A stretch of 64,000 nucleotides of DNA from the NCBI GenBank assembly GCA_016188245.1, contig JACPIE010000013.1, positions 21,058 to 85,057 on the forward strand, given 5' to 3'. The translations under genes were made by a program, and so were the position numbers. This document shows positions 1-64,000 of this stretch, piece by piece. The DNA is from Candidatus Woesearchaeota archaeon. Lineage in GTDB: Archaea; Nanobdellota; Nanobdellia; Woesearchaeales; GW2011-AR4. A model generated the notes under the pieces. That model made no database searches. It saw only the letters and a list, made by a program, of their open reading frames with translations, and was not told the DNA's origin. Numbering within the stretch: position 1 is the stretch's first letter; the number at the start of each line of letters is the position of its first letter.

Positions 1-347
1 GCAACCATCTGCCCAGGCCCGACTTCGGCATTGACTTCCCCAACAACTCCTTTAGCCCTGCCCTTGTAGATATAAACAAAATGGTTTTCTTTTGGATGCA
101 TATGCATCGGTATCTTATCGTCAATTCTTAGCAGTTCAACGCTTCCGGTTTCAGCCTCTGCAAGAACGGAATATTTGAAATAATCAGTTTCAATATCCAG
201 CTGCCCGAGCTTTTTCGGAACGTCAAAAACATTGGACTGCAATGGAACTTTGGTAAGAGACCTTAAATCGCCCGGAAGAATATAGCCGACAACAATCCCG
301 GCAATAAAGAGAAGCCCAAAAATGAGCTGCATTGTCTTTTTTTTCAT
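1..347 (-). CDS. cupin-domain protein with N-terminal membrane anchor (partial, runs off window edge)
   Basis: ATG at 345-347 on the minus strand. Translation starts MKKKTMQLIFGLLFIAGIVVGY and contains IPMHMHPKENHFVYIYKG, an HxHx3E cupin motif. The frame stays open to position 1. Not in the ORF track because it is truncated. Confidence 0.55.
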   Translation of the reverse strand, partial: MKKKTMQLIFGLLFIAGIVVGYILPGDLRSLTKVPLQSNVFDVPKKLGQLDIETDYFKYSVLAEAETGSVELLRIDDKIPMHMHPKENHFVYIYKGRAKGVVGEVNAEVGPGQMV

Positions 348-482
348 ATTGCATGTTTCCTTCGGCACAGTTATATAAATACTTTTTGGTAGTGATTAAG
401 AAATTTTACTACTGGAGAAAACAACAAGTATCATGCCGAAAACCATAACTTTTTAAAAATTAGAGAAATTTCCATAACTGAG

Positions 483-1328
483 ATGCAGCAATACCTTGAT
501 GCTTTAAAGCATGTGCTGGATAATGGAACTGACAGACAGAGCAGGACAGGCATATCGACAAGAGCGGTTTTTGGCATGCAGATGAGATTTAATACGGAAA
601 ATGGCTTTCCGGCCATGACTACAAAAAAACTGCCCTGGAAAAGCGTTGCAAGCGAGCTTTTGTGGTTCATAGAGGGCTCAGATGACGAGAGAAGACTGGC
701 TGAAATTCTTTATGGCACAAGGGATTCTGGCAAGGCAACAATATGGGCTGCAAATGCCAAAGCCGATTATTGGAAGCCAAAGGCGAAATTTGAAGGCGAC
801 CTGGGAAGGATTTATGGGGTGCAGTGGCGAAAATGGAAGTCTCCTGAAGGAAAAGAGATTGACCAGCTTGCAAGCGCCATAAAGCTGATCAAGGAAGACC
901 CGGCAAGCAGGAGGATCATTGTCAATGCATGGAATCCAGGCGAGATTGAGCAGATGGCATTGCCGCCATGCCATACTTTTTTTCAATTTTTCGTTGCAGA
1001 TGAAAAATTGTCATTGCAGATGTACCAAAGAAGCTGCGACATGTTCCTTGGAGTGCCTTTCAACATTGCATCTTACTCTTTATTGCTGCATATTGTGGCT
1101 CAGGTTACGGGCTTAAAGCCGGGAGAATTTGTGCATACTTTAGGGGATGCGCATATCTATCATAACCATTTTGGGCAGGTCAAGGAGCAATTGTCAAGGA
1201 AGCCATTTCCGCTGCCAAGCTTATGGCTGAACCCAGACATCAGGAATATTGATGATTTCAAGATGGAAGACATTAAGCTGGAAAATTACCAGTTCCATCC
1301 TGCGATAAAGGCAGAGATGGCTGTTTGA
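483..1328 (+). CDS. thyA: thymidylate synthase ThyA
   Basis: 281 aa. Has RTGISTRAVFG and the catalytic ALPPCHTFFQF motif. Typical ThyA over its full length. Confidence 0.95.
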   Translation: MQQYLDALKHVLDNGTDRQSRTGISTRAVFGMQMRFNTENGFPAMTTKKLPWKSVASELLWFIEGSDDERRLAEILYGTRDSGKATIWAANAKADYWKPKAKFEGDLGRIYGVQWRKWKSPEGKEIDQLASAIKLIKEDPASRRIIVNAWNPGEIEQMALPPCHTFFQFFVADEKLSLQMYQRSCDMFLGVPFNIASYSLLLHIVAQVTGLKPGEFVHTLGDAHIYHNHFGQVKEQLSRKPFPLPSLWLNPDIRNIDDFKMEDIKLENYQFHPAIKAEMAV

Positions 1329-1364
1329 AGATAAGTTTTTTAATGTTCAGTATTGGTTGTGATA

Positions 1365-1976
1365 ATGCCAAATAAAAATTCTGAGCTTGTGAGGGAAGGG
1401 TACAACAAAATAGCGGAAAAATACAACAAGCAAAGAAAAATCTACCAAAGCAAGCCTTTATTATTGAAGTTTCTGAAATACATTCCTAAAAATGCCAAAG
1501 TGCTGGATTTAGGGTGCGGAACGGGAATTTCTGTTGCAAAGTTTCTTCGTAAAAAAAGCTGCAAAATCACTGGAATTGATTTTTCTGAAGGAATGCTGAA
1601 ATTGGCGAGAAAAAATGTTCCGAAAGCAAAATTCATTAAAATGGATATAACAAAAATGAGATTCACGGAAAATTCATTTGGCGCAGCTGTTTCCTTTTAT
1701 GCAATAATCCACATACCGAGAAAGTTTCATAAAAATATTTACAAAAATCTCCATAGAATACTGAAGAAAGATGGAATACTTCTTGCAAATGCAAGCGGCA
1801 CATGCACCTGGGAAGAAACTGCAAAAGATTATCTTGGCGCTCCAATGTTTTGGAGTTTTTTCAGCCCTGAAAAAACCTTAAAAATCATTAAGGATGCCTG
1901 CTTTGTTATTTTATGGAGCAAAGTATTAAAAATCGGCAATGAAAAACAGTTCTGGGTTTTGGCAAAAAACAAATAA
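1365..1976 (+). CDS. class I SAM-dependent methyltransferase
   Basis: Motif I VLDLGCGTGIS. The ATG at 1365 is preferred over the TTG at 1353 used by the ORF track. Confidence 0.8.
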   Translation: MPNKNSELVREGYNKIAEKYNKQRKIYQSKPLLLKFLKYIPKNAKVLDLGCGTGISVAKFLRKKSCKITGIDFSEGMLKLARKNVPKAKFIKMDITKMRFTENSFGAAVSFYAIIHIPRKFHKNIYKNLHRILKKDGILLANASGTCTWEETAKDYLGAPMFWSFFSPEKTLKIIKDACFVILWSKVLKIGNEKQFWVLAKNK

Positions 1977-1978
1977 AA

Positions 1979-2458
1979 ATGAAAATATCCCTAATAGCTG
2001 CAATGGGCAGAAATCGCGTCATTGGAAAAGACAGCTCGCTGCCATGGAAGCTGCCGGAAGACATGAAAAGGTTCAAGGAGCTTACTTTAAACAAGCCTGT
2101 CGTGATGGGCAGGAAAACATTTGAATCAATAGGGAAGCCTTTGCCGAACAGGAAAAACATAATTTTGACAAAGGATAAAAATTACAAAAAAGAGGGATGC
2201 ATTGTCGTGCATTCGGCTGAAGAAGCATTAAACGCAGCCAAAGAAAACGAAGAAATAATGGTTATCGGCGGCGGGCAGGTTTTCAAAGAATTTCTTCCGA
2301 TGGCAGACAGGATGTACCTTACATTCATAGACGAAGATTTTGAAGGCGATTCTTATTTTCCGGAATACGATAAAGAAGAGTGGAAAGAAGCAAAAGGGGA
2401 AGAGCATCAAAATGAAAAATATAAATTTGCTTTTGTTGATTTGGAGAGAATTCAATAA
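1979..2458 (+). CDS. folA: dihydrofolate reductase
   Basis: 159 aa. ISLIAAMGRNRVIGKDSSLPWKLPEDMKRFKELT and VMGRKTFESIG are classic FolA motifs. Starts 2 nt after the upstream stop. Confidence 0.9.
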   Translation: MKISLIAAMGRNRVIGKDSSLPWKLPEDMKRFKELTLNKPVVMGRKTFESIGKPLPNRKNIILTKDKNYKKEGCIVVHSAEEALNAAKENEEIMVIGGGQVFKEFLPMADRMYLTFIDEDFEGDSYFPEYDKEEWKEAKGEEHQNEKYKFAFVDLERIQ

Positions 2459-3333
2459 TCTGTTCTTTTTATTGATTCGGAAAGGGGCATTTTTTCAGCG
2501 CCGCCTTTTTTCTTAAACTCAACATTCATCTTGCTCAGCAAAGGCACTGCCATATTCCCGATTGCAAGCGCAAGCAATAAGCCTTGCGTTGTTGCCCTTA
2601 GCAGTATTGTCAAGGCTATTGCCACAGCAACTCCATAAACGACCCTGTTTTTGCCCGGGTTGGTTTTCGGCTCAATTAGCATGAACATTGCAAAAAAGTA
2701 CAGGATTCCGCCGTTTGCAACAGAATAGAATGCCTCTGCCAATGGCGACGGGTGCATTGGGCATTCCATGCGCATCATGCCGCATCTTGCCGGCTGGGAA
2801 ACATCAAGAAGAAGGCTTATCGCAAAATATGCCAGCAAAAAGCTGAGCACCAAGTCAAATCTTTTTAATTTCCATGCTATGAATGCGCCAAAAACCAAAA
2901 CTAAAATTAGGGGGGAAGCAATCCACCAAGATTCAAAAGCAGTGATTCCAAACAACGGCAATGCAGTTATCGAGATCAGCACTCCGAAATTTGCAGGGTT
3001 GAATATGTGCTTTTGCTGAAACTTGATTAAATGCTTTGACAGTATTGCGATTGCCCCTGCAATAGCATAAACATGCCATTGAAGATTCTGGGTCAATAAT
3101 CCTCCGATGAACAATCCGGAGATTAAGGCACTCTGCGGAAACTCAAATGCTTTGAATTTAAAATAAGTTATAGCAAAATCCAGCGTTGTTGTTGTGGCTA
3201 CTGCAATCAAAACAGGCAGCAAAGCCCTAATGCCAAAGCCATAGAAAAATGCGCTGACAAGATGCAAAACAACCAAAAAAACAGTCATATACTGGTAGAC
3301 TGTGAACCGGTTAAGAATTGGCTTTATATCCAT
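2452..3333 (-). CDS. polytopic membrane protein (possibly NqrB/RnfD-like)
   Basis: 293 aa with about 8 hydrophobic helices. The HIFNPANFGVL motif is reminiscent of the RnfD/NqrB family. The family call is by eye only. Confidence 0.5.
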   Translation of the reverse strand: MDIKPILNRFTVYQYMTVFLVVLHLVSAFFYGFGIRALLPVLIAVATTTTLDFAITYFKFKAFEFPQSALISGLFIGGLLTQNLQWHVYAIAGAIAILSKHLIKFQQKHIFNPANFGVLISITALPLFGITAFESWWIASPLILVLVFGAFIAWKLKRFDLVLSFLLAYFAISLLLDVSQPARCGMMRMECPMHPSPLAEAFYSVANGGILYFFAMFMLIEPKTNPGKNRVVYGVAVAIALTILLRATTQGLLLALAIGNMAVPLLSKMNVEFKKKGGAEKMPLSESIKRTDY

Positions 3334-3539
3334 TATCCCCGCCTTTTTGCTGTTCTTCTGCTGCCGCCTGTTTTGTATTTTGAATAATTTCCCTTTGCCT
3401 TCTGGCTTGCTTTCTGCTCCGGAAAGACTTCATAAACTGCGCTTTCGTCAAAGCCGCAGCTGCTGCATTTAACAACCTTTATACCAAGATATCTTATTAG
3501 TTTAGCATTATCAGAACCGCACTTCGGGCATTTTGGCAT
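3333..3539 (-). CDS. small zinc-ribbon protein with basic tail
   Basis: 68 aa. CPKCGS...CSSCGF forms a CxxC-x17-CxxC zinc ribbon, with a lysine/arginine-rich C-terminus. Confidence 0.6.
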   Translation of the reverse strand: MPKCPKCGSDNAKLIRYLGIKVVKCSSCGFDESAVYEVFPEQKASQKAKGNYSKYKTGGSRRTAKRRG

Positions 3540-3562
3540 TTAGAATTAAAGGAATACAAAGT

Positions 3563-3850
3563 TTAAATTATTTTCTCTCCGGTTTCCTTGTTTGTGATGT
3601 GAATGACATTGACAGGGCAGGAATCAGCAGCTTCCTTGTTTTCCTTGAAATTCTTTTCCTCGATGTCAAGCTCCTCCCATTCATCGTCTCTTTTTTTGCA
3701 CCCAACAATGTCGGATTTGCCGTCTTCGTGCATTGTCCAGAAATCAGGGGCGACAGCAGCGCATGCAGCACATCCTATGCAGTTCGGCCTATCGTGCTCT
3801 ACCTTGAATTTTTTTGCGCTTTCCTGCATAGTTTGCATTTCTTCAGTCAT
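3563..3850 (-). CDS. ferredoxin (4Fe-4S type)
   Basis: 95 aa. Has CIGCAACAAVAP plus a distal DSCPVNVI cysteine motif. Confidence 0.8.
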   Translation of the reverse strand: MTEEMQTMQESAKKFKVEHDRPNCIGCAACAAVAPDFWTMHEDGKSDIVGCKKRDDEWEELDIEEKNFKENKEAADSCPVNVIHITNKETGEKII

Positions 3851-3859
3851 TTTTTAAAG

Positions 3860-3873
3860 TTAACAATTGTTAA
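3860..3873. promoter_or_regulatory. 14-bp perfect palindrome TTAACAATTGTTAA (candidate operator), copy 1
   Basis: Lies between the TATA-like gtatataaaa (3874-3883) and the ferredoxin ATG at 3850. An identical copy is at 12808-12821. Confidence 0.55.
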
Positions 3874-3933
3874 GTATATAAAAGTTTTGGTATGGCATAG
3901 TTTAATACGGGTTATATTTAAGCTTTTTTGCAT

Positions 3934-4833
3934 TTATAAGTTTACAAGATACACTCCGATTAAGATTAAAATTACAGCGGCAGATTTAGCAAAAAGCGAT
4001 TTTTTGCTTATATCTTCCTTTATTATGCCCGGCAGGAAAATTGAAAAGCCCAAGGCAATGATGAAAACAAACACCGGCCACACTGCATTGCTCAACGCTG
4101 TAACCAATGATATGGGGCCTTTTGTTATGGCATAGCCAAGCAGTATGAATGCCGAGAAATCAATGGCCATCTTGAACAAAAGCAGCTTTTTTGCATTATT
4201 CCCTGCAGATTTGAATGTTTTAACAAAATCATTCCTGACAGAAGGGAGCAGCAGGACAAAAACTGCGCTGAAGCTTGCCAGCCTGAGCCACAGGAATGCG
4301 CTCCAAAAGCTTGTTACGCTGAATACGTGCTTTGAAGCTACAAGCGCAACAGCGATCAAAAATGTCGAAATTATCATCAATGAAACTGCCCTGCTTAGCC
4401 TGAAAGCTTTTCCTGACGGCTTGTAGGAAACAATTAAGCCGGCCATAATCCACATAAGAAAGCCTGCCAAATGGCTTCTTGTCAAAGATTCTCCCAAAAA
4501 TAAAAATGAGATTCCCAAAGTGAATATTGGAGTAAGCTGGTTAAGCACTATGATTTTTGAGATTTCCTCATATTCCACAGCCTTGTAATAAAAGGCGATT
4601 CCTGCGCTGAAGAATATGCCGTAAGCCATCACAATCAGGAAATCGGCTGGTCTTAGCGCTTCAAGGCCGGCAAAAGGCAATAAGAACAGCATAAATACAT
4701 TCATGAACCCGTTCAGGACAATGTAGACAAGGGGGTTTTGTATGTAGCCTTTTGAAATCACAATCTTGTCTATGATGGAAGTTGCAGACCAAACGGCGTA
4801 AGCCATCAGCACAAAATAAATCCAGCCTTCCAT
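3934..4833 (-). CDS. EamA/DMT-family transporter
   Basis: 299 aa. About ten TM helices arranged as two similar halves. Confidence 0.7.
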   Translation of the reverse strand: MEGWIYFVLMAYAVWSATSIIDKIVISKGYIQNPLVYIVLNGFMNVFMLFLLPFAGLEALRPADFLIVMAYGIFFSAGIAFYYKAVEYEEISKIIVLNQLTPIFTLGISFLFLGESLTRSHLAGFLMWIMAGLIVSYKPSGKAFRLSRAVSLMIISTFLIAVALVASKHVFSVTSFWSAFLWLRLASFSAVFVLLLPSVRNDFVKTFKSAGNNAKKLLLFKMAIDFSAFILLGYAITKGPISLVTALSNAVWPVFVFIIALGFSIFLPGIIKEDISKKSLFAKSAAVILILIGVYLVNL

Positions 4834-4834
4834 C

Positions 4835-5785
4835 TTAAAACACCAGGTTAATCATCCATGCAAACAAAACTGCAATTGGAGTTGCAGTCGCCAGATAAGC
4901 CAATGCGCACCTCTTTCCGAATTTGCCGTAAATCATCGAAATCTCTGTTATGTCTGTTGTCACCCCCACCATAAGTATGACAAAAACCACTCCAAGCGAA
5001 GCTCCAAGCAAATAAAGCTGGCCTCCCACGACAGCAAGCCCTTCTGAAGCCAATTCCAGTACTGCTGCGGCTGGAACTGCCGTAATGACCGGCAGGAATT
5101 TGCCTCCGTTGCCCAAGTATTTGATTACAAAATCAGATGGCAAAAATGCCTTCAGGGCAGCTGCAATCAGCAGCCCGATGAGTATATATCTTCCAATTTC
5201 CCTGAAAATCTGCCATGCATTTTTTGGAGTGCAATAAACTATCCTTCTGCTTAACTTCTCATTGTCATGGGCCATTCTCATCTTTTCGGCATCTACACAT
5301 TCAACGCACAAATTTTCCTCTATTTTTTTATGCCTTTTTGGGATTCCGGTTTCTATCAATCCCTTATTCTCAAGCTTTGACAGCATTAATCCTGAAATGA
5401 ATGCAGCGAGCAGAGAAAAAATAAGCAGGATTATTGTGTTTTTCATTCCTATAAATCCTGAGATAAGGAAAACATGCAGAAGGCCTCCCCACGGGGCAGC
5501 CAATAAAAATGTCAGGGCAGATGCTGTTGAAGCCCCCCTTTCCCTTAATGTTGAAGCTATCGGAATTGCGCCGCAGGAGCATACAGATATGAAAAGCCCG
5601 GAAATTGTAGCCCTTAGCAATGACTTCCAGTCGTTGCCGCCAAAGTACTTAAGCAGTTTTTTGGTTGAGACAAATTCCTGTATTAAAGCTGAAATAACCA
5701 AGCCGAGCAAGAAAAATGGGAGCAGGGTGATGGATAATCCGTATAATGAGCTGAAATAAGCTGTCAATAAGTTCTCCAATGGCAT
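4835..5785 (-). CDS. permease family membrane protein (YraQ/ArsP-like)
   Basis: 316 aa. Has the SVCSCGAIPIAS motif and a central cytoplasmic loop containing LCVECV. Confidence 0.65.
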   Translation of the reverse strand: MPLENLLTAYFSSLYGLSITLLPFFLLGLVISALIQEFVSTKKLLKYFGGNDWKSLLRATISGLFISVCSCGAIPIASTLRERGASTASALTFLLAAPWGGLLHVFLISGFIGMKNTIILLIFSLLAAFISGLMLSKLENKGLIETGIPKRHKKIEENLCVECVDAEKMRMAHDNEKLSRRIVYCTPKNAWQIFREIGRYILIGLLIAAALKAFLPSDFVIKYLGNGGKFLPVITAVPAAAVLELASEGLAVVGGQLYLLGASLGVVFVILMVGVTTDITEISMIYGKFGKRCALAYLATATPIAVLFAWMINLVF

Positions 5786-5824
5786 TCAGGCAAAAGAATT
5801 AATGGTGTTTTTAAAGATTTGTTT

Positions 5825-6241
5825 TTACGCCCACACAGCCAAAATGCCGCCCATCAATACCAATGCAGCCAAGTAATGCAGCGTGTTTATCACATATAAT
5901 TTTACAGGCTTTCCTTCCCACAGCACAGTGCCGAACTGCACTGTTGCTACGAACCCGAGCCACAGCCAGGTGCCTGCAATCGCCCCGTCAACAAAAGTTG
6001 CTGCCCGAGTATAATCAACAAAATGCGCTAAAACATAAGACATGATTAATGTTGAGGCAAAGCCGCCAACCATGGACTGGACAGGAGTCATCTTCATCTC
6101 CTTCATGCTCTTGTCGGTAATGCCCATCAGCTTTTTCCACTGGCTGCCAAACAGCGGGCCGTACCATAAGAATCCAAGAGCCATAGATGCAGCTGCAGCA
6201 GCCAAAACTGCAAGATAATTCACATTGACAACAGGTGCCAT
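5825..6241 (-). CDS. DUF1761-like small membrane protein
   Basis: 138 aa. The N-terminus NYLAVLAAAAASMALGFLWYGPLFG resembles that family. Confidence 0.6.
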   Translation of the reverse strand: MAPVVNVNYLAVLAAAAASMALGFLWYGPLFGSQWKKLMGITDKSMKEMKMTPVQSMVGGFASTLIMSYVLAHFVDYTRAATFVDGAIAGTWLWLGFVATVQFGTVLWEGKPVKLYVINTLHYLAALVLMGGILAVWA

Positions 6242-6309
6242 ATAATTGATTTGGAATTTGATTTATTTAAATATTGCGGTTTGCGGCAAAGCCCTGTGTT
6301 TAAATTTTT

Positions 6310-7842
6310 TCAATGCTTAAACAACCTTATTCCAGTAACAACCATTGCAATATTATTTTCGTCTGCAGCCTGGATTACTTCATTGTCTCTTATCGAGCCG
6401 CCAGGGTGTATTATCGCCGCCACTCCGCCTTTTGCAGCCTCGTCAACTCCGTCCCTGAATGGAAAGAAAGCATCGGAGCTCATAACCGAGCCTTGGCTTT
6501 TTCCTTCCGATTTCATTACAGCAAGCTTGACGGCATCCACCCTTGACATCTGGCCTGCTCCGATACCGACTGTCACATTGCCTTTTGCCAAAACAATTGA
6601 ATTTGACTTGACATGCTTGTTTACCTTCCATGCAAATACCATCGCATTAGTCTCCTCTTTTGTCGGCTTTCTTTTTGATACGACCTTCAGGCTTTTTCTG
6701 CTTATGCCGTGCTGCTGCCTTGTCTGCATTAGCATACCGCCTGCAACTCTTCTCATGTCAAAGCTTTTGTAATCTCGTATTATGCGGCCAGTTTCCATCA
6801 GCCTGAGGTTTTTCTTTTCCTTCAAAATTCCAAGCGCTTCTTTGTCAAATTTGGGGCAGATGATAAGCTCGACAAATAATGCCTTCATCATTTTTGCAAT
6901 TTCCGCATTGCAGTTCCTGTTAAGCGCAACAACTCCGCCAAATGCCGATTTTGAGTCTGTTTCATAGGCTTTCTTGTAGGCATCCTCTATTTTTGGTGCC
7001 GATGCGACACCGCTTGGGTTGGTGTGCTTGATGACTGCAGATGTAGGCTCGTCAAATTCCTTGACAAGCTCGAATGCGTCGTTCGCATCAAGGATGTTGT
7101 TGTAAGACAGTTCTTTTCCCTGAAGCTGTGCCGCATTGCTCACGCAGGTTTCCGGCACTAAAAAAGATTTGTAAAAGGCTGCTTTCTGGTCCGGATTCTC
7201 CCCATATCGCAAGTCCTGTATTTTCTTGAAAGTAAAATTGTATATGCCGGGAAAATTCTGCCCCTGAAATTCATTTGAAAAATACCTGCCTATAATCACG
7301 TCATATCTTGCAACTTCCAAAAATGCCTTTGCAGCCAATTCTTTTCTGAATTTTTCATCAATTTTTCTGCCTTTGATTTTTTCAATTACGTTTCCATAGT
7401 CATTGGGGTCTGTCACAATCAAGACATTCCTGAAATTTTTTGCTGCAGCCCTCACCAGGGAGGGGCCGCCTATGTCTATTTTTTCAATGATTTCCTTAAG
7501 CTTTGCGCCTTTCATGTAGGCTTCTTCGAAAGGGTAAAAGTTCACAACAACCATGTCAATTGGCTCAATTCCTGATTGTTTAAGCTCTTTAATGTGTTTG
7601 CCGTTTTTTCTATCGGCGAGAATTCCTGCAAAAATGTTCGGGTGCAATGACTTGACCCTGCCGTCAAGCATTTCTGGAAATTTGGTTATTTCTGAAACCA
7701 GCGCGGCCTTGATTTTGCCATGCTGCAATAATTTTGCTGTTTTGCCTGTCGAGATTATTTTGATTCCCAGTCTTGACAATTCTCTTGCAAAGCTTTCAAT
7801 TCCCCCCTTGTCAGAAACCGATATAATTGCTGTTTTAATCAT
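6310..7842 (-). CDS. purH: bifunctional AICAR transformylase / IMP cyclohydrolase
   Basis: MIKTAIISVSDKGG (MGS domain), GGPSLVRAAAKN and a C-terminal GGSIRD...TGIRLFKH. The ATG at 7842 is preferred. The 47-aa N-terminal extension in the ORF track has no PurH counterpart and overlaps the upstream gene. Confidence 0.93.
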   Translation of the reverse strand: MIKTAIISVSDKGGIESFARELSRLGIKIISTGKTAKLLQHGKIKAALVSEITKFPEMLDGRVKSLHPNIFAGILADRKNGKHIKELKQSGIEPIDMVVVNFYPFEEAYMKGAKLKEIIEKIDIGGPSLVRAAAKNFRNVLIVTDPNDYGNVIEKIKGRKIDEKFRKELAAKAFLEVARYDVIIGRYFSNEFQGQNFPGIYNFTFKKIQDLRYGENPDQKAAFYKSFLVPETCVSNAAQLQGKELSYNNILDANDAFELVKEFDEPTSAVIKHTNPSGVASAPKIEDAYKKAYETDSKSAFGGVVALNRNCNAEIAKMMKALFVELIICPKFDKEALGILKEKKNLRLMETGRIIRDYKSFDMRRVAGGMLMQTRQQHGISRKSLKVVSKRKPTKEETNAMVFAWKVNKHVKSNSIVLAKGNVTVGIGAGQMSRVDAVKLAVMKSEGKSQGSVMSSDAFFPFRDGVDEAAKGGVAAIIHPGGSIRDNEVIQAADENNIAMVVTGIRLFKH

Positions 7843-8230
7843 TTTTAATATTTTCCGCGATTGCTTTGGATGTTTTCGCCAGCTTGTCCATGCTTTTCTT
7901 ATGCAGCTTTCTGGTGTAATGGTACCCTTTTTTAGGCAGTTTTTTTGTGTATTCATAAGTGTCTTTGGCGGTTTTTTTGACATGGTGGTGTATTCTTTGA
8001 TGCATAAGCTTCACCGTCTCCCAGCCTACCATAAAAATGCCGATAAAAAGCAGAACCCAGCTAAACGCCCAAATTGAAAGCCCGGTTATTAATCCTATCG
8101 GCTCATAAAATTTTGCAATAGATATTATCTTTCCATAAAATCCGATTATTATGCTTAACAAAACAAGTATAAACCCTGTCAAGAGCTTCCTGTCTTTCCA
8201 CAATTCCTTTGACAGTTTTGCATAAGTCAT
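7835..8230 (-). CDS. small membrane protein, unknown function
   Basis: 131 aa with two TM helices and a basic tail. Wedged between purN and purH with short overlaps at both ends. Confidence 0.5.
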   Translation of the reverse strand: MTYAKLSKELWKDRKLLTGFILVLLSIIIGFYGKIISIAKFYEPIGLITGLSIWAFSWVLLFIGIFMVGWETVKLMHQRIHHHVKKTAKDTYEYTKKLPKKGYHYTRKLHKKSMDKLAKTSKAIAENIKND

Positions 8231-8835
8231 TTTATTATCACTTTGCTGCCCTTGACTTTTATTTTTCCCTTTTCAAACAGGTTTATCGCCTTGACAATTA
8301 TGTCCTGCTCCGCTTTCTGGACTTTTGCCTTCAATGAGCCGGCAGTCTCGTTTTTTTCTATCCTGACTTCCTTTTGCAGTATTATTGGGCCTGTGTCTGC
8401 CCCTTCATCAACAAAGTGAAGCGTTGCTCCTGTTGTTTTTTCATTGTTTTTTAGCACTTCCGCATGAACATCAATGTCCATTCCGCCTGCATACTCGGGC
8501 AACAGGCTCGGATGGATGTTTATTATCCTGTTCCGGTACTTGTTTACGAACCAAGGGCTTAGGAATCTCATGTAGCCTATCAGTAATGTTAGATCAACTT
8601 TGTTTTCATCAAGAATTCCTGCAATCTCCTTGTCATATCCTTCTCTGGTTTTGCCTTTTGGCTCAAGAAAAACGGCATTTATGCCATGGTTTTTTGCCCT
8701 TTCAAGGGCATAGGCATCTTTTTTGTTGCTTATGACAACTGAAATAAAGGCATTTAGCTTTTTGGAGATTATAGCATCAATTATGGCCTGCAAATCTGTG
8801 CCTTTTGTAGATGCTAAAATTCCTAAACGAAGCAT
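8227..8835 (-). CDS. purN: phosphoribosylglycinamide formyltransferase
   Basis: 202 aa. Has LGILASTKGTDLQAIIDA and NIHPSLLP. Confidence 0.9.
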   Translation of the reverse strand: MLRLGILASTKGTDLQAIIDAIISKKLNAFISVVISNKKDAYALERAKNHGINAVFLEPKGKTREGYDKEIAGILDENKVDLTLLIGYMRFLSPWFVNKYRNRIINIHPSLLPEYAGGMDIDVHAEVLKNNEKTTGATLHFVDEGADTGPIILQKEVRIEKNETAGSLKAKVQKAEQDIIVKAINLFEKGKIKVKGSKVIIK

Positions 8836-8870
8836 TCAGTACCCCCATTAAAAAATGCAATAAATCGTTG

Positions 8871-8878
8871 TATTTAAA
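8871..8878 (-). promoter_or_regulatory. archaeal TATA box (TTTAAATA on minus strand) for the purN string
   Basis: tatttaaagc lies 36-43 nt upstream of the purN ATG. The same AAAGCTTTAAATA element recurs at 12838 and near 35563. Confidence 0.45.
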
Positions 8879-8959
8879 GCTTTAGGTTTTAAAATTAAGT
8901 TGTTTGCCATATGGAAATTAATTTGGAGCGGAGGGAATTTTATTATTCGCTGCGCCCGC

Positions 8960-10063
8960 TCATCCAAAAGTAAACGTATAAATCTTGAACCCTTTTCCGA
9001 AAACATCCATCTGGATAATTTTTTCATCATAGTCCTTGCCGGAAACAATGTTGTAAAGCCTGAATTCTCCGGCTTTTGACATGCTCTTGTTTCCTTCAAT
9101 TGCAATGTCCATCCCCTCATTTTCTTTGTCCAAATATTGGTTGTTCAGGAACACAAATATGGTTGAGTTGCTTTCAGAGCCTGCCACAATGTTCACATCT
9201 TTTGCCTTAAAAATAAGAAGGATGGAGCCGTCATCGCTTATGAGTTCCATATTGTCAGCATTGTATTTCCACGCCCCGTCAAGATAAGCAAAATTCCTGA
9301 AAGGCCTTGCGGGAAATTTGAAATCAACAATTTCATTTGGCTTTAAGCCCTGGTAGCCCAGATTGCCCCTGTCGAATTGGTAGCCAAAGTAGAGCTCCGG
9401 AGTCCCGATATCTTGTGGGCTTAAATTCATCATGCCGCTTGGATGCGTCATATCCACATCAATTCTGCCTTTTTGGTTTAGCCTCCCCATCCTTTCGTGC
9501 AGCAGAGTCTGTATCATTTTTTCAGTTTCCTCATAATTGCCTTCTCCGATATGGTCATATCTGATGTAGCCGTCTATGTCAATCAGGTACTTGTGCGGCC
9601 AATACCTGTTTTGGTAAAGGTTCCATGTGACATAATTGTTGTCCTGGGCGACTGCATACTTCAGCTTGTAGTCATTGACTGCTTTCAGGACATTTTCGTA
9701 TTTTTTCTCAAATCCGAATTCAGGGGTATGGACTCCCACAATTGTCAGCCCTTTGTCACTGTACTTCTTGTCCCAGTCTTTCAGGTAAGGCAGAGTCCTG
9801 ATGCAGTTGATGCAGGTGTAAGTCCAGAAGTCTACCAGCACAACTTTTCCCCTTAGTTGCGCGATGTTCAGTGGCTCGGAATTTATCCATCGGTCTATGC
9901 CTGCAAAATCAGGCGCTCTTGGGTATTTTGATTCATTTTCAGGCTGGTCCGGAATTTTGCCTGTTTTTGGCTTTTGGGATTCTATATAGAGGATGGATGC
10001 AATTACAAATATTACAACAATCAGTGCCAAAAATGGCCTTTGGATAAAATTTGGGGACTTCAT
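8960..10063 (-). CDS. secreted thioredoxin-fold protein with C-terminal beta-rich domain (like the DipZ C-terminal half)
   Basis: 367 aa with a signal anchor. The redoxin CxxC is in VVLVDFWTYTCINCIRTLPYL. Overlaps ccdA by 4 nt. Confidence 0.75.
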   Translation of the reverse strand: MKSPNFIQRPFLALIVVIFVIASILYIESQKPKTGKIPDQPENESKYPRAPDFAGIDRWINSEPLNIAQLRGKVVLVDFWTYTCINCIRTLPYLKDWDKKYSDKGLTIVGVHTPEFGFEKKYENVLKAVNDYKLKYAVAQDNNYVTWNLYQNRYWPHKYLIDIDGYIRYDHIGEGNYEETEKMIQTLLHERMGRLNQKGRIDVDMTHPSGMMNLSPQDIGTPELYFGYQFDRGNLGYQGLKPNEIVDFKFPARPFRNFAYLDGAWKYNADNMELISDDGSILLIFKAKDVNIVAGSESNSTIFVFLNNQYLDKENEGMDIAIEGNKSMSKAGEFRLYNIVSGKDYDEKIIQMDVFGKGFKIYTFTFG

Positions 10064-10761
10064 GACAGGAAGGATGCTGCAAAAAACCAGTTTGCAACTA
10101 TGTTAAGCTTGTTCGTGAATACAAGTATTCCCAATATCAATAATAGGATTCCCACTATGATATTAAAATATTTCAGCACAGTGGCCGATTTGCTGATTAA
10201 GCTTGCTGCCTGTGTCGTGAACAATCCTACAATCAGGAAAGGAATGCCGAGGCCAAGCGCGTAAGACATCAGCAGGACAAATCCAAAAGCAGGCTTTGCC
10301 ACAACCAGGGCAAGCACGCTGCCGAGAATGGCGCTGACGCATGGCGTCCATCCAACTGCAAAAGCCGCGCCAAACACGAAAGAGGTTACGTAAGTTACGC
10401 TGAATTTTTTTTTGACGGCAAACTTGTGCTCCCTTTCAAGAAAGCTTATTTTTATCAATCCAAGGATGTACATTGCAAACAAAATTATTATTATTCCCCC
10501 TGCCCTTGAAAGCCATGTCTGGACATTGTAAGACACTCTTTCCAGCACCGTGTTCAGCAGCACTCCCAATAATGCAAATATGACTGAAAAGCCAAGAACG
10601 AATGCCACGCTGTTCAAAAATACCTTTAATCTTGCATTCTGCTGCCCGGTGCTTGTGCCTGACAGGTAAGCCAAAAATCCCGGTATCAAAGGCAAAACGC
10701 AGGGGCTGGCAAAAGAAACAATGCCTGCAATAAAAGCGACTACAATTGTTGGCTCGACCAT
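10060..10761 (-). CDS. ccdA: cytochrome c biogenesis / DsbD-type thiol-disulfide transporter CcdA
   Basis: 233 aa with 6-7 TM helices. Has the two conserved cysteines, in FASPCVLPLIPGF and GWTPCV. Confidence 0.85.
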   Translation of the reverse strand: MVEPTIVVAFIAGIVSFASPCVLPLIPGFLAYLSGTSTGQQNARLKVFLNSVAFVLGFSVIFALLGVLLNTVLERVSYNVQTWLSRAGGIIIILFAMYILGLIKISFLEREHKFAVKKKFSVTYVTSFVFGAAFAVGWTPCVSAILGSVLALVVAKPAFGFVLLMSYALGLGIPFLIVGLFTTQAASLISKSATVLKYFNIIVGILLLILGILVFTNKLNIVANWFFAASFLS

Positions 10762-10792
10762 TTTTGATTTTTATTGATTTGGCTGTTATAAC

Positions 10793-11317
10793 CTAAATCT
10801 TGCTTAATTCTTCCAGATATCTTTGCTTGTCCCACGAGTCCGGCCATTTGCCTATTCTCTGGCCGTCTTTTAATATTATTTTTGTATGCTGATAGCTTAC
10901 TCCGAATTCTTTTGCCAAAGCCTCTTCGTCAGCATCAGTATCTGAATCACGGAAATTTACCCTGAATCCAATCAACTCCTGCTCATTAATTTCGTTGAAA
11001 GCCGCCAAAGTTTCCGGCTGCTCTTTTTTGCATGTAGGGCACCAGCTTGCATAAAAATAAAGCAAGATTTTCTTTTTCTCCTTCAGTGCTTTGTCGTAGT
11101 CAGCTTTGTTGAAATCTAGGTATTTTGTTGCGCCAGTACCTGCCAAAACTTTTCCTGTATATATTTTTTCCATAATTGTATCTTCTTTTTGCATCATGGC
11201 GTTGTCTTTTTCCATTATTGCATCTTCCTTATCCATTGCATCCGATGGTGCTTGTGCACATCCAAATACAGCAATACCTAAAATAAGCAATAAAACCACC
11301 ATATGATTAATTTTCAT
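10793..11317 (-). CDS. secreted thioredoxin-like lipoprotein
   Basis: 174 aa. Lipobox AVFGCAQ and thioredoxin motif YFYASWCPTCKKEQ. Confidence 0.75.
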   Translation of the reverse strand: MKINHMVVLLLILGIAVFGCAQAPSDAMDKEDAIMEKDNAMMQKEDTIMEKIYTGKVLAGTGATKYLDFNKADYDKALKEKKKILLYFYASWCPTCKKEQPETLAAFNEINEQELIGFRVNFRDSDTDADEEALAKEFGVSYQHTKIILKDGQRIGKWPDSWDKQRYLEELSKI

Positions 11318-11326
11318 TTTTCCACC

Positions 11327-11623
11327 TCATTCCCATGTTATTTTCAGCAAAATTAAAAATCCAACGGTTTGCAGAAGCGTCAAAATAAAAACATGAACTT
11401 CGACTTCCGGGCTGTAGTAATCCATCATGGTCAGGTAATAGTAAAGAGAAATAAGGCCTTGTACAAGAAACAGCAGCGCAAAAATAAACAATCCTATTGT
11501 GAATCTTGATTTTATTTTCCTGAGATTTTTGATGTAAATGTGCAAAAGCATTCCCAAAGCCGACACAGAGACGACAGCCAGGATAGTTGTCAGATTCATC
11601 AGCATTGCCATAATATTAAGCAA
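11327..11623 (-). CDS. small membrane protein
   Basis: 98 aa with three hydrophobic helices. No recognisable family. Confidence 0.45.
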   Translation of the reverse strand: MLNIMAMLMNLTTILAVVSVSALGMLLHIYIKNLRKIKSRFTIGLFIFALLFLVQGLISLYYYLTMMDYYSPEVEVHVFILTLLQTVGFLILLKITWE

Positions 11624-11639
11624 AGAATCTCTTATTTAA

Positions 11640-11924
11640 TTACTTTTTCCCAAATTGCGCCCAAATCTCTTCAAAAAGCTTGTAGTTAAGTTTCATGTCT
11701 TCTGACAAAAAGTATACCGCCCCATAGCCGCCTTTGTTTATTGGGGTTATCACATTGTTTTTCTCAAGAACTTCAAGATGGTGCCTCACAGTCTTATAAT
11801 CCAGCTTGAGAATTTCAGCGATTTTATTTGCATTTGACGGCTTTTTCTTAAGCAAATCAATTATTTTGCCTCTTGTCTCGCCTCCTTTCGTACCTGCTAT
11901 CAGATACCACAACAGGTTTTTCAT
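11640..11924 (-). CDS. ArsR-like winged-helix transcription regulator
   Basis: 94 aa. The wHTH pattern is NKIAEILKLDYKTVRHHLEVLEKNNVI. Confidence 0.7.
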   Translation of the reverse strand: MKNLLWYLIAGTKGGETRGKIIDLLKKKPSNANKIAEILKLDYKTVRHHLEVLEKNNVITPINKGGYGAVYFLSEDMKLNYKLFEEIWAQFGKK

Positions 11925-11967
11925 TGAGAAATGAGATTTTTAGGGATTTTTATAGTTTTGTATAGGG

Positions 11968-12789
11968 CTAGCCGATTGCCTTAACCCTAGAACTCCCTAT
12001 TCTTCGGTACAAATATAGTATCAATCCCAGATAAGAAGCCCATGCAGCCACTTCCAGCAGGCTCGGGTTTCCATTGTAGCCGAACAGTCCTTTCAGGAAG
12101 CTTCCTAAAATTCCTTTTTCATTCAAAATGTGGTTGATATCAAACAAAGGGGATATAATGCCGCTTACAGCTCCAGCTTCCTCAAACTCATGTATTCCGT
12201 GCGCCACTAATCCGGCTGCAAACAGTATAAGCAGGATGCTGCTGACACTGAATAGTTTTTTCAGATCAATCTTTTTTGTGCTTACAAAGAAAAGGTAGCC
12301 GACAACTATGGCTGCCAGGATGCCGAGCGTGCCTCCGACAAAATTGATGCCGCTTGCATAATTTATTGCATTCAAAAATATGACAGTTTCAACTCCTTCC
12401 CTGATTACAGCTATGAATATAAGCGTAAAGATTCCTATATGTGAAAATAATGGCTGCGCGCTCATAAGATGCTTCCCGACCTTGCCTTCAATCTCTTTTG
12501 AGATGTGCCTTTGCTGCATCATCCAGAGTATCATGGTCGTGAGCAAAACAGCTCCAATAAGCATTGTTATCCCTTCAAAAATCTGCTCCGTCTTTCCCTC
12601 AAACTCTCCTGCAAAAAACGTGAATGCCAAAGCTGCAATTATGCTTGCTAGGATTCCAGCGCCTATGCCATAATACACAGTTTTCTTATAGCTTTGGTTG
12701 TTTGTCCTGTTAAGGTAAGCCAGCACAATTCCTACAACTAAGCTTGCTTCCAAAGTTTCCCTTGAAGTTACCAAAAAAGACTCAATCAT
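11968..12789 (-). CDS. FTR1/EfeU-type high-affinity iron permease
   Basis: 273 aa. Has two REXXE motifs (SRETLEASLV and REGVETVIF) in a 7-TM protein. Confidence 0.85.
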   Translation of the reverse strand: MIESFLVTSRETLEASLVVGIVLAYLNRTNNQSYKKTVYYGIGAGILASIIAALAFTFFAGEFEGKTEQIFEGITMLIGAVLLTTMILWMMQQRHISKEIEGKVGKHLMSAQPLFSHIGIFTLIFIAVIREGVETVIFLNAINYASGINFVGGTLGILAAIVVGYLFFVSTKKIDLKKLFSVSSILLILFAAGLVAHGIHEFEEAGAVSGIISPLFDINHILNEKGILGSFLKGLFGYNGNPSLLEVAAWASYLGLILYLYRRIGSSRVKAIG

Positions 12790-12807
12790 CGTTTAACCAA
12801 TCAAAAC

Positions 12808-12821
12808 TTAACAATTGTTAA
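12808..12821. promoter_or_regulatory. 14-bp perfect palindrome TTAACAATTGTTAA (candidate operator), copy 2
   Basis: Lies 19 nt upstream of the FTR1 ATG and downstream of the TATA box at 12838-12845. Identical to 3860-3873. Confidence 0.55.
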
Positions 12822-12837
12822 TTGGAGCAGTTGCTTG

Positions 12838-12845
12838 TATTTAAA
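12838..12845 (-). promoter_or_regulatory. archaeal TATA box for the FTR1 string
   Basis: tatttaaagcttt reads AAAGCTTTAAATA (BRE plus TATA) on the minus strand. Confidence 0.45.
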
Positions 12846-12914
12846 GCTTTCTGGGCGGTTTCCTAATAGTGTTTTGATAAGTGCGAAATTCGTCATTTTA
12901 ACTATGAGAATCAG

Positions 12915-13343
12915 CTAAAGGCTGCCTTTGAGGGTATCTTTTATTATAGCAGGGCATATCCTTGTAACTCCGTCAAGCCCTTTAAGCTTGTCAGAAAAAG
13001 ACCTTAGATCATCATCGTTCTTTGCCCAAACCTCAATCATGAACATATGGTCGCCGGCTGTTGATGCCGCATATTTTATGCCGTCGAACTCTGCCAGTCT
13101 TTTTGCCACGTCAAGATATTTCTCCGGCACGACATCCACTCCTATCAGGGCAATGTTTGAAATGCCTACCTTGCCTGCATCGATTTCCAGGGAATATTTC
13201 CTGATAATTCCGTTCTTTTCAAGATTTGAGACTCGCTTCCTTATCGTTGATTCGGAAACCTTCAGTTTTCTCGCTATCTCCATGAAAGGAGTTCTGGAAT
13301 TCCCTGAAAGGAAATCTATTATTTTTAAGTCAAGTTTATCCAT
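12915..13343 (-). CDS. Lrp/AsnC-family transcription regulator
   Basis: 142 aa. LDLKIIDFLSGNSRTPFMEIARKLKVSESTIRKRVSNLEKNGII followed by a RAM domain. Confidence 0.9.
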   Translation of the reverse strand: MDKLDLKIIDFLSGNSRTPFMEIARKLKVSESTIRKRVSNLEKNGIIRKYSLEIDAGKVGISNIALIGVDVVPEKYLDVAKRLAEFDGIKYAASTAGDHMFMIEVWAKNDDDLRSFSDKLKGLDGVTRICPAIIKDTLKGSL

Positions 13344-13361
13344 AAATCACCAAATAAGCAA

Positions 13362-14075
13362 TCAAGCCCCCTGCTTGAACAAAACATATCTTTTGTCTGT
13401 GTTTATATAATCTGATTTTGATTTAGAATCAAGCCTGTCCAATAAGGTGTTCAGGCCGACATAAGATGCTGTTATGCCTCCTGCAAACAGCAGCCTTTCA
13501 TAAATTACAATGGGTATCAGCGCAATCCAGGCGGCAGGAGTCATCGGAACAATATAGTTCCACATGGCACCGCCAACTGCATGGGCTGTGAATGTTGCGC
13601 CCAAGCTTTTGAGGAAAGCCTTCTCGCTGTATTTTTTAGGAAGCAGCTTTATCACAATCGGTATTGTCCAGAACAGTGAAAAAAACCAGACTTGCCTTCC
13701 AACCGGATGCGCTATAAACAGCAGTATTGCTGCGACAGGCACCAAAAAGCTGAGCTTGTCTTTTTTGGCGCCAAAATACCATGCTGCGAAAAGCATCGGA
13801 AGCAATCTGAGCGCAGTTATCCAATCAAATGAGGCATTTGTGTAAAGTTTGCTTGCGACTTCTGCAATCAAGACTGACAGCACTCCGACAGCAGGCCCAA
13901 GAAAAGCCCCGGCCACAGGCCCGAAAAACTGAAACAGCGTAAAAAATTGGTTGTCAGCGCCAATCAGCCTTGAGAAATTTATCCTGTCGCCTGTAAAAAC
14001 CAGGATGCTGAATATGAGCAAAAACAGCAAGCCTTTTGTTGTGATTAATTTATTCAGCCTCATTATACTTACCAT
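13362..14075 (-). CDS. polytopic membrane protein, unknown function (layout resembles an ECF S-component)
   Basis: 237 aa with about 6 TM helices. No motif recognised. Sits next to the folate cluster. Confidence 0.45.
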   Translation of the reverse strand: MVSIMRLNKLITTKGLLFLLIFSILVFTGDRINFSRLIGADNQFFTLFQFFGPVAGAFLGPAVGVLSVLIAEVASKLYTNASFDWITALRLLPMLFAAWYFGAKKDKLSFLVPVAAILLFIAHPVGRQVWFFSLFWTIPIVIKLLPKKYSEKAFLKSLGATFTAHAVGGAMWNYIVPMTPAAWIALIPIVIYERLLFAGGITASYVGLNTLLDRLDSKSKSDYINTDKRYVLFKQGA

Positions 14076-14126
14076 TGCAAAGCAAAATAGTTTAATTTAA
14101 ATAGTTTTCTGATTTTGCATGTGAAG

Positions 14127-14846
14127 ATGCTGCACGGAAAAGTTGCCCTTGTTACGGGAAGCTCAAAAAGAATCGGAAAGGAGATGGCCATAGCCCTGGC
14201 CAGGAACGGCGCTTGTGTTGCGGTTCACTGCAATAAAAGCCGAAAGGAAGCGGAAGCTGTAAGGAAAAAGATAGAATCTTTCGGGAATCCATCAATGGTT
14301 GTTAAAGCAGATTTAAGGAGCCTGAAGGAAACGAAGGCAATGTTCAGGGCCATAATAAAAAAATTCAAAAAAATAGACATTCTGATAAATAATGTCGGAA
14401 ATTTCATATTCAAGGATATTGATGGGTATTCGCCGGAAGAATGGCATTATCTCATAGACACCACACTGAACACAACTTACCATTGCTGCAAATGCGCTTT
14501 GCCGTATATGAGGGGGCAAAAATTCGGCAGGATAATAAATATAGCCGATTCATTGGCTGACAGGATCCAGGCATCTCCAAAATTAACCCCGTATATGATT
14601 GGCAAGACCGGCGTGCTTATCCTGACGCAAACTTTGGCCGTTACAGAAGCAAGGCATAACATAAACGTCAATGCAGTGTCTCCTGGCGTCATGGAAAACA
14701 GCATTGTCAAGCCTGCTGACAAAGTTCCAAAAGGAAGGTACGGGAGTTATGATGATATAGTAAACGCTGTGCTGTTTTTGCTTGACGAGAAATCAGATTA
14801 CATAACCGGCGCGAATATAAAGGTAAATGGCGGCTGGCGTCTATAA
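14127..14846 (+). CDS. short-chain dehydrogenase, PTR1/FolM-like (candidate pteridine reductase)
   Basis: VALVTGSSKRIGKEMA has the TGxxxRIG variant seen in PTR1/FolM. Also has AVHCNKSRKEAEAV...VKADL and the catalytic YMIGK. ATG at 14127 is preferred over TTG at 14115. Convergent with the minus-strand folK, with only an 8-nt gap between the two 3' ends. Confidence 0.7.
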   Translation: MLHGKVALVTGSSKRIGKEMAIALARNGACVAVHCNKSRKEAEAVRKKIESFGNPSMVVKADLRSLKETKAMFRAIIKKFKKIDILINNVGNFIFKDIDGYSPEEWHYLIDTTLNTTYHCCKCALPYMRGQKFGRIINIADSLADRIQASPKLTPYMIGKTGVLILTQTLAVTEARHNINVNAVSPGVMENSIVKPADKVPKGRYGSYDDIVNAVLFLLDEKSDYITGANIKVNGGWRL

Positions 14847-14854
14847 ACAAGAAT

Positions 14855-15316
14855 TTACTTCAAATCCGTTAATTCCTTGTAAAGTTCCTTTATTTTCCTG
14901 TTTAAAACAGGATGCACAAAATAAGGAGCAATCTCCTTTAAAGGCTCTAACACAAACAATCTTTCATGCAGCCTGGGATGAGGTATGATTAAATTTTTTT
15001 CATTGATGAATAGGTTGTCATAAAACAATATATCCATGTCAATTATCCTTGGGCCATTTTTTATTTTCTTGATCCTTCCCATTTTTTTCTCAATTGACTG
15101 CAGAAATTCAAGCAATTCAAGCGGCTCAAGTTTTGTCTCAATTTCAATTGCGCAGTTCAAAAACCAATCCTGCTCCCTGTACCCAACAGGCTCTGTCTCA
15201 TACAATGAAGATTTTTTTAAAATTTTGCATTTTTCTTTTATCAAATCAACTGCTTTTCTGATATTTTCTTCCTTATGTCCAATATTCGAGCCTATGCCAA
15301 CAAAAACATCAGTCAT
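14855..15316 (-). CDS. folK: 6-hydroxymethyl-7,8-dihydropterin pyrophosphokinase
   Basis: 153 aa. Has VFVGIGSNIG, PRIIDMDILFY and IIPHPRLHER. Confidence 0.9.
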   Translation of the reverse strand: MTDVFVGIGSNIGHKEENIRKAVDLIKEKCKILKKSSLYETEPVGYREQDWFLNCAIEIETKLEPLELLEFLQSIEKKMGRIKKIKNGPRIIDMDILFYDNLFINEKNLIIPHPRLHERLFVLEPLKEIAPYFVHPVLNRKIKELYKELTDLK

Positions 15317-15662
15317 TTTTCTCTCTTGTCATTTCAACAGCAGCATATCTCATATTTGGAATCTTTTTTTTAACTTTTACAATTATTTTCTTGGCATTGA
15401 ATTTGTCCAAAATGCTTTCTGCAATTTTATTTGCAAGCGCCTCAACCAGATTGTATTCCTTTTTCTCCGCAATGCTTTTCATCAAGCTGAAAACATCAGA
15501 ATAGTTTATTGTGTACCTTATATCGTCACTATTGGCTGCTTTCTTAGTATCCAAGAATAATTCAGCATCAACAAAAATTTTCTGCTTCTTGCTCCTTTCC
15601 TTAGAGGAAACTCCAATATTGCAAAACAAAGCCGCATCCTTTATTATTATCTTGTCCATCAT
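15309..15662 (-). CDS. folB: dihydroneopterin aldolase
   Basis: IIIKDAALFCNIGVSSKERSKKQKIFVDAEL. The ATG pair at 15657-15662 overlaps the folP stop. Confidence 0.85.
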   Translation of the reverse strand: MMDKIIIKDAALFCNIGVSSKERSKKQKIFVDAELFLDTKKAANSDDIRYTINYSDVFSLMKSIAEKKEYNLVEALANKIAESILDKFNAKKIIVKVKKKIPNMRYAAVEMTREKND

Positions 15663-16483
15663 GCGCTCCTTACAGCATAAGCTATCTGCACTGCTCTCTT
15701 GCATTGCCTCACATCATGCACCCTTACAATATTTGCGCCATTCATGACCGCAATTGCAACAGAAGCCAAAGTCCCCTCAAGCCTCTCATCTACATTTAGC
15801 CCTGTAACACTCCCTATAAAAGATTTCCTTGAAGGGCCGACTAAAACAGGGCATTTTAATTCTTTAAATTCTTCCAATCTCTTCAATATTTGCAGGTTGT
15901 GCTCTGTCGTCTTTCCAAACCCGATTCCGGGATCAACAATAACATCATCAATCCCTTCTTTTTTAGCTTTTAAAATTCTCTCCTTTAAAAATTCCTTAAT
16001 TTCATTTACAACATCTCTGTAGGCTGGGTTTTGCTGCATATTTTTTGGCTTGCCTTTCATGTGCATGATGACAATTGGCACTTTCAATTCAGACGCCAAG
16101 TTAATCATCTCCTGATTTCCAAGCCCGGTTATGTCATTGATAATATGCGCTCCCAGCTCAATGCATTTTCTTGCCACAAATGGCTTGTAAGTGTCAACAG
16201 ATATTGGAACACCAAGGCCAATAATTTTTTTGATTATCGGCTCAGTCCTTGCAAGCTCATCTTCATCTGATATTGGCTCGGAGCCCGGCCTTGTGCTTTC
16301 CCCACCAACATCTATCATGTCTGCGCCTTCCTCAACCATTTGTGCAGCATACTTTACTGCCTTGTCAACATCAACAAACAATCCTCCATCAGAAAAGGAG
16401 TCAGGGGTTATATTCAGGACTCCCATTACAAGAGTCCTGTCAAAATTCAGCAAGTGATTCCCGCATTTTATTGCCTTTAACAT
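15659..16483 (-). CDS. folP: dihydropteroate synthase
   Basis: 274 aa. Has MGVLNITPDSFSDGG, DVGGESTRPG and PSRKSF. Confidence 0.93.
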   Translation of the reverse strand: MLKAIKCGNHLLNFDRTLVMGVLNITPDSFSDGGLFVDVDKAVKYAAQMVEEGADMIDVGGESTRPGSEPISDEDELARTEPIIKKIIGLGVPISVDTYKPFVARKCIELGAHIINDITGLGNQEMINLASELKVPIVIMHMKGKPKNMQQNPAYRDVVNEIKEFLKERILKAKKEGIDDVIVDPGIGFGKTTEHNLQILKRLEEFKELKCPVLVGPSRKSFIGSVTGLNVDERLEGTLASVAIAVMNGANIVRVHDVRQCKRAVQIAYAVRSA

Positions 16484-16490
16484 AGAAAAC

Positions 16491-17042
16491 CTATTTTATG
16501 AGCTTCAAAAATTCTTCCCTTGTCTTGATATCGTCCCTGAACAAGCCTCTTACAGCAGATGTCACAATCTCTGCAGGCAGCTTAAGCCCTCTCATCTCAA
16601 TGCACAGATGCCTTGCCTCAATCACAACTCCAACACCTTTTGGCTCAAGATGCTTCATGATGCTGTTTGCTATCTCTGTTGTCAGCCTTTCTTGCAGCTG
16701 CAGCTTCCTGCTCAATACATCAATTATCTCCACCAGCTTGCTCACCCCAACTATCCTGTTTTTCTTTGGGATGTAAGCAACATGGCATTTCCCGAAAAAA
16801 GGCACAAGATGGTGCTCGCACATTGAATAAAAAGGGACATCCTTCACAAGCACCATTTCATCATGTTTCAGCTCATGAGTCACTTTAAGGATATCCTTGA
16901 CATCCTTTCCTTTCCCAGAAAGGATATCTTCCATCATCTCTGCAAATCTTTCAGGAGTATTCTTTAACTCAGGCTTGTTTGGGTTTTCGCCTATTGCTTT
17001 GATTATTTCAGAAACAGCCTTCTTGATTTTTTCCTTATCCAT
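16491..17042 (-). CDS. folE: GTP cyclohydrolase I
   Basis: Has FYSMCEHHLVPFFGKCHVAYIP and VIEARHLCIEMRG. ATG at 17042 (MDKEKIKKAV) is preferred over the longer track ORF. Confidence 0.92.
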   Translation of the reverse strand: MDKEKIKKAVSEIIKAIGENPNKPELKNTPERFAEMMEDILSGKGKDVKDILKVTHELKHDEMVLVKDVPFYSMCEHHLVPFFGKCHVAYIPKKNRIVGVSKLVEIIDVLSRKLQLQERLTTEIANSIMKHLEPKGVGVVIEARHLCIEMRGLKLPAEIVTSAVRGLFRDDIKTREEFLKLIK

Positions 17043-17115
17043 TTTACCCCAACAAGTAATGGATAAAAATTTCCCTTTAATAATATTTGTATTAAAAATA
17101 ATAAAAAAGAAATAG

Positions 17116-17778
17116 CTAGCAGTATTTCCTATAGACACCATCGAGCATGTTCCACATAGCTTTCATTGATTTATTCAAGGATTTTCTCACTTTTGCCTGC
17201 TGCTCTTTTGTCCTTGCATGCTTTGCAATCATCTTCTTCCATGTCTTCTGGTGCTCAATGTCAACCTTGCTGTGCACCTTGAAAAATTCAAGCGCTCTCG
17301 CATCTTTCATTCCATAGTGTTTTTTCAGGCCATCCATTTTCAGCTTTGCTATCTCTGAAATCTGCGATTCATATCCCAATAATGCTGCAGCCCCCTCCAA
17401 AAAATCGTTTGAGGAAAGCTTCTGCATTTCTTTTAGCATCTTTTTTGTCTCAGGCAGCATCTTTGCATCCATCTCGTTTCTTTTCAGTCCAAGCCCATCT
17501 GCAAACCTAAGCCAAAGCTCTGAATGCGGAAGCTTTGGATTTTCCTCTTCATTGAGATTTTCAAGTATCGTAAGCCTTTCTTCCTCGTAAGGCGTATTGG
17601 AGTGAACCCTGCTCACAAGCCTTGGGAATTCTGCTACAAATTTGTAGTATTGCTGGGCATATCCCCTCAAAGCGTCCATGCTTACTTTGCCCTCATTCCA
17701 CAATTGATAGAATTTATGCTTTGAAAGATGTCTTTCCTTTATGTCCTTCTCAAGCAATTTTATTATGTTTTTTGCCAT
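17116..17778 (-). CDS. CADD/CT610-like heme-oxygenase-fold protein (PqqC/TenA superfamily); candidate pABA synthase
   Basis: 220 aa. Several blocks align by eye with Chlamydia CT610 as I recall that sequence: HKFYQLWNEGKVSMDALRGYAQQYYKFVAEFPRLVS, ILENLNEEEN, AALLGYESQI and HSKVDIEH. Directly upstream of folE. Confidence 0.75.
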   Translation of the reverse strand: MAKNIIKLLEKDIKERHLSKHKFYQLWNEGKVSMDALRGYAQQYYKFVAEFPRLVSRVHSNTPYEEERLTILENLNEEENPKLPHSELWLRFADGLGLKRNEMDAKMLPETKKMLKEMQKLSSNDFLEGAAALLGYESQISEIAKLKMDGLKKHYGMKDARALEFFKVHSKVDIEHQKTWKKMIAKHARTKEQQAKVRKSLNKSMKAMWNMLDGVYRKYC

Positions 17779-17824
17779 AATACTACCTTTTGCCGCTTAT
17801 AAACTTTATATTTATAATTTTCTA

Positions 17825-18328
17825 TCAGAAATTTTCAGCCAAGTAAACAGCGTATGTTTTGCCTTTTGCCTCTCGTTTGACAAGGTTCTTCCTTTCAAAG
17901 CCTGTCAAGATCTGGCTGACTTTTGCCTTTGACAGGTCTGTCCTGTATTTAAGTGTTGACTGGGTGATGCCGTCCTGCTCCCTGATTGCCTTAAGCACTT
18001 TCTTTTCATTGTCGTCCAATGCCTTTAAAACTAAATCAAACTTGTCCCCCTCAAGTTTCATGTTCTTTTCTTCTTCCAGCCTTTTCATGATTGCTTCCTC
18101 GCTTGTGCTGAAGAACAGTAAGTAAACGCCCAGCGCGCCTATGAATGATATCAATCCGACTGCAACGTGGCTTAATCCAACCAATGACTCGACCCTTTGG
18201 CATTCATTTGTAGGGTAGCACTGCAGAGCAGCTGTCTGTTTGCCAAGAATCCCCATAAAGCCGAATGCAAGTATGCTTGCCAGTACGCTGAAAGACAAAA
18301 TCACGAATCCGAGCTTCTTGTTTTCCAT
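17825..18328 (-). CDS. membrane-anchored winged-helix regulator (MarR/TrmB-like)
   Basis: 167 aa. Two TM helices flank a Cys-containing loop. The C-terminus VLKAIREQDGITQSTLKYRTDLSKAKVSQILTGFERKNLV is a wHTH. Confidence 0.65.
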   Translation of the reverse strand: MENKKLGFVILSFSVLASILAFGFMGILGKQTAALQCYPTNECQRVESLVGLSHVAVGLISFIGALGVYLLFFSTSEEAIMKRLEEEKNMKLEGDKFDLVLKALDDNEKKVLKAIREQDGITQSTLKYRTDLSKAKVSQILTGFERKNLVKREAKGKTYAVYLAENF

Positions 18329-18346
18329 TTTATTGTATTTGAAAGA

Positions 18347-18366
18347 TATATACTTTAAAGTATATA
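18347..18366. promoter_or_regulatory. 20-bp perfect palindrome TATATACTTTAAAGTATATA
   Basis: Read directly from the sequence. Lies 19 nt upstream of the ATG at 18328 and contains TATA-like sequence in both orientations. Confidence 0.5.
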
Positions 18367-18423
18367 AAGTTATTGTGATTTGATGTCCTAGGAAATTGCT
18401 ATCGAGAAAGTTTAAATTATTGC

Positions 18424-20127
18424 TTAAGGCGATTCTACCCTATCATCTGTTCTTGGAGATTGCATTTCAATGCTCGATGATTTGACTTTATCTTTTTTTT
18501 CTTCTGCTATTCTCCTTTTTTCTGCTGCCCTTTCCGCTTGTTTTGCTCTTCTGGCACTTTCTTGTTCTAATCTTCTTTCCTTATGCTCTTTCATTTCCGA
18601 ATCATTGATATCTTTTCTTAATTGAGCCGCAGCTTCATGCGATTCAGGTGTGGACAAGTTATCCAATGTCTTTGCTGCGTACTCGGCAGCTTTTAAATCA
18701 CCTAACTTGACAAGCATTGTTCCATTATTTTTCACGCGTCTTGAATATTGCAGCAATAAACCATCAACTATGAATTCTGAGTGCCTTCCGTCAGTTGTGA
18801 CAGTTCTAAAAATATATCCATGCTCTAATCCGCCATGTCGATTATTTGTAATATGGTACAACATCTCATCTATGCCTCCTTGTATTTCCCCTTGAGGCAA
18901 ATAAAGGAAGCCCATCACACGAACTGAGTATACCCATCCGCCCTTGTGTCGCTCGTATCTTGAATTTTCGTTTGTTATTCCTGGTCTTTCTATGAAAACT
19001 TTATGTGCTTTTTGTATAGCATTGTATAATGGAAGCTGTTCAAAATTAACTGCTGCTGATGTTGCTCCTTCTGAACTGGAATACATCTTCCCTTGATTTG
19101 ATTGTTCATAGCCAATTTTTGGTTCTAATTCTTTTGGTAATCGATTGTCGGCTTTTCCAGTTGTTGAAGGTGGATTATTGGCCAATCCAGATAGGTTTGT
19201 AGATATACCATTATGTTCATTATTTGCAGATGCAATTCGTACTTCTAAAACAGAATCTGGATTTGTTCCTTTAGTATCTGGCTCATGCCCTAATTCAGAT
19301 GGAAATACCGCAAGCAATGGGTCCAATTGAGGTACTGGATATTGAAAGGCAGCTGTTTTTGGTTTCGATATTTTTTTTTGCAAAGTGCTTTTTACGGATT
19401 GGGTATTTTTCCTATTTGGTGATTGTGGGGCACCTCCATTAGTCTCTGAATAAACTGGTCTAGAAGTGGCAGTATATGTGGTTTTCCCGTCATTGCCTTG
19501 TGGAGGGTATCCGTTAAAATTAGCCGCTGCTGGACTGATATATGCAAAAAAAACACCTGCTACAGCTACTCCTGCCGCCCATTTTGTCAATCTGCTTCCT
19601 GCCAAATAAGAAATAACTCCTGTACGACTAGGTTTTGCATGGGAATCTTGGGCATTTGGTCCGCTATATTTTGGACGTTTTGATATTGGCACTACATTGC
19701 TTGGAACACTTGCTTGTGCGTTTTGACCATAGCTCGGCTTTAATCCTCGGTATGCCTCTCCATTTTCGTCTTTAACGCCGGGTTGAAATTTTTGGCCAAA
19801 TCCTGCTTTACGCGCATCAACATACTGGCGCATTAATTGGAATGCTTGCTCATTTAATGCCTCTCCCCGTGGATTTATATTAGAATTGGCAAGCATACTT
19901 TCCAAGGCTTTTTCATGTGAGCCACTATAAAACTTTCTAACATCATAGCCATGAACAAACTTTCTTGCAAACAAATCAGCTTTGCCATCATCCATGCCCA
20001 ATGCAGAAGCCAATTTACTTCGCATTTCAAGCGGATTATAGGTTATACCTGCCTCTCCTTTGTTTACCTGTGTTGCCGGTCCGCCGGCTGCTCTGCCAAC
20101 ATAATTGCTTACAAACATAGTATTCAT
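18424..20127 (-). CDS. orphan 567-aa protein with one central TM helix and a C-terminal charged coiled coil
   Basis: Long ORF rich in N, Q, G, S and P, unlike the K/I/L/E-rich neighbours. TM helix WAAGVAVAGVFFAYISPAAA. C-terminal ERRLEQESARRAKQAERAAEKRRIAEEKK. No family recognised. Confidence 0.6.
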   Translation of the reverse strand: MNTMFVSNYVGRAAGGPATQVNKGEAGITYNPLEMRSKLASALGMDDGKADLFARKFVHGYDVRKFYSGSHEKALESMLANSNINPRGEALNEQAFQLMRQYVDARKAGFGQKFQPGVKDENGEAYRGLKPSYGQNAQASVPSNVVPISKRPKYSGPNAQDSHAKPSRTGVISYLAGSRLTKWAAGVAVAGVFFAYISPAAANFNGYPPQGNDGKTTYTATSRPVYSETNGGAPQSPNRKNTQSVKSTLQKKISKPKTAAFQYPVPQLDPLLAVFPSELGHEPDTKGTNPDSVLEVRIASANNEHNGISTNLSGLANNPPSTTGKADNRLPKELEPKIGYEQSNQGKMYSSSEGATSAAVNFEQLPLYNAIQKAHKVFIERPGITNENSRYERHKGGWVYSVRVMGFLYLPQGEIQGGIDEMLYHITNNRHGGLEHGYIFRTVTTDGRHSEFIVDGLLLQYSRRVKNNGTMLVKLGDLKAAEYAAKTLDNLSTPESHEAAAQLRKDINDSEMKEHKERRLEQESARRAKQAERAAEKRRIAEEKKDKVKSSSIEMQSPRTDDRVESP

Positions 20128-20334
20128 GGAAATAATGCCCCTTTATAAAGTTTACTATTTTCAAGGGGTAACAATATGGAAGATAAGGCGTCTATCATGC
20201 CGATTTCAACAATATTCAGAAGTATATCAAAAGCAAATGCCGGAGCATATAAATATCTAACGAAAACAATTTGCAGAGGGTGAGCAGTAAAGATTTAAAA
20301 ACAGCAGAAAATAACCTCTTGCTCAGATTGAATA

Positions 20335-22317
20335 ATGAAATCCAAAAAAAAGTTTTACATAACTGCGGCAATTCCTTACACAAATTCAGCGCCGCATCTG
20401 GGGCATGCCCTTGAAATAATCCAGGCAGACTCGTTTGCGCGCTTTAACAGGCTCCTTGGCAAAGATGTCCGTTTTCAGGTTGGCACAGATGAGCACGGCT
20501 TGAAGAACTGGGAAACTGCAAAAAAGCATGGAAAGGAGATTATGGAATTTCTTGATGAGAATGTATCACTTTTCAAGAAGTTGTACAATGGCCTGAACAT
20601 TTCCTATGATGGCTTCATCAGGACAACAGACAGGAAAAATCATTATCCGGGGGCAATAAAGCTATGGGAAGAGCTTGTAAAAAGCGGAGATATCTATAAA
20701 AAAAAGTACAATGGCGTTTACTGCACCGGATGCGAGGCTTTCAAGGCTGAAAGGGAGTTGGAAAGCGGAAAATGCCCAAATCATCCGACGAGGGAGCTCC
20801 AGATTATAGAGGAGGAGAACTATTTTTTCAGGCTTTCCAAGTACAGCGGGAAAGTAAGCAAGATAATAGAGTCGGACAAATACAAGGTGGTTCCAAATAT
20901 AAGAAAGAATGAAATCCTGTCGTTTCTCAAGATAGCAAATGACATCAGTTTTTCAAGGCCGAAGGCTTCCCTGCCATGGGGAATCCCTGTTCCAGATGAC
21001 GACAGCCACAATATGTATGTATGGTGCGATGCCTTATCGAATTATATAACTGCTATTGGGTATGGCAGGGACGAAAAAAGCTTTAAGCAGTTTTGGCCGG
21101 CAGACGTGCATGTCATAGGCAAGGATATCCTGAGGTTTCATGCAGCTTTCTGGCCTGCAATGCTCATATCGGCTAAAATTCCGCTGCCAAAAAAGCTGTT
21201 TATCCATGGATTCATATTGTCCAAAGGGACAAAAATGGGAAAATCCACAGGCAATATAATCGAGCCATTTGGGCAAATTGAAAGATACGGGGTTGACCAG
21301 TTCAGGTTTTACATCCTTGGGGCAATGCCCCTCGAGAGTGACGGGGAATATTCTGAAGAATTGCTGAAGGAAAGGATAAACAACGAGCTGGCAGGAAATT
21401 TTGGAAATTTTTGCTACAGGGTCCTGAATTTTTTGAATAAGAATTTTAATGGGGTTATTGAAGGCATCGACAAAAATGAAAATGTTATAGCCGAATTAAA
21501 CAGCAGGATAGCCAAAACAAGGGAGCATTATGAAAATTTTAATTTCAGCCTGGCGATAAGCGAAATTCTTATGATCTCCCATATCGGCAATAAGTACTTC
21601 CAGGACAATGAGCCGTGGAAATTAATGAAGGATGATAAGAAAAAAACCCATGAGATTTTGGGGCTATGCGCCAATATAGCCAAGAATTTGGCCATTTTGA
21701 TTGAGCCTGTCATGCCTGATTTTTCTGCAAATCTGCAAAATCAATTAAACGTTAAAAATCTAAGATGGGAAGACATAAATTTTGAATTAAAAAATCACAA
21801 GATTGGGAAAGACGAGATTCTGGTCAAAAAGATAGAAAAAAAAGATGAGCAGCCAAAATTTCCGCTTGATTTAAAAGTTGCAAAAATATTGGAAGCCAGG
21901 GGGCATCCAAATGCCGACAAGCTTTACGTTCTGGATATTGATTTGGGCAGCGAGAAAAGGCAGCTTGTTGCGGGCATAAAGCCTTATTATTCCCCTGAAG
22001 AGCTGAAAAACAAGAAGATAATTGTTGTTGCAAACCTCAAATATGCAAAATTAAGGGGTGTTGAAAGCCAGGGCATGCTTTTAGCAGGAGACGACGGCAA
22101 TGGCCCGGGCTTGCTGGCTGTTGAGCAAAGCAATCCGGGCGACAAAGTGTATTTTGAAGGCTTTGAAAATAAAACTGAGCAGGCTGCTTACGAGGAATTC
22201 GCAAAAATAGGCATGATTGTCAAAAACGGCAGAGTTTATTTTGAGGGCAAGGAGCTCAAGACTGAAAAGGAAATTGTAAAAGTTGAAAGGGCAAAAGACG
22301 GGGCAAGGGTCAGGTAG
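20335..22317 (+). CDS. metG: methionyl-tRNA synthetase with C-terminal Trbp111/EMAPII-type tRNA-binding domain
   Basis: 660 aa. HIGH motif (APHLGHA), KMSKS motif (KMGKSTGN), a zinc knuckle (CTGCEAF...CPNH) and a C-terminal VAKILEARGHPNADKLYVLDIDLG. Ends in TAG. Confidence 0.95.
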   Translation: MKSKKKFYITAAIPYTNSAPHLGHALEIIQADSFARFNRLLGKDVRFQVGTDEHGLKNWETAKKHGKEIMEFLDENVSLFKKLYNGLNISYDGFIRTTDRKNHYPGAIKLWEELVKSGDIYKKKYNGVYCTGCEAFKAERELESGKCPNHPTRELQIIEEENYFFRLSKYSGKVSKIIESDKYKVVPNIRKNEILSFLKIANDISFSRPKASLPWGIPVPDDDSHNMYVWCDALSNYITAIGYGRDEKSFKQFWPADVHVIGKDILRFHAAFWPAMLISAKIPLPKKLFIHGFILSKGTKMGKSTGNIIEPFGQIERYGVDQFRFYILGAMPLESDGEYSEELLKERINNELAGNFGNFCYRVLNFLNKNFNGVIEGIDKNENVIAELNSRIAKTREHYENFNFSLAISEILMISHIGNKYFQDNEPWKLMKDDKKKTHEILGLCANIAKNLAILIEPVMPDFSANLQNQLNVKNLRWEDINFELKNHKIGKDEILVKKIEKKDEQPKFPLDLKVAKILEARGHPNADKLYVLDIDLGSEKRQLVAGIKPYYSPEELKNKKIIVVANLKYAKLRGVESQGMLLAGDDGNGPGLLAVEQSNPGDKVYFEGFENKTEQAAYEEFAKIGMIVKNGRVYFEGKELKTEKEIVKVERAKDGARVR

Positions 22318-23119
22318 CTTTTAGGGCATTGTCCACTTCCTTTTCGCTATACCCTTCCCGGTAAAGGGCATCTTTTATCTGCTGCAGCGTAAATCCTTTC
22401 CCTATATTCTCCCCTATATAACTCTTCAATGAAAGAACCGTCTGGTTTTCTTTTCTCTTTCTGATGAATAAAAATGCCAAGACCGGTATGATTATAGCAA
22501 AACCAATTGCAATCCACAACAAATAATTCGGCTTTTCGCCAATCCCGGGTTCTTCATTGAATTCTTTTTTATCCTGAATTTTTGGCGGTATGCCCGATGA
22601 TTCACTCACATTTTTTTCAGTTTGGCAGTCTGAATCAAGCTTGGGAATGCAATCCGGATCGCAAATTCCTTCTTTAATCTGGTCGCAAAAATCATCTTTT
22701 GAGCCTGAACTGCAGTCTTTTGTGCAGCTTTCATGGCTTTCATGCCCTTCGCATTTGCTGTTGCCGCATGTGTCTGCAAACGAGCTTACATCTATGTCCA
22801 TCACTTTTGAATTCTTAAGATTATACATCTCAATCCTGGCGGCATTTTCGTCATAAGGAATGTAGATCAGGTAGTTCTTATTTTCAGGCATGTTGTAGTG
22901 CATTCTTCCAATATCTGAATTTTCAAAAGATACTGTTTTAATCAAAAATCCCGAGGTATCTGTAGATTTAACTGCCCTGTCAATTTCTTTCAGGTTGATG
23001 CTATTGAATGAAGCAGAATCTAGAATATTATTTACATTCAAAACGAAGTATTTCTCGGCATCTGCCGCACTGGCGAGCAAAAGCGCCAAAATTATGTGCA
23101 AGAACATTCTTTCTTTCAT
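22310..23119 (-). CDS. type I membrane protein with Cys-rich ectodomain and small cytoplasmic GY-helical tail domain
   Basis: 269 aa. Sec signal MFLHIILALLLASAADA, Cys-rich block CGNSKCEGHESHESCTKDCSS...CDPDCIP, then a TM helix, then SYIGENIGKGFTLQQIKDALYREGYSEKEVDNAL. Confidence 0.6.
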   Translation of the reverse strand: MKERMFLHIILALLLASAADAEKYFVLNVNNILDSASFNSINLKEIDRAVKSTDTSGFLIKTVSFENSDIGRMHYNMPENKNYLIYIPYDENAARIEMYNLKNSKVMDIDVSSFADTCGNSKCEGHESHESCTKDCSSGSKDDFCDQIKEGICDPDCIPKLDSDCQTEKNVSESSGIPPKIQDKKEFNEEPGIGEKPNYLLWIAIGFAIIIPVLAFLFIRKRKENQTVLSLKSYIGENIGKGFTLQQIKDALYREGYSEKEVDNALKAT

Positions 23120-24720
23120 TGTATTGTTGTGTTCAATAATACTTGGGCAAACGCCTTGTTTTTATTTTTGTCAACGGATTTGATTAAAAAATAATTTGTT
23201 CCGTTTGCCAGGTTTACAGCAACATTCTCTGCAGTTTCCTCATCAGCTGCATTGTTGAATACAAGTTGGTTATCCAGAAATACAGAGTTGTTTACAGGGT
23301 AGTTTATTGCTGAAACGCTGAACGATAAGTTAATGAAACTGGAGTTGTATGTGCCATTTTCCAATGTGTGCACCGTGATTTTTGGAGGCGTTGCAAAAGC
23401 GATTATATCGTCTGCAAGCTTTTTTGGAGTTATTGTATAGCTGCAGAAATCCGCAAAAGTTTCATTTAGCTCTTTGCTTGTTATATTCCGGTAGAATAAT
23501 GCCTGGGGATTCACCCTTATTATCCTGCTGCTTTCCATGATACAATATTCCTCATTGGGGTCCAAAACTATGAGCATGTCCTTCTTATTGCTGTATGCTG
23601 GGCAGGAGCTTGATGCAATGCTGGCCAAAGTCGGAATGTTAAAGTAAGAAAGAGACTGCTCAAGCCTGTAAATATTCAATTCCTTATTATTTTTTAAGTT
23701 GTCGGCTGAAAACAAAACGTTTAGGAAGTTCTGCACGTCTGTTTCAAATCTTTGGAAGCCGTAATCTTCGTAGTTTTGCGCCGCAAATATCATGCTGTGT
23801 TTTTTGCTGCTGTCCCATTCATTAACTATCGGCAGGCATTTGTTGTTTTTTAGCAGGGTTATGCTTTGGGTTTTGTTTATTGATTGTAGTATGCCGCCAG
23901 CATAGCTTACCATTATGTCCACATCAAATTTTTTGAACCCCTCAAAATCTTTTATTTTTGAGCTGAGCCAGTTGTTTCCGTATAAATTGTCATTTTTTGA
24001 GCCGTCATTATGGGAGCCGTCATCATACAATGCAATCGAGTCAACAGCATTTCCATTGTCTTTTATCTGTGCAATCACTGACGCAACATTTGTCTTGTCA
24101 TAAAGATAATATTGGATGCTGAAAGATGATTTGTAATAATCGGCATTGGATTTTGAATAGGAAAAGCCCGCTGCCTTGTTTTTTAGGTTATATCTTCTTG
24201 CCCCATATGACTTGTCTGTTATGTTCCTGCAGAACACCAGGTTGCTGCAATCCTTATTGATGCTCGTTCCATAGCCGCTGATGCAGTTTCCCTGAAGGTA
24301 ATTTGTCAGGCAGTACCCTTCTTTGTCTATGCAGCAGCCCACATTGCATTCTTCAAGCTCATTGCATTTTTTCCCTGCAACAAGCCCGCCATAGCATTCC
24401 GCCTTGGATGTTTGCCTGCATATGGAAGTGCAGCAGCCTTCGTCATTGCTGGCCGCAAATCCGGTTATTTGCTGTTCTTTGGTTTTTGCAGGGATTAAGT
24501 TAAATGCAAAAATCGAAAGCATAAACAATAGCGAAACAAAAATGGAATATGCTTTGACAAGCCTCAATTCTGAATGTTTTTTTAATAGCCCGTCAACATA
24601 GCCTTCATCGTAGCCGTGGCTTATTAAAACGTGCCTTATTGCATGCTTCGAATAGCCTTTGGCTGCATGCTCCCCTATGTAGCTCCTCAGCTTTTTATCT
24701 ATCCTTTTTTTGTTCAGCAT
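23116..24720 (-). CDS. type II membrane protein with N-terminal GY-helical domain and large Cys-rich ectodomain
   Basis: 534 aa. SYIGEHAAKGYSKHAIRHVLISHGYDEGYVDGLL, then a TM helix, then a Cys-rich extracellular part. Overlaps the downstream gene by 4 nt. Confidence 0.6.
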   Translation of the reverse strand: MLNKKRIDKKLRSYIGEHAAKGYSKHAIRHVLISHGYDEGYVDGLLKKHSELRLVKAYSIFVSLLFMLSIFAFNLIPAKTKEQQITGFAASNDEGCCTSICRQTSKAECYGGLVAGKKCNELEECNVGCCIDKEGYCLTNYLQGNCISGYGTSINKDCSNLVFCRNITDKSYGARRYNLKNKAAGFSYSKSNADYYKSSFSIQYYLYDKTNVASVIAQIKDNGNAVDSIALYDDGSHNDGSKNDNLYGNNWLSSKIKDFEGFKKFDVDIMVSYAGGILQSINKTQSITLLKNNKCLPIVNEWDSSKKHSMIFAAQNYEDYGFQRFETDVQNFLNVLFSADNLKNNKELNIYRLEQSLSYFNIPTLASIASSSCPAYSNKKDMLIVLDPNEEYCIMESSRIIRVNPQALFYRNITSKELNETFADFCSYTITPKKLADDIIAFATPPKITVHTLENGTYNSSFINLSFSVSAINYPVNNSVFLDNQLVFNNAADEETAENVAVNLANGTNYFLIKSVDKNKNKAFAQVLLNTTIQ

Positions 24721-24859
24721 TTTTTATTATATTGACCAAGTTCCTTGATTTGCCTATGTACTTGACAACTTTCTGCCTGACCTTGCCGTTAATCCTGACG
24801 CTTTTTACAAGGTAGTAATAGCTCCTGTTGTTGATTTTTTTGACGCGTATGTATGCCAT
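24695..24859 (-). CDS. small basic protein (54 aa) with a YYYLVKS..NGKVRQK..KYIGK motif
   Basis: Not in the ORF track because it is under 60 aa. The ATG at 24857-24859 (minus) gives MAYIRVKKINNRSYYYLVKSVRINGKVRQKVVKYIGKSRNLVNIIKNAEQKKDR. A TATA-like atttaaatat lies about 25 nt upstream. First gene of the surface-protein string. Confidence 0.5.
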   Translation of the reverse strand: MAYIRVKKINNRSYYYLVKSVRINGKVRQKVVKYIGKSRNLVNIIKNAEQKKDR

Positions 24860-24866
24860 AAATTTG

Positions 24867-25080
24867 TTAGGCACTACTTACATATTTAAATCTTTTGAAT
24901 TTTTGTTTTTTGATAAATTTAGGCATTATTTATATATAATTTTTAGGCACTACTAAAAAATTATTATTTAAAAGGTATAATCAGATTTATTAGTTTAGGC
25001 ACTATAAAAACAGGAATATGGTGTTAGACACTACAAAATAAAGTATAAAATAATAAATCTTAACAATTTTTAGGCACTAC
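24867..25080 (+). repeat. array of six direct copies of the 11-mer TTAGGCACTAC (iteron-like)
   Basis: Exact copies at 24867, 24943 and 25070. One-mismatch copies at 24995 (TTAGGCACTAT) and 25024 (TTAGACACTAC). A two-mismatch copy at 24919 (TTAGGCATTAT). All share one orientation, and most are preceded by aattt. Confidence 0.7.
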
Positions 25081-25082
25081 AT

Positions 25083-26849
25083 TCAGTAGAACTGGGCAGT
25101 GCATTCAACGCTGCATGACTGGCACGTGAATTTCTCTATGAAATTGCATTTTTCAACCTGTGCGCATAATGTTACAGGAACGCCGGCCTGCATTGTGCCT
25201 CCTTCAGGAATGCATTTTCCTTCGCCGTCAATTGCAACTGTGTCAACTCCCACCTGCCAAGTGCATGTCGGGATAAATCCGACACAATTATCAGGACTTT
25301 CTGAGTAAAATGCTTCTGTTGCCGAACCAACTATTCCTAATGATGTAGATAAAACACCAATTGCCGTTACAACTACCACTGTAGTCACAGATACACTAGC
25401 TGCAGCTGCAGCCGTTGTTAATGCTGAGGCAAATGTTGCACCAGTAGTAGCTGCATTCCAGGCGGCGCTTAGCAAAACTCCGCCAGCTCCAGTGAATACA
25501 GTAAGCACAATTGATATTACCACTATCACCAGCGTAACAAAACACCCAGCATTGGCATCAAACACCTGCCTTGCTATGACATTCTTTAGCTTTTGGCTCT
25601 CGCAAAAAATGGCTGTGAAATCTGTAAAGCCGATTATATTCGCAAAAACTTTTCTGTTAATTCTGTCCTCAGTTGAAGGTATTGGAACCCAAAAGTTGTT
25701 TTTGCCTTTCAATATGCCGACTCCTTTCGCGTCTTTGCCTTCCGGATTATCATAGTATATCTCAAGCTTTTGCGGCTTGTTGAAAATTAGCCCATCTGGC
25801 TCAAAGCTGTAGATGGGATTGTCAGTTACATACACAAGGTCTTCCCTCCTTTTTATCTCCTTATTTTCCTTTTCCACCGGTATGTTTTTTGTCACAACAT
25901 TTTGAGGATAAGACTGCTGTACGCTTATAGAAGAAACATCCTGCCCATTCAGGTTTACAGTGGTGCCTGCAGAAATATCAAGCTGGGCTTTCCTGTCAAC
26001 TGAAAACACAGTATATGGCAAAACTACATTGTTTGTCGCACTTCTGTTCTGCAGGTCAGTCAGCTTTTTAAGCTCCGACCTTCCAAGCTTCGCTGCAAAA
26101 CTGAATGCATAGTTCTGGTTTTCCGGCGTGGCTGATTTTTTGTCGGTAATTGTAAAATATAAGATATCGGTTTCAGGCGCTTTATAGCTTATGTCAAAAT
26201 CCAAAGTTTTAAGGTAGCCAAGATTCTTCAACGGCGCCTTATCATCAAAATCTGCATCAAATGTCTTTTCGTTTGTTTCAGCAGCTGCCTCGAAGATTGC
26301 CCTGTACCTTATGTCAAAGGTATTAAAAAATTCAGAAAATTCTTTGGTATATCCTGCCTGTTTCAGTTTAATCTGGTAATCTGTCTTTATTGTTATATCG
26401 GCAGCCCCAAACTCAATTGCCGTTTTTACTCTGCCTTTTTCGACATCAAATCCGAGCTGCCTTATTTTCGCATCATCTATGCAGGAAGGGATATTCTCAT
26501 TCATGTGCCCTATCATCCTTTCCTGTGTCTGGTTCAAAAACGGTTGGATATTCGCCTGGTCAAGGTGCCAGTAGCTTGTGCCTTTAAAGCTGATAAGGCT
26601 TGGCACTTCAAGGTAGCCTCCTGTCTGCCCAATCTTTTTAATGGCGTCAAAAGCTGTTTTTCTTATGCAGTCATTTGCAAATTTTTCTATTTCTTCTGCT
26701 TTCAGGCTCAATCCCGATATTTTCTCAGCTTCTTCCTGCGCCTCGGATTGTTTGGCATTGCTGTATGCATAAAACCCCGCCACCGCAGCTACAAACATAA
26801 AGATGCCGAGAATTACGAATAATGAAACTTGGGCCTTTTTCAGCGACAT
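25083..26849 (-). CDS. large surface protein with class III (type IV pilin-like) signal peptide
   Basis: 588 aa. The N-terminus MSLKKAQVSLFVILGIFMFVAAVAGFYAYS matches the archaeal prepilin pattern of KK-(G/A), cleavage, Q and a hydrophobic helix. C-terminal hydrophobic and Ala/Thr-rich region plus a Cys-rich end. Confidence 0.6.
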   Translation of the reverse strand: MSLKKAQVSLFVILGIFMFVAAVAGFYAYSNAKQSEAQEEAEKISGLSLKAEEIEKFANDCIRKTAFDAIKKIGQTGGYLEVPSLISFKGTSYWHLDQANIQPFLNQTQERMIGHMNENIPSCIDDAKIRQLGFDVEKGRVKTAIEFGAADITIKTDYQIKLKQAGYTKEFSEFFNTFDIRYRAIFEAAAETNEKTFDADFDDKAPLKNLGYLKTLDFDISYKAPETDILYFTITDKKSATPENQNYAFSFAAKLGRSELKKLTDLQNRSATNNVVLPYTVFSVDRKAQLDISAGTTVNLNGQDVSSISVQQSYPQNVVTKNIPVEKENKEIKRREDLVYVTDNPIYSFEPDGLIFNKPQKLEIYYDNPEGKDAKGVGILKGKNNFWVPIPSTEDRINRKVFANIIGFTDFTAIFCESQKLKNVIARQVFDANAGCFVTLVIVVISIVLTVFTGAGGVLLSAAWNAATTGATFASALTTAAAAASVSVTTVVVVTAIGVLSTSLGIVGSATEAFYSESPDNCVGFIPTCTWQVGVDTVAIDGEGKCIPEGGTMQAGVPVTLCAQVEKCNFIEKFTCQSCSVECTAQFY

Positions 26850-26871
26850 GCTGATTTCCTTCCAGCATTAA

Positions 26872-26879
26872 TATTTAAA
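26872..26879 (-). promoter_or_regulatory. archaeal TATA box (TTTAAATA on minus strand)
   Basis: Lies 23-30 nt upstream of the ATG at 26849. Confidence 0.45.
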
Positions 26880-26946
26880 CATTCTGGTTTAAAAAACAAA
26901 AAAAGCAACAACAAGATTTATATACTTGGATAGCTAACTTTGATTT

Positions 26947-27531
26947 ATGGAACAGGAAACAAAACAGCTCAAGCAGGTCATTTCAAAAGACATGACAATA
27001 GGAGATGTTGTGGCAAAATACCCTTCTGTGATAGAGCCTTTGCAGGCTGCAGGAGTTCATTGCGTAGGCTGCCATGTGTCTTATCATGAGACGCTGGAAC
27101 AGGGCTTTAAAGGGCATGGCATGTCAGATGAAGAGGTTAGCACTACCATTGAAAAGCTAAACAAGGCAGTTGAAGATTCAAAGCTTGACGAAGGCAAAGA
27201 ATTCATTGTAACCAACAAAGCAGCTGAAAAGCTGAAGGAAGTTCTCAAGGAAAACAACAAGGAAGGCTCAGGCTTAAGAGTTGAGATTGTTCCAGGAGGA
27301 TGCTCGGGATTCCAGTATGGGCTGGAGCTGGATGACAGCACAACGGACCTTGACTTGGTTGTAGAGGAAAAAGGCGTAAAGATAATCATCACAAAAGAAA
27401 ACATGAATTTCTTGAAAGGCGCGAAGCTTGATTATGTTGACTCATTGCAGGGCGGCGGATTCAAGATAAGCAATCCAAATGTCAACAAAAGCGGCGGCGG
27501 TTGCGGCTGCGGGCAGAGCTTTGAGTATTAG
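26947..27531 (+). CDS. DUF1858 (hybrid-cluster-associated redox disulfide domain) fused to HesB/IscA Fe-S carrier
   Basis: 194 aa. The N-terminus has MTIGDVVAKYPSVIEPLQAAGVHCVGCHVS. The C-terminal half has CSGFQYGLELD and ISNPN...GCGCG. Ends in TAG. Confidence 0.8.
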   Translation: MEQETKQLKQVISKDMTIGDVVAKYPSVIEPLQAAGVHCVGCHVSYHETLEQGFKGHGMSDEEVSTTIEKLNKAVEDSKLDEGKEFIVTNKAAEKLKEVLKENNKEGSGLRVEIVPGGCSGFQYGLELDDSTTDLDLVVEEKGVKIIITKENMNFLKGAKLDYVDSLQGGGFKISNPNVNKSGGGCGCGQSFEY

Positions 27532-27565
27532 TCTTTGAATTGATAGTGTCCATATTTTTAACAAA

Positions 27566-28015
27566 ATGCCCGAAATCAATGAAAACGCTCCTGATTTCAC
27601 TTTGGCTGATCAGGACGGAAAAGAAACCAGATTAAGCGATTTCAAAGGCAAAAACGTGATTCTTGCTTTTTACCCTTTTGATTTTTCTCCTGTATGCACG
27701 GTTGAGTTTGGCTGCTTTAATGACGATTTAAGCAAGCTTAATGAGCTGGATGCGCAGGTTATTGGGATAAGCGTCGACAGCAAACACTGCCACAAGGCTT
27801 TTGCTGAAAAATTACAGCTGAACTTCCCGTTATTGAGTGATTTTGGAAAAGAAGTCTGCAAACTGTACGGCACATTGAGAAAGGAAGGATTCAGCGAAAG
27901 GGCTTATTTCATAATTGACAGGGAAGGCACAGTAAGATTTAAGTATCTGATGCCTACACCGAAAGATATGCTGGAAAATAAGCAATTGATTGAAGATCTG
28001 AAAGAATTGGAGTGA
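27566..28015 (+). CDS. peroxiredoxin (AhpC/TSA, Bcp-like)
   Basis: 149 aa. Peroxidatic Cys motif FYPFDFSPVCTVE. Confidence 0.9.
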   Translation: MPEINENAPDFTLADQDGKETRLSDFKGKNVILAFYPFDFSPVCTVEFGCFNDDLSKLNELDAQVIGISVDSKHCHKAFAEKLQLNFPLLSDFGKEVCKLYGTLRKEGFSERAYFIIDREGTVRFKYLMPTPKDMLENKQLIEDLKELE

Positions 28016-28019
28016 AAAT

Positions 28020-28499
28020 ATGGGGCAAAAAGGAAGGGAAATAGCAAAACTTGACCACAAATGGCTGCTTAATGAATTAAACAAAGCTTATGCGTTTGAG
28101 TGGGTTGTGCATTATTATGCGGCTTTGGCAAGCGATATTGTTTCTGGGCTGAGAACTCCTGTTTATGCTGAAATTTTCAAAAAAGCTGCTGAAGGCGAGC
28201 TTGGGCATGCAGGCAGGATTGCCAAAAGAATTGCAGAATTGGGAGGAGAGCCTTGCGCATCAATGGCAGAAATTGAAAAATTGGCTGGGTTCGGCAAAGT
28301 AGGCTTCCCAAAAAACAGGAGCGACATCAAGGGATTTATAGAAATTTTTTTGAAGATGGAAAGGCATGCAATAGAGCTTTACAACAATCTATCCAATAAA
28401 ACCCACGGCAAGGATTTGGTTACACACGAGCTTGCAGAAGACTTATTGGCAGAGGAAGTGGCTGAAGAGGAAGAATACGAGAATCTGCTGAAGGGATAA
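28020..28499 (+). CDS. ferritin-like di-iron protein
   Basis: 159 aa. Four-helix pattern with AAEGELGHAGRIAKRI and MERHAIELY. Acidic tail. Confidence 0.7.
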   Translation: MGQKGREIAKLDHKWLLNELNKAYAFEWVVHYYAALASDIVSGLRTPVYAEIFKKAAEGELGHAGRIAKRIAELGGEPCASMAEIEKLAGFGKVGFPKNRSDIKGFIEIFLKMERHAIELYNNLSNKTHGKDLVTHELAEDLLAEEVAEEEEYENLLKG

Positions 28500-28506
28500 T
28501 CCGGCA

Positions 28507-29178
28507 TTAGCCGGAAAATTTCTTTATTGCTGCCTCAGCCAGCACATCTATTGTATTAATTTTGGGAAAATTTTCATTATCAAGCATTACTGCAAATTCC
28601 GTGCATCCTAAAACTACAGCTTCAGCTTTCATGTCTAAATATTTCTGGCAGATTTTTCTGACTTTATCTATCTGTTTTTGTTTATCAATTCCCCTGTTGA
28701 AATTAAATATAGCTTCGCTTAATTGCCGCATCTCTTTTTCAGTTGGCTCAAAAGAGTTTACTCCTTCACACCTGTACAACCCTTGTTTTATTGTATTTGG
28801 CGTGCCTATTATCAGGTTTGATTTAATTCCGCTTTGTTTAAGAGTATTTTTTAGCTCTTGCCTTAAATCAAGTATTGGGGTTTTAATCTCATTTTGCAGC
28901 TTTTCGTAGTAAAGATGTATGGTGTTGCACACCATCACAATGAAATCAACGCCGAATTTATCTAATTCTTTCAGCCCTTGCATATACGGATGCAATTCTT
29001 CATCGGAAATTGTATCGTGAATCAGTTCAGGCGCAGGAATGCTGTTGATTACTATTTGGGGAAAATCTCCATTTGTTTTTATTAGTCTTTTTTCCTGCAA
29101 TCTTCCGATTAGTTTATTGTAAAATTCCCCTGTTGCCTCCGGCCCTATGCCGCCCAGAACACCTATTTTTCTATTCAT
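28507..29178 (-). CDS. aspartate/glutamate racemase family protein
   Basis: IGVLGGIGPEATGEFY, IVMVCNTIH and LGCTEF provide the two catalytic Cys motifs. The ATG at 29178 is preferred. Confidence 0.8.
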   Translation of the reverse strand: MNRKIGVLGGIGPEATGEFYNKLIGRLQEKRLIKTNGDFPQIVINSIPAPELIHDTISDEELHPYMQGLKELDKFGVDFIVMVCNTIHLYYEKLQNEIKTPILDLRQELKNTLKQSGIKSNLIIGTPNTIKQGLYRCEGVNSFEPTEKEMRQLSEAIFNFNRGIDKQKQIDKVRKICQKYLDMKAEAVVLGCTEFAVMLDNENFPKINTIDVLAEAAIKKFSG

Positions 29179-30067
29179 TTTTAGCAGCCTCTCTGTAAGG
29201 CATGAGGATGTTTTCAAGAACTAGTGTTTTGGCAGCTTTTTTCAGCTTTCTGCCCTGCAAATCTTGAATTTCATCTTCTGATAGATATGTTCTGCCCAAT
29301 CTAAAGCCAGAGGCGGAAGCTACCCTTAATAAGTACCTTAAAGCCTCTTCCGGCCCTAAAAGAAGTTTTTGCTCTGATTTGTGCAGCGGTTCATCCAAAA
29401 ACAATCTCTGGCCGTTATTGCTTCCCCTATGCTCAGGAACATAATGGGTCACTTTCTCCGGTTCTCCGGTTCCCAAGGCGTAAGCATCTATGACATATGC
29501 AAAGTCAACCTTCATCCCTAATTCCCGCATTATCCCGTCATAGGCTGCTTCCTTGGATGGCCCGATTTTGGCTTCTATTCCTAATTTTTTCCTTAGAAAT
29601 TGGACGCAGGCAATTTCATTAGTTGTATACTTTGTCGCATTTGGGTTGGATCTGAATTTTTCCGGGACTGTCTGCAGAACTTTGGCTGTAAGTTTTTGGT
29701 CTGCAATTCGCTCTTCCGCCTCTCTCAAAACTTTGCTGTAATCCCCAGATTGCATAAAATCAGAAGACAGGATAATTGCAGGATTATGATTATATAATCG
29801 GCTCAGCCCATTTAATGCTCGTTTTGTCTGTACTAATCCTAGAGCAATATGTTCTTCCGGAACATTGTTAAAACGCTGGAATTCATCAACCAGCAAAATA
29901 GAGTATTCTTTTGTTTCAAGCCCAGCCAGAAAAAGGCCAATCATATCAATTGGCACACTGCCATAGCCAAATCCGAGCCCTAAAAAGGATGTTCTTTTAG
30001 ATAAGTCAATTTCTCTTGGTTCCGTATTTTGTATGAGGCTGCCAAAGGCAACCACTCCCCTGTGCAT
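29171..30067 (-). CDS. hypothetical protein (possible degenerate class Ic aaRS-like Rossmann protein)
   Basis: 298 aa. FLGLGFGYGSVPIDMIGLFLAGLETKEYSILLVDEF loosely resembles the TyrRS/TrpRS N-terminal layout but lacks HIGH and KMSKS. By eye only. Confidence 0.5.
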   Translation of the reverse strand: MHRGVVAFGSLIQNTEPREIDLSKRTSFLGLGFGYGSVPIDMIGLFLAGLETKEYSILLVDEFQRFNNVPEEHIALGLVQTKRALNGLSRLYNHNPAIILSSDFMQSGDYSKVLREAEERIADQKLTAKVLQTVPEKFRSNPNATKYTTNEIACVQFLRKKLGIEAKIGPSKEAAYDGIMRELGMKVDFAYVIDAYALGTGEPEKVTHYVPEHRGSNNGQRLFLDEPLHKSEQKLLLGPEEALRYLLRVASASGFRLGRTYLSEDEIQDLQGRKLKKAAKTLVLENILMPYREAAKNE

Positions 30068-30158
30068 TCATTTGAAATCCAAAGTCAAATTCAAATGTAT
30101 ATAAAACATATGTCACAAAAACAAAATATTTATAAAAAAAGGCTTATTTGTGTCATTT

Positions 30159-30809
30159 ATGACAAATATAGCTGAACATGTAAAGATATTCCTGGACAAT
30201 GACTTTATCATAAGGAAGTGCCTGTTCAGGAACATTCTCAGCCTGAGGGCGCTTTCCAGATACATGATAAAATCCTTGGATTTGCAGGAAAAGAATCTTG
30301 ATGCAGTCATGAGCGCCATAAGGCGCTACAAAAAAGAACAAAAGGCAAAAACAGGCACAGAATTAAAAAAATTGTTTTCAGGGATTGCTGTAAAAACAAG
30401 AAGCAATATTGTGGACATTTGCGTCAAAAAGAGCAAAAAGATACTTGAGCAGCTGAACAGGATAAACTCGATAGTTGATGTCGAGAAAGGGGAGGTAATA
30501 AGGATTGTGCAGGCGGAAGAGGGCATCAGGATAATAATTGACGAAAAAAACATGGAGAAGCTCTTTGGCTGCATCTCAAAGAATGACTGCACGTCAATTG
30601 AAAAAAACCTGGTTGAAATAAATTTGCACTTTGCTTCAGAAGCATCAAAAACAAAAGGCATAGTTTCTTTAATTTCTTCCAGCTTAAGCGCAGAGGACAT
30701 AAACATAGCTGAAATCATCAGCTGCGCGCCTGAGCTGCTGTTATTCATAAAAAAGGATGATTTGATTAAGGCACTGAATGTTATTAGCAGCCTGGAAAAA
30801 AATGTCTGA
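30159..30809 (+). CDS. ACT-domain regulatory protein with N-terminal HTH-like region
   Basis: C-terminal GIVSLISSSLSAEDINIAEIISCAPELLLFIKKDD is ACT-like. ATG at 30159 is preferred over GTG at 30150. Confidence 0.55.
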   Translation: MTNIAEHVKIFLDNDFIIRKCLFRNILSLRALSRYMIKSLDLQEKNLDAVMSAIRRYKKEQKAKTGTELKKLFSGIAVKTRSNIVDICVKKSKKILEQLNRINSIVDVEKGEVIRIVQAEEGIRIIIDEKNMEKLFGCISKNDCTSIEKNLVEINLHFASEASKTKGIVSLISSSLSAEDINIAEIISCAPELLLFIKKDDLIKALNVISSLEKNV

Positions 30810-30851
30810 TTTTGTGATTTTGTTCTGGGTTGCCCGATATGCCTCAAAGAA

Positions 30852-30881
30852 ATTAATATACCATTCCCTATATTAATATAC
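30852..30881 (+). repeat. two direct copies of ATTAATATAC spaced 20 nt apart, upstream of the ParA-type gene
   Basis: Copies at 30852-30861 and 30872-30881. A related inverted sequence, taatattaa, lies near 30908. Confidence 0.5.
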
Positions 30882-30939
30882 TAAAACGTTACATTTAAAT
30901 ATGACCTATAATATTAAAAATCCTTCTTGAGGTGATTGG

Positions 30940-31875
30940 ATGAGAAAAATAGCGGTATTCAGCCAAAAAGGCGGTGTTGGCAAGACAACAACATCTGTAA
31001 ATCTTGCAGCGGGCCTGTCAAGAAACAACAAAAAGGTCCTTTTGATTGATTTGGATCCTCAGGGGGACGTTTATTCATGCCAGAATATTGACGCAAAATA
31101 CAACATCTGCCATTTTCTCATGGAAGGCGCTTCACTGCAGGAATGCACAAGCAAGCTCGGCAAAAACCTTGAGGTAATCCATTCAGACCACAAGCTTGCT
31201 GAAGCAGAGCAGCAGATAAGCAAAGAAAAAGACAGCATAAGCTTCCTTGAAAAGAAATTTTCACAAGTTAAAGGGTATGACTACATAATTCTTGACTGCC
31301 CGCCTTCATGGAGGCTTTTGAACAAAAATGCGCTGGAATATGCAAGCGAAGTTATTATTCCCGCTTCAGCAGATATTCTCGGCTATGCAGCTCTTGAAAA
31401 AACTGTCAGGCGGATCATGGAATTCAGCAGCTTCAACCACCATACTGAATTTGTCAGCTCTATCCTGCCAACCATGTTTGATGCAAGGAGCAGGGTTTGC
31501 GCTGAAGCTCTTGCCAGAATGAAAAAAGAGTTCACTCCGCTGCTGGTTGCAGATCCGATAAGGGCAAATTCAAAGCTCAAGGAAGCCCCAAAGGCAAAAA
31601 TGTCAATTTTCAGCTATGACAAAGGCTCGGCAGGCGCGGAAGACTACTGGAAATTCACAAAAACAGTTTTAGAAAGAGAATTCATGTACGATTTAAGCAT
31701 TCCCGGCCAGCAAAGGGAAAAGGCAGTCAAAGACTATTTTGTAAACGGCAAAAAGAGAGAGCTGATTATGGCCAGAAACAAATCTGTTTTCGGCTTCAGA
31801 TTTATGTCAAATTTTACAAGCTCTGTAAAAAGCGCATTTGACGGCAAGAAGCAGAAGAAGGCGGGCTATGCTTGA
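30940..31875 (+). CDS. ParA/MinD-type P-loop ATPase
   Basis: 311 aa. Deviant Walker A in KIAVFSQKGGVGKTTTSVNLAAGL. SD-like GAGGTGA lies 6 nt upstream. Confidence 0.9.
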   Translation: MRKIAVFSQKGGVGKTTTSVNLAAGLSRNNKKVLLIDLDPQGDVYSCQNIDAKYNICHFLMEGASLQECTSKLGKNLEVIHSDHKLAEAEQQISKEKDSISFLEKKFSQVKGYDYIILDCPPSWRLLNKNALEYASEVIIPASADILGYAALEKTVRRIMEFSSFNHHTEFVSSILPTMFDARSRVCAEALARMKKEFTPLLVADPIRANSKLKEAPKAKMSIFSYDKGSAGAEDYWKFTKTVLEREFMYDLSIPGQQREKAVKDYFVNGKKRELIMARNKSVFGFRFMSNFTSSVKSAFDGKKQKKAGYA

Positions 31876-31996
31876 AAAAATAAAGATAATAATCATCGTG
31901 ATGATTGGCATTTTATTGTTTAACATGTTTTATGAATTGTATTTCTATTTTGCCAAATCGCTGTTTTATTTTATAAAGAACAAAAATCTGGCTTAA
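31868..31996 (+). CDS. possible 42-aa single-TM micro-protein overlapping the ParA stop
   Basis: An ATGCTTGA overlap gives MLEKIKIIIIVMIGILLFNMFYELYFYFAKSLFYFIKNKNLA. Not in the ORF track. Weak. Confidence 0.3.
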   Translation: MLEKIKIIIIVMIGILLFNMFYELYFYFAKSLFYFIKNKNLA

Positions 31997-32186
31997 ATAT
32001 CAATAACACCTTGGCTGTCTAGCGGTTTCTTTTGTTGCTTCAGCCATTTAAGAGTTTGGCTATTCTGATGATTTTTGGGCTTATGGGGAAAAAACTGGCA
32101 GAAAATCTGTCAGGTTTAGATAGGTTTTTAAATAAATATCCCTTATTTGTTATAAAAAGGGGAATTCTTTTTTTTATATTGGAAAG

Positions 32187-32756
32187 ATGGAAAGGAAGTA
32201 CACGGTAAGAATTGGAAGCATGAATATGATTGACTTAGATAGGCTTAGGGATGAATTTCAAAGTGGTAGTTTTCATGATACATTTAAACCAACAGAAGTT
32301 TTCCTGGGCGGCAGTAATTTATTTATTGTAACCGATACTGGTGATGAAATTAGAGCAAGGTATCAAAGTATTGGATATGCCTTTGTAGGGCCTTTAGAGC
32401 AACAAAATATGTTAAATGCAGTAAAATCTGCTTTAGGTGTAGCAAAAATTTTAACCGCCTTTCCAATAAGTTTTAACCCAAATCTATTAAGCTTATATCT
32501 AGGCCATTTTAGTGGTGGGGACGCAGAATTTGAAAAGGAGATGAGGCCTATTGCAATAGCTTTACAAAAAAGGTTATATGGGGGTGGCGGCATCGGGTAT
32601 ACTCAATCTTCAAATGATTTTTCATTAGATTTGGGAACAGAGCAGGAAATAGGAGAAAAACAAGGAATTCTTAAAGTTAAAAAAATAGAAGTTGAAGGGG
32701 CAGCACAGCCAGCAAATTCTTTAGACGAGTTATTAGATAGATTAAAACAAAAATAA
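32187..32756 (+). CDS. hypothetical protein
   Basis: 189-aa ORF. By eye it is more AT-rich and richer in TTA codons than its neighbours. No family recognised. Confidence 0.5.
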   Translation: MERKYTVRIGSMNMIDLDRLRDEFQSGSFHDTFKPTEVFLGGSNLFIVTDTGDEIRARYQSIGYAFVGPLEQQNMLNAVKSALGVAKILTAFPISFNPNLLSLYLGHFSGGDAEFEKEMRPIAIALQKRLYGGGGIGYTQSSNDFSLDLGTEQEIGEKQGILKVKKIEVEGAAQPANSLDELLDRLKQK

Positions 32757-32758
32757 AT

Positions 32759-33205
32759 CTAAATATCCACCACCACGGTAGCTTTGTAGCCATTCTTTTC
32801 TTTCTTGAGCTCGAACATGTGCATTGTGATTGCCTTTATGTCATTTTCCAGATGCTGCACTTCGGGATTTATCCTGTCGCCTTCAAGGACTGCCTTGAGG
32901 CAGTTTTTCTTGCCCTCGCTTATTGCAACATGAACATTCTTAAAAACCATGTACTTTGAATCCTTCAAAAATAAGATTTCAGAAAGAAAATCATACAAAA
33001 GATTATCAAGCTTCACGTTTTCCAGCTCAAATTCAACTTTCTTTACTGCATCAATCGTTTCAACATCTGCACTTAATTCAAAGATTGCCGATGCTGCGTT
33101 CTCGAATAATTCGTTAAGGGTTTTTCCGTAAGCTTCAAATGCAATGTCGGCTATCGCTACATCTTCAAGAAACCTGTATTTTGTCCTGTCGTTGTTGATG
33201 TTCAT
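32759..33205 (-). CDS. archease (RtcB activator)
   Basis: YRFLEDVAIADIAFEAYGKTLNELFENAA ... ATVVVDI. ATG at 33205 is preferred over the TTG at 33229. Lies 1 nt after the ZIP stop. Confidence 0.85.
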   Translation of the reverse strand: MNINNDRTKYRFLEDVAIADIAFEAYGKTLNELFENAASAIFELSADVETIDAVKKVEFELENVKLDNLLYDFLSEILFLKDSKYMVFKNVHVAISEGKKNCLKAVLEGDRINPEVQHLENDIKAITMHMFELKKEKNGYKATVVVDI

Positions 33206-33206
33206 T

Positions 33207-33956
33207 TTAATGCCGGAACAGTTCTCCAATAATCCATATTAAAAAGATGCCAAGCGCAAGCAAAGCAAACTGGACAAGTGATTTTTTCAGGTCCTTCTCC
33301 TTTTGTATTTCTGGAATCAAATCAGTGCTTGCAATGTAAACAAAACCGCCAACGGCAAAAGATGTCAGGAAGGTGCTTGAGTTTTGGATTGCGCTTGAGT
33401 AAAAGTATGCAGCCAATGCCCCTATAACTGCAGTCAGGGCAGTCATAAAATTGTAAACCAGCGCTTTCGTTTTTGAGAATCCGCCATATATTAAGATTGA
33501 AAAATCAGCTATCTCCTGGGGAATTTCGTGCGCAATTATCGCTATTGTGGCAACAATGCCGAGCGCTGTGCTGTTCATGAAGCTCACCGCGATAACCGCG
33601 CCGTCAAGGAAATTGTGGATTGCGTCCCCAACAATATTAAGGTACGTGAAGCCGTGCACTTCCTCGTGCTCATGCCCTGCATGGTGGTGGTGCCAGTGCA
33701 GGAACTTTTCCAGAATGAAAAAAGACAATATGCCGAGCAGAATAAAAACAGGCACGCTTTCTTTAAATCCTTCTTCAAGAGCTTCTGGAAGCAGGTCAAG
33801 AAATGCCGCCCCCAGCAGGGTTCCTGCTGCAAAGCTTACAAGAAAAAACAAAATTTTATTCAGGGTTTTTTTCCGGAAAAAAATCAGGATCCCCAGAATG
33901 GAGACTAAGCTGACTATAAAGACTGCGATAAGGATTTGTGCAAGGATTGTCAACAT
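33207..33956 (-). CDS. ZIP-family divalent metal transporter
   Basis: 249 aa. His-rich loop HWHHHHAGHEHEE and HEIPQEIADF. Confidence 0.88.
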   Translation of the reverse strand: MLTILAQILIAVFIVSLVSILGILIFFRKKTLNKILFFLVSFAAGTLLGAAFLDLLPEALEEGFKESVPVFILLGILSFFILEKFLHWHHHHAGHEHEEVHGFTYLNIVGDAIHNFLDGAVIAVSFMNSTALGIVATIAIIAHEIPQEIADFSILIYGGFSKTKALVYNFMTALTAVIGALAAYFYSSAIQNSSTFLTSFAVGGFVYIASTDLIPEIQKEKDLKKSLVQFALLALGIFLIWIIGELFRH

Positions 33957-33965
33957 TTTATATCA

Positions 33966-35468
33966 TCACCCCTTTATATTCCCCACGGGCTTCAGTCCTA
34001 TAACCGGCTTTGATATTCCAGCCTGTGAAACCGCGTCAATCACATCGTTAATGTTTTTATAGGCAAAACCAGCTTCCTCAGCCAGCCCGGGCATTGAAGT
34101 TGCTTTCACATAAATCCCTCTCTTTTCCATGTCTTTCTGCAATTGCTCTCCTCTTACTTGGTGCTTTGCAGCAGCCCTTGACATTGTCCTGCCGCTTCCA
34201 TGTGCTGTGCTGCCAAAAGTTTCATCCATTGCCTTTTGTGTCCCTACTAGCAAAAATGAGCCAGTTTCCATCGAGCCCCCTATGATTACGGGCTGCCCTG
34301 TGTTTTTGAAAAGCGGTGCAAGCTCAGGATGACCCGGAGGAAATGCTCTTGTGCTTCCCTTTCTGTGAACAACCAATTTTTTCTTGTGCCCATCAACAAC
34401 ATGCTCTTCCAGCTTTGCTATATTATGCGCAACATCATAAACCATGTGCATCTCAAGCTTTTCAGCATCTGTTTTGAAAACTTTTGAAAATCCTTCCCTA
34501 ATCCTGTGTAGAATAACTTGGCGATTTGCAAAAGCCATGTTCGCTGCGCATGCCATTGCCTTGTAATAATCCTGGCCTTCATTGCTTTGGAAAGGGGCGC
34601 ATGCAAGCTCTCTGTCGTAAACCTCAATATTATATTTTTTCATCACTCCTTCAAAAATCCTCAAATAGTCTGTTCCAATCTGGTGCCCAAACCCTCTTGA
34701 GCCGCAGTGAACCATGACAACAACCTGCTCTGGTGTGTGAATTCCAAATTTCTTTGCAATTTCAGCATCAAAGATATTTTCTGCCCTTGCAACCTGTATT
34801 TCTAGATAATGGTTTCCGGAGCCCAAAGTTCCCAGTTGCTTTATTCCGCGTTCCATTGCTCTTGAGCTTACTTTCTCCGGCTCCGCCCAGTCAATCCTTC
34901 CATAGCCTTCTGTCCTTTCCAAATCTTCTTTCCATCCATATCCATTTTCAGCGCACCATTTTGAGCCGTAAGCCATGATTTCCCTGAATTGTGACTTGCT
35001 CGCGTCAACAAATCCTCTTGAGCCGACTCCGGAAGGAACAGTCTTGAACATCGTGTCAACCAATTCTTTTAATTTTGGCTGGACTTCTTTATAGGTCAGA
35101 TTAGTTGTAACCAGGCGCATTCCGCAATTTATGTCAAAGCCGATTCCGCCCGGAGAGATAACTCCTGTTTCTGCGTCAAAAGCAGCAACGCCGCCGATTG
35201 GAAATCCGTAGCCCCACTTGTCTTGCTGTAGAACTAACTACAAAGCAAAATGACCATCGGGCATACAAAAACTGTATTTCTGGATTCCTGGCAGGCAAGC
35301 CACATTCGTTACCTGATTAAAGACACCATTATCCATTTCCGCAAGAAGCTTTTTAGTGGCATATATTCTTGCAGGAACTAGCATTCCTTTCTTATAGGAT
35401 TGCGGTATCTCCCAAACTACATCACTAATTTGCCTGATGTCTTTTGGTCTTTCCAAATTTCGTTCCAT
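33966..35468 (-). CDS. rtcB: RNA-splicing ligase RtcB, reading frame interrupted by a 33-nt in-frame insert carrying TAG
   Basis: ORFs 35238-35468 (ending ...CMPDGHFAL then stop) and 33966-35120 are in the same frame. The stretch between them reads LVLQQDK-WGYGFPIGGVAAFDAETGVISPGGIGFDINCG-MRLV. Removing 35217-35249 restores the consensus PDGH-WGYGFP and an ORF of about 489 aa. SD GGAGGA lies before the ATG at 35468. Confidence 0.85.
35217..35249 (-). other. 33-nt hairpin insert in rtcB (candidate BHB-like mRNA intron)
   Basis: mRNA sense: CAU|UUUGCUUUGUAGUUAGUUCUACAGCAAGACAAG|UGG. UUGCU pairs with AGCAA and GUAG pairs with CUAC. The exonic GUC pairs with GAC, which leaves a 3-nt bulge AU|U at the 5' junction. 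Confidence 0.5.
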
Positions 35469-36049
35469 TTAGTTCCTCCTTCCTGTTCTTATTAGATAAC
35501 AATATTTAGAACCTGCATTCTTTCTCCAAGGTCCGAATATAGCCGCAGAAATGTTGTGTTTATTTAAAGCTTTTCTTAACCCTGTAAGGTTTTTGCTTAT
35601 GGTTGAATCAATGAATAGGTTATGGAGTTTAAATATTCATGTTAGGATGTCCAGTATTAAATTAATGGATCTTTATTTTCAATATGGCAAACGAAATTCG
35701 CATTTTCACTCGTAAATGAATTCTTTTCAATATTATAAAAAATAAGATTTTATGAGCTTTTTCGCAAAGCATATAAACCGAATTGCCGCTATTCTGGCGA
35801 TAGGAAAACAGATAATTCAAAGCGAGGTGTTTTAAATGGCAAAAAAGAAAAAGGAAACAAAAGACCAGTGCAGTTGCTGACTGGACCCAATTACAGTATG
35901 TGATATTTATTCAAAATTTTTAATTTCTTTTTTATTTTTTAATATAAGTTTAAAGAAAAAAATCGGAGGTTTTCGAATTTGATTCTTGGATGCTTAAAAT
36001 TTTCAATATTCAATAAATTTAAATATAAATCAATCAAATCAGCTGTAAA

Positions 36050-36466
36050 ATGCAGATAAAAGACCTAAAGCCAAAGCAGGGAAATGTGGATGTTGTTGTT
36101 GATGTAATTGATGTCGGCGAAACTAGGGAGTTCAACAAGTTCGGCAAGCCGGGCAGGGTTGCAAATGCAATTGCAAAAGACGAGACTGGCGACATAAAGC
36201 TTACATTGTGGAATGATGACATTGAAAAAGTAAAAGCAGGAGACAAGGTTCACCTTTCAAACGGGTATGTGAATGAATGGCAGGGAGAGATGCAGCTGAC
36301 AACAGGAAGAATGGGAAAGATTGAAGTTGTCGGAAAAGCAAGCGCTGAGGATAGTTCTGATGCAAAGATAAGGACAAACATTCCTGCAGAAGAAAGCAAA
36401 GAGGATTTTGAAGAGCTTGATGTCGAAGAAGAAGACGTTGAAGATGCCGATGATGGGGAAATCTAA
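36050..36466 (+). CDS. single OB-fold ssDNA-binding protein (RPA/SSB-like) with acidic tail
   Basis: 138 aa. Has VDVVVDVIDVGETREFNKFGKPGRVANAIAKDETGDIKLTLWNDD and a C-terminal EELDVEEEDVEDADDGEI. Confidence 0.75.
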   Translation: MQIKDLKPKQGNVDVVVDVIDVGETREFNKFGKPGRVANAIAKDETGDIKLTLWNDDIEKVKAGDKVHLSNGYVNEWQGEMQLTTGRMGKIEVVGKASAEDSSDAKIRTNIPAEESKEDFEELDVEEEDVEDADDGEI

Positions 36467-36493
36467 AATCCAAATAGAAAGGCTTTTAAATTA

Positions 36494-36691
36494 TTATCTT
36501 GTTCTTGGAATTAGCCTTTTATCCTTAAAATAGAAATAAAAATATGCTAATGCTCCACCTACTCCTCCGCCGACTCCTCCAGCTAAATACCTAATCTTTA
36601 TTAAGTTTATACCAATAAATGCACCAATTGCTGTTGATAGCAAGAAGATTATCCACCTAACTACACTAAATTTTACATCCATGTGCTTCAT
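36494..36691 (-). CDS. small membrane protein with Gly-rich segment
   Basis: 65 aa with two hydrophobic segments and GGVGGGVGG. Confidence 0.4.
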   Translation of the reverse strand: MKHMDVKFSVVRWIIFLLSTAIGAFIGINLIKIRYLAGGVGGGVGGALAYFYFYFKDKRLIPRTR

Positions 36692-36891
36692 TATTTATCT
36701 TGATATAATGCCATATATAAACTTTCTTCAATTTAATAGATTATTCAAATTTGCCTTATTTTAAATCGCCTTAACTACTATTTCAACTACCAAAATATGA
36801 TTTCTGGTTTGACCACTGGACATGCGCGTGTGAAATATTTAAACCCCAAACCATTTACGTAGTCTCAATTTAAAAAAGATGGTGATATAAA

Positions 36892-37671
36892 ATGAAATTT
36901 GATGTGTTATTAAATTTTGAAGATGTACTCAGTACTTACAAATCAACTGAAGCCGGAGTAAAAGCACTGTCCAAATATTCATATTGGTTTCCTTTAAGAG
37001 AGTCTCCAAGTTTAGCTGGAATAGTTGCAGATTTAATGGGTGATGGCCATTTGCAAGATTATCCTAAATTAAGACTTGATTATACTTCAAAATCTATAGA
37101 TGAGCTTAACAGATTTAATACCGAGGTTTATAATGTGTTTGGAGTTAAAGGAAAGATAAGAAAATGTAACACAAACCATTATGGCACATTAAATTTAGGT
37201 ATTAACTCTAAACCTCTCGTTAGAGTTTTAAAGTTGATAGGAGTACCAACCGGTTCAAAGGTTTTGACTAAATTTTCAATTCCTAAATGGATTCTTGAAG
37301 ATCGAATTTTGCTTTCAAGATTTATAAATAGATTATTTAGCTGTGAGGGAAGTGTGGATTTAAAAAGCAAATATTTAGAAATTCAAATGTATAAGGCTGA
37401 ACACCTAATAGAAAACGGGATTTTATTTTTCAAGGAAATCAAATTCTATTTGGATGCTTATTTTGATATTAAAACAACTGAGCCATTTACAGGCAACACT
37501 TTTAATTTGCGTTGCGATAGAGTTAAAACAAGACCAATCCGATTAAAGATCAAACAAATGAATTCCTTACTTAAATTTAAAAACTTAGTAGGTATGGAAG
37601 ATTCTGCCAAGATGAAAAGATTAAACGTCATAACAGAAAGTAATTTAAATAAAATGCAGATTCTGACATAG
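36892..37671 (+). CDS. free-standing double-motif LAGLIDADG homing-endonuclease-like protein
   Basis: 259 aa. Motif 1 is SLAGIVADLMGDGHL and motif 2 is LSRFINRLFSCEGSV. AT-rich gene. Ends 15 nt before the tRNA. Confidence 0.7.
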   Translation: MKFDVLLNFEDVLSTYKSTEAGVKALSKYSYWFPLRESPSLAGIVADLMGDGHLQDYPKLRLDYTSKSIDELNRFNTEVYNVFGVKGKIRKCNTNHYGTLNLGINSKPLVRVLKLIGVPTGSKVLTKFSIPKWILEDRILLSRFINRLFSCEGSVDLKSKYLEIQMYKAEHLIENGILFFKEIKFYLDAYFDIKTTEPFTGNTFNLRCDRVKTRPIRLKIKQMNSLLKFKNLVGMEDSAKMKRLNVITESNLNKMQILT

Positions 37672-37690
37672 AGGCTGAGTATTTATGGGG

Positions 37691-37721
37691 ATTTTATAAG
37701 CTGAGGTTTATAGGACCAGAA
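37691..37721 (+). other. tRNA-Phe intron 1 (31 nt, acceptor stem position 4/5)
   Basis: TGG (37686-88) pairs with CCA (37716-18). The bulges are GG|A and AA|C. An inner 10-bp helix pairs 37692-37701 with 37706-37715. Confidence 0.75.
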
Positions 37722-37738
37722 CGGTAGCTCAGCCTGGG

Positions 37739-37766
37739 TAAAAACAGGCTTGCCTGTGTTCAGGAA
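37739..37766 (+). other. tRNA-Phe intron 2 (28 nt, D-loop about 20/21)
   Basis: A 4-bp helix pairs CCTG (37733-36) with CAGG (37761-64). The bulges are GG|T and AA|A. Removal gives the consensus D-loop AGCCTGGGA. Confidence 0.75.
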
Positions 37767-37783
37767 AGAGCACACGGCTGAAG

Positions 37784-37824
37784 GACGGTATTCTGAGCAA
37801 AGAGATTTGCGATGAAATTCCGAT
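37784..37824 (+). other. tRNA-Phe intron 3 (41 nt, canonical 37/38)
   Basis: CTGA (37778-81) lies opposite TCCG (37819-22), with 3 of 4 positions paired. The bulges are AG|G and AT|A. Confidence 0.8.
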
Positions 37825-38015
37825 ACCGTGGTGTCAAGAGTTCAAATCTCTTCCGCCCCACTTTATTTTTTGTGCAATGCCTGCTATGAAAAATCAAAAG
37901 CGGATTGCTTCCATTACGTTATTAATCCAGAAGCCGCTCTCGTGATTTTTAATTTTATTTTTATTGTGATGTTTATTTTTATTGTATGGTTACTCCAGGC
38001 TGAAATCAAATCTTT

Positions 38016-40226
38016 TTAACTGCTCAATGTAGCAGTCAAAATCCTTCCGGCAATTATGTTGAACAGGAGCATCACGGCCCCTGATATGAAGATATAAAGC
38101 AATGTGCTCCTTATCAAATTGTTTCCCAGCTGGTATCTTTCATTGAGCTTATCGCTTCCATTCTCAACGCCGTTTGCAATGACTGTAAGTATGAAAGTGA
38201 TCTGCACTACATAAATTCCTACAATCAGCTGGAAGTAATAAGTTGGTATGCCGTCGCCGAACAGGCTTATTATTCCTGTCGGGGCTGCAGCCTCTGCCCC
38301 TCCTGCTGATTCTGTAACCTGCTGCAGCTGCCCGCTTAATTTACCCAGTATGGCCGTAATCATCGAGGTTATGCCTATGACAACTCCTGCAATTGCGGGC
38401 GTCAAAAATTTGATCTGGGAATGCATTGAAGCTATTATGTCCGCCATCAGGTCTTTCAGCCTTTCATTGACTTTGTGTATCTCTTTGATGTACCTTGCAA
38501 CATTAGTCAAAGCCTGGGCTGCAATCAAAGGGCCTTTCTTTATGGCCTGAGTCAGCACTTTCATGGAGCTTTCTATAAGATTGCTTGGGAACGAGACAAG
38601 AGCGCCGTGCAGCGGGTCAAAGATGGCTTTTTCTATGCCCATCCCCAGCCTCCTTATATTCATGCTTACGAGCTGAAAAAAGCTGCCGGAAACAGTGCCT
38701 TCCATAACATCTGCAACTTTGCCGACTGCAATCTCGACAGGCAGGTTGTCCCCTAGCCTGTTTCCAAGCTGGAATAATGCATTTGCAAACTCAAGCTCAA
38801 GCTGCTTTGCCCTGTCCCTTATTTTTATAACATTCTTTGACTTAAGGCGGTAATACAAGCCGATTGCAAGGCCAAAGCTCAATGGGATGAACAGGCTCAT
38901 TACTGACGCCCCAAGCCCGTAAGGGCCTATTTCCTGGCCGGTTGCGGAGCTTGTCCTGTACTCCAAAAAACAGTATCTGTGCCCGCAGGAAGCTGCCAAG
39001 TCTTCATCCCCGAATCCAAAATCCGGAAGTCCGGCTGCATGAAGCAGTATCGGGCTTAATCCCAGCAAAAATAAAGCAACGCCCAAAAAAACGCTGAAAA
39101 ATATCGGGCTTATCTGGAATTCTTTATTGCCGAACTTTATCAGCACATTCCTGTATTTTTTAAGCTCAGGATTCTCTTCTGCAATGTCTGTGTTTCCATA
39201 GCCTGTGGGCCTTTTTGAAAGGATGCTCTTGCCGAGATAATAAACAACAACTGTAAGAATCACATTGTAGATTACCGCAAGATGGTACCATCTCACATTT
39301 TCCATAAAGCTTACAACAAGGGGCAGGATAACCAATCCGAGGATTGGAAGGATAATGCCGAGCATGTGCAGCATTGTTATCGGGTTTTGAAGGTTATGCG
39401 CGTAGTGCAGCATCTTTTCATAGGTTTCGTCAAGAATCACATCAAGGGCCTTGTCAAGCGCATTCAGCCTCCTTGATTCTTCCCCTTCATACAGCGAGCT
39501 TTCAATAAGGTGGAATGATTCAATAAATTCAAGGTTCCATTTCTTCCATGTCTCAAGGTACATATCCAGTGATTCCTTGACAGAAGAGTATTTTTCCGTT
39601 TCAACATCCCAAAGCACTTTTTTCATATCAAGGGCCAATGGGGGAGCCAGGTGCTGGCTCGCAAACTCGATTGCCTTTTCCAGGTTTGAAGTGTGCCTCA
39701 TGTATGTGACAACATAAAAAATGCACAAAACCATCTGGTTGCTTGATTTCAGCCTCCAGTTGTTCGCTATGAATTCCGGCGTTCTTGCAAGCGGCTTGAT
39801 CATGCAGGCAGCGCCAATTACAAAAAGCAGCACGAAGAAATTTGACTGGAAAACAAGGAATGCAAACAATGAGCCAAACAGGGCTGCTGCAATCGGCATC
39901 AAAAACGAAAATGAAACAGCGCCTGCCGGGGTTATGTTTAAATGGGTTATGTCTATGGATTCCTGGATTACTTGTGCCTGCTTGGCATCAGGCTTTATCT
40001 TGAGAAGCTTTTCGCTTAGATTGCATAACTTCTCATATATCGTCATTTGCCTGGGCAGAAATTCCTCTTTGAATTCCCGGTACTCCTTGGTTGTGGGCTT
40101 TGAAGGGTATTCCTCAACTTTTGCGCCCAGCTCTTTCTCCAGTTGTGTCTTGTAGAGCTCCATCAAGGACTTCAGCTTCTGCTTATCTATCTCTTTCGGC
40201 ATATTTGTAGAATATAATCTGCTCAC
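38016..40226 (-). CDS. polytopic membrane platform protein (FlaJ/TadC/PilC-like)
   Basis: 736 aa with many TM helices. Lies immediately downstream of the FlaI/PilB-type ATPase. Assignment rests mainly on synteny and topology. Confidence 0.6.
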   Translation of the reverse strand: MSRLYSTNMPKEIDKQKLKSLMELYKTQLEKELGAKVEEYPSKPTTKEYREFKEEFLPRQMTIYEKLCNLSEKLLKIKPDAKQAQVIQESIDITHLNITPAGAVSFSFLMPIAAALFGSLFAFLVFQSNFFVLLFVIGAACMIKPLARTPEFIANNWRLKSSNQMVLCIFYVVTYMRHTSNLEKAIEFASQHLAPPLALDMKKVLWDVETEKYSSVKESLDMYLETWKKWNLEFIESFHLIESSLYEGEESRRLNALDKALDVILDETYEKMLHYAHNLQNPITMLHMLGIILPILGLVILPLVVSFMENVRWYHLAVIYNVILTVVVYYLGKSILSKRPTGYGNTDIAEENPELKKYRNVLIKFGNKEFQISPIFFSVFLGVALFLLGLSPILLHAAGLPDFGFGDEDLAASCGHRYCFLEYRTSSATGQEIGPYGLGASVMSLFIPLSFGLAIGLYYRLKSKNVIKIRDRAKQLELEFANALFQLGNRLGDNLPVEIAVGKVADVMEGTVSGSFFQLVSMNIRRLGMGIEKAIFDPLHGALVSFPSNLIESSMKVLTQAIKKGPLIAAQALTNVARYIKEIHKVNERLKDLMADIIASMHSQIKFLTPAIAGVVIGITSMITAILGKLSGQLQQVTESAGGAEAAAPTGIISLFGDGIPTYYFQLIVGIYVVQITFILTVIANGVENGSDKLNERYQLGNNLIRSTLLYIFISGAVMLLFNIIAGRILTATLSS

Positions 40227-40279
40227 CTCTTTTTTGTTTTTATTTTATTGATGCGTGTGGCCAAAAATTATTTGTTTTT

Positions 40280-42583
40280 TCACATCCTGCTATGGAAATC
40301 CATCCTCTTGATATGCCTTTTCATCCACTCATTCCAGTCAAAAAATATCCTTTTTGAATCCAAAGTTCCAATTTCTTCCCTGATTTTCTCAGATATCTTG
40401 TGGAATTGGTCGTTGCTTTGTATGACAAAATCTGCTTCCAGCAGCTCCAGATTGTTTGTCTTGCTCGCAAAATCAACAAGGGATTTTTTGATATTGGCCC
40501 TCAGCATGATATTATCCCAAACGGCGTCCCAGTCTCCGGCCCATTCTTTCACATTCCCGGCAATTGCCTTCAAAATCTCGGAATCCCCATTTATAAGCTC
40601 CTCGCTTGCTTCAAGCTCGTCTTTTTTTGAGCTGTATTTCATAAGGTCGACAAATCCCTTTTCCACAAGAGGGTCCTGCTCCCATTGTTTTCTGACTTCT
40701 GTTATTTGAGTGACTCTTCTCCACCTGTGAAGCCCGTCTGCGCTTCTGACAGGATTTGCCACAATAACCACGTCTGTTGCTTTGAAGCTTGTCCTTGGCA
40801 CTCCCAAGTCATTGACCACCCTGTCAAAAACCCCATATGGGGAATCCCCATGGATTGTGCCTGCAACTACATTTGCCAACGCGCCAATTCTCATCGCCTC
40901 GTACAATGCAAGCGCTTCCTTGCTTCTTATCTCTCCGATTATAAGGGCAGAATCTCCCATCCTCAACGTTGTCCTTATGCCTTCGTCAGCAGGCACTTCG
41001 CTCGTTCCTTTTGTTAAGGCAGCAGCGACTTTCATTGACTGGATGTTGTAACCAAGCTTTCTTAATGAATTTGTAGGAAGTTCGAGCGTGTCCTCTATAG
41101 TAATCACACGATATTTTCTCATCAGTTCTACCAGCACCGCTCCAAGCAGGCTTGTTTTGCCAGCGCTTCTTGTGCCTGCAATCAGCAAAGACCTTGAGCC
41201 GTCAATCAAAAAGCTCATGATGCCTGCTGCCAGCGGATTGATCATCTTTTTCTGCATGAACAAAGGCAAAGTCCACGGCTTGTCACGATGCCTCCTAAAT
41301 GCAAAAGCCAAGCCTGATGGGTTCAAAGGAGGCGCAACAACAGCTATTCTTGAATTTGCGCCGGGAATCGTGAGCTCTGTGTCGAGAATAGGGTTTGCTT
41401 CATCCAATGGCCTTCCGGAAATAAGCCTTAGCTTTGATGCCCATGACTCGGATTCCGGCATTGTCGGGATGATGTTGGTCTTGCAGTCTGAATAATCCTG
41501 ATGCACTATGAACATTGGAGTCTCGCCAAGAGGGGAGTTTATTGTTATGTCCTGCACTTTCTCATCCTGCAAAAGCACTTCAATAAGCCCAAATCCTACA
41601 GTATACCTTACAAGAATCTTGGTCATCTCGTCTATTTCAGATGACGGAATTTTTAAATTTCTGTAATTAACAAGCTCTTCAATCATGTCATATCCAATAT
41701 TGTAGAAAACCTGCCTCATCCTCTCAGGATCGATAAACTCTTGCCTTGTCGGCTTGTGCTCCGCCATTATTTTCCTTGCCGTGTCCAGTATTTCATATTT
41801 TTCCTCGCTCAGCTTGAATTCAGGAGGGATTAAATGGTAGAGATACTGGACATTGTCCGGCAGCTCAAAAATAGTGACCTCTGTGTTCTTATCAAGATTG
41901 TAGCTGTCAATCTCCTCCCCTTCAGGAGGAAAAGAAGCCATGAGCTTTGTGAACATAAAATCCGGCCTTATATCCGGAGTGAATATTCTCCTGTAAACAG
42001 AGCGGTCATCAAGCTTGTAGCCGGACAGGTATTGCTTTGCCGCATCAATAAGCTTGGTCTTTTCAAGCAGGCCCATCAGGTATTGAAGAATTGAGATGTA
42101 GTTTCTTGCGCAGCTTATGTAGTTCTGGTCAAGTGTCCTGTCAATCCTTATCCTTTCATCTCGGGCATTCCGCTTAAGCTCGACATAAGCCCCAATGGGG
42201 TCTCTTTTCAGCAGGTCTGCTGTCAGGTTTTGCAGTGTTGAATACCACTGCGCAGCCCATTTTGTGCATTTTGGGTCGGCAAGCAGGCTTGAATACCCCA
42301 TCATGTCTCTTTTTTTTGTCAGTTGGGAATAAATCTTTGCAATTTCCTGGATCATAATGGTCTGGTTGTAGTCATACTCATAATTTCTTTTTTGGGCATA
42401 AACGATCTTTGTGGCTCCCGTAGTTTCAGAAAGTATGTCTATAGTCCTTGACATGCACACAGGATCATCTTCCAAAGAAGGGATATGGAGGTATTGCTCC
42501 AAATCAATCATAAGGATTACTTCCTCCCCTTCCCTGAGTGTATCATAAGTGAAGGGCTTTTTCGTCTCACCGAACAGTGCCAT
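40280..42583 (-). CDS. type IV pilus/archaellum-family secretion ATPase (FlaI/PilB/GspE-like)
   Basis: Walker A in LLIAGTRSAGKTSLLGAVL, ITIEDTLEL and IIGEIRSKEA. The ATG at 42583, preceded by AAGAGG, is preferred over the TTG at 42631. Confidence 0.9.
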   Translation of the reverse strand: MALFGETKKPFTYDTLREGEEVILMIDLEQYLHIPSLEDDPVCMSRTIDILSETTGATKIVYAQKRNYEYDYNQTIMIQEIAKIYSQLTKKRDMMGYSSLLADPKCTKWAAQWYSTLQNLTADLLKRDPIGAYVELKRNARDERIRIDRTLDQNYISCARNYISILQYLMGLLEKTKLIDAAKQYLSGYKLDDRSVYRRIFTPDIRPDFMFTKLMASFPPEGEEIDSYNLDKNTEVTIFELPDNVQYLYHLIPPEFKLSEEKYEILDTARKIMAEHKPTRQEFIDPERMRQVFYNIGYDMIEELVNYRNLKIPSSEIDEMTKILVRYTVGFGLIEVLLQDEKVQDITINSPLGETPMFIVHQDYSDCKTNIIPTMPESESWASKLRLISGRPLDEANPILDTELTIPGANSRIAVVAPPLNPSGLAFAFRRHRDKPWTLPLFMQKKMINPLAAGIMSFLIDGSRSLLIAGTRSAGKTSLLGAVLVELMRKYRVITIEDTLELPTNSLRKLGYNIQSMKVAAALTKGTSEVPADEGIRTTLRMGDSALIIGEIRSKEALALYEAMRIGALANVVAGTIHGDSPYGVFDRVVNDLGVPRTSFKATDVVIVANPVRSADGLHRWRRVTQITEVRKQWEQDPLVEKGFVDLMKYSSKKDELEASEELINGDSEILKAIAGNVKEWAGDWDAVWDNIMLRANIKKSLVDFASKTNNLELLEADFVIQSNDQFHKISEKIREEIGTLDSKRIFFDWNEWMKRHIKRMDFHSRM

Positions 42584-42631
42584 TGCAGCCTCTTTTTTTG
42601 AATTATTAAGTTTAATTTGTTGGTTCTTCAA

Positions 42632-42745
42632 TCCGCTCGCTTCGCTCGCAAACCCTAGTGCTCGGGTGACATGCGAAAGCTCGCTTATGTCAGCGCTGTC
42701 CTACCACATCGCGACAACTCGCCTATATATTTACAACGGATTACT
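42632..42745. other. GC-rich island with GCTCGC repeats and a 10-bp hairpin (candidate leader RNA or operator cluster)
   Basis: Visibly more GC-rich than its surroundings. GCTCGC occurs at 42635, 42644 and 42679, and ACTCGC at 42717. A hairpin pairs TGACATGCGA with TCGC..ATGTCA across 42667-42692. A terminal inverted repeat pairs AATCCG (42630-35) with CGGATT (42737-42). Confidence 0.4.
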
Positions 42746-42823
42746 TTTATCATTTAATACTTAACAAAGTCGTTCTTTGTTTTTTTGAATTTTTTTTATT
42801 TTTTAATGTTTTATTTGATTGCA

Positions 42824-42964
42824 TCATTTTTTATTTGCCTTGAGCAGCTCAATCGCAACTTCAATAAGATGGGATTTGTTCCTGTATTTCCTGGTGTCGT
42901 TAAGCTCTTTACCAATCCAGCTTATCAGCTGCTCATCAATCGTTGCGCTTATTGGCTTTTTCAT
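42824..42964 (-). CDS. ribbon-helix-helix (CopG/MetJ-like) small DNA-binding protein
   Basis: 46 aa, not in the ORF track: MKKPISATIDEQLISWIGKELNDTRKYRNKSHLIEVAIELLKANKK. Shows the beta strand then helix-helix pattern of RHH proteins. Confidence 0.6.
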   Translation of the reverse strand: MKKPISATIDEQLISWIGKELNDTRKYRNKSHLIEVAIELLKANKK

Positions 42965-43120
42965 TTATAACATAATATATATTTAATATATTTTCTATAG
43001 GCCATATTAGTTTATAATATAAGTTGTATTTAAAATTTGCGATTATTGCGCCCGCATGGTGCAAATGACAAAGTTTAAATAAATCATAAAAAGATGAAGT
43101 TAAAAAAAGAGGTTAAATTC

Positions 43121-43582
43121 ATGGAAGCTCAGCAGCCATTACCACCACCGCCAAAAAAGCATGAAAGCATGATGAAATTCGGGCATGCGCAGCAGCAGGA
43201 AGCGCCTGATTTCAGCGGAATAACAACCGATGTTAATACATTAAGCAGGCGCTTAAGGCTTCTGGAAGAGGGATTCACCAACCTACGGAGATTCTTTCAG
43301 GTGACTGAAGAGAATGCCATAGCCAAGAACAAGCATTTTTCTGCCGAAATCAAGACAATCTCATCTGATATCATGGAGATGAGGAAAGAAATCCAGGAAT
43401 TGAGGGACAAGCTGGTGTTTGTGGTAAGGGAGCTGCAGACAGTTGCAAGAAAAGAAGAAGTCAAAGTGCTTGAAAAGTACATCAACCTCTGGAATCCCAT
43501 GAAGTTTGTGACTCAAAATGAGATAGAGCAGATAATAAATGAATTTCTTGAAAAGAAAGATTCAGCAAAAAAAGAAGGCTAA
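43121..43582 (+). CDS. coiled-coil protein, unknown function
   Basis: The ATG at 43121 is preceded by AGAGGT. Pro-rich N-terminus followed by a long heptad-like helix. Confidence 0.5.
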   Translation: MEAQQPLPPPPKKHESMMKFGHAQQQEAPDFSGITTDVNTLSRRLRLLEEGFTNLRRFFQVTEENAIAKNKHFSAEIKTISSDIMEMRKEIQELRDKLVFVVRELQTVARKEEVKVLEKYINLWNPMKFVTQNEIEQIINEFLEKKDSAKKEG

Positions 43583-43636
43583 TAGAAAGTTTTAAATAGA
43601 TTTATCTAAAATTTAACCCTAAAAGAGAGGTGCTAG

Positions 43637-44338
43637 ATGGCTTTCTTTAAGTTCGGAAAAAAGAAAAAAGAGGATCAGTTAGACACGCCAATGCCTTCTC
43701 CAGAAATTCAGGCTCAAGCACCTTCATCCCCAATAGAGCAGGTCCTCATGATGAAGCAGCAAGGCTATACAAATAACCAGATTGTACAGACGCTGCAGAG
43801 CCAAGGCTATAACACCAACCAAATATTTGATGCCATAAACCAGGCCGGATTAAGCGGCGGCTTTGAGGCAATGCCTGAGCAAGCACCGCTTGAAACAGGA
43901 ATGCAGGATTACGGGCAAAGCTATGAGCAGCAGCAACAGCAGCCTTACCAGCAGCAGTACCAGTTCCAGCCGACTCCTCCTGAAATAAAAGCTCCAGCTT
44001 CAATAGATGAAGAAAGGATACAGGAAGTGGCAGAAGCAGTCATAGATGAGAAATGGGAAGCCTTCGCCAAAGACATAAGGAAAGTGATTGAATGGAAAGA
44101 AAGCAGCGAAAACAGGCTTTCAAAGATAGAGCAGCAGATGATTGACTTAAGGTTGAGCATTGACTCATTGACAAAAAGCATGATAACAAAGATTTCTGCC
44201 TATGACCAGAACATTGTTGATGTCGGCACTGAAATAAAGGCCATGGAAAAAGTGTTCCAGAAAGTGCTTCCTAATCTTACGGAAAGCGTCAACAAGCTCG
44301 ACAGGATGACGAAAGGGGCAAGCCCGCAGAAGAAATAA
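43637..44338 (+). CDS. GY-helical domain, Q-rich linker and coiled-coil protein
   Basis: 233 aa with SD GAGAGGTG. QGYTNNQIVQTLQSQGYNTNQIFDAINQA resembles the tail and head domains of the 22310 and 23116 proteins. Has a QQQQQPYQQQYQ linker and a C-terminal coiled coil. Confidence 0.55.
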   Translation: MAFFKFGKKKKEDQLDTPMPSPEIQAQAPSSPIEQVLMMKQQGYTNNQIVQTLQSQGYNTNQIFDAINQAGLSGGFEAMPEQAPLETGMQDYGQSYEQQQQQPYQQQYQFQPTPPEIKAPASIDEERIQEVAEAVIDEKWEAFAKDIRKVIEWKESSENRLSKIEQQMIDLRLSIDSLTKSMITKISAYDQNIVDVGTEIKAMEKVFQKVLPNLTESVNKLDRMTKGASPQKK

Positions 44339-44358
44339 AACAAATTTATTCTTTATTT

Positions 44359-44811
44359 TTATGCAGGTTTCAATTTCGCTTTTGCTTCTTCAACAAATGC
44401 TTTGAGAATTTCGTGGCCTTTGGTAAAGTCGGGATCGCTGTGTAGAGACACAAATTTATGATGCTCCCCCCGTATCTTAATAGTGATTGGGCACACAACA
44501 TAAAGTGTTTGGCCACTCATTGCTGACATTGAACCTTGATGCTGCTCTACACGATAACTTGCAGATAAAACTCCATTATCATTATTTACAGAATAATCAT
44601 TTACCCTTATATCTCCTTCAACATGCTTTGAAGTAAACTGTGCCAGATAAAGTGCAACCTTACCTATATCTCCTCTATCATCATTTGGTGATTTTGTGTC
44701 TATAGGAACTCGCACAAAACTACCTATATTTGTATCTTCAATAAATTCAATTCCACTAACATCTATGCTTGCAGGCAATACTCCAACATATTCAGAGTCT
44801 TGAGTCATCAT
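44359..44811 (-). CDS. hypothetical protein
   Basis: About 150 aa. ATG at 44811 is preferred over the TTG at 44817. Last gene of the minus-strand string that contains the three paralogous membrane proteins. Confidence 0.5.
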   Translation of the reverse strand: MMTQDSEYVGVLPASIDVSGIEFIEDTNIGSFVRVPIDTKSPNDDRGDIGKVALYLAQFTSKHVEGDIRVNDYSVNNDNGVLSASYRVEQHQGSMSAMSGQTLYVVCPITIKIRGEHHKFVSLHSDPDFTKGHEILKAFVEEAKAKLKPA

Positions 44812-44844
44812 TACCAATCTCTGTTTTTTTAAACATGATGATTA

Positions 44845-45345
44845 TTACGCGCTTTTGCTTGCCAGCAGGGCAATAGTAAAAACAGCTATAGCAAATACAA
44901 GGATTGTTCCCAGGAATGTAGGATGGAAAATCAGGTTTATTGTTTTTGAAAGGTCTGTCTGCACTTCCGAAGGCACGTCAATCTGCTCCCTTATTTTCAC
45001 TCCGGCAGAAACAATTATTATTAGGACTATGAATACCAGCATCACTCCCTTCAATGCAGGAAAAGAATTTGCGCCTGCCCCAAACATATGTGAGGCGACA
45101 GATATAATCACCACAAAGAGGAAGCCCACTGCTATGAAAGGGGCAATGTCAGCCACAATGCTTGTCGCAATCTGGGATGTCAAGACAAATATAGCCAAGA
45201 GCAGCCCCACAAGGGCATGAATGAACTTGTTGTCCCCCAAAACCTTGACCCAAGATAATACTGCGAACACCACAAGCCAGACAAAAATAAAGACAAAAAT
45301 GCTTGAGAAATATGCCAAGCCGGTCACGTCTAAAAAAGTTGCCAT
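44845..45345 (-). CDS. membrane protein, divergent paralog 3 of a tandem trio
   Basis: 166 aa with 4-5 TM helices. VFIFVWLVVFAVLSWVKVLGDNKF aligns with the LPFLL..AIL.KTK.LG block of its neighbours. Confidence 0.55.
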   Translation of the reverse strand: MATFLDVTGLAYFSSIFVFIFVWLVVFAVLSWVKVLGDNKFIHALVGLLLAIFVLTSQIATSIVADIAPFIAVGFLFVVIISVASHMFGAGANSFPALKGVMLVFIVLIIIVSAGVKIREQIDVPSEVQTDLSKTINLIFHPTFLGTILVFAIAVFTIALLASKSA

Positions 45346-45346
45346 C

Positions 45347-45949
45347 TTACTTCTTTCCGAAAAGCTTGCTGAAATCCATCCCCATTCTGTTCATTATTGT
45401 CCTGTCTTCCCTGTCTTTTGAGTCGCTTGTAATCCACGCAATGATTAGTCCAAAAACAACAAGCATGATGAATATTGCCACTCCTTCTGTGCCGAAAAAA
45501 TTTTCCAGGGTCTGCCCAAATCCTGAATCCCACCAGCCTGCTGAGCCTCCAAAAATCAATACAATAATAACTAATGAGCCAATTGTAATCCATCCCGGCA
45601 TTGTCAATCCCAAAAACACATAATCCTGCCCAAACACACCTATCATTATAAGCAGGAACACAACCGCAACAAGCACAATTGAAATTTGTGGCAATGCATC
45701 ATTTATTATAAGCACGGGGTCAGAGTCTGCAGGAAACCTTCCTGTGACGTGGGGTATAACAACCAACAATCCAACAACAACTGCGATGATTACATTGAGA
45801 TTTTTCTTTCCCTCGCCAAGAATTTTCGTTTTTTGAAGTATCGCATACAGAATGACAAAAATCAGCAAAAAAGGCAGCATTACATCTGTCAATCCCCATC
45901 TTTCCAGTGTCCTTACAAAGCCTTCAAGCTGTAATGCCTCTGAAGCCAT
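45347..45949 (-). CDS. membrane protein, paralog 2 of a tandem trio
   Basis: 200 aa. Has WGLTDVMLPFLLIFVILYAILQKTKILGEGKKNLNVIIAVVVGLLVV. Confidence 0.6.
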   Translation of the reverse strand: MASEALQLEGFVRTLERWGLTDVMLPFLLIFVILYAILQKTKILGEGKKNLNVIIAVVVGLLVVIPHVTGRFPADSDPVLIINDALPQISIVLVAVVFLLIMIGVFGQDYVFLGLTMPGWITIGSLVIIVLIFGGSAGWWDSGFGQTLENFFGTEGVAIFIMLVVFGLIIAWITSDSKDREDRTIMNRMGMDFSKLFGKK

Positions 45950-45984
45950 TTTTTACCTCTTTGGGAATATTCTTTGGATGTTAG

Positions 45985-45992
45985 TATTTAAA
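45985..45992 (-). promoter_or_regulatory. TATA-like element (TTTAAATA on minus strand)
   Basis: Lies 36-43 nt upstream of the ATG at 45949. Confidence 0.4.
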
Positions 45993-45994
45993 TC

Positions 45995-46552
45995 TTATGA
46001 ATGTTTTGCCGGGGCTGAATCTTTTGTTGCGTAAATTATGAACAGGACTATCAATGCCAGCAGCACAATCGAGCCGGTCATTTCGTCCCCGCCAGTGCCT
46101 GTAAAATCAAACACTCTCTGCAGCCATGTCCTTCCGTCAGGGCCTTTTATTGCATCGAGAAAAATTCCGATGATTGCCACGAAAACTATGATCATGAAGA
46201 CTATCTTCCATCCCCCCTCAAGAAAAACCGGCTCGCCTTCCTTGTAAAAAGAGCCGACCAAAAGCAGGAATAAAACTGAAAGGAACAGTACAATTACGGC
46301 ATTTGCCGATACTTTTGTTATTATCTCTACCAGCTGCGATGAAGCCACAACCAAAAACGCAATGACAAATGCTGCAATCGCATTCAGGTTCTTTTTCGTG
46401 TATTTCTTGCCGTCAATATCCTCTGTGCCAAGCACTTTTGTCTTTTCAAGTATGGCAAAAACAATCGTGAAAACGAGCAGGAAAGGAAGCACAACATCAA
46501 ATAAGCCGATGCTGTCAAAGAATTCTATCACCTCTCTAAAAGGGCTGGCCAT
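45995..46552 (-). CDS. membrane protein, paralog 1 of a tandem trio
   Basis: 185 aa. Has IGLFDVVLPFLLVFTIVFAILEKTKVLGTEDIDGKKYTKKNLNAIAAFVIAFLVV. Confidence 0.6.
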   Translation of the reverse strand: MASPFREVIEFFDSIGLFDVVLPFLLVFTIVFAILEKTKVLGTEDIDGKKYTKKNLNAIAAFVIAFLVVASSQLVEIITKVSANAVIVLFLSVLFLLLVGSFYKEGEPVFLEGGWKIVFMIIVFVAIIGIFLDAIKGPDGRTWLQRVFDFTGTGGDEMTGSIVLLALIVLFIIYATKDSAPAKHS

Positions 46553-46574
46553 AATGTTTTAAGGCTGAACGTGA

Positions 46575-46582
46575 TATTTAAA
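46575..46582 (-). promoter_or_regulatory. archaeal TATA box (TTTAAATA on minus strand)
   Basis: Lies 23-30 nt upstream of the ATG at 46552. Confidence 0.45.
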
Positions 46583-46647
46583 CTTTTTGTTTTTTGAGTC
46601 TGAAAATGCCCACAAACATTTATAAACATGGCTGGCAAATCAAAACT

Positions 46648-47217
46648 ATGCTCAACAAAAATGAATTTGACAAAATAAGGGAAGAAATGCACAGGCTGGA
46701 CCTCCAAAGGGAAGATGTTATCCAGACGTCAAGGGATGTAATCCACATCTCAAAGCAGATAATATATGCTGCGCAAAGAAATGAAATGGAAACAGCAGCC
46801 TCTTCAATCAAGGCAATAAAAGGCAAGATCAAAAAATTAAAAAAATTCAGGATACCCAATGACACCAATATCAATGCTGTCGCTTTCCAGGAATATGTCG
46901 AGGCAATTTCCTTCTACGAGTTTGTGAAAAACAAAAAAATACCTACAAGGCAGAGTTTGGGAGTCCCTGCTGAAGACTATTTAAGCGGGCTTTGCGACCT
47001 GACAGGAGAGCTGGTAAGGAAAGCCGTCTATGATGTGATACACAAGAAGTTTGACGAAGCAGAAAGGATAAAGGAATTGGTTCACGATATTTATGGTGAG
47101 TTTTTGAAACTTCATTTAAGAAATGGTGAATTAAGGAAAAAATCCGATTCAATCAAATGGAACCTAAAGAAGCTTGAAGAAGTGATGTATGATATTTCTA
47201 TGAAAGGAAGGCATTAG
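46648..47217 (+). CDS. translin-family nucleic-acid-binding protein
   Basis: DYLSGLCDLTGELVRKAV is the translin Y..G..D.TGEL.R signature, within an all-helical protein. ATG at 46648 is preferred. Confidence 0.72.
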   Translation: MLNKNEFDKIREEMHRLDLQREDVIQTSRDVIHISKQIIYAAQRNEMETAASSIKAIKGKIKKLKKFRIPNDTNINAVAFQEYVEAISFYEFVKNKKIPTRQSLGVPAEDYLSGLCDLTGELVRKAVYDVIHKKFDEAERIKELVHDIYGEFLKLHLRNGELRKKSDSIKWNLKKLEEVMYDISMKGRH

Positions 47218-47332
47218 ATTTTTAAGTTTCTTCAATAGTTTTAAATAAAGAAAATCAAAAATTTTCGAATTTAAAATTCTGAAATCGAAGTTATCAATAA
47301 TTTTAAATACCTTCTTCAAATCCTTTTGATTT

Positions 47333-47728
47333 ATGGGGATAGAAAGGACAATTGCCGCACTAGCTAGTGCATTCTTAATCGGCATTAATCCCGGAATTGC
47401 AAATCCGCAATCTTTATCAAAAATACCTTTGGAAGCCATACCGCTTGCCCAAAGAGGGTTTAACCATTATAATTCAATACACAGAGATTGGAAAATCCCC
47501 ATACCGAAGTCGAAAAAAGTAGAATCAATTTCCGAATCTGTCTTTTATTATCGTATAAATGGAAGTGTTGTAATAGAATATGTAAGAAATGGCAAGGTTG
47601 CAGATGCTTTTATATGCAGCCCGTCATCTGTTCTCAGATATTATGCAAACAATGGCCCAAAAGGATTTGAAGATGAAAGCCCTGAACCGAATCCAAGCTG
47701 CAATCAAAATGATTTTGCAAAGCCTTAG
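47333..47728 (+). CDS. small secreted protein, unknown function
   Basis: 131 aa. Signal-like IAALASAFLIGINPGIANP. Confidence 0.45.
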   Translation: MGIERTIAALASAFLIGINPGIANPQSLSKIPLEAIPLAQRGFNHYNSIHRDWKIPIPKSKKVESISESVFYYRINGSVVIEYVRNGKVADAFICSPSSVLRYYANNGPKGFEDESPEPNPSCNQNDFAKP

Positions 47729-47772
47729 TTTACCAAATAAATTTATATAACTTCTATTAAATCCATGATATT

Positions 47773-57628: not shown

Positions 57629-59034
57629 AACACTTCACAACAGACATCATCATTGGACTTGAAGTGCACGTAGAACTCTCAACAAAGACAAAGCTCTTTT
57701 GCAGCTGCCAAAAAGCAAAAAAGGATGACATTCCAAACTCAAAATGCTGCCCGATATGCCTAGGAATGCCGGGCTCAAAGCCTGTGCTGAACAAAAAAGC
57801 AGTTGAGTTTGCACTGAAGCTTTGCCTCGCATTGGATTGCGGGATATCGCCTGAGTTAATCTTCTCAAGAAAATCATATTTTTATCCTGACATGTCAAAA
57901 AATTATCAAATCTCGCAATATGAAGTTCCTCTTGGAAAACGCGGAAAACTAATGTTAAAAGGAGGCAAGGAAATTGGGATTGCCAGAGTTCACATTGAAG
58001 AAGATCCTGCTTCCCTAATCCATCCGGCAGGCCTGAAAGAATCCACTTATGTTTTGGTTGACTACAACAGAAGCGGCAATCCGCTTGTTGAGATTGTCAC
58101 AGAGCCGGAATTAGGAAGCCCTGAAGAAGCAAGGGACTTCATGAAGCAATTGATAACTGTGCTAAACTATCTTGATGTTTTTGACATTAATGAGGGGATA
58201 ATAAAGGCAGATGCAAATGTGTCAGTGAAGGAAAGTGGTTACAAAAGGGTCGAAATAAAAAATATTACCGGGTTTAAAGAAATAGAAATGGCTTTGCTTT
58301 ACGAGGTAAAAAGGCAGAAAGAAGAAGCCCATAAAGTGGAGCAGGAAACAAGAGGATGGAGTTCTGAAAAAGGAGTTACATTTTCATTAAGAAAAAAAGA
58401 GACTGAAGAGGACTATGGGTATATAATTGACACTGACTTGACTGCAATTGAAATAACTGATAAGTGGATTAAAGAGATAAAAAAAATAATGCCTGAGCTT
58501 GCCCGGGACAAGGTAAAAAAATTCATTGAAAAGCACAAGCTAAAAAAAGAAGATGCGGAGATAATCGCTGCTGAAAAAGGATTGGCAGAAATGTTCGAGA
58601 AAGTTGCAGAAGAAATTAATCCCATACTGGCGGCAAAATGGCTGAGAAGGGAGCTAGTAAGAGTTCTTAATTACAGCAAAAAAGAGCTGCATGAAGTGGA
58701 AATAGATGAAAAACATATGATTGGCTTGCTAAAATTGGTTGAAAACAAGAAAATAACCGATAACGTTGCGTCAAAAATCCTGGAAAAGCTGGTTGAAAAG
58801 CCGTTTGATGTAAAAGAATATGTAAAAAAAGAAGGCTTGGAAGCTGTCTCTGATGTTTCGGAGCTGGAAAGGTACTGCAAGGAAGCAATTGAGGAAAGCC
58901 CGAAAGCTGTTGAAGACTACAAAAAAGGAGAGGCAAAAGCATTGAATTTTATAGTCGGAAGCGTCATGAAAAAGACAAAGGGAAAAGCGACTCCAAAAGA
59001 GGTCAATGAGATAATTTTAAGGTTTATCAGGTGA
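57625..59034 (+). CDS. gatB: aspartyl/glutamyl-tRNA amidotransferase subunit B
   Basis: 469 aa. Has IGLEVHVELSTKTKLFC, CPICLGMPGSKPVLN and the C-terminal GatB/YqeY domain. Confidence 0.95.
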   Translation: MKHFTTDIIIGLEVHVELSTKTKLFCSCQKAKKDDIPNSKCCPICLGMPGSKPVLNKKAVEFALKLCLALDCGISPELIFSRKSYFYPDMSKNYQISQYEVPLGKRGKLMLKGGKEIGIARVHIEEDPASLIHPAGLKESTYVLVDYNRSGNPLVEIVTEPELGSPEEARDFMKQLITVLNYLDVFDINEGIIKADANVSVKESGYKRVEIKNITGFKEIEMALLYEVKRQKEEAHKVEQETRGWSSEKGVTFSLRKKETEEDYGYIIDTDLTAIEITDKWIKEIKKIMPELARDKVKKFIEKHKLKKEDAEIIAAEKGLAEMFEKVAEEINPILAAKWLRRELVRVLNYSKKELHEVEIDEKHMIGLLKLVENKKITDNVASKILEKLVEKPFDVKEYVKKEGLEAVSDVSELERYCKEAIEESPKAVEDYKKGEAKALNFIVGSVMKKTKGKATPKEVNEIILRFIR

Positions 59035-59079
59035 TTTTTAGCAAAAAGCTTTTATACCTACTTTTAAAAAATAAGTTTT

Positions 59080-60441
59080 ATGTCAAAAAAAAGATTGTTG
59101 TTTCTTTTATTAGTTCTTTCTATGGTTATCATCAGCTGCGTTCCTAAAAATGATGTTAATGTTGAGGAGTACAATGATGATGCAAACAGCGAAATTGCAA
59201 TTGAGCCGCCAGCAACTAAAAAGCAAGGATTAGAAGATCTATGTTCTGGAGAAGACGACTGCAGGGATTTTTGCTCCAAGAATAGGGGCAGATGCGAGGA
59301 TTATTGCCGCGGCAAAAAAATAGAAATCTGCAGGGTTATCTTTCCTCCTGGCGAAGATAGCCATGGAGATTACAATGCTGTAACAGGCTGCAAAGGAAAA
59401 GGGATTATAACATTTACATCGCCCCCTATGCGAATAGGGGATATTGAGCTGATTGAGCCGATTGGCTTGATGATTGGCGGCCATGTCACGCCTATTGACC
59501 ACGGGTATTATTACGCAAAAGGATGGCTTTCTCCGGGTAACAGGGAAGACGCAACAAAATTCCGTGACATTATGGCACCGGCATCAGGAATTGTAACCAG
59601 TGTCCAGAGTATGCCGCAAGAATATTCCTCCAGCAGTATTGGTGATTATCGGCTCATCATTCACCACACTTGCTCATTTTATACCATTTATATTCATATC
59701 AACCAATTATCAGAAAAATTACTTGCCATTGCCGATACACAAAACATTGTCGCAGTCGAAGCAGGAGAAGTCATAGGAAAAGCGCCGGGGTTTGATTTTT
59801 CGGTGCATAATGATGATATCACCCTTTCCGGATTCATTATTCCTGAGACATATGCTGCTGAGCCATGGAAACTTCACAACGTCGATATGTTTGATTATTT
59901 TGCTGAGCCCACACGAGCACAGCTCTTGGAGAAAAACATTCGCCAAAAAGAGCCCCGAGGCGGAAAAATTGATTATGATATTGATGGTAAGTTAGTGGGC
60001 AATTGGTTTGAAGAAAACACCAACGGTTATTTTGGTAAGGAAGAGTACCAGCGCATGTCCGGCTATTGGAGTACGCACCTCTCCTTTGCATATGACGGCT
60101 TGGACCCTTCCTTGGTGATTGTTTCAGTTGGGGATTACAACGGCGAAGCACAGCAATTTGCAGTCAAAGGGAATGCTCCTGATCCTGCTGAAGTGGGCAT
60201 TCAAAATGGATTGGTAAAATATGAGCTGGTCTTGTTTGGCTACAAGACTGAAGAGGGAAACGAGTGGAACAGGCGGAATTTTGCGAGAATTTCCAAGGCA
60301 TACGGCTATGACGGGCAGGTTGCTGGTGTTGTGCTTGCCCAGATGCTTGAAGGCAGAAAAATTAAATTTGAGGCATTTCCTGGCAAAAAGGCTGCAGAGG
60401 TTTCCGGATTTACAGACAAAGCAAGAATTTATGAAAGGTAA
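59080..60441 (+). CDS. secreted lipoprotein with degenerate M23/LytM-like barrel
   Basis: 453 aa. Lipobox VIISCVP and a Cys-rich N-terminal segment. YRLIIHHTCSFYTIYIHINQLS...VEAGEVIGKAPG follows the M23 strand pattern. By eye only. Confidence 0.5.
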   Translation: MSKKRLLFLLLVLSMVIISCVPKNDVNVEEYNDDANSEIAIEPPATKKQGLEDLCSGEDDCRDFCSKNRGRCEDYCRGKKIEICRVIFPPGEDSHGDYNAVTGCKGKGIITFTSPPMRIGDIELIEPIGLMIGGHVTPIDHGYYYAKGWLSPGNREDATKFRDIMAPASGIVTSVQSMPQEYSSSSIGDYRLIIHHTCSFYTIYIHINQLSEKLLAIADTQNIVAVEAGEVIGKAPGFDFSVHNDDITLSGFIIPETYAAEPWKLHNVDMFDYFAEPTRAQLLEKNIRQKEPRGGKIDYDIDGKLVGNWFEENTNGYFGKEEYQRMSGYWSTHLSFAYDGLDPSLVIVSVGDYNGEAQQFAVKGNAPDPAEVGIQNGLVKYELVLFGYKTEEGNEWNRRNFARISKAYGYDGQVAGVVLAQMLEGRKIKFEAFPGKKAAEVSGFTDKARIYER

Positions 60442-60450
60442 ATTAGAAAT

Positions 60451-61665
60451 TTACAGCTCAGTCTCCAAGACTCTTTCAGCTTCTTCCTTCACCCTTCTCT
60501 CGAAATCAGGAACTGTTTCTCCCTCTTGCTTTTCCGTGCTTAAAATATTCATCAGGTTTTTTATTAATTCCTCTTCTCTCTCCAATGTTAAATTTTCCAG
60601 CTTGACCTGGCCAAGATGCTCCTTTATCAAGAAAGATTCTATATCCTCAACATTCTTTGCGTCTGTCTTTATCTCCTCAAACTCTTTTGATGCCAATGCG
60701 TGCGAGCTTTTCATCACAAAATAGGCTGATTTGCCGTACAGCTCGCTAAAAATTTCCTTGAAGTCTATGTCGCTTGGCTTGCCGTCTATGGTGCCATGCA
60801 GCCTGATCAGCACAATCGTGTTGTTCAGCTCCTTGTTTTTAAAATAAGCTGAAATTTCATCCTTGATTTCATCTGGAGCTTTGTGGTCGCATTTCAGCTG
60901 GAATCTCTCAACATTGTAAATCTGGATTGGTTCCCATCTTGCGGTTCCGTCTTCAACAATGAAAAATCCCCCTCTTCCGAGCTTTTCAAGCTCGGCAAAG
61001 CTGTTAGGAAACAAAGGGCCGGGATATGCTATTCTTCCGTAGCCTTCAATTTCCTTGTCATCGACTATATGGACGTGCCCGCCTGCATAATAGTCAAAAC
61101 CCTTCGGCAGCAGCGACAGCGGCTGGGATATTATGTTTTCCATCTCCTTCGGCTTCAGCTCGTCTATGCCGGAATGGAACAGGAATATTTTGTAGCCTTT
61201 TTCATTTTCCAAGTTATCCAGAACAAGCTTTTCATAATATGTTTTTTCCAGCGAGCCTCTTTTGCCAAGGATTCCGGCTATTTTAGCTCCTGTCTTTTTG
61301 TCTATCGTAAAAGTTAATTTTAATTTGCCGTTTTCAGCAGTTCCCTTGAATACGTTTACAAACAGCCCTGCTTCCTCCAAAACGTCAAGGATTGTCTTTC
61401 CGCTCGGGCTGTAGTCATGGCTCCCCGGCACGATATAGGCCGGAATTTCTAGGTCTTTCAGGTGCTTTAGCTTTGCAGCGACTGTCTTTAGGTTATCCAG
61501 CCTTGGAAATGACGTGTTGAACAGATCCCCTGCAATAAGAATGAAGTCCACTTTTTCTTTTATGCATTTGTCAATTGCCTTGCAGAAAGCCAGCGTGCTT
61601 GTGTCTTTCAGCTTTGGGTCCCTCCATGAGCCTATGTGGCAGTCTGCCATGTGTGCGAATTTCAT
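60451..61665 (-). CDS. mre11: Mre11/SbcD-type DNA repair nuclease (calcineurin-like phosphoesterase)
   Basis: 404 aa. Has MKFAHMADCHIG, FILIAGDLFN, VPGSHD and GGHVH. Confidence 0.85.
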   Translation of the reverse strand: MKFAHMADCHIGSWRDPKLKDTSTLAFCKAIDKCIKEKVDFILIAGDLFNTSFPRLDNLKTVAAKLKHLKDLEIPAYIVPGSHDYSPSGKTILDVLEEAGLFVNVFKGTAENGKLKLTFTIDKKTGAKIAGILGKRGSLEKTYYEKLVLDNLENEKGYKIFLFHSGIDELKPKEMENIISQPLSLLPKGFDYYAGGHVHIVDDKEIEGYGRIAYPGPLFPNSFAELEKLGRGGFFIVEDGTARWEPIQIYNVERFQLKCDHKAPDEIKDEISAYFKNKELNNTIVLIRLHGTIDGKPSDIDFKEIFSELYGKSAYFVMKSSHALASKEFEEIKTDAKNVEDIESFLIKEHLGQVKLENLTLEREEELIKNLMNILSTEKQEGETVPDFERRVKEEAERVLETEL

Positions 61666-61780
61666 CGGGAAAGGTAATGAATTGCATTATTTAAAACTAT
61701 TCAGCAAAAGTTTTTCAAAACCGCAAACTATTTAAGCGAAATGTTTATCCACGTCATAAAACATTACAAAAGGTGATTAA

Positions 61781-62023
61781 ATGGCAGAAGTAGTATGTAA
61801 ATGCGGAGTTAAGAGGCAGTCCGGCTATCTTTATTTTGTGGATAAGCACGGAAACTGCGCCAGGGTAAACATGAAAAGGCCCGGGAAAGCATACAGGAAG
61901 AAGGTTGAAGTGCTGCACAAGTGCGGCATCAAGAGAAAAGCAGGCTACCTTTATTTCGTGGACAAGAAAGGAAATGTAGCAATGGCAAAGATGAACCGGG
62001 GCGGCAGGAAAAAGAAAAGATAA
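61781..62023 (+). CDS. small basic protein made of two tandem KCG.KR..GYLYFVDK.GN repeats
   Basis: 80 aa. Repeat 1 is VCKCGVKRQSGYLYFVDKHGNCARVNM and repeat 2 is LHKCGIKRKAGYLYFVDKKGNVAMAKM. Ends in RGGRKKKR. Confidence 0.55.
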   Translation: MAEVVCKCGVKRQSGYLYFVDKHGNCARVNMKRPGKAYRKKVEVLHKCGIKRKAGYLYFVDKKGNVAMAKMNRGGRKKKR

Positions 62024-62026
62024 TTT

Positions 62027-62047
62027 ATTTCTTTTTTTTATTTTTTT
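62027..62047 (+). terminator. oligo-T tract (archaeal-type terminator)
   Basis: T8 and T7 runs directly follow the stop at 62021-62023. Confidence 0.4.
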
Positions 62048-62246
62048 AATATAATTCTTATTTTCAGAAAAAATATCTGGAAACTGCATTTCTCCTTTGC
62101 ATCACCTAGATTGTTTTATGCAAAAGAATGCCGTACTTCATTCGGGCATTCGTTAGGTGACTAAAGACTTCCCAACTTGTTTTTGTTGCTAAAAAGCTCT
62201 TGAAGCTTCTAGCCGGTGTTGAGGATATGGAGTGCAGTTCCCATAA

Positions 62247-62456
62247 TCATGCTTGAATTCTTGCCTCTTCAATTTCAGGCTCTGTGAATTCTTCCCTGAA
62301 GTATTCCGCTTCCTTTAGCCTCTTTAGCCTTGGAAAATACCCAACATATTTATTAAGCTTTTCTTGCGATTCTTTATGCTTGTATTTTGGAGGAATGTAG
62401 ACTGCATTAAGCAGGCTTTTTTTCTTCTCCAAATAGAATGCTTTCAGGCTTTTCAC
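62247..62456 (-). CDS. hypothetical small protein
   Basis: 69-aa charged ORF downstream of herA on the same strand. No family recognised. Confidence 0.4.
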   Translation of the reverse strand: MKSLKAFYLEKKKSLLNAVYIPPKYKHKESQEKLNKYVGYFPRLKRLKEAEYFREEFTEPEIEEARIQA

Positions 62457-62534
62457 TTTGCCACCCCTTAAATTATATATGGCAAAATAAGTATATATAA
62501 CTTTGGTATTATGTGTATATAGAGGTATATAGGA

Positions 62535-64000
62535 TCATCCCAGCTCGCTGAACTCATGCGCAAATTCTTCCTTATTGCCCAAAGTATCCTTGACAATGTC
62601 GTCAAAATAAGGGATGCTGATTGGGGTTACAAATTTTGCAAAGTTGCTTGTTATGAGAGCTTCTCCCACGTCAAGGCTTGCTATTGTCCGATCATCGTCG
62701 CTTAAGTCTTGTGAGGCGCTCTCAATAATTGCTTGCCTTTCAGGCTTCATCTCTATTCCAAGGATTATTTTAGTGTTCATGTTTGCCAATATCTCCCTTG
62801 GTATAAGGGAAGGCAGCTGGGTGATTGCGCAAAGTCCAACTTTGAATTTCCTTCCTTCCCTTGCTATGGTCGAGAATATGTTCGGGCCTGCTTCAAGGAC
62901 TTCCTTTCCAAGCACTCTTGGGGCTTCCTCCAGCACAATTGAAATAACTGGCTTGTTATTTAAAGCTCCGCTCATCTTGTAATTCCTGTATTTGTTGAAA
63001 ACTTCATTTGCTATCAGGCTGCCTATCAGCAGCTCGACTGCCCCGCTGAAATTTGACGTGTCTATGACTGCGATTCTTCCTTCTTCCAGATGCCTGCATA
63101 TGTCATTAACAGTAGCAAAGCCTGAATTCAGCTGGAAAATCCCATTGCAGAATAGCTGGCTGTTGCTGAATTCCAGGTCAAGAACATAAAGCAGCCTTCT
63201 TTTCACCACAGACATTGTGTCGTCTTTAAACACCCTTCCGATGCTCAGATCTTTTTCCAGTATTATGGCTTCAATCCATTTGTCGCCGAATTCCTTGTGA
63301 TAAAGATTCAAGCATTGCCTTTGGGCATCGCTGAAATTGACTGAGCCTTCAAAATGCAGCGGCTTTATGGCATCGAGGCTTATTCTCAATGTGTTTGTTC
63401 CGATGGGGGCATTTTTGGCAGTGTAGTAAACAATGTTCTCTTTGTTAGGATGGTCTTTCAGCCCAGTCCTGTTTCTTCCGTAATATTCGTCATGAGGATC
63501 AAGCACCAAAATTCCAAAATTTCTGCCGACAGAGTTCCATAGCAGGTTGGAGACAAGCACGCTTTTTCCTCTGCCTGTTGTTCCAGCAATTAAAATATGG
63601 TGTGAAAAAACTTTTTCACCGTCGAGAAAAATAGGCACATCAAGCACCTTTGAGCCGCTTCTTAGATTGCCGATTAATACCGGATTTTTCGGCTTGGCCA
63701 GAAACGACAGATCAGTTTCATTGATTTCCCTCACTTCAGAAAAAACATTTGGCAGCGACTTGCTAACAAAAGCGCTTTTGTTTTTTATTGTGGCGAGGCT
63801 TTTCATCATTGCAAGCGTGTAATTTCTAAGATTTGCGTCAAAAAGCTCAAAGTCAGTTCCTTCCTCAAGCTTCATGCCGGAAATCATCTCAAGGTTCTGC
63901 TGGGATATCTGGCTCCCGTACAATAAATCATAGACCTGCATCAGGATTTTTCCATCAGCGGAATCGGCAATCAGAAGCTCTCCAATCTCTACCTCATTTC
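62535..64000 (-). CDS. herA: HerA-type (DUF87) hexameric ATPase/helicase, N-terminus beyond the window
   Basis: Walker A in [19 protein letters not shown], then [10 protein letters not shown] and Walker [10 protein letters not shown]. The frame stays open upstream of the track ATG (…[23 protein letters not shown]) as far as position 64000. Confidence 0.8.

What the first reader, a model, noticed from the sequence alone, without database searches (positions are those of the whole stretch)
37687..37860. tRNA-Phe(GAA) gene carrying three BHB introns (4/5, D-loop, 37/38)
No contiguous tRNA is visible, but removing three segments yields a textbook 74-nt tRNA-Phe. The segments are 37691-37721 (31 nt), 37739-37766 (28 nt) and 37784-37824 (41 nt).

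In the product all 21 stem pairs are Watson-Crick. The D-loop is the consensus AGCCTGGGA, the anticodon loop is CTGAAGA with G37, the T-loop is TTCAAAT and the discriminator is A73.

All three junctions obey the same geometry: a 4-nt helix strand, then 2 nt, then the cut, on both sides of each intron. For intron 2 the helix is CCTG/CAGG with bulges GG|T and AA|A. For intron 1 it is TGG/CCA plus a 10-bp inner helix. For intron 3 three of four positions pair.

As far as I recall, multi-intron tRNAs with non-canonical positions are best known from Thermoproteales and a few other lineages, and they imply a relaxed-specificity splicing endonuclease. Finding one here fits the candidate rtcB mRNA intron 2.4 kb away.

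There is also a loose direct repeat. The leader plus the first tRNA bases GCTGAGTATTTATGGGG (37674-37690) resembles GCTGAGGTTTATAGGA inside intron 1 (37700-37715). This may bear on how the intron arose.
Basis: partly seen in the sequence, partly recalled or inferred. Interest (0 to 1): 0.78.

Follow-up and report, generated by a model that had tools for sequence, protein, structure and literature searches.

The report
Three-intron tRNA-Phe gene in a Woesearchaeon
This is a real phenylalanine tRNA gene of a tiny DPANN archaeon, cut into four pieces by three short protein-spliced introns; it is a known kind of gene, but close relatives carry two to five introns at ten different sites in the same gene, which gives a clear view of fast intron gain and loss.

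Summary
The observation and the interpretation both hold. Removing 37691-37721, 37739-37766 and 37784-37824 from 37687-37860 gives a 74-nt tRNA-Phe(GAA) that ARAGORN calls. ARAGORN and Rfam find no tRNA in the unspliced window.

RtcB similarity places the window in Woesearchaeota (DPANN). The same gene sits in the same neighbourhood in over 15 related genomes. There each of the three insertions is exactly absent in some genomes, and the exons keep a cloverleaf that is 100% paired, with 10 of 21 pairs showing compensatory changes.

Across 52 intron copies, 50 have a 4-nt helix strand, then 2 nt, then the cut on both sides, which is bulge-helix-bulge (BHB) geometry.

New points:
- The 4/5 intron needs a 5' leader (GGCTGAG) that pairs with the D-arm. 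This leader is present in 6/6 genes with that intron and 0/12 without.
- Relatives hold 2-5 introns at ten positions.
- Intron 3 carries a kink-turn consensus and an alternative helix over the 3' splice site.

rtcB and archease lie 2.2-5 kb away. No EndA gene was found among the ORFs scanned.

Verdict: a new member of a known kind.

The parts
37643..37654 (+). TATA-like promoter box (ATTTAAATAAAA), about 35 nt upstream of G1. It predicts a transcription start near 37672-37674.
   Evidence: Read from the sequence. A TTTAAAT box sits at an equivalent distance in all orthologues. The start site is inferred from the usual archaeal spacing of the TATA box, about -26.
37673..37679 (+). 5' leader strand GGCTGAG. 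It pairs with D-arm CTCAGCC (37728-37734) to form the outer helix of the BHB of intron 1.
   Evidence: The helix forms in both the MFE and the centroid fold. It is present in 6/6 genes with a 4/5 intron and 0/12 without. The variants GGTTGAG and GGTTGGG keep the pairing through G.U.
37687..37690 (+). Exon 1, GGGG (tRNA positions 1-4).
   Evidence: The sequence is contiguous with exon 2 in L002, L005 and others.
37691..37721 (+). Intron 1 (31 nt, position 4/5). Central helix is 37685-37688 with 37716-37719, the bulges are GG|A and AA|C, and the inner 10-bp hairpin is 37692-37701 with 37706-37715.
   Evidence: The BHB conformer is -22.6 kcal/mol against an MFE of -23.8. Homologous introns occur in L013, L022, L024, L020 and L018 with a covarying hairpin.
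37722..37738 (+). Exon 2, CGGTAGCTCAGCCTGGG (positions 5-20).
37739..37766 (+). Intron 2 (28 nt, D-loop, position 20/21). Central helix is CCTG 37733-37736 with CAGG 37761-37764, and the bulges are GG|T and AA|A.
   Evidence: Central helix pairs 4/4 in all 10 orthologous copies. The BHB conformer is -13.4 against an MFE of -17.7 kcal/mol. The intron is absent in L024, L004, L020, L018, L012 and L027.
37767..37783 (+). Exon 3, AGAGCACACGGCTGAAG (positions 21-37, including anticodon GAA at 37780-37782).
37784..37824 (+). Intron 3 (41 nt, canonical position 37/38). Central helix is CTGA 37778-37781 with TCCG 37819-37822 (3 of 4 pairs), and the bulges are AG|G and AT|A.
   Evidence: ARAGORN -i calls it as a canonical intron. 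The 12 distinct copies are aligned in A1, with pair counts. It is absent in L020, L018 and L012.
37794..37815 (+). Kink-turn consensus inside intron 3: TGA (37794-37796), covarying hairpin GCAAA-GAGA-TTTGC (37797-37810), then GAT-GA (37811-37815).
   Evidence: The core bases are invariant or nearly so while the hairpin stem covaries. The fit to the k-turn pattern (C-stem, 3-nt bulge, G.A then A.G) was checked by hand. Function is not shown.
37785..37791 (+). Intron-3 segment ACGGTAT. It is complementary to 37823-37829 (AT|ACCGT), an alternative helix that covers the 3' splice site.
   Evidence: 95% of cells are paired over 7 bp, with one compensatory change.
37825..37860 (+). Exon 4 (positions 38-73), ending in discriminator A73. 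No CCA is encoded.
37862..37871 (+). Oligo-T run (TTTATTTTTT), the likely archaeal transcription terminator.
   Evidence: Read. T-rich trailers are present in the orthologues. The terminator role is inferred.
33966..35468 (-). rtcB, the RNA ligase expected to join the exons (context, acts in trans). It is itself interrupted by a 33-nt BHB-like intron at about 35222-35254.
   Evidence: Pfam RtcB, E = 5.5e-143.
32759..33229 (-). Archease, described in the literature as an RtcB cofactor (from memory) (context, acts in trans).
   Evidence: Pfam Archease, E = 1.1e-37.

Best explanation
Window 37687-37860 is very probably the functional tRNA-Phe(GAA) gene of a Woesearchaeota (DPANN) archaeon. Three short BHB-type introns interrupt it, at 4/5, 20/21 and 37/38.

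**Proposed pathway**
1. Transcription starts about 13-15 nt upstream of G1, from a TATA-like box, and ends at the oligo-T run.
2. The 5' leader GGCTGAG pairs with D-arm bases 11-17. This builds the outer helix of a near-canonical bulge-helix-bulge motif around intron 1.
3. Introns 2 and 3 sit in relaxed BHB motifs: a 4-bp or 3-of-4 central helix, with the cut 2 nt into each bulge.
4. The archaeal splicing endonuclease (EndA) cuts at the six sites.
5. RtcB, with archease, joins the exons.
6. RNase P removes the leader, and CCA is added after transcription.

The leader:D-arm helix excludes the D-stem, which is the outer helix of intron 2. The introns are therefore probably removed in sequence, intron 1 first.

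**Shown here:** the exon/intron boundaries, the cloverleaf, the BHB geometry, the leader helix, and the presence of the ligase and archease genes.

**Inferred:** the transcription start, the enzymes acting, and the order of splicing.
For: **The spliced product is a tRNA**
- ARAGORN calls it tRNA-Phe.
- The spliced-alignment score is 103 against 14.5 +/- 5.7 for shuffles.

**Relatives confirm the boundaries**
- RtcB is up to 93% identical to Woesearchaeota MAGs.
- Orthologous genes lie between the same ssb-like gene and the same 736-aa gene.
- All 16 curated genes splice in silico to a 74-nt tRNA-Phe.
- Each of the window's introns is exactly absent in some relatives.

**The exons behave as one cloverleaf**
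- 100% of 273 cells are paired.
- 10 of 21 pairs show changes on both sides, and 0 of 500 shuffles reach this.

**BHB geometry**
- Mean 3.44 of 4 central-helix pairs at the expected register, against 2.9 or less at shifted registers, over 52 introns.
- The intron-1 BHB conformer lies within 1.2 kcal/mol of the MFE.

**Leader helix**
- It forms in the MFE and the centroid fold.
- It co-occurs with the 4/5 intron in 6/6 genes and 0/12 without, Fisher p = 5e-5, not corrected for shared ancestry.

**Trans-acting factors and literature**
- RtcB and archease genes are nearby.
- DPANN archaea are reported to have loop-bearing EndA, many disrupted tRNA genes and incomplete predicted tRNA sets.
Against: - There are no expression or splicing data.
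- No EndA gene was found among about 50 window ORFs scanned with Pfam, so the endonuclease type is unknown.
- The BHB conformers of introns 2 and 3 lie 4.3 and 6.6 kcal/mol above the local MFE. Their splice sites sit in internal loops rather than strict 3-nt bulges.
- Only 64 kb of the genome is visible, so a second, uninterrupted tRNA-Phe gene elsewhere cannot be excluded.
- I could not run a covariance model (tRNAscan-SE or Infernal) on the spliced sequence.
Confidence: 0.93

Rival explanations
1. It is a decaying tRNA pseudogene broken by three insertions that are never removed. The real tRNA-Phe gene lies elsewhere.
For: ARAGORN and Rfam do not call it. Only 64 kb of the genome is visible. 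One relative, L008, has lost the 5' part of the gene at this locus.
Against: - The exons are 93% identical across relatives, with compensatory changes that keep every stem pair.
- Every insertion sits in BHB geometry.
- The promoter box and the terminator are retained.
- No intron-free copy appears in any of the fetched loci.
Confidence: 0.03
2. The real gene is the contiguous tRNA-like stretch 37782-37860. In that reading the '5' half' is what is here called intron 3.
For: The Rfam tRNA model gives 18.7 bits (E = 0.23) for 37782-37860. ARAGORN at a lowered threshold calls tRNA-Phe there.
Against: - The score is well below the Rfam gathering score of 29.
- The proposed acceptor and D stems contain mismatches.
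- The supposed 5' half varies in length and sequence among relatives, and is absent in L020, L018 and L012, which keep the upstream exons.
Confidence: 0.01
3. The insertions are removed, but not by the EndA/RtcB pathway. They would be self-splicing group I or II introns or some other ribozyme.
For: Group I introns do occur in Woesearchaeota rRNA genes.
Against: - The inserts are 28-41 nt, far too short for group I or II introns.
- There is no Rfam match.
- The junctions fit BHB geometry.
- rtcB and archease are present.
Confidence: 0.01
4. Intron 3 is more than a spacer. Its kink-turn-like motif binds L7Ae, and it works as a minimal box C'/D'-like guide. The segment ACGGUAU pairs with AU|ACCGU and places C39 opposite the fifth base upstream of the CUGA box. 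The result would be 2'-O-methylation of position 39 before splicing, as reported for Um39 in the pre-tRNA-Trp intron.

This adds to the main explanation rather than competing with it.
For: - UGA-[covarying hairpin]-RWUGA is conserved in 13 of 14 distinct copies.
- The spacing GGUAU-NN-UGA is fixed.
- The 7-bp helix is 95% paired, with one compensatory change.
- The precedent and the N+5 rule are described in PMC7994747.
Against: - There is only one k-turn-like motif, and no terminal C and D boxes.
- The duplex is 7-8 bp, whereas usual archaeal guides are 10-12 nt.
- The introns are close relatives, so conservation may simply reflect shared ancestry.
- Three orthologues lack the intron entirely.
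- Fibrillarin, Nop5 and L7Ae genes were not seen in the window.
Confidence: 0.15

Closest known systems
Multi-intron tRNA genes of Thermoproteales (for example Pyrobaculum calidifontis)
   Same: Several short BHB introns per tRNA gene at non-canonical positions as well as 37/38. Up to three per gene are reported. Standard tRNA finders miss them.
   Different: - The lineage is Woesearchaeota (DPANN) and the genome is AT-rich (40% GC).
- The endonuclease is probably not the crenarchaeal (alpha-beta)2 type with the Crenarchaea-specific loop.
- Relatives of this gene reach four and five introns.
Disrupted tRNA genes of DPANN archaea with loop-bearing EndA (Kaneta et al. 2018, PMC5829648; ARMAN-2 epsilon2 EndA)
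   Same: Same superphylum. That paper reports multiple-intron tRNAs, incomplete predicted tRNA sets, and alpha4 EndA carrying the L3 loop in several DPANN lineages.
   Different: That survey covered one Woesearchaeota genome with tRNAscan-SE and gave no gene-level account. Here the gene structure, the leader helix and the intron turnover are resolved. EndA was not found in this window.
Intron-rich tRNA genes of Asgard Atabeyarchaeia and Freyarchaeia (PMC11291895)
   Same: More than 90% of tRNA genes have introns and over half have several. The supplementary table has columns for up to four introns.
   Different: A different superphylum. No comparison of one orthologous gene across close relatives is reported there.
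Box C/D guide inside the pre-tRNA-Trp intron of Haloferax and Pyrococcus
   Same: An intron at 37/38 with k-turn-forming boxes whose guide pairs with the anticodon-arm 3' strand and targets position 39.
   Different: The tRNA-Trp intron is a complete C/D RNA with C, D', C' and D boxes and two guides. Here there is only one k-turn-like motif and a 7-8-bp duplex, and no function has been shown.
Split tRNA genes of Nanoarchaeum equitans
   Same: Sequence outside the mature tRNA (leader or trailer) supplies a helix that builds the BHB cut by EndA. This is from my own knowledge and the reviews.
   Different: Here the gene is a single transcription unit. The leader pairs in cis with the D-arm rather than with a second transcript.

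Membership tests
Archaeal BHB (EndA/RtcB-spliced) tRNA intron | Removing the insert restores a canonical cloverleaf tRNA. | tested here: met
   ARAGORN calls tRNA-Phe on the spliced product. The cloverleaf is 100% paired, with compensatory changes, across 13 distinct orthologues.
Archaeal BHB (EndA/RtcB-spliced) tRNA intron | Each exon-intron junction lies in a bulge-helix-bulge motif or a relaxed form of it: a 4-bp central helix with cuts placed symmetrically, 2 nt into each bulge. | tested here: met
   Central helix pairs are 3/4, 4/4 and 3/4 for the three introns. The register test over 52 introns peaks at the expected offset. Intron 1 is close to strict hBHBh', while introns 2 and 3 are relaxed.
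Archaeal BHB (EndA/RtcB-spliced) tRNA intron | Related genomes carry intron-free alleles at exactly the same site. | tested here: met
   Each of the three introns is absent in some orthologues, with the flanking exon sequence contiguous.
Archaeal BHB (EndA/RtcB-spliced) tRNA intron | The genome encodes the splicing endonuclease EndA. | not testable with these tools
   No tRNA_int_endo hit among about 50 window ORFs. The rest of the genome is not available. The literature reports alpha4 EndA with an L3 loop in DPANN lineages.
Archaeal BHB (EndA/RtcB-spliced) tRNA intron | The genome encodes the RtcB ligase. | tested here: met
   RtcB at 33966-35468 (E = 5.5e-143) and archease at 32759-33229.
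Archaeal BHB (EndA/RtcB-spliced) tRNA intron | The mature spliced tRNA and the excised (often circular) introns are detected in RNA. | not testable with these tools
Box C/D guide RNA encoded in a tRNA intron | A k-turn formed by C (RUGAUGA) and D (CUGA) boxes. | tested here: inconclusive
   One motif, UGA-[hairpin]-RWUGA, fits the k-turn consensus in 13 of 14 copies. L7Ae binding is untested.
Box C/D guide RNA encoded in a tRNA intron | Two box pairs (C/D and C'/D') with guides of 10-12 nt. | tested here: not met
   Only one box pair is present and the duplex is 7-8 bp. The usual guide lengths are given.
Group I / group II self-splicing intron | A conserved catalytic RNA core of hundreds of nucleotides. 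| tested here: not met
   The inserts are 28-41 nt and there are no Rfam matches.
tRNA pseudogene | Relaxed constraint: stem mismatches accumulate and the promoter is lost. | tested here: not met
   All 21 stem pairs are kept in all orthologues, with compensatory changes. The TATA-like box and the T-run are kept.

The most novel reading that the evidence does not exclude
The tRNA-Phe gene of this Woesearchaeota clade is a hotspot of very fast BHB-intron turnover.
- Genomes whose mature tRNA sequence is identical carry completely different intron sets. L002 has 20/21 and 37/38. L020 has 4/5, 18/19, 27/28, 46/47 and 59/60.
- L020's five introns are more than the three, or four, per gene that I found reported.
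- Some introns arrive with, or recruit, extra functional RNA. The 4/5 intron has a co-evolved 5' leader helix. The 37/38 intron has a minimal single-k-turn, C'/D'-like module that would bind L7Ae and guide 2'-O-methylation of C39 before splicing.
Probability: 0.2. Interest if true: 0.7.

Novelty: new member of a known kind. Interest (0 to 1): 0.52.

Why it matters
**Annotation.** Standard finders miss this essential gene completely. This helps explain why DPANN genomes appear to lack tRNAs. One relative's copy is even miscalled tRNA-Leu.

**Intron evolution.** One orthologous gene in closely related genomes shows ten intron positions and two to five introns per copy, while the exons are nearly invariant. 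This is a natural experiment on how BHB introns are gained, lost and moved, and on how relaxed the endonuclease of this lineage must be.

**Splicing dependence.** The tRNA gene lies 2.2 kb from an rtcB gene whose own mRNA carries a BHB-like intron. That points to an organism unusually dependent on this splicing pathway.

Tried and rejected
- **Leader/intron-1 direct repeat as an insertion footprint.** Its score is no better than shuffled introns (p = 0.25). No intron class shows a significant copy of its upstream exon, and the intron copy is not conserved. The leader motif is instead explained as a helix strand.
- **Contiguous tRNA at 37782-37860.** Below threshold and contradicted by relatives.
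- **Other hidden tRNAs in the window.** A T-arm scan found only this one.
- **EndA in the window.** Pfam scans of about 50 ORFs found none.
- **Metagenome scan with ACGGCTGAAGN{25,50}GATACCGT.** Only L103, L108 and L186 were real tRNA-Phe genes.
- **ARAGORN survey of related loci for intron load.** Uninformative, because the loci all cover the same region.
- **Reading the intron-3 motif as a full terminal C/D pair.** The register does not fit (hand analysis).
- **A literature claim that five introns is a record.** Papers state a maximum of three, but a 2024 Asgard table has an intron-4 column. I therefore make only a cautious claim.
- **Covariance-model scoring of the spliced product.** The tools search only the window and fetched loci, so this could not be done.

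Full report
**1. The observation**

Removing 37691-37721 (31 nt), 37739-37766 (28 nt) and 37784-37824 (41 nt) from 37687-37860 gives GGGGCGGTAGCTCAGCCTGGGAGAGCACACGGCTGAAGACCGTGGTGTCAAGAGTTCAAATCTCTTCCGCCCCA. ARAGORN calls this a 74-nt tRNA-Phe(GAA) with a perfect cloverleaf.

- On the unspliced window, ARAGORN finds no tRNA at all.
- Rfam finds nothing at gathering threshold.
- In permissive mode, Rfam gives only an 18.7-bit tRNA match over 37782-37860, against a gathering score of 29.
- With introns 1 and 2 removed, ARAGORN -i calls tRNA-Phe with a 41-nt canonical intron.

As a chance control I aligned the mature tRNA of an independent orthologue to the locus, allowing introns. The score is 103. 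Dinucleotide shuffles give 14.5 +/- 5.7 (maximum 31), and all other tiles of the window, on both strands, give 35 or less.

**2. Where the window comes from**

The neighbouring genes include:
- rtcB at 33966-35120, plus an upstream exon;
- archease at 32759-33229;
- an Ssb-like OB-fold gene at 36050-36466;
- a LAGLIDADG-type ORF at 36892-37671;
- a 736-aa ORF at 38016-40226 on the minus strand, with no Pfam match.

A genome scan with RtcB returned 80 loci. The best are 85-93% identical, and most are labelled Woesearchaeota or Nanoarchaeota (DPANN).

**3. Comparative test**

BLAST and an intron-aware alignment found the orthologous tRNA-Phe gene in the same neighbourhood in 17 of these loci. 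It lies between the ssb-like gene and the 736-aa gene.

- After curation, 16 genes (the window plus 15 loci) each splice in silico to a 74-nt sequence that ARAGORN calls tRNA-Phe(GAA).
- The intron sets differ between genomes. Each of the window's introns is exactly absent somewhere:
  - 4/5 is absent in L002, L005 and others.
  - 20/21 is absent in L024, L004 and others.
  - 37/38 is absent in L020, L018 and L012.
  - This fixes the three boundary pairs to the nucleotide.
- The cloverleaf was counted on the 13 distinct mature sequences (11 from these genes, plus L103 and L186 from the metagenome scan). All 273 cells are paired.
- 10 of 21 pairs show changes on both sides, and no shuffle of 500 reaches this.

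Exons separated by introns therefore evolve as one structured RNA. This excludes a pseudogene.

**4. Junction geometry**

For 52 intron copies I compared two 4-nt strands: the one ending 2 nt before the 5' cut and the one ending 2 nt before the 3' cut.

- They form 3.44 of 4 pairs on average at this register, against 2.9 or less at any shifted register.
- 50 of 52 copies have 3 or 4 pairs.
- In the window the values are ATGG/CCAG (3/4), CCTG/CAGG (4/4) and CTGA/TCCG (3/4).

Constrained folding gives:

| Intron | BHB conformer (kcal/mol) | Local MFE (kcal/mol) | Character |
|---|---|---|---|
| 1 | -22.6 | -23.8 | two clean 3-nt bulges, 10-bp inner helix |
| 2 | -13.4 | -17.7 | relaxed, splice sites in internal loops |
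| 3 | -7.6 | -14.2 | relaxed, splice sites in internal loops |

It also fits the report that DPANN lineages have loop-bearing EndA together with many disrupted tRNA genes. I found no EndA gene among about 50 window ORFs.

**5. A new point: the leader helix**

The leader GGCTGAG (37673-37679) is the exact complement of D-arm CTCAGCC (37728-37734).

- The helix forms in the MFE and the centroid fold of the whole precursor.
- It supplies the outer helix of the intron-1 BHB.
- All six genes with a 4/5 intron have such a leader (GGCTGAG, GGTTGAG or GGTTGGG; the last two keep pairing through G.U).
- None of twelve genes without that intron has it. Fisher p = 5e-5, not corrected for shared ancestry.
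- A TATA-like box about 35 nt upstream of G1 places the expected start at the first base of this strand. This rests on the usual archaeal promoter spacing and is an inference.

The leader helix uses bases 11-17, so it excludes the D-stem, which is the outer helix for intron 2. Sequential splicing, with intron 1 first, is therefore likely. This too is an inference. tRNAscan-SE's authors note that neighbouring introns may need ordered removal, and that introns near the ends need flanking sequence to be recognised.

**6.

The similarity between 37674-37690 and 37700-37715 is real. However, it is not above shuffled introns (p = 0.25). No intron class carries a significant copy of its upstream exon, and the intron copy is not conserved in relatives. 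I reject it as a clue to the intron's origin.

**7. Intron 3 in detail**

Twelve distinct copies align well.

- The anticodon stem is 100% paired, the central helix 75%, and the internal hairpin covaries.
- The most conserved intron bases are UGA just 5' of the hairpin and RWU-GA just 3' of it. Together with the hairpin as C-stem, this matches the kink-turn consensus: C-stem, 3-nt bulge, then G.A and A.G.
- L103 and L186 from metagenomes share the motif.
- A second conserved feature is an alternative 7-bp helix between intron bases ACGGUAU and AU|ACCGU across the 3' splice site. It is 95% paired, with one compensatory change.
- The spacing to the UGA box is fixed. The "fifth base upstream of box D'" rule would therefore point to C39.
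- The pre-tRNA-Trp intron of Haloferax and Pyrococcus guides Cm34 and Um39 in this way.

Against this reading, only one box pair is present and the duplex is short. I rate the guide idea at about 0.15.

**8. Comparison with what is known**

- Multi-intron tRNA genes are well described in Thermoproteales, where reviews give a maximum of three introns per gene.
- They are reported for DPANN in survey form.
- They are abundant in some Asgard genomes, where a supplementary table allows for four.

The window's gene is therefore a new member of a known kind, in a lineage where gene-level descriptions are scarce.

What stands out is the clade-level picture:
- Nine intron positions occur among close relatives: 4/5, 13/14, 18/19, 20/21, 27/28, 37/38, 44/45, 46/47 and 59/60.
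- A tenth, 53/54, occurs in the more distant L058.
- There are two to five introns per gene.
- Genes with identical mature sequence have disjoint intron sets (L002 versus L020).

**9. Limits**

- There are no RNA data.
- No EndA gene was found.
- Only 64 kb of the genome is visible.
- No covariance-model score could be obtained for the spliced form.
- The comparative counts come from related sequences, so they are not independent events.

Noticed in passing
window 35222-35254 (- strand), within rtcB 33966-35468: rtcB is interrupted by a 33-nt insert (TTTGCTTTGTAGTTAGTTCTACAGCAAGACAAG) with an in-frame stop, between ...PDGH and WGYGFPIGG.
- 37 related loci are contiguous at this site, and 16 carry a 30-33-nt insert there, of at least four unrelated sequences.
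- The hairpin covaries and BHB geometry fits (GGTC/GACA 3 of 4, inner helix TTGC/GCAA).
- The mRNA of the RNA ligase therefore appears to need that ligase for its own splicing.
   Followed up: partly
window 36892-37671 (+): A 259-aa ORF with two LAGLIDADG-like motifs ends 16 nt before the tRNA (weak Pfam hit).
- It is present at this spot only in the window, L013 and L022, and inverted in L027.
- Distant homologues lie next to or inside rtcB in L029, L035, L037 and L039.
- It looks like a mobile free-standing homing endonuclease gene. The tRNA promoter box lies inside its 3' end.
   Followed up: partly
L020:49-258 (- strand) and other loci: The orthologous tRNA-Phe genes carry four introns (L022, L024, L027, L004, L018) or five (L020: 4/5, 18/19, 27/28, 46/47, 59/60, with no canonical intron). 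L002 and L020 have identical mature sequences but share no intron.
   Followed up: yes
L004 and L027, introns at 13/14: The two 13/14 introns are the only ones of 52 that do not fit the 4-nt/2-nt/cut geometry (0 of 4 pairs). Their boundaries are ambiguous by one base, and no shifted register I checked by hand fitted either.
   Followed up: partly
L008:731-900 (- strand): Only the 3' part of tRNA-Phe is present, from the 27/28 intron onward, and it starts 8 nt after the ssb stop codon. The 5' exons and the promoter are missing from the whole 12.9-kb locus. This could be a deletion, a pseudogene or a split gene.
   Followed up: partly
L186 (around 4640-4700) and L009: There are very short introns at 18/19: 11 nt (AGTTAGGCTAA) in L186 and 16 nt in L009. 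They consist of little more than the central helix strand and the bulges.
   Followed up: no
L058:12441-12545 (+): A more distant relative (RtcB 65% identical) has a tRNA-Phe with a single 31-nt intron at the T-stem/T-loop junction (53/54). ARAGORN misses this one too.
   Followed up: partly
alignment A2, columns 54 and 62: Ten of 13 distinct orthologous tRNA-Phe sequences have A53-U61 closing the T-loop, instead of G53-C61, which I recall as nearly universal. The window's gene has G53-C61.
   Followed up: no
L010:5929-6102: ARAGORN -i miscalls the three-intron tRNA-Phe of L010 as tRNA-Leu(TAA) with a 77-nt intron. This is an example of how such genes can be wrongly annotated.
   Followed up: no
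window 32759-35468: Archease, a ZIP-family transporter gene and rtcB lie together on the minus strand, 2.2-5 kb from the tRNA gene.
   Followed up: no
window 1-64000: ARAGORN and Rfam detect no other tRNA in 64 kb, and the window holds only one T-arm-like hairpin, the one in this gene.
   Followed up: partly
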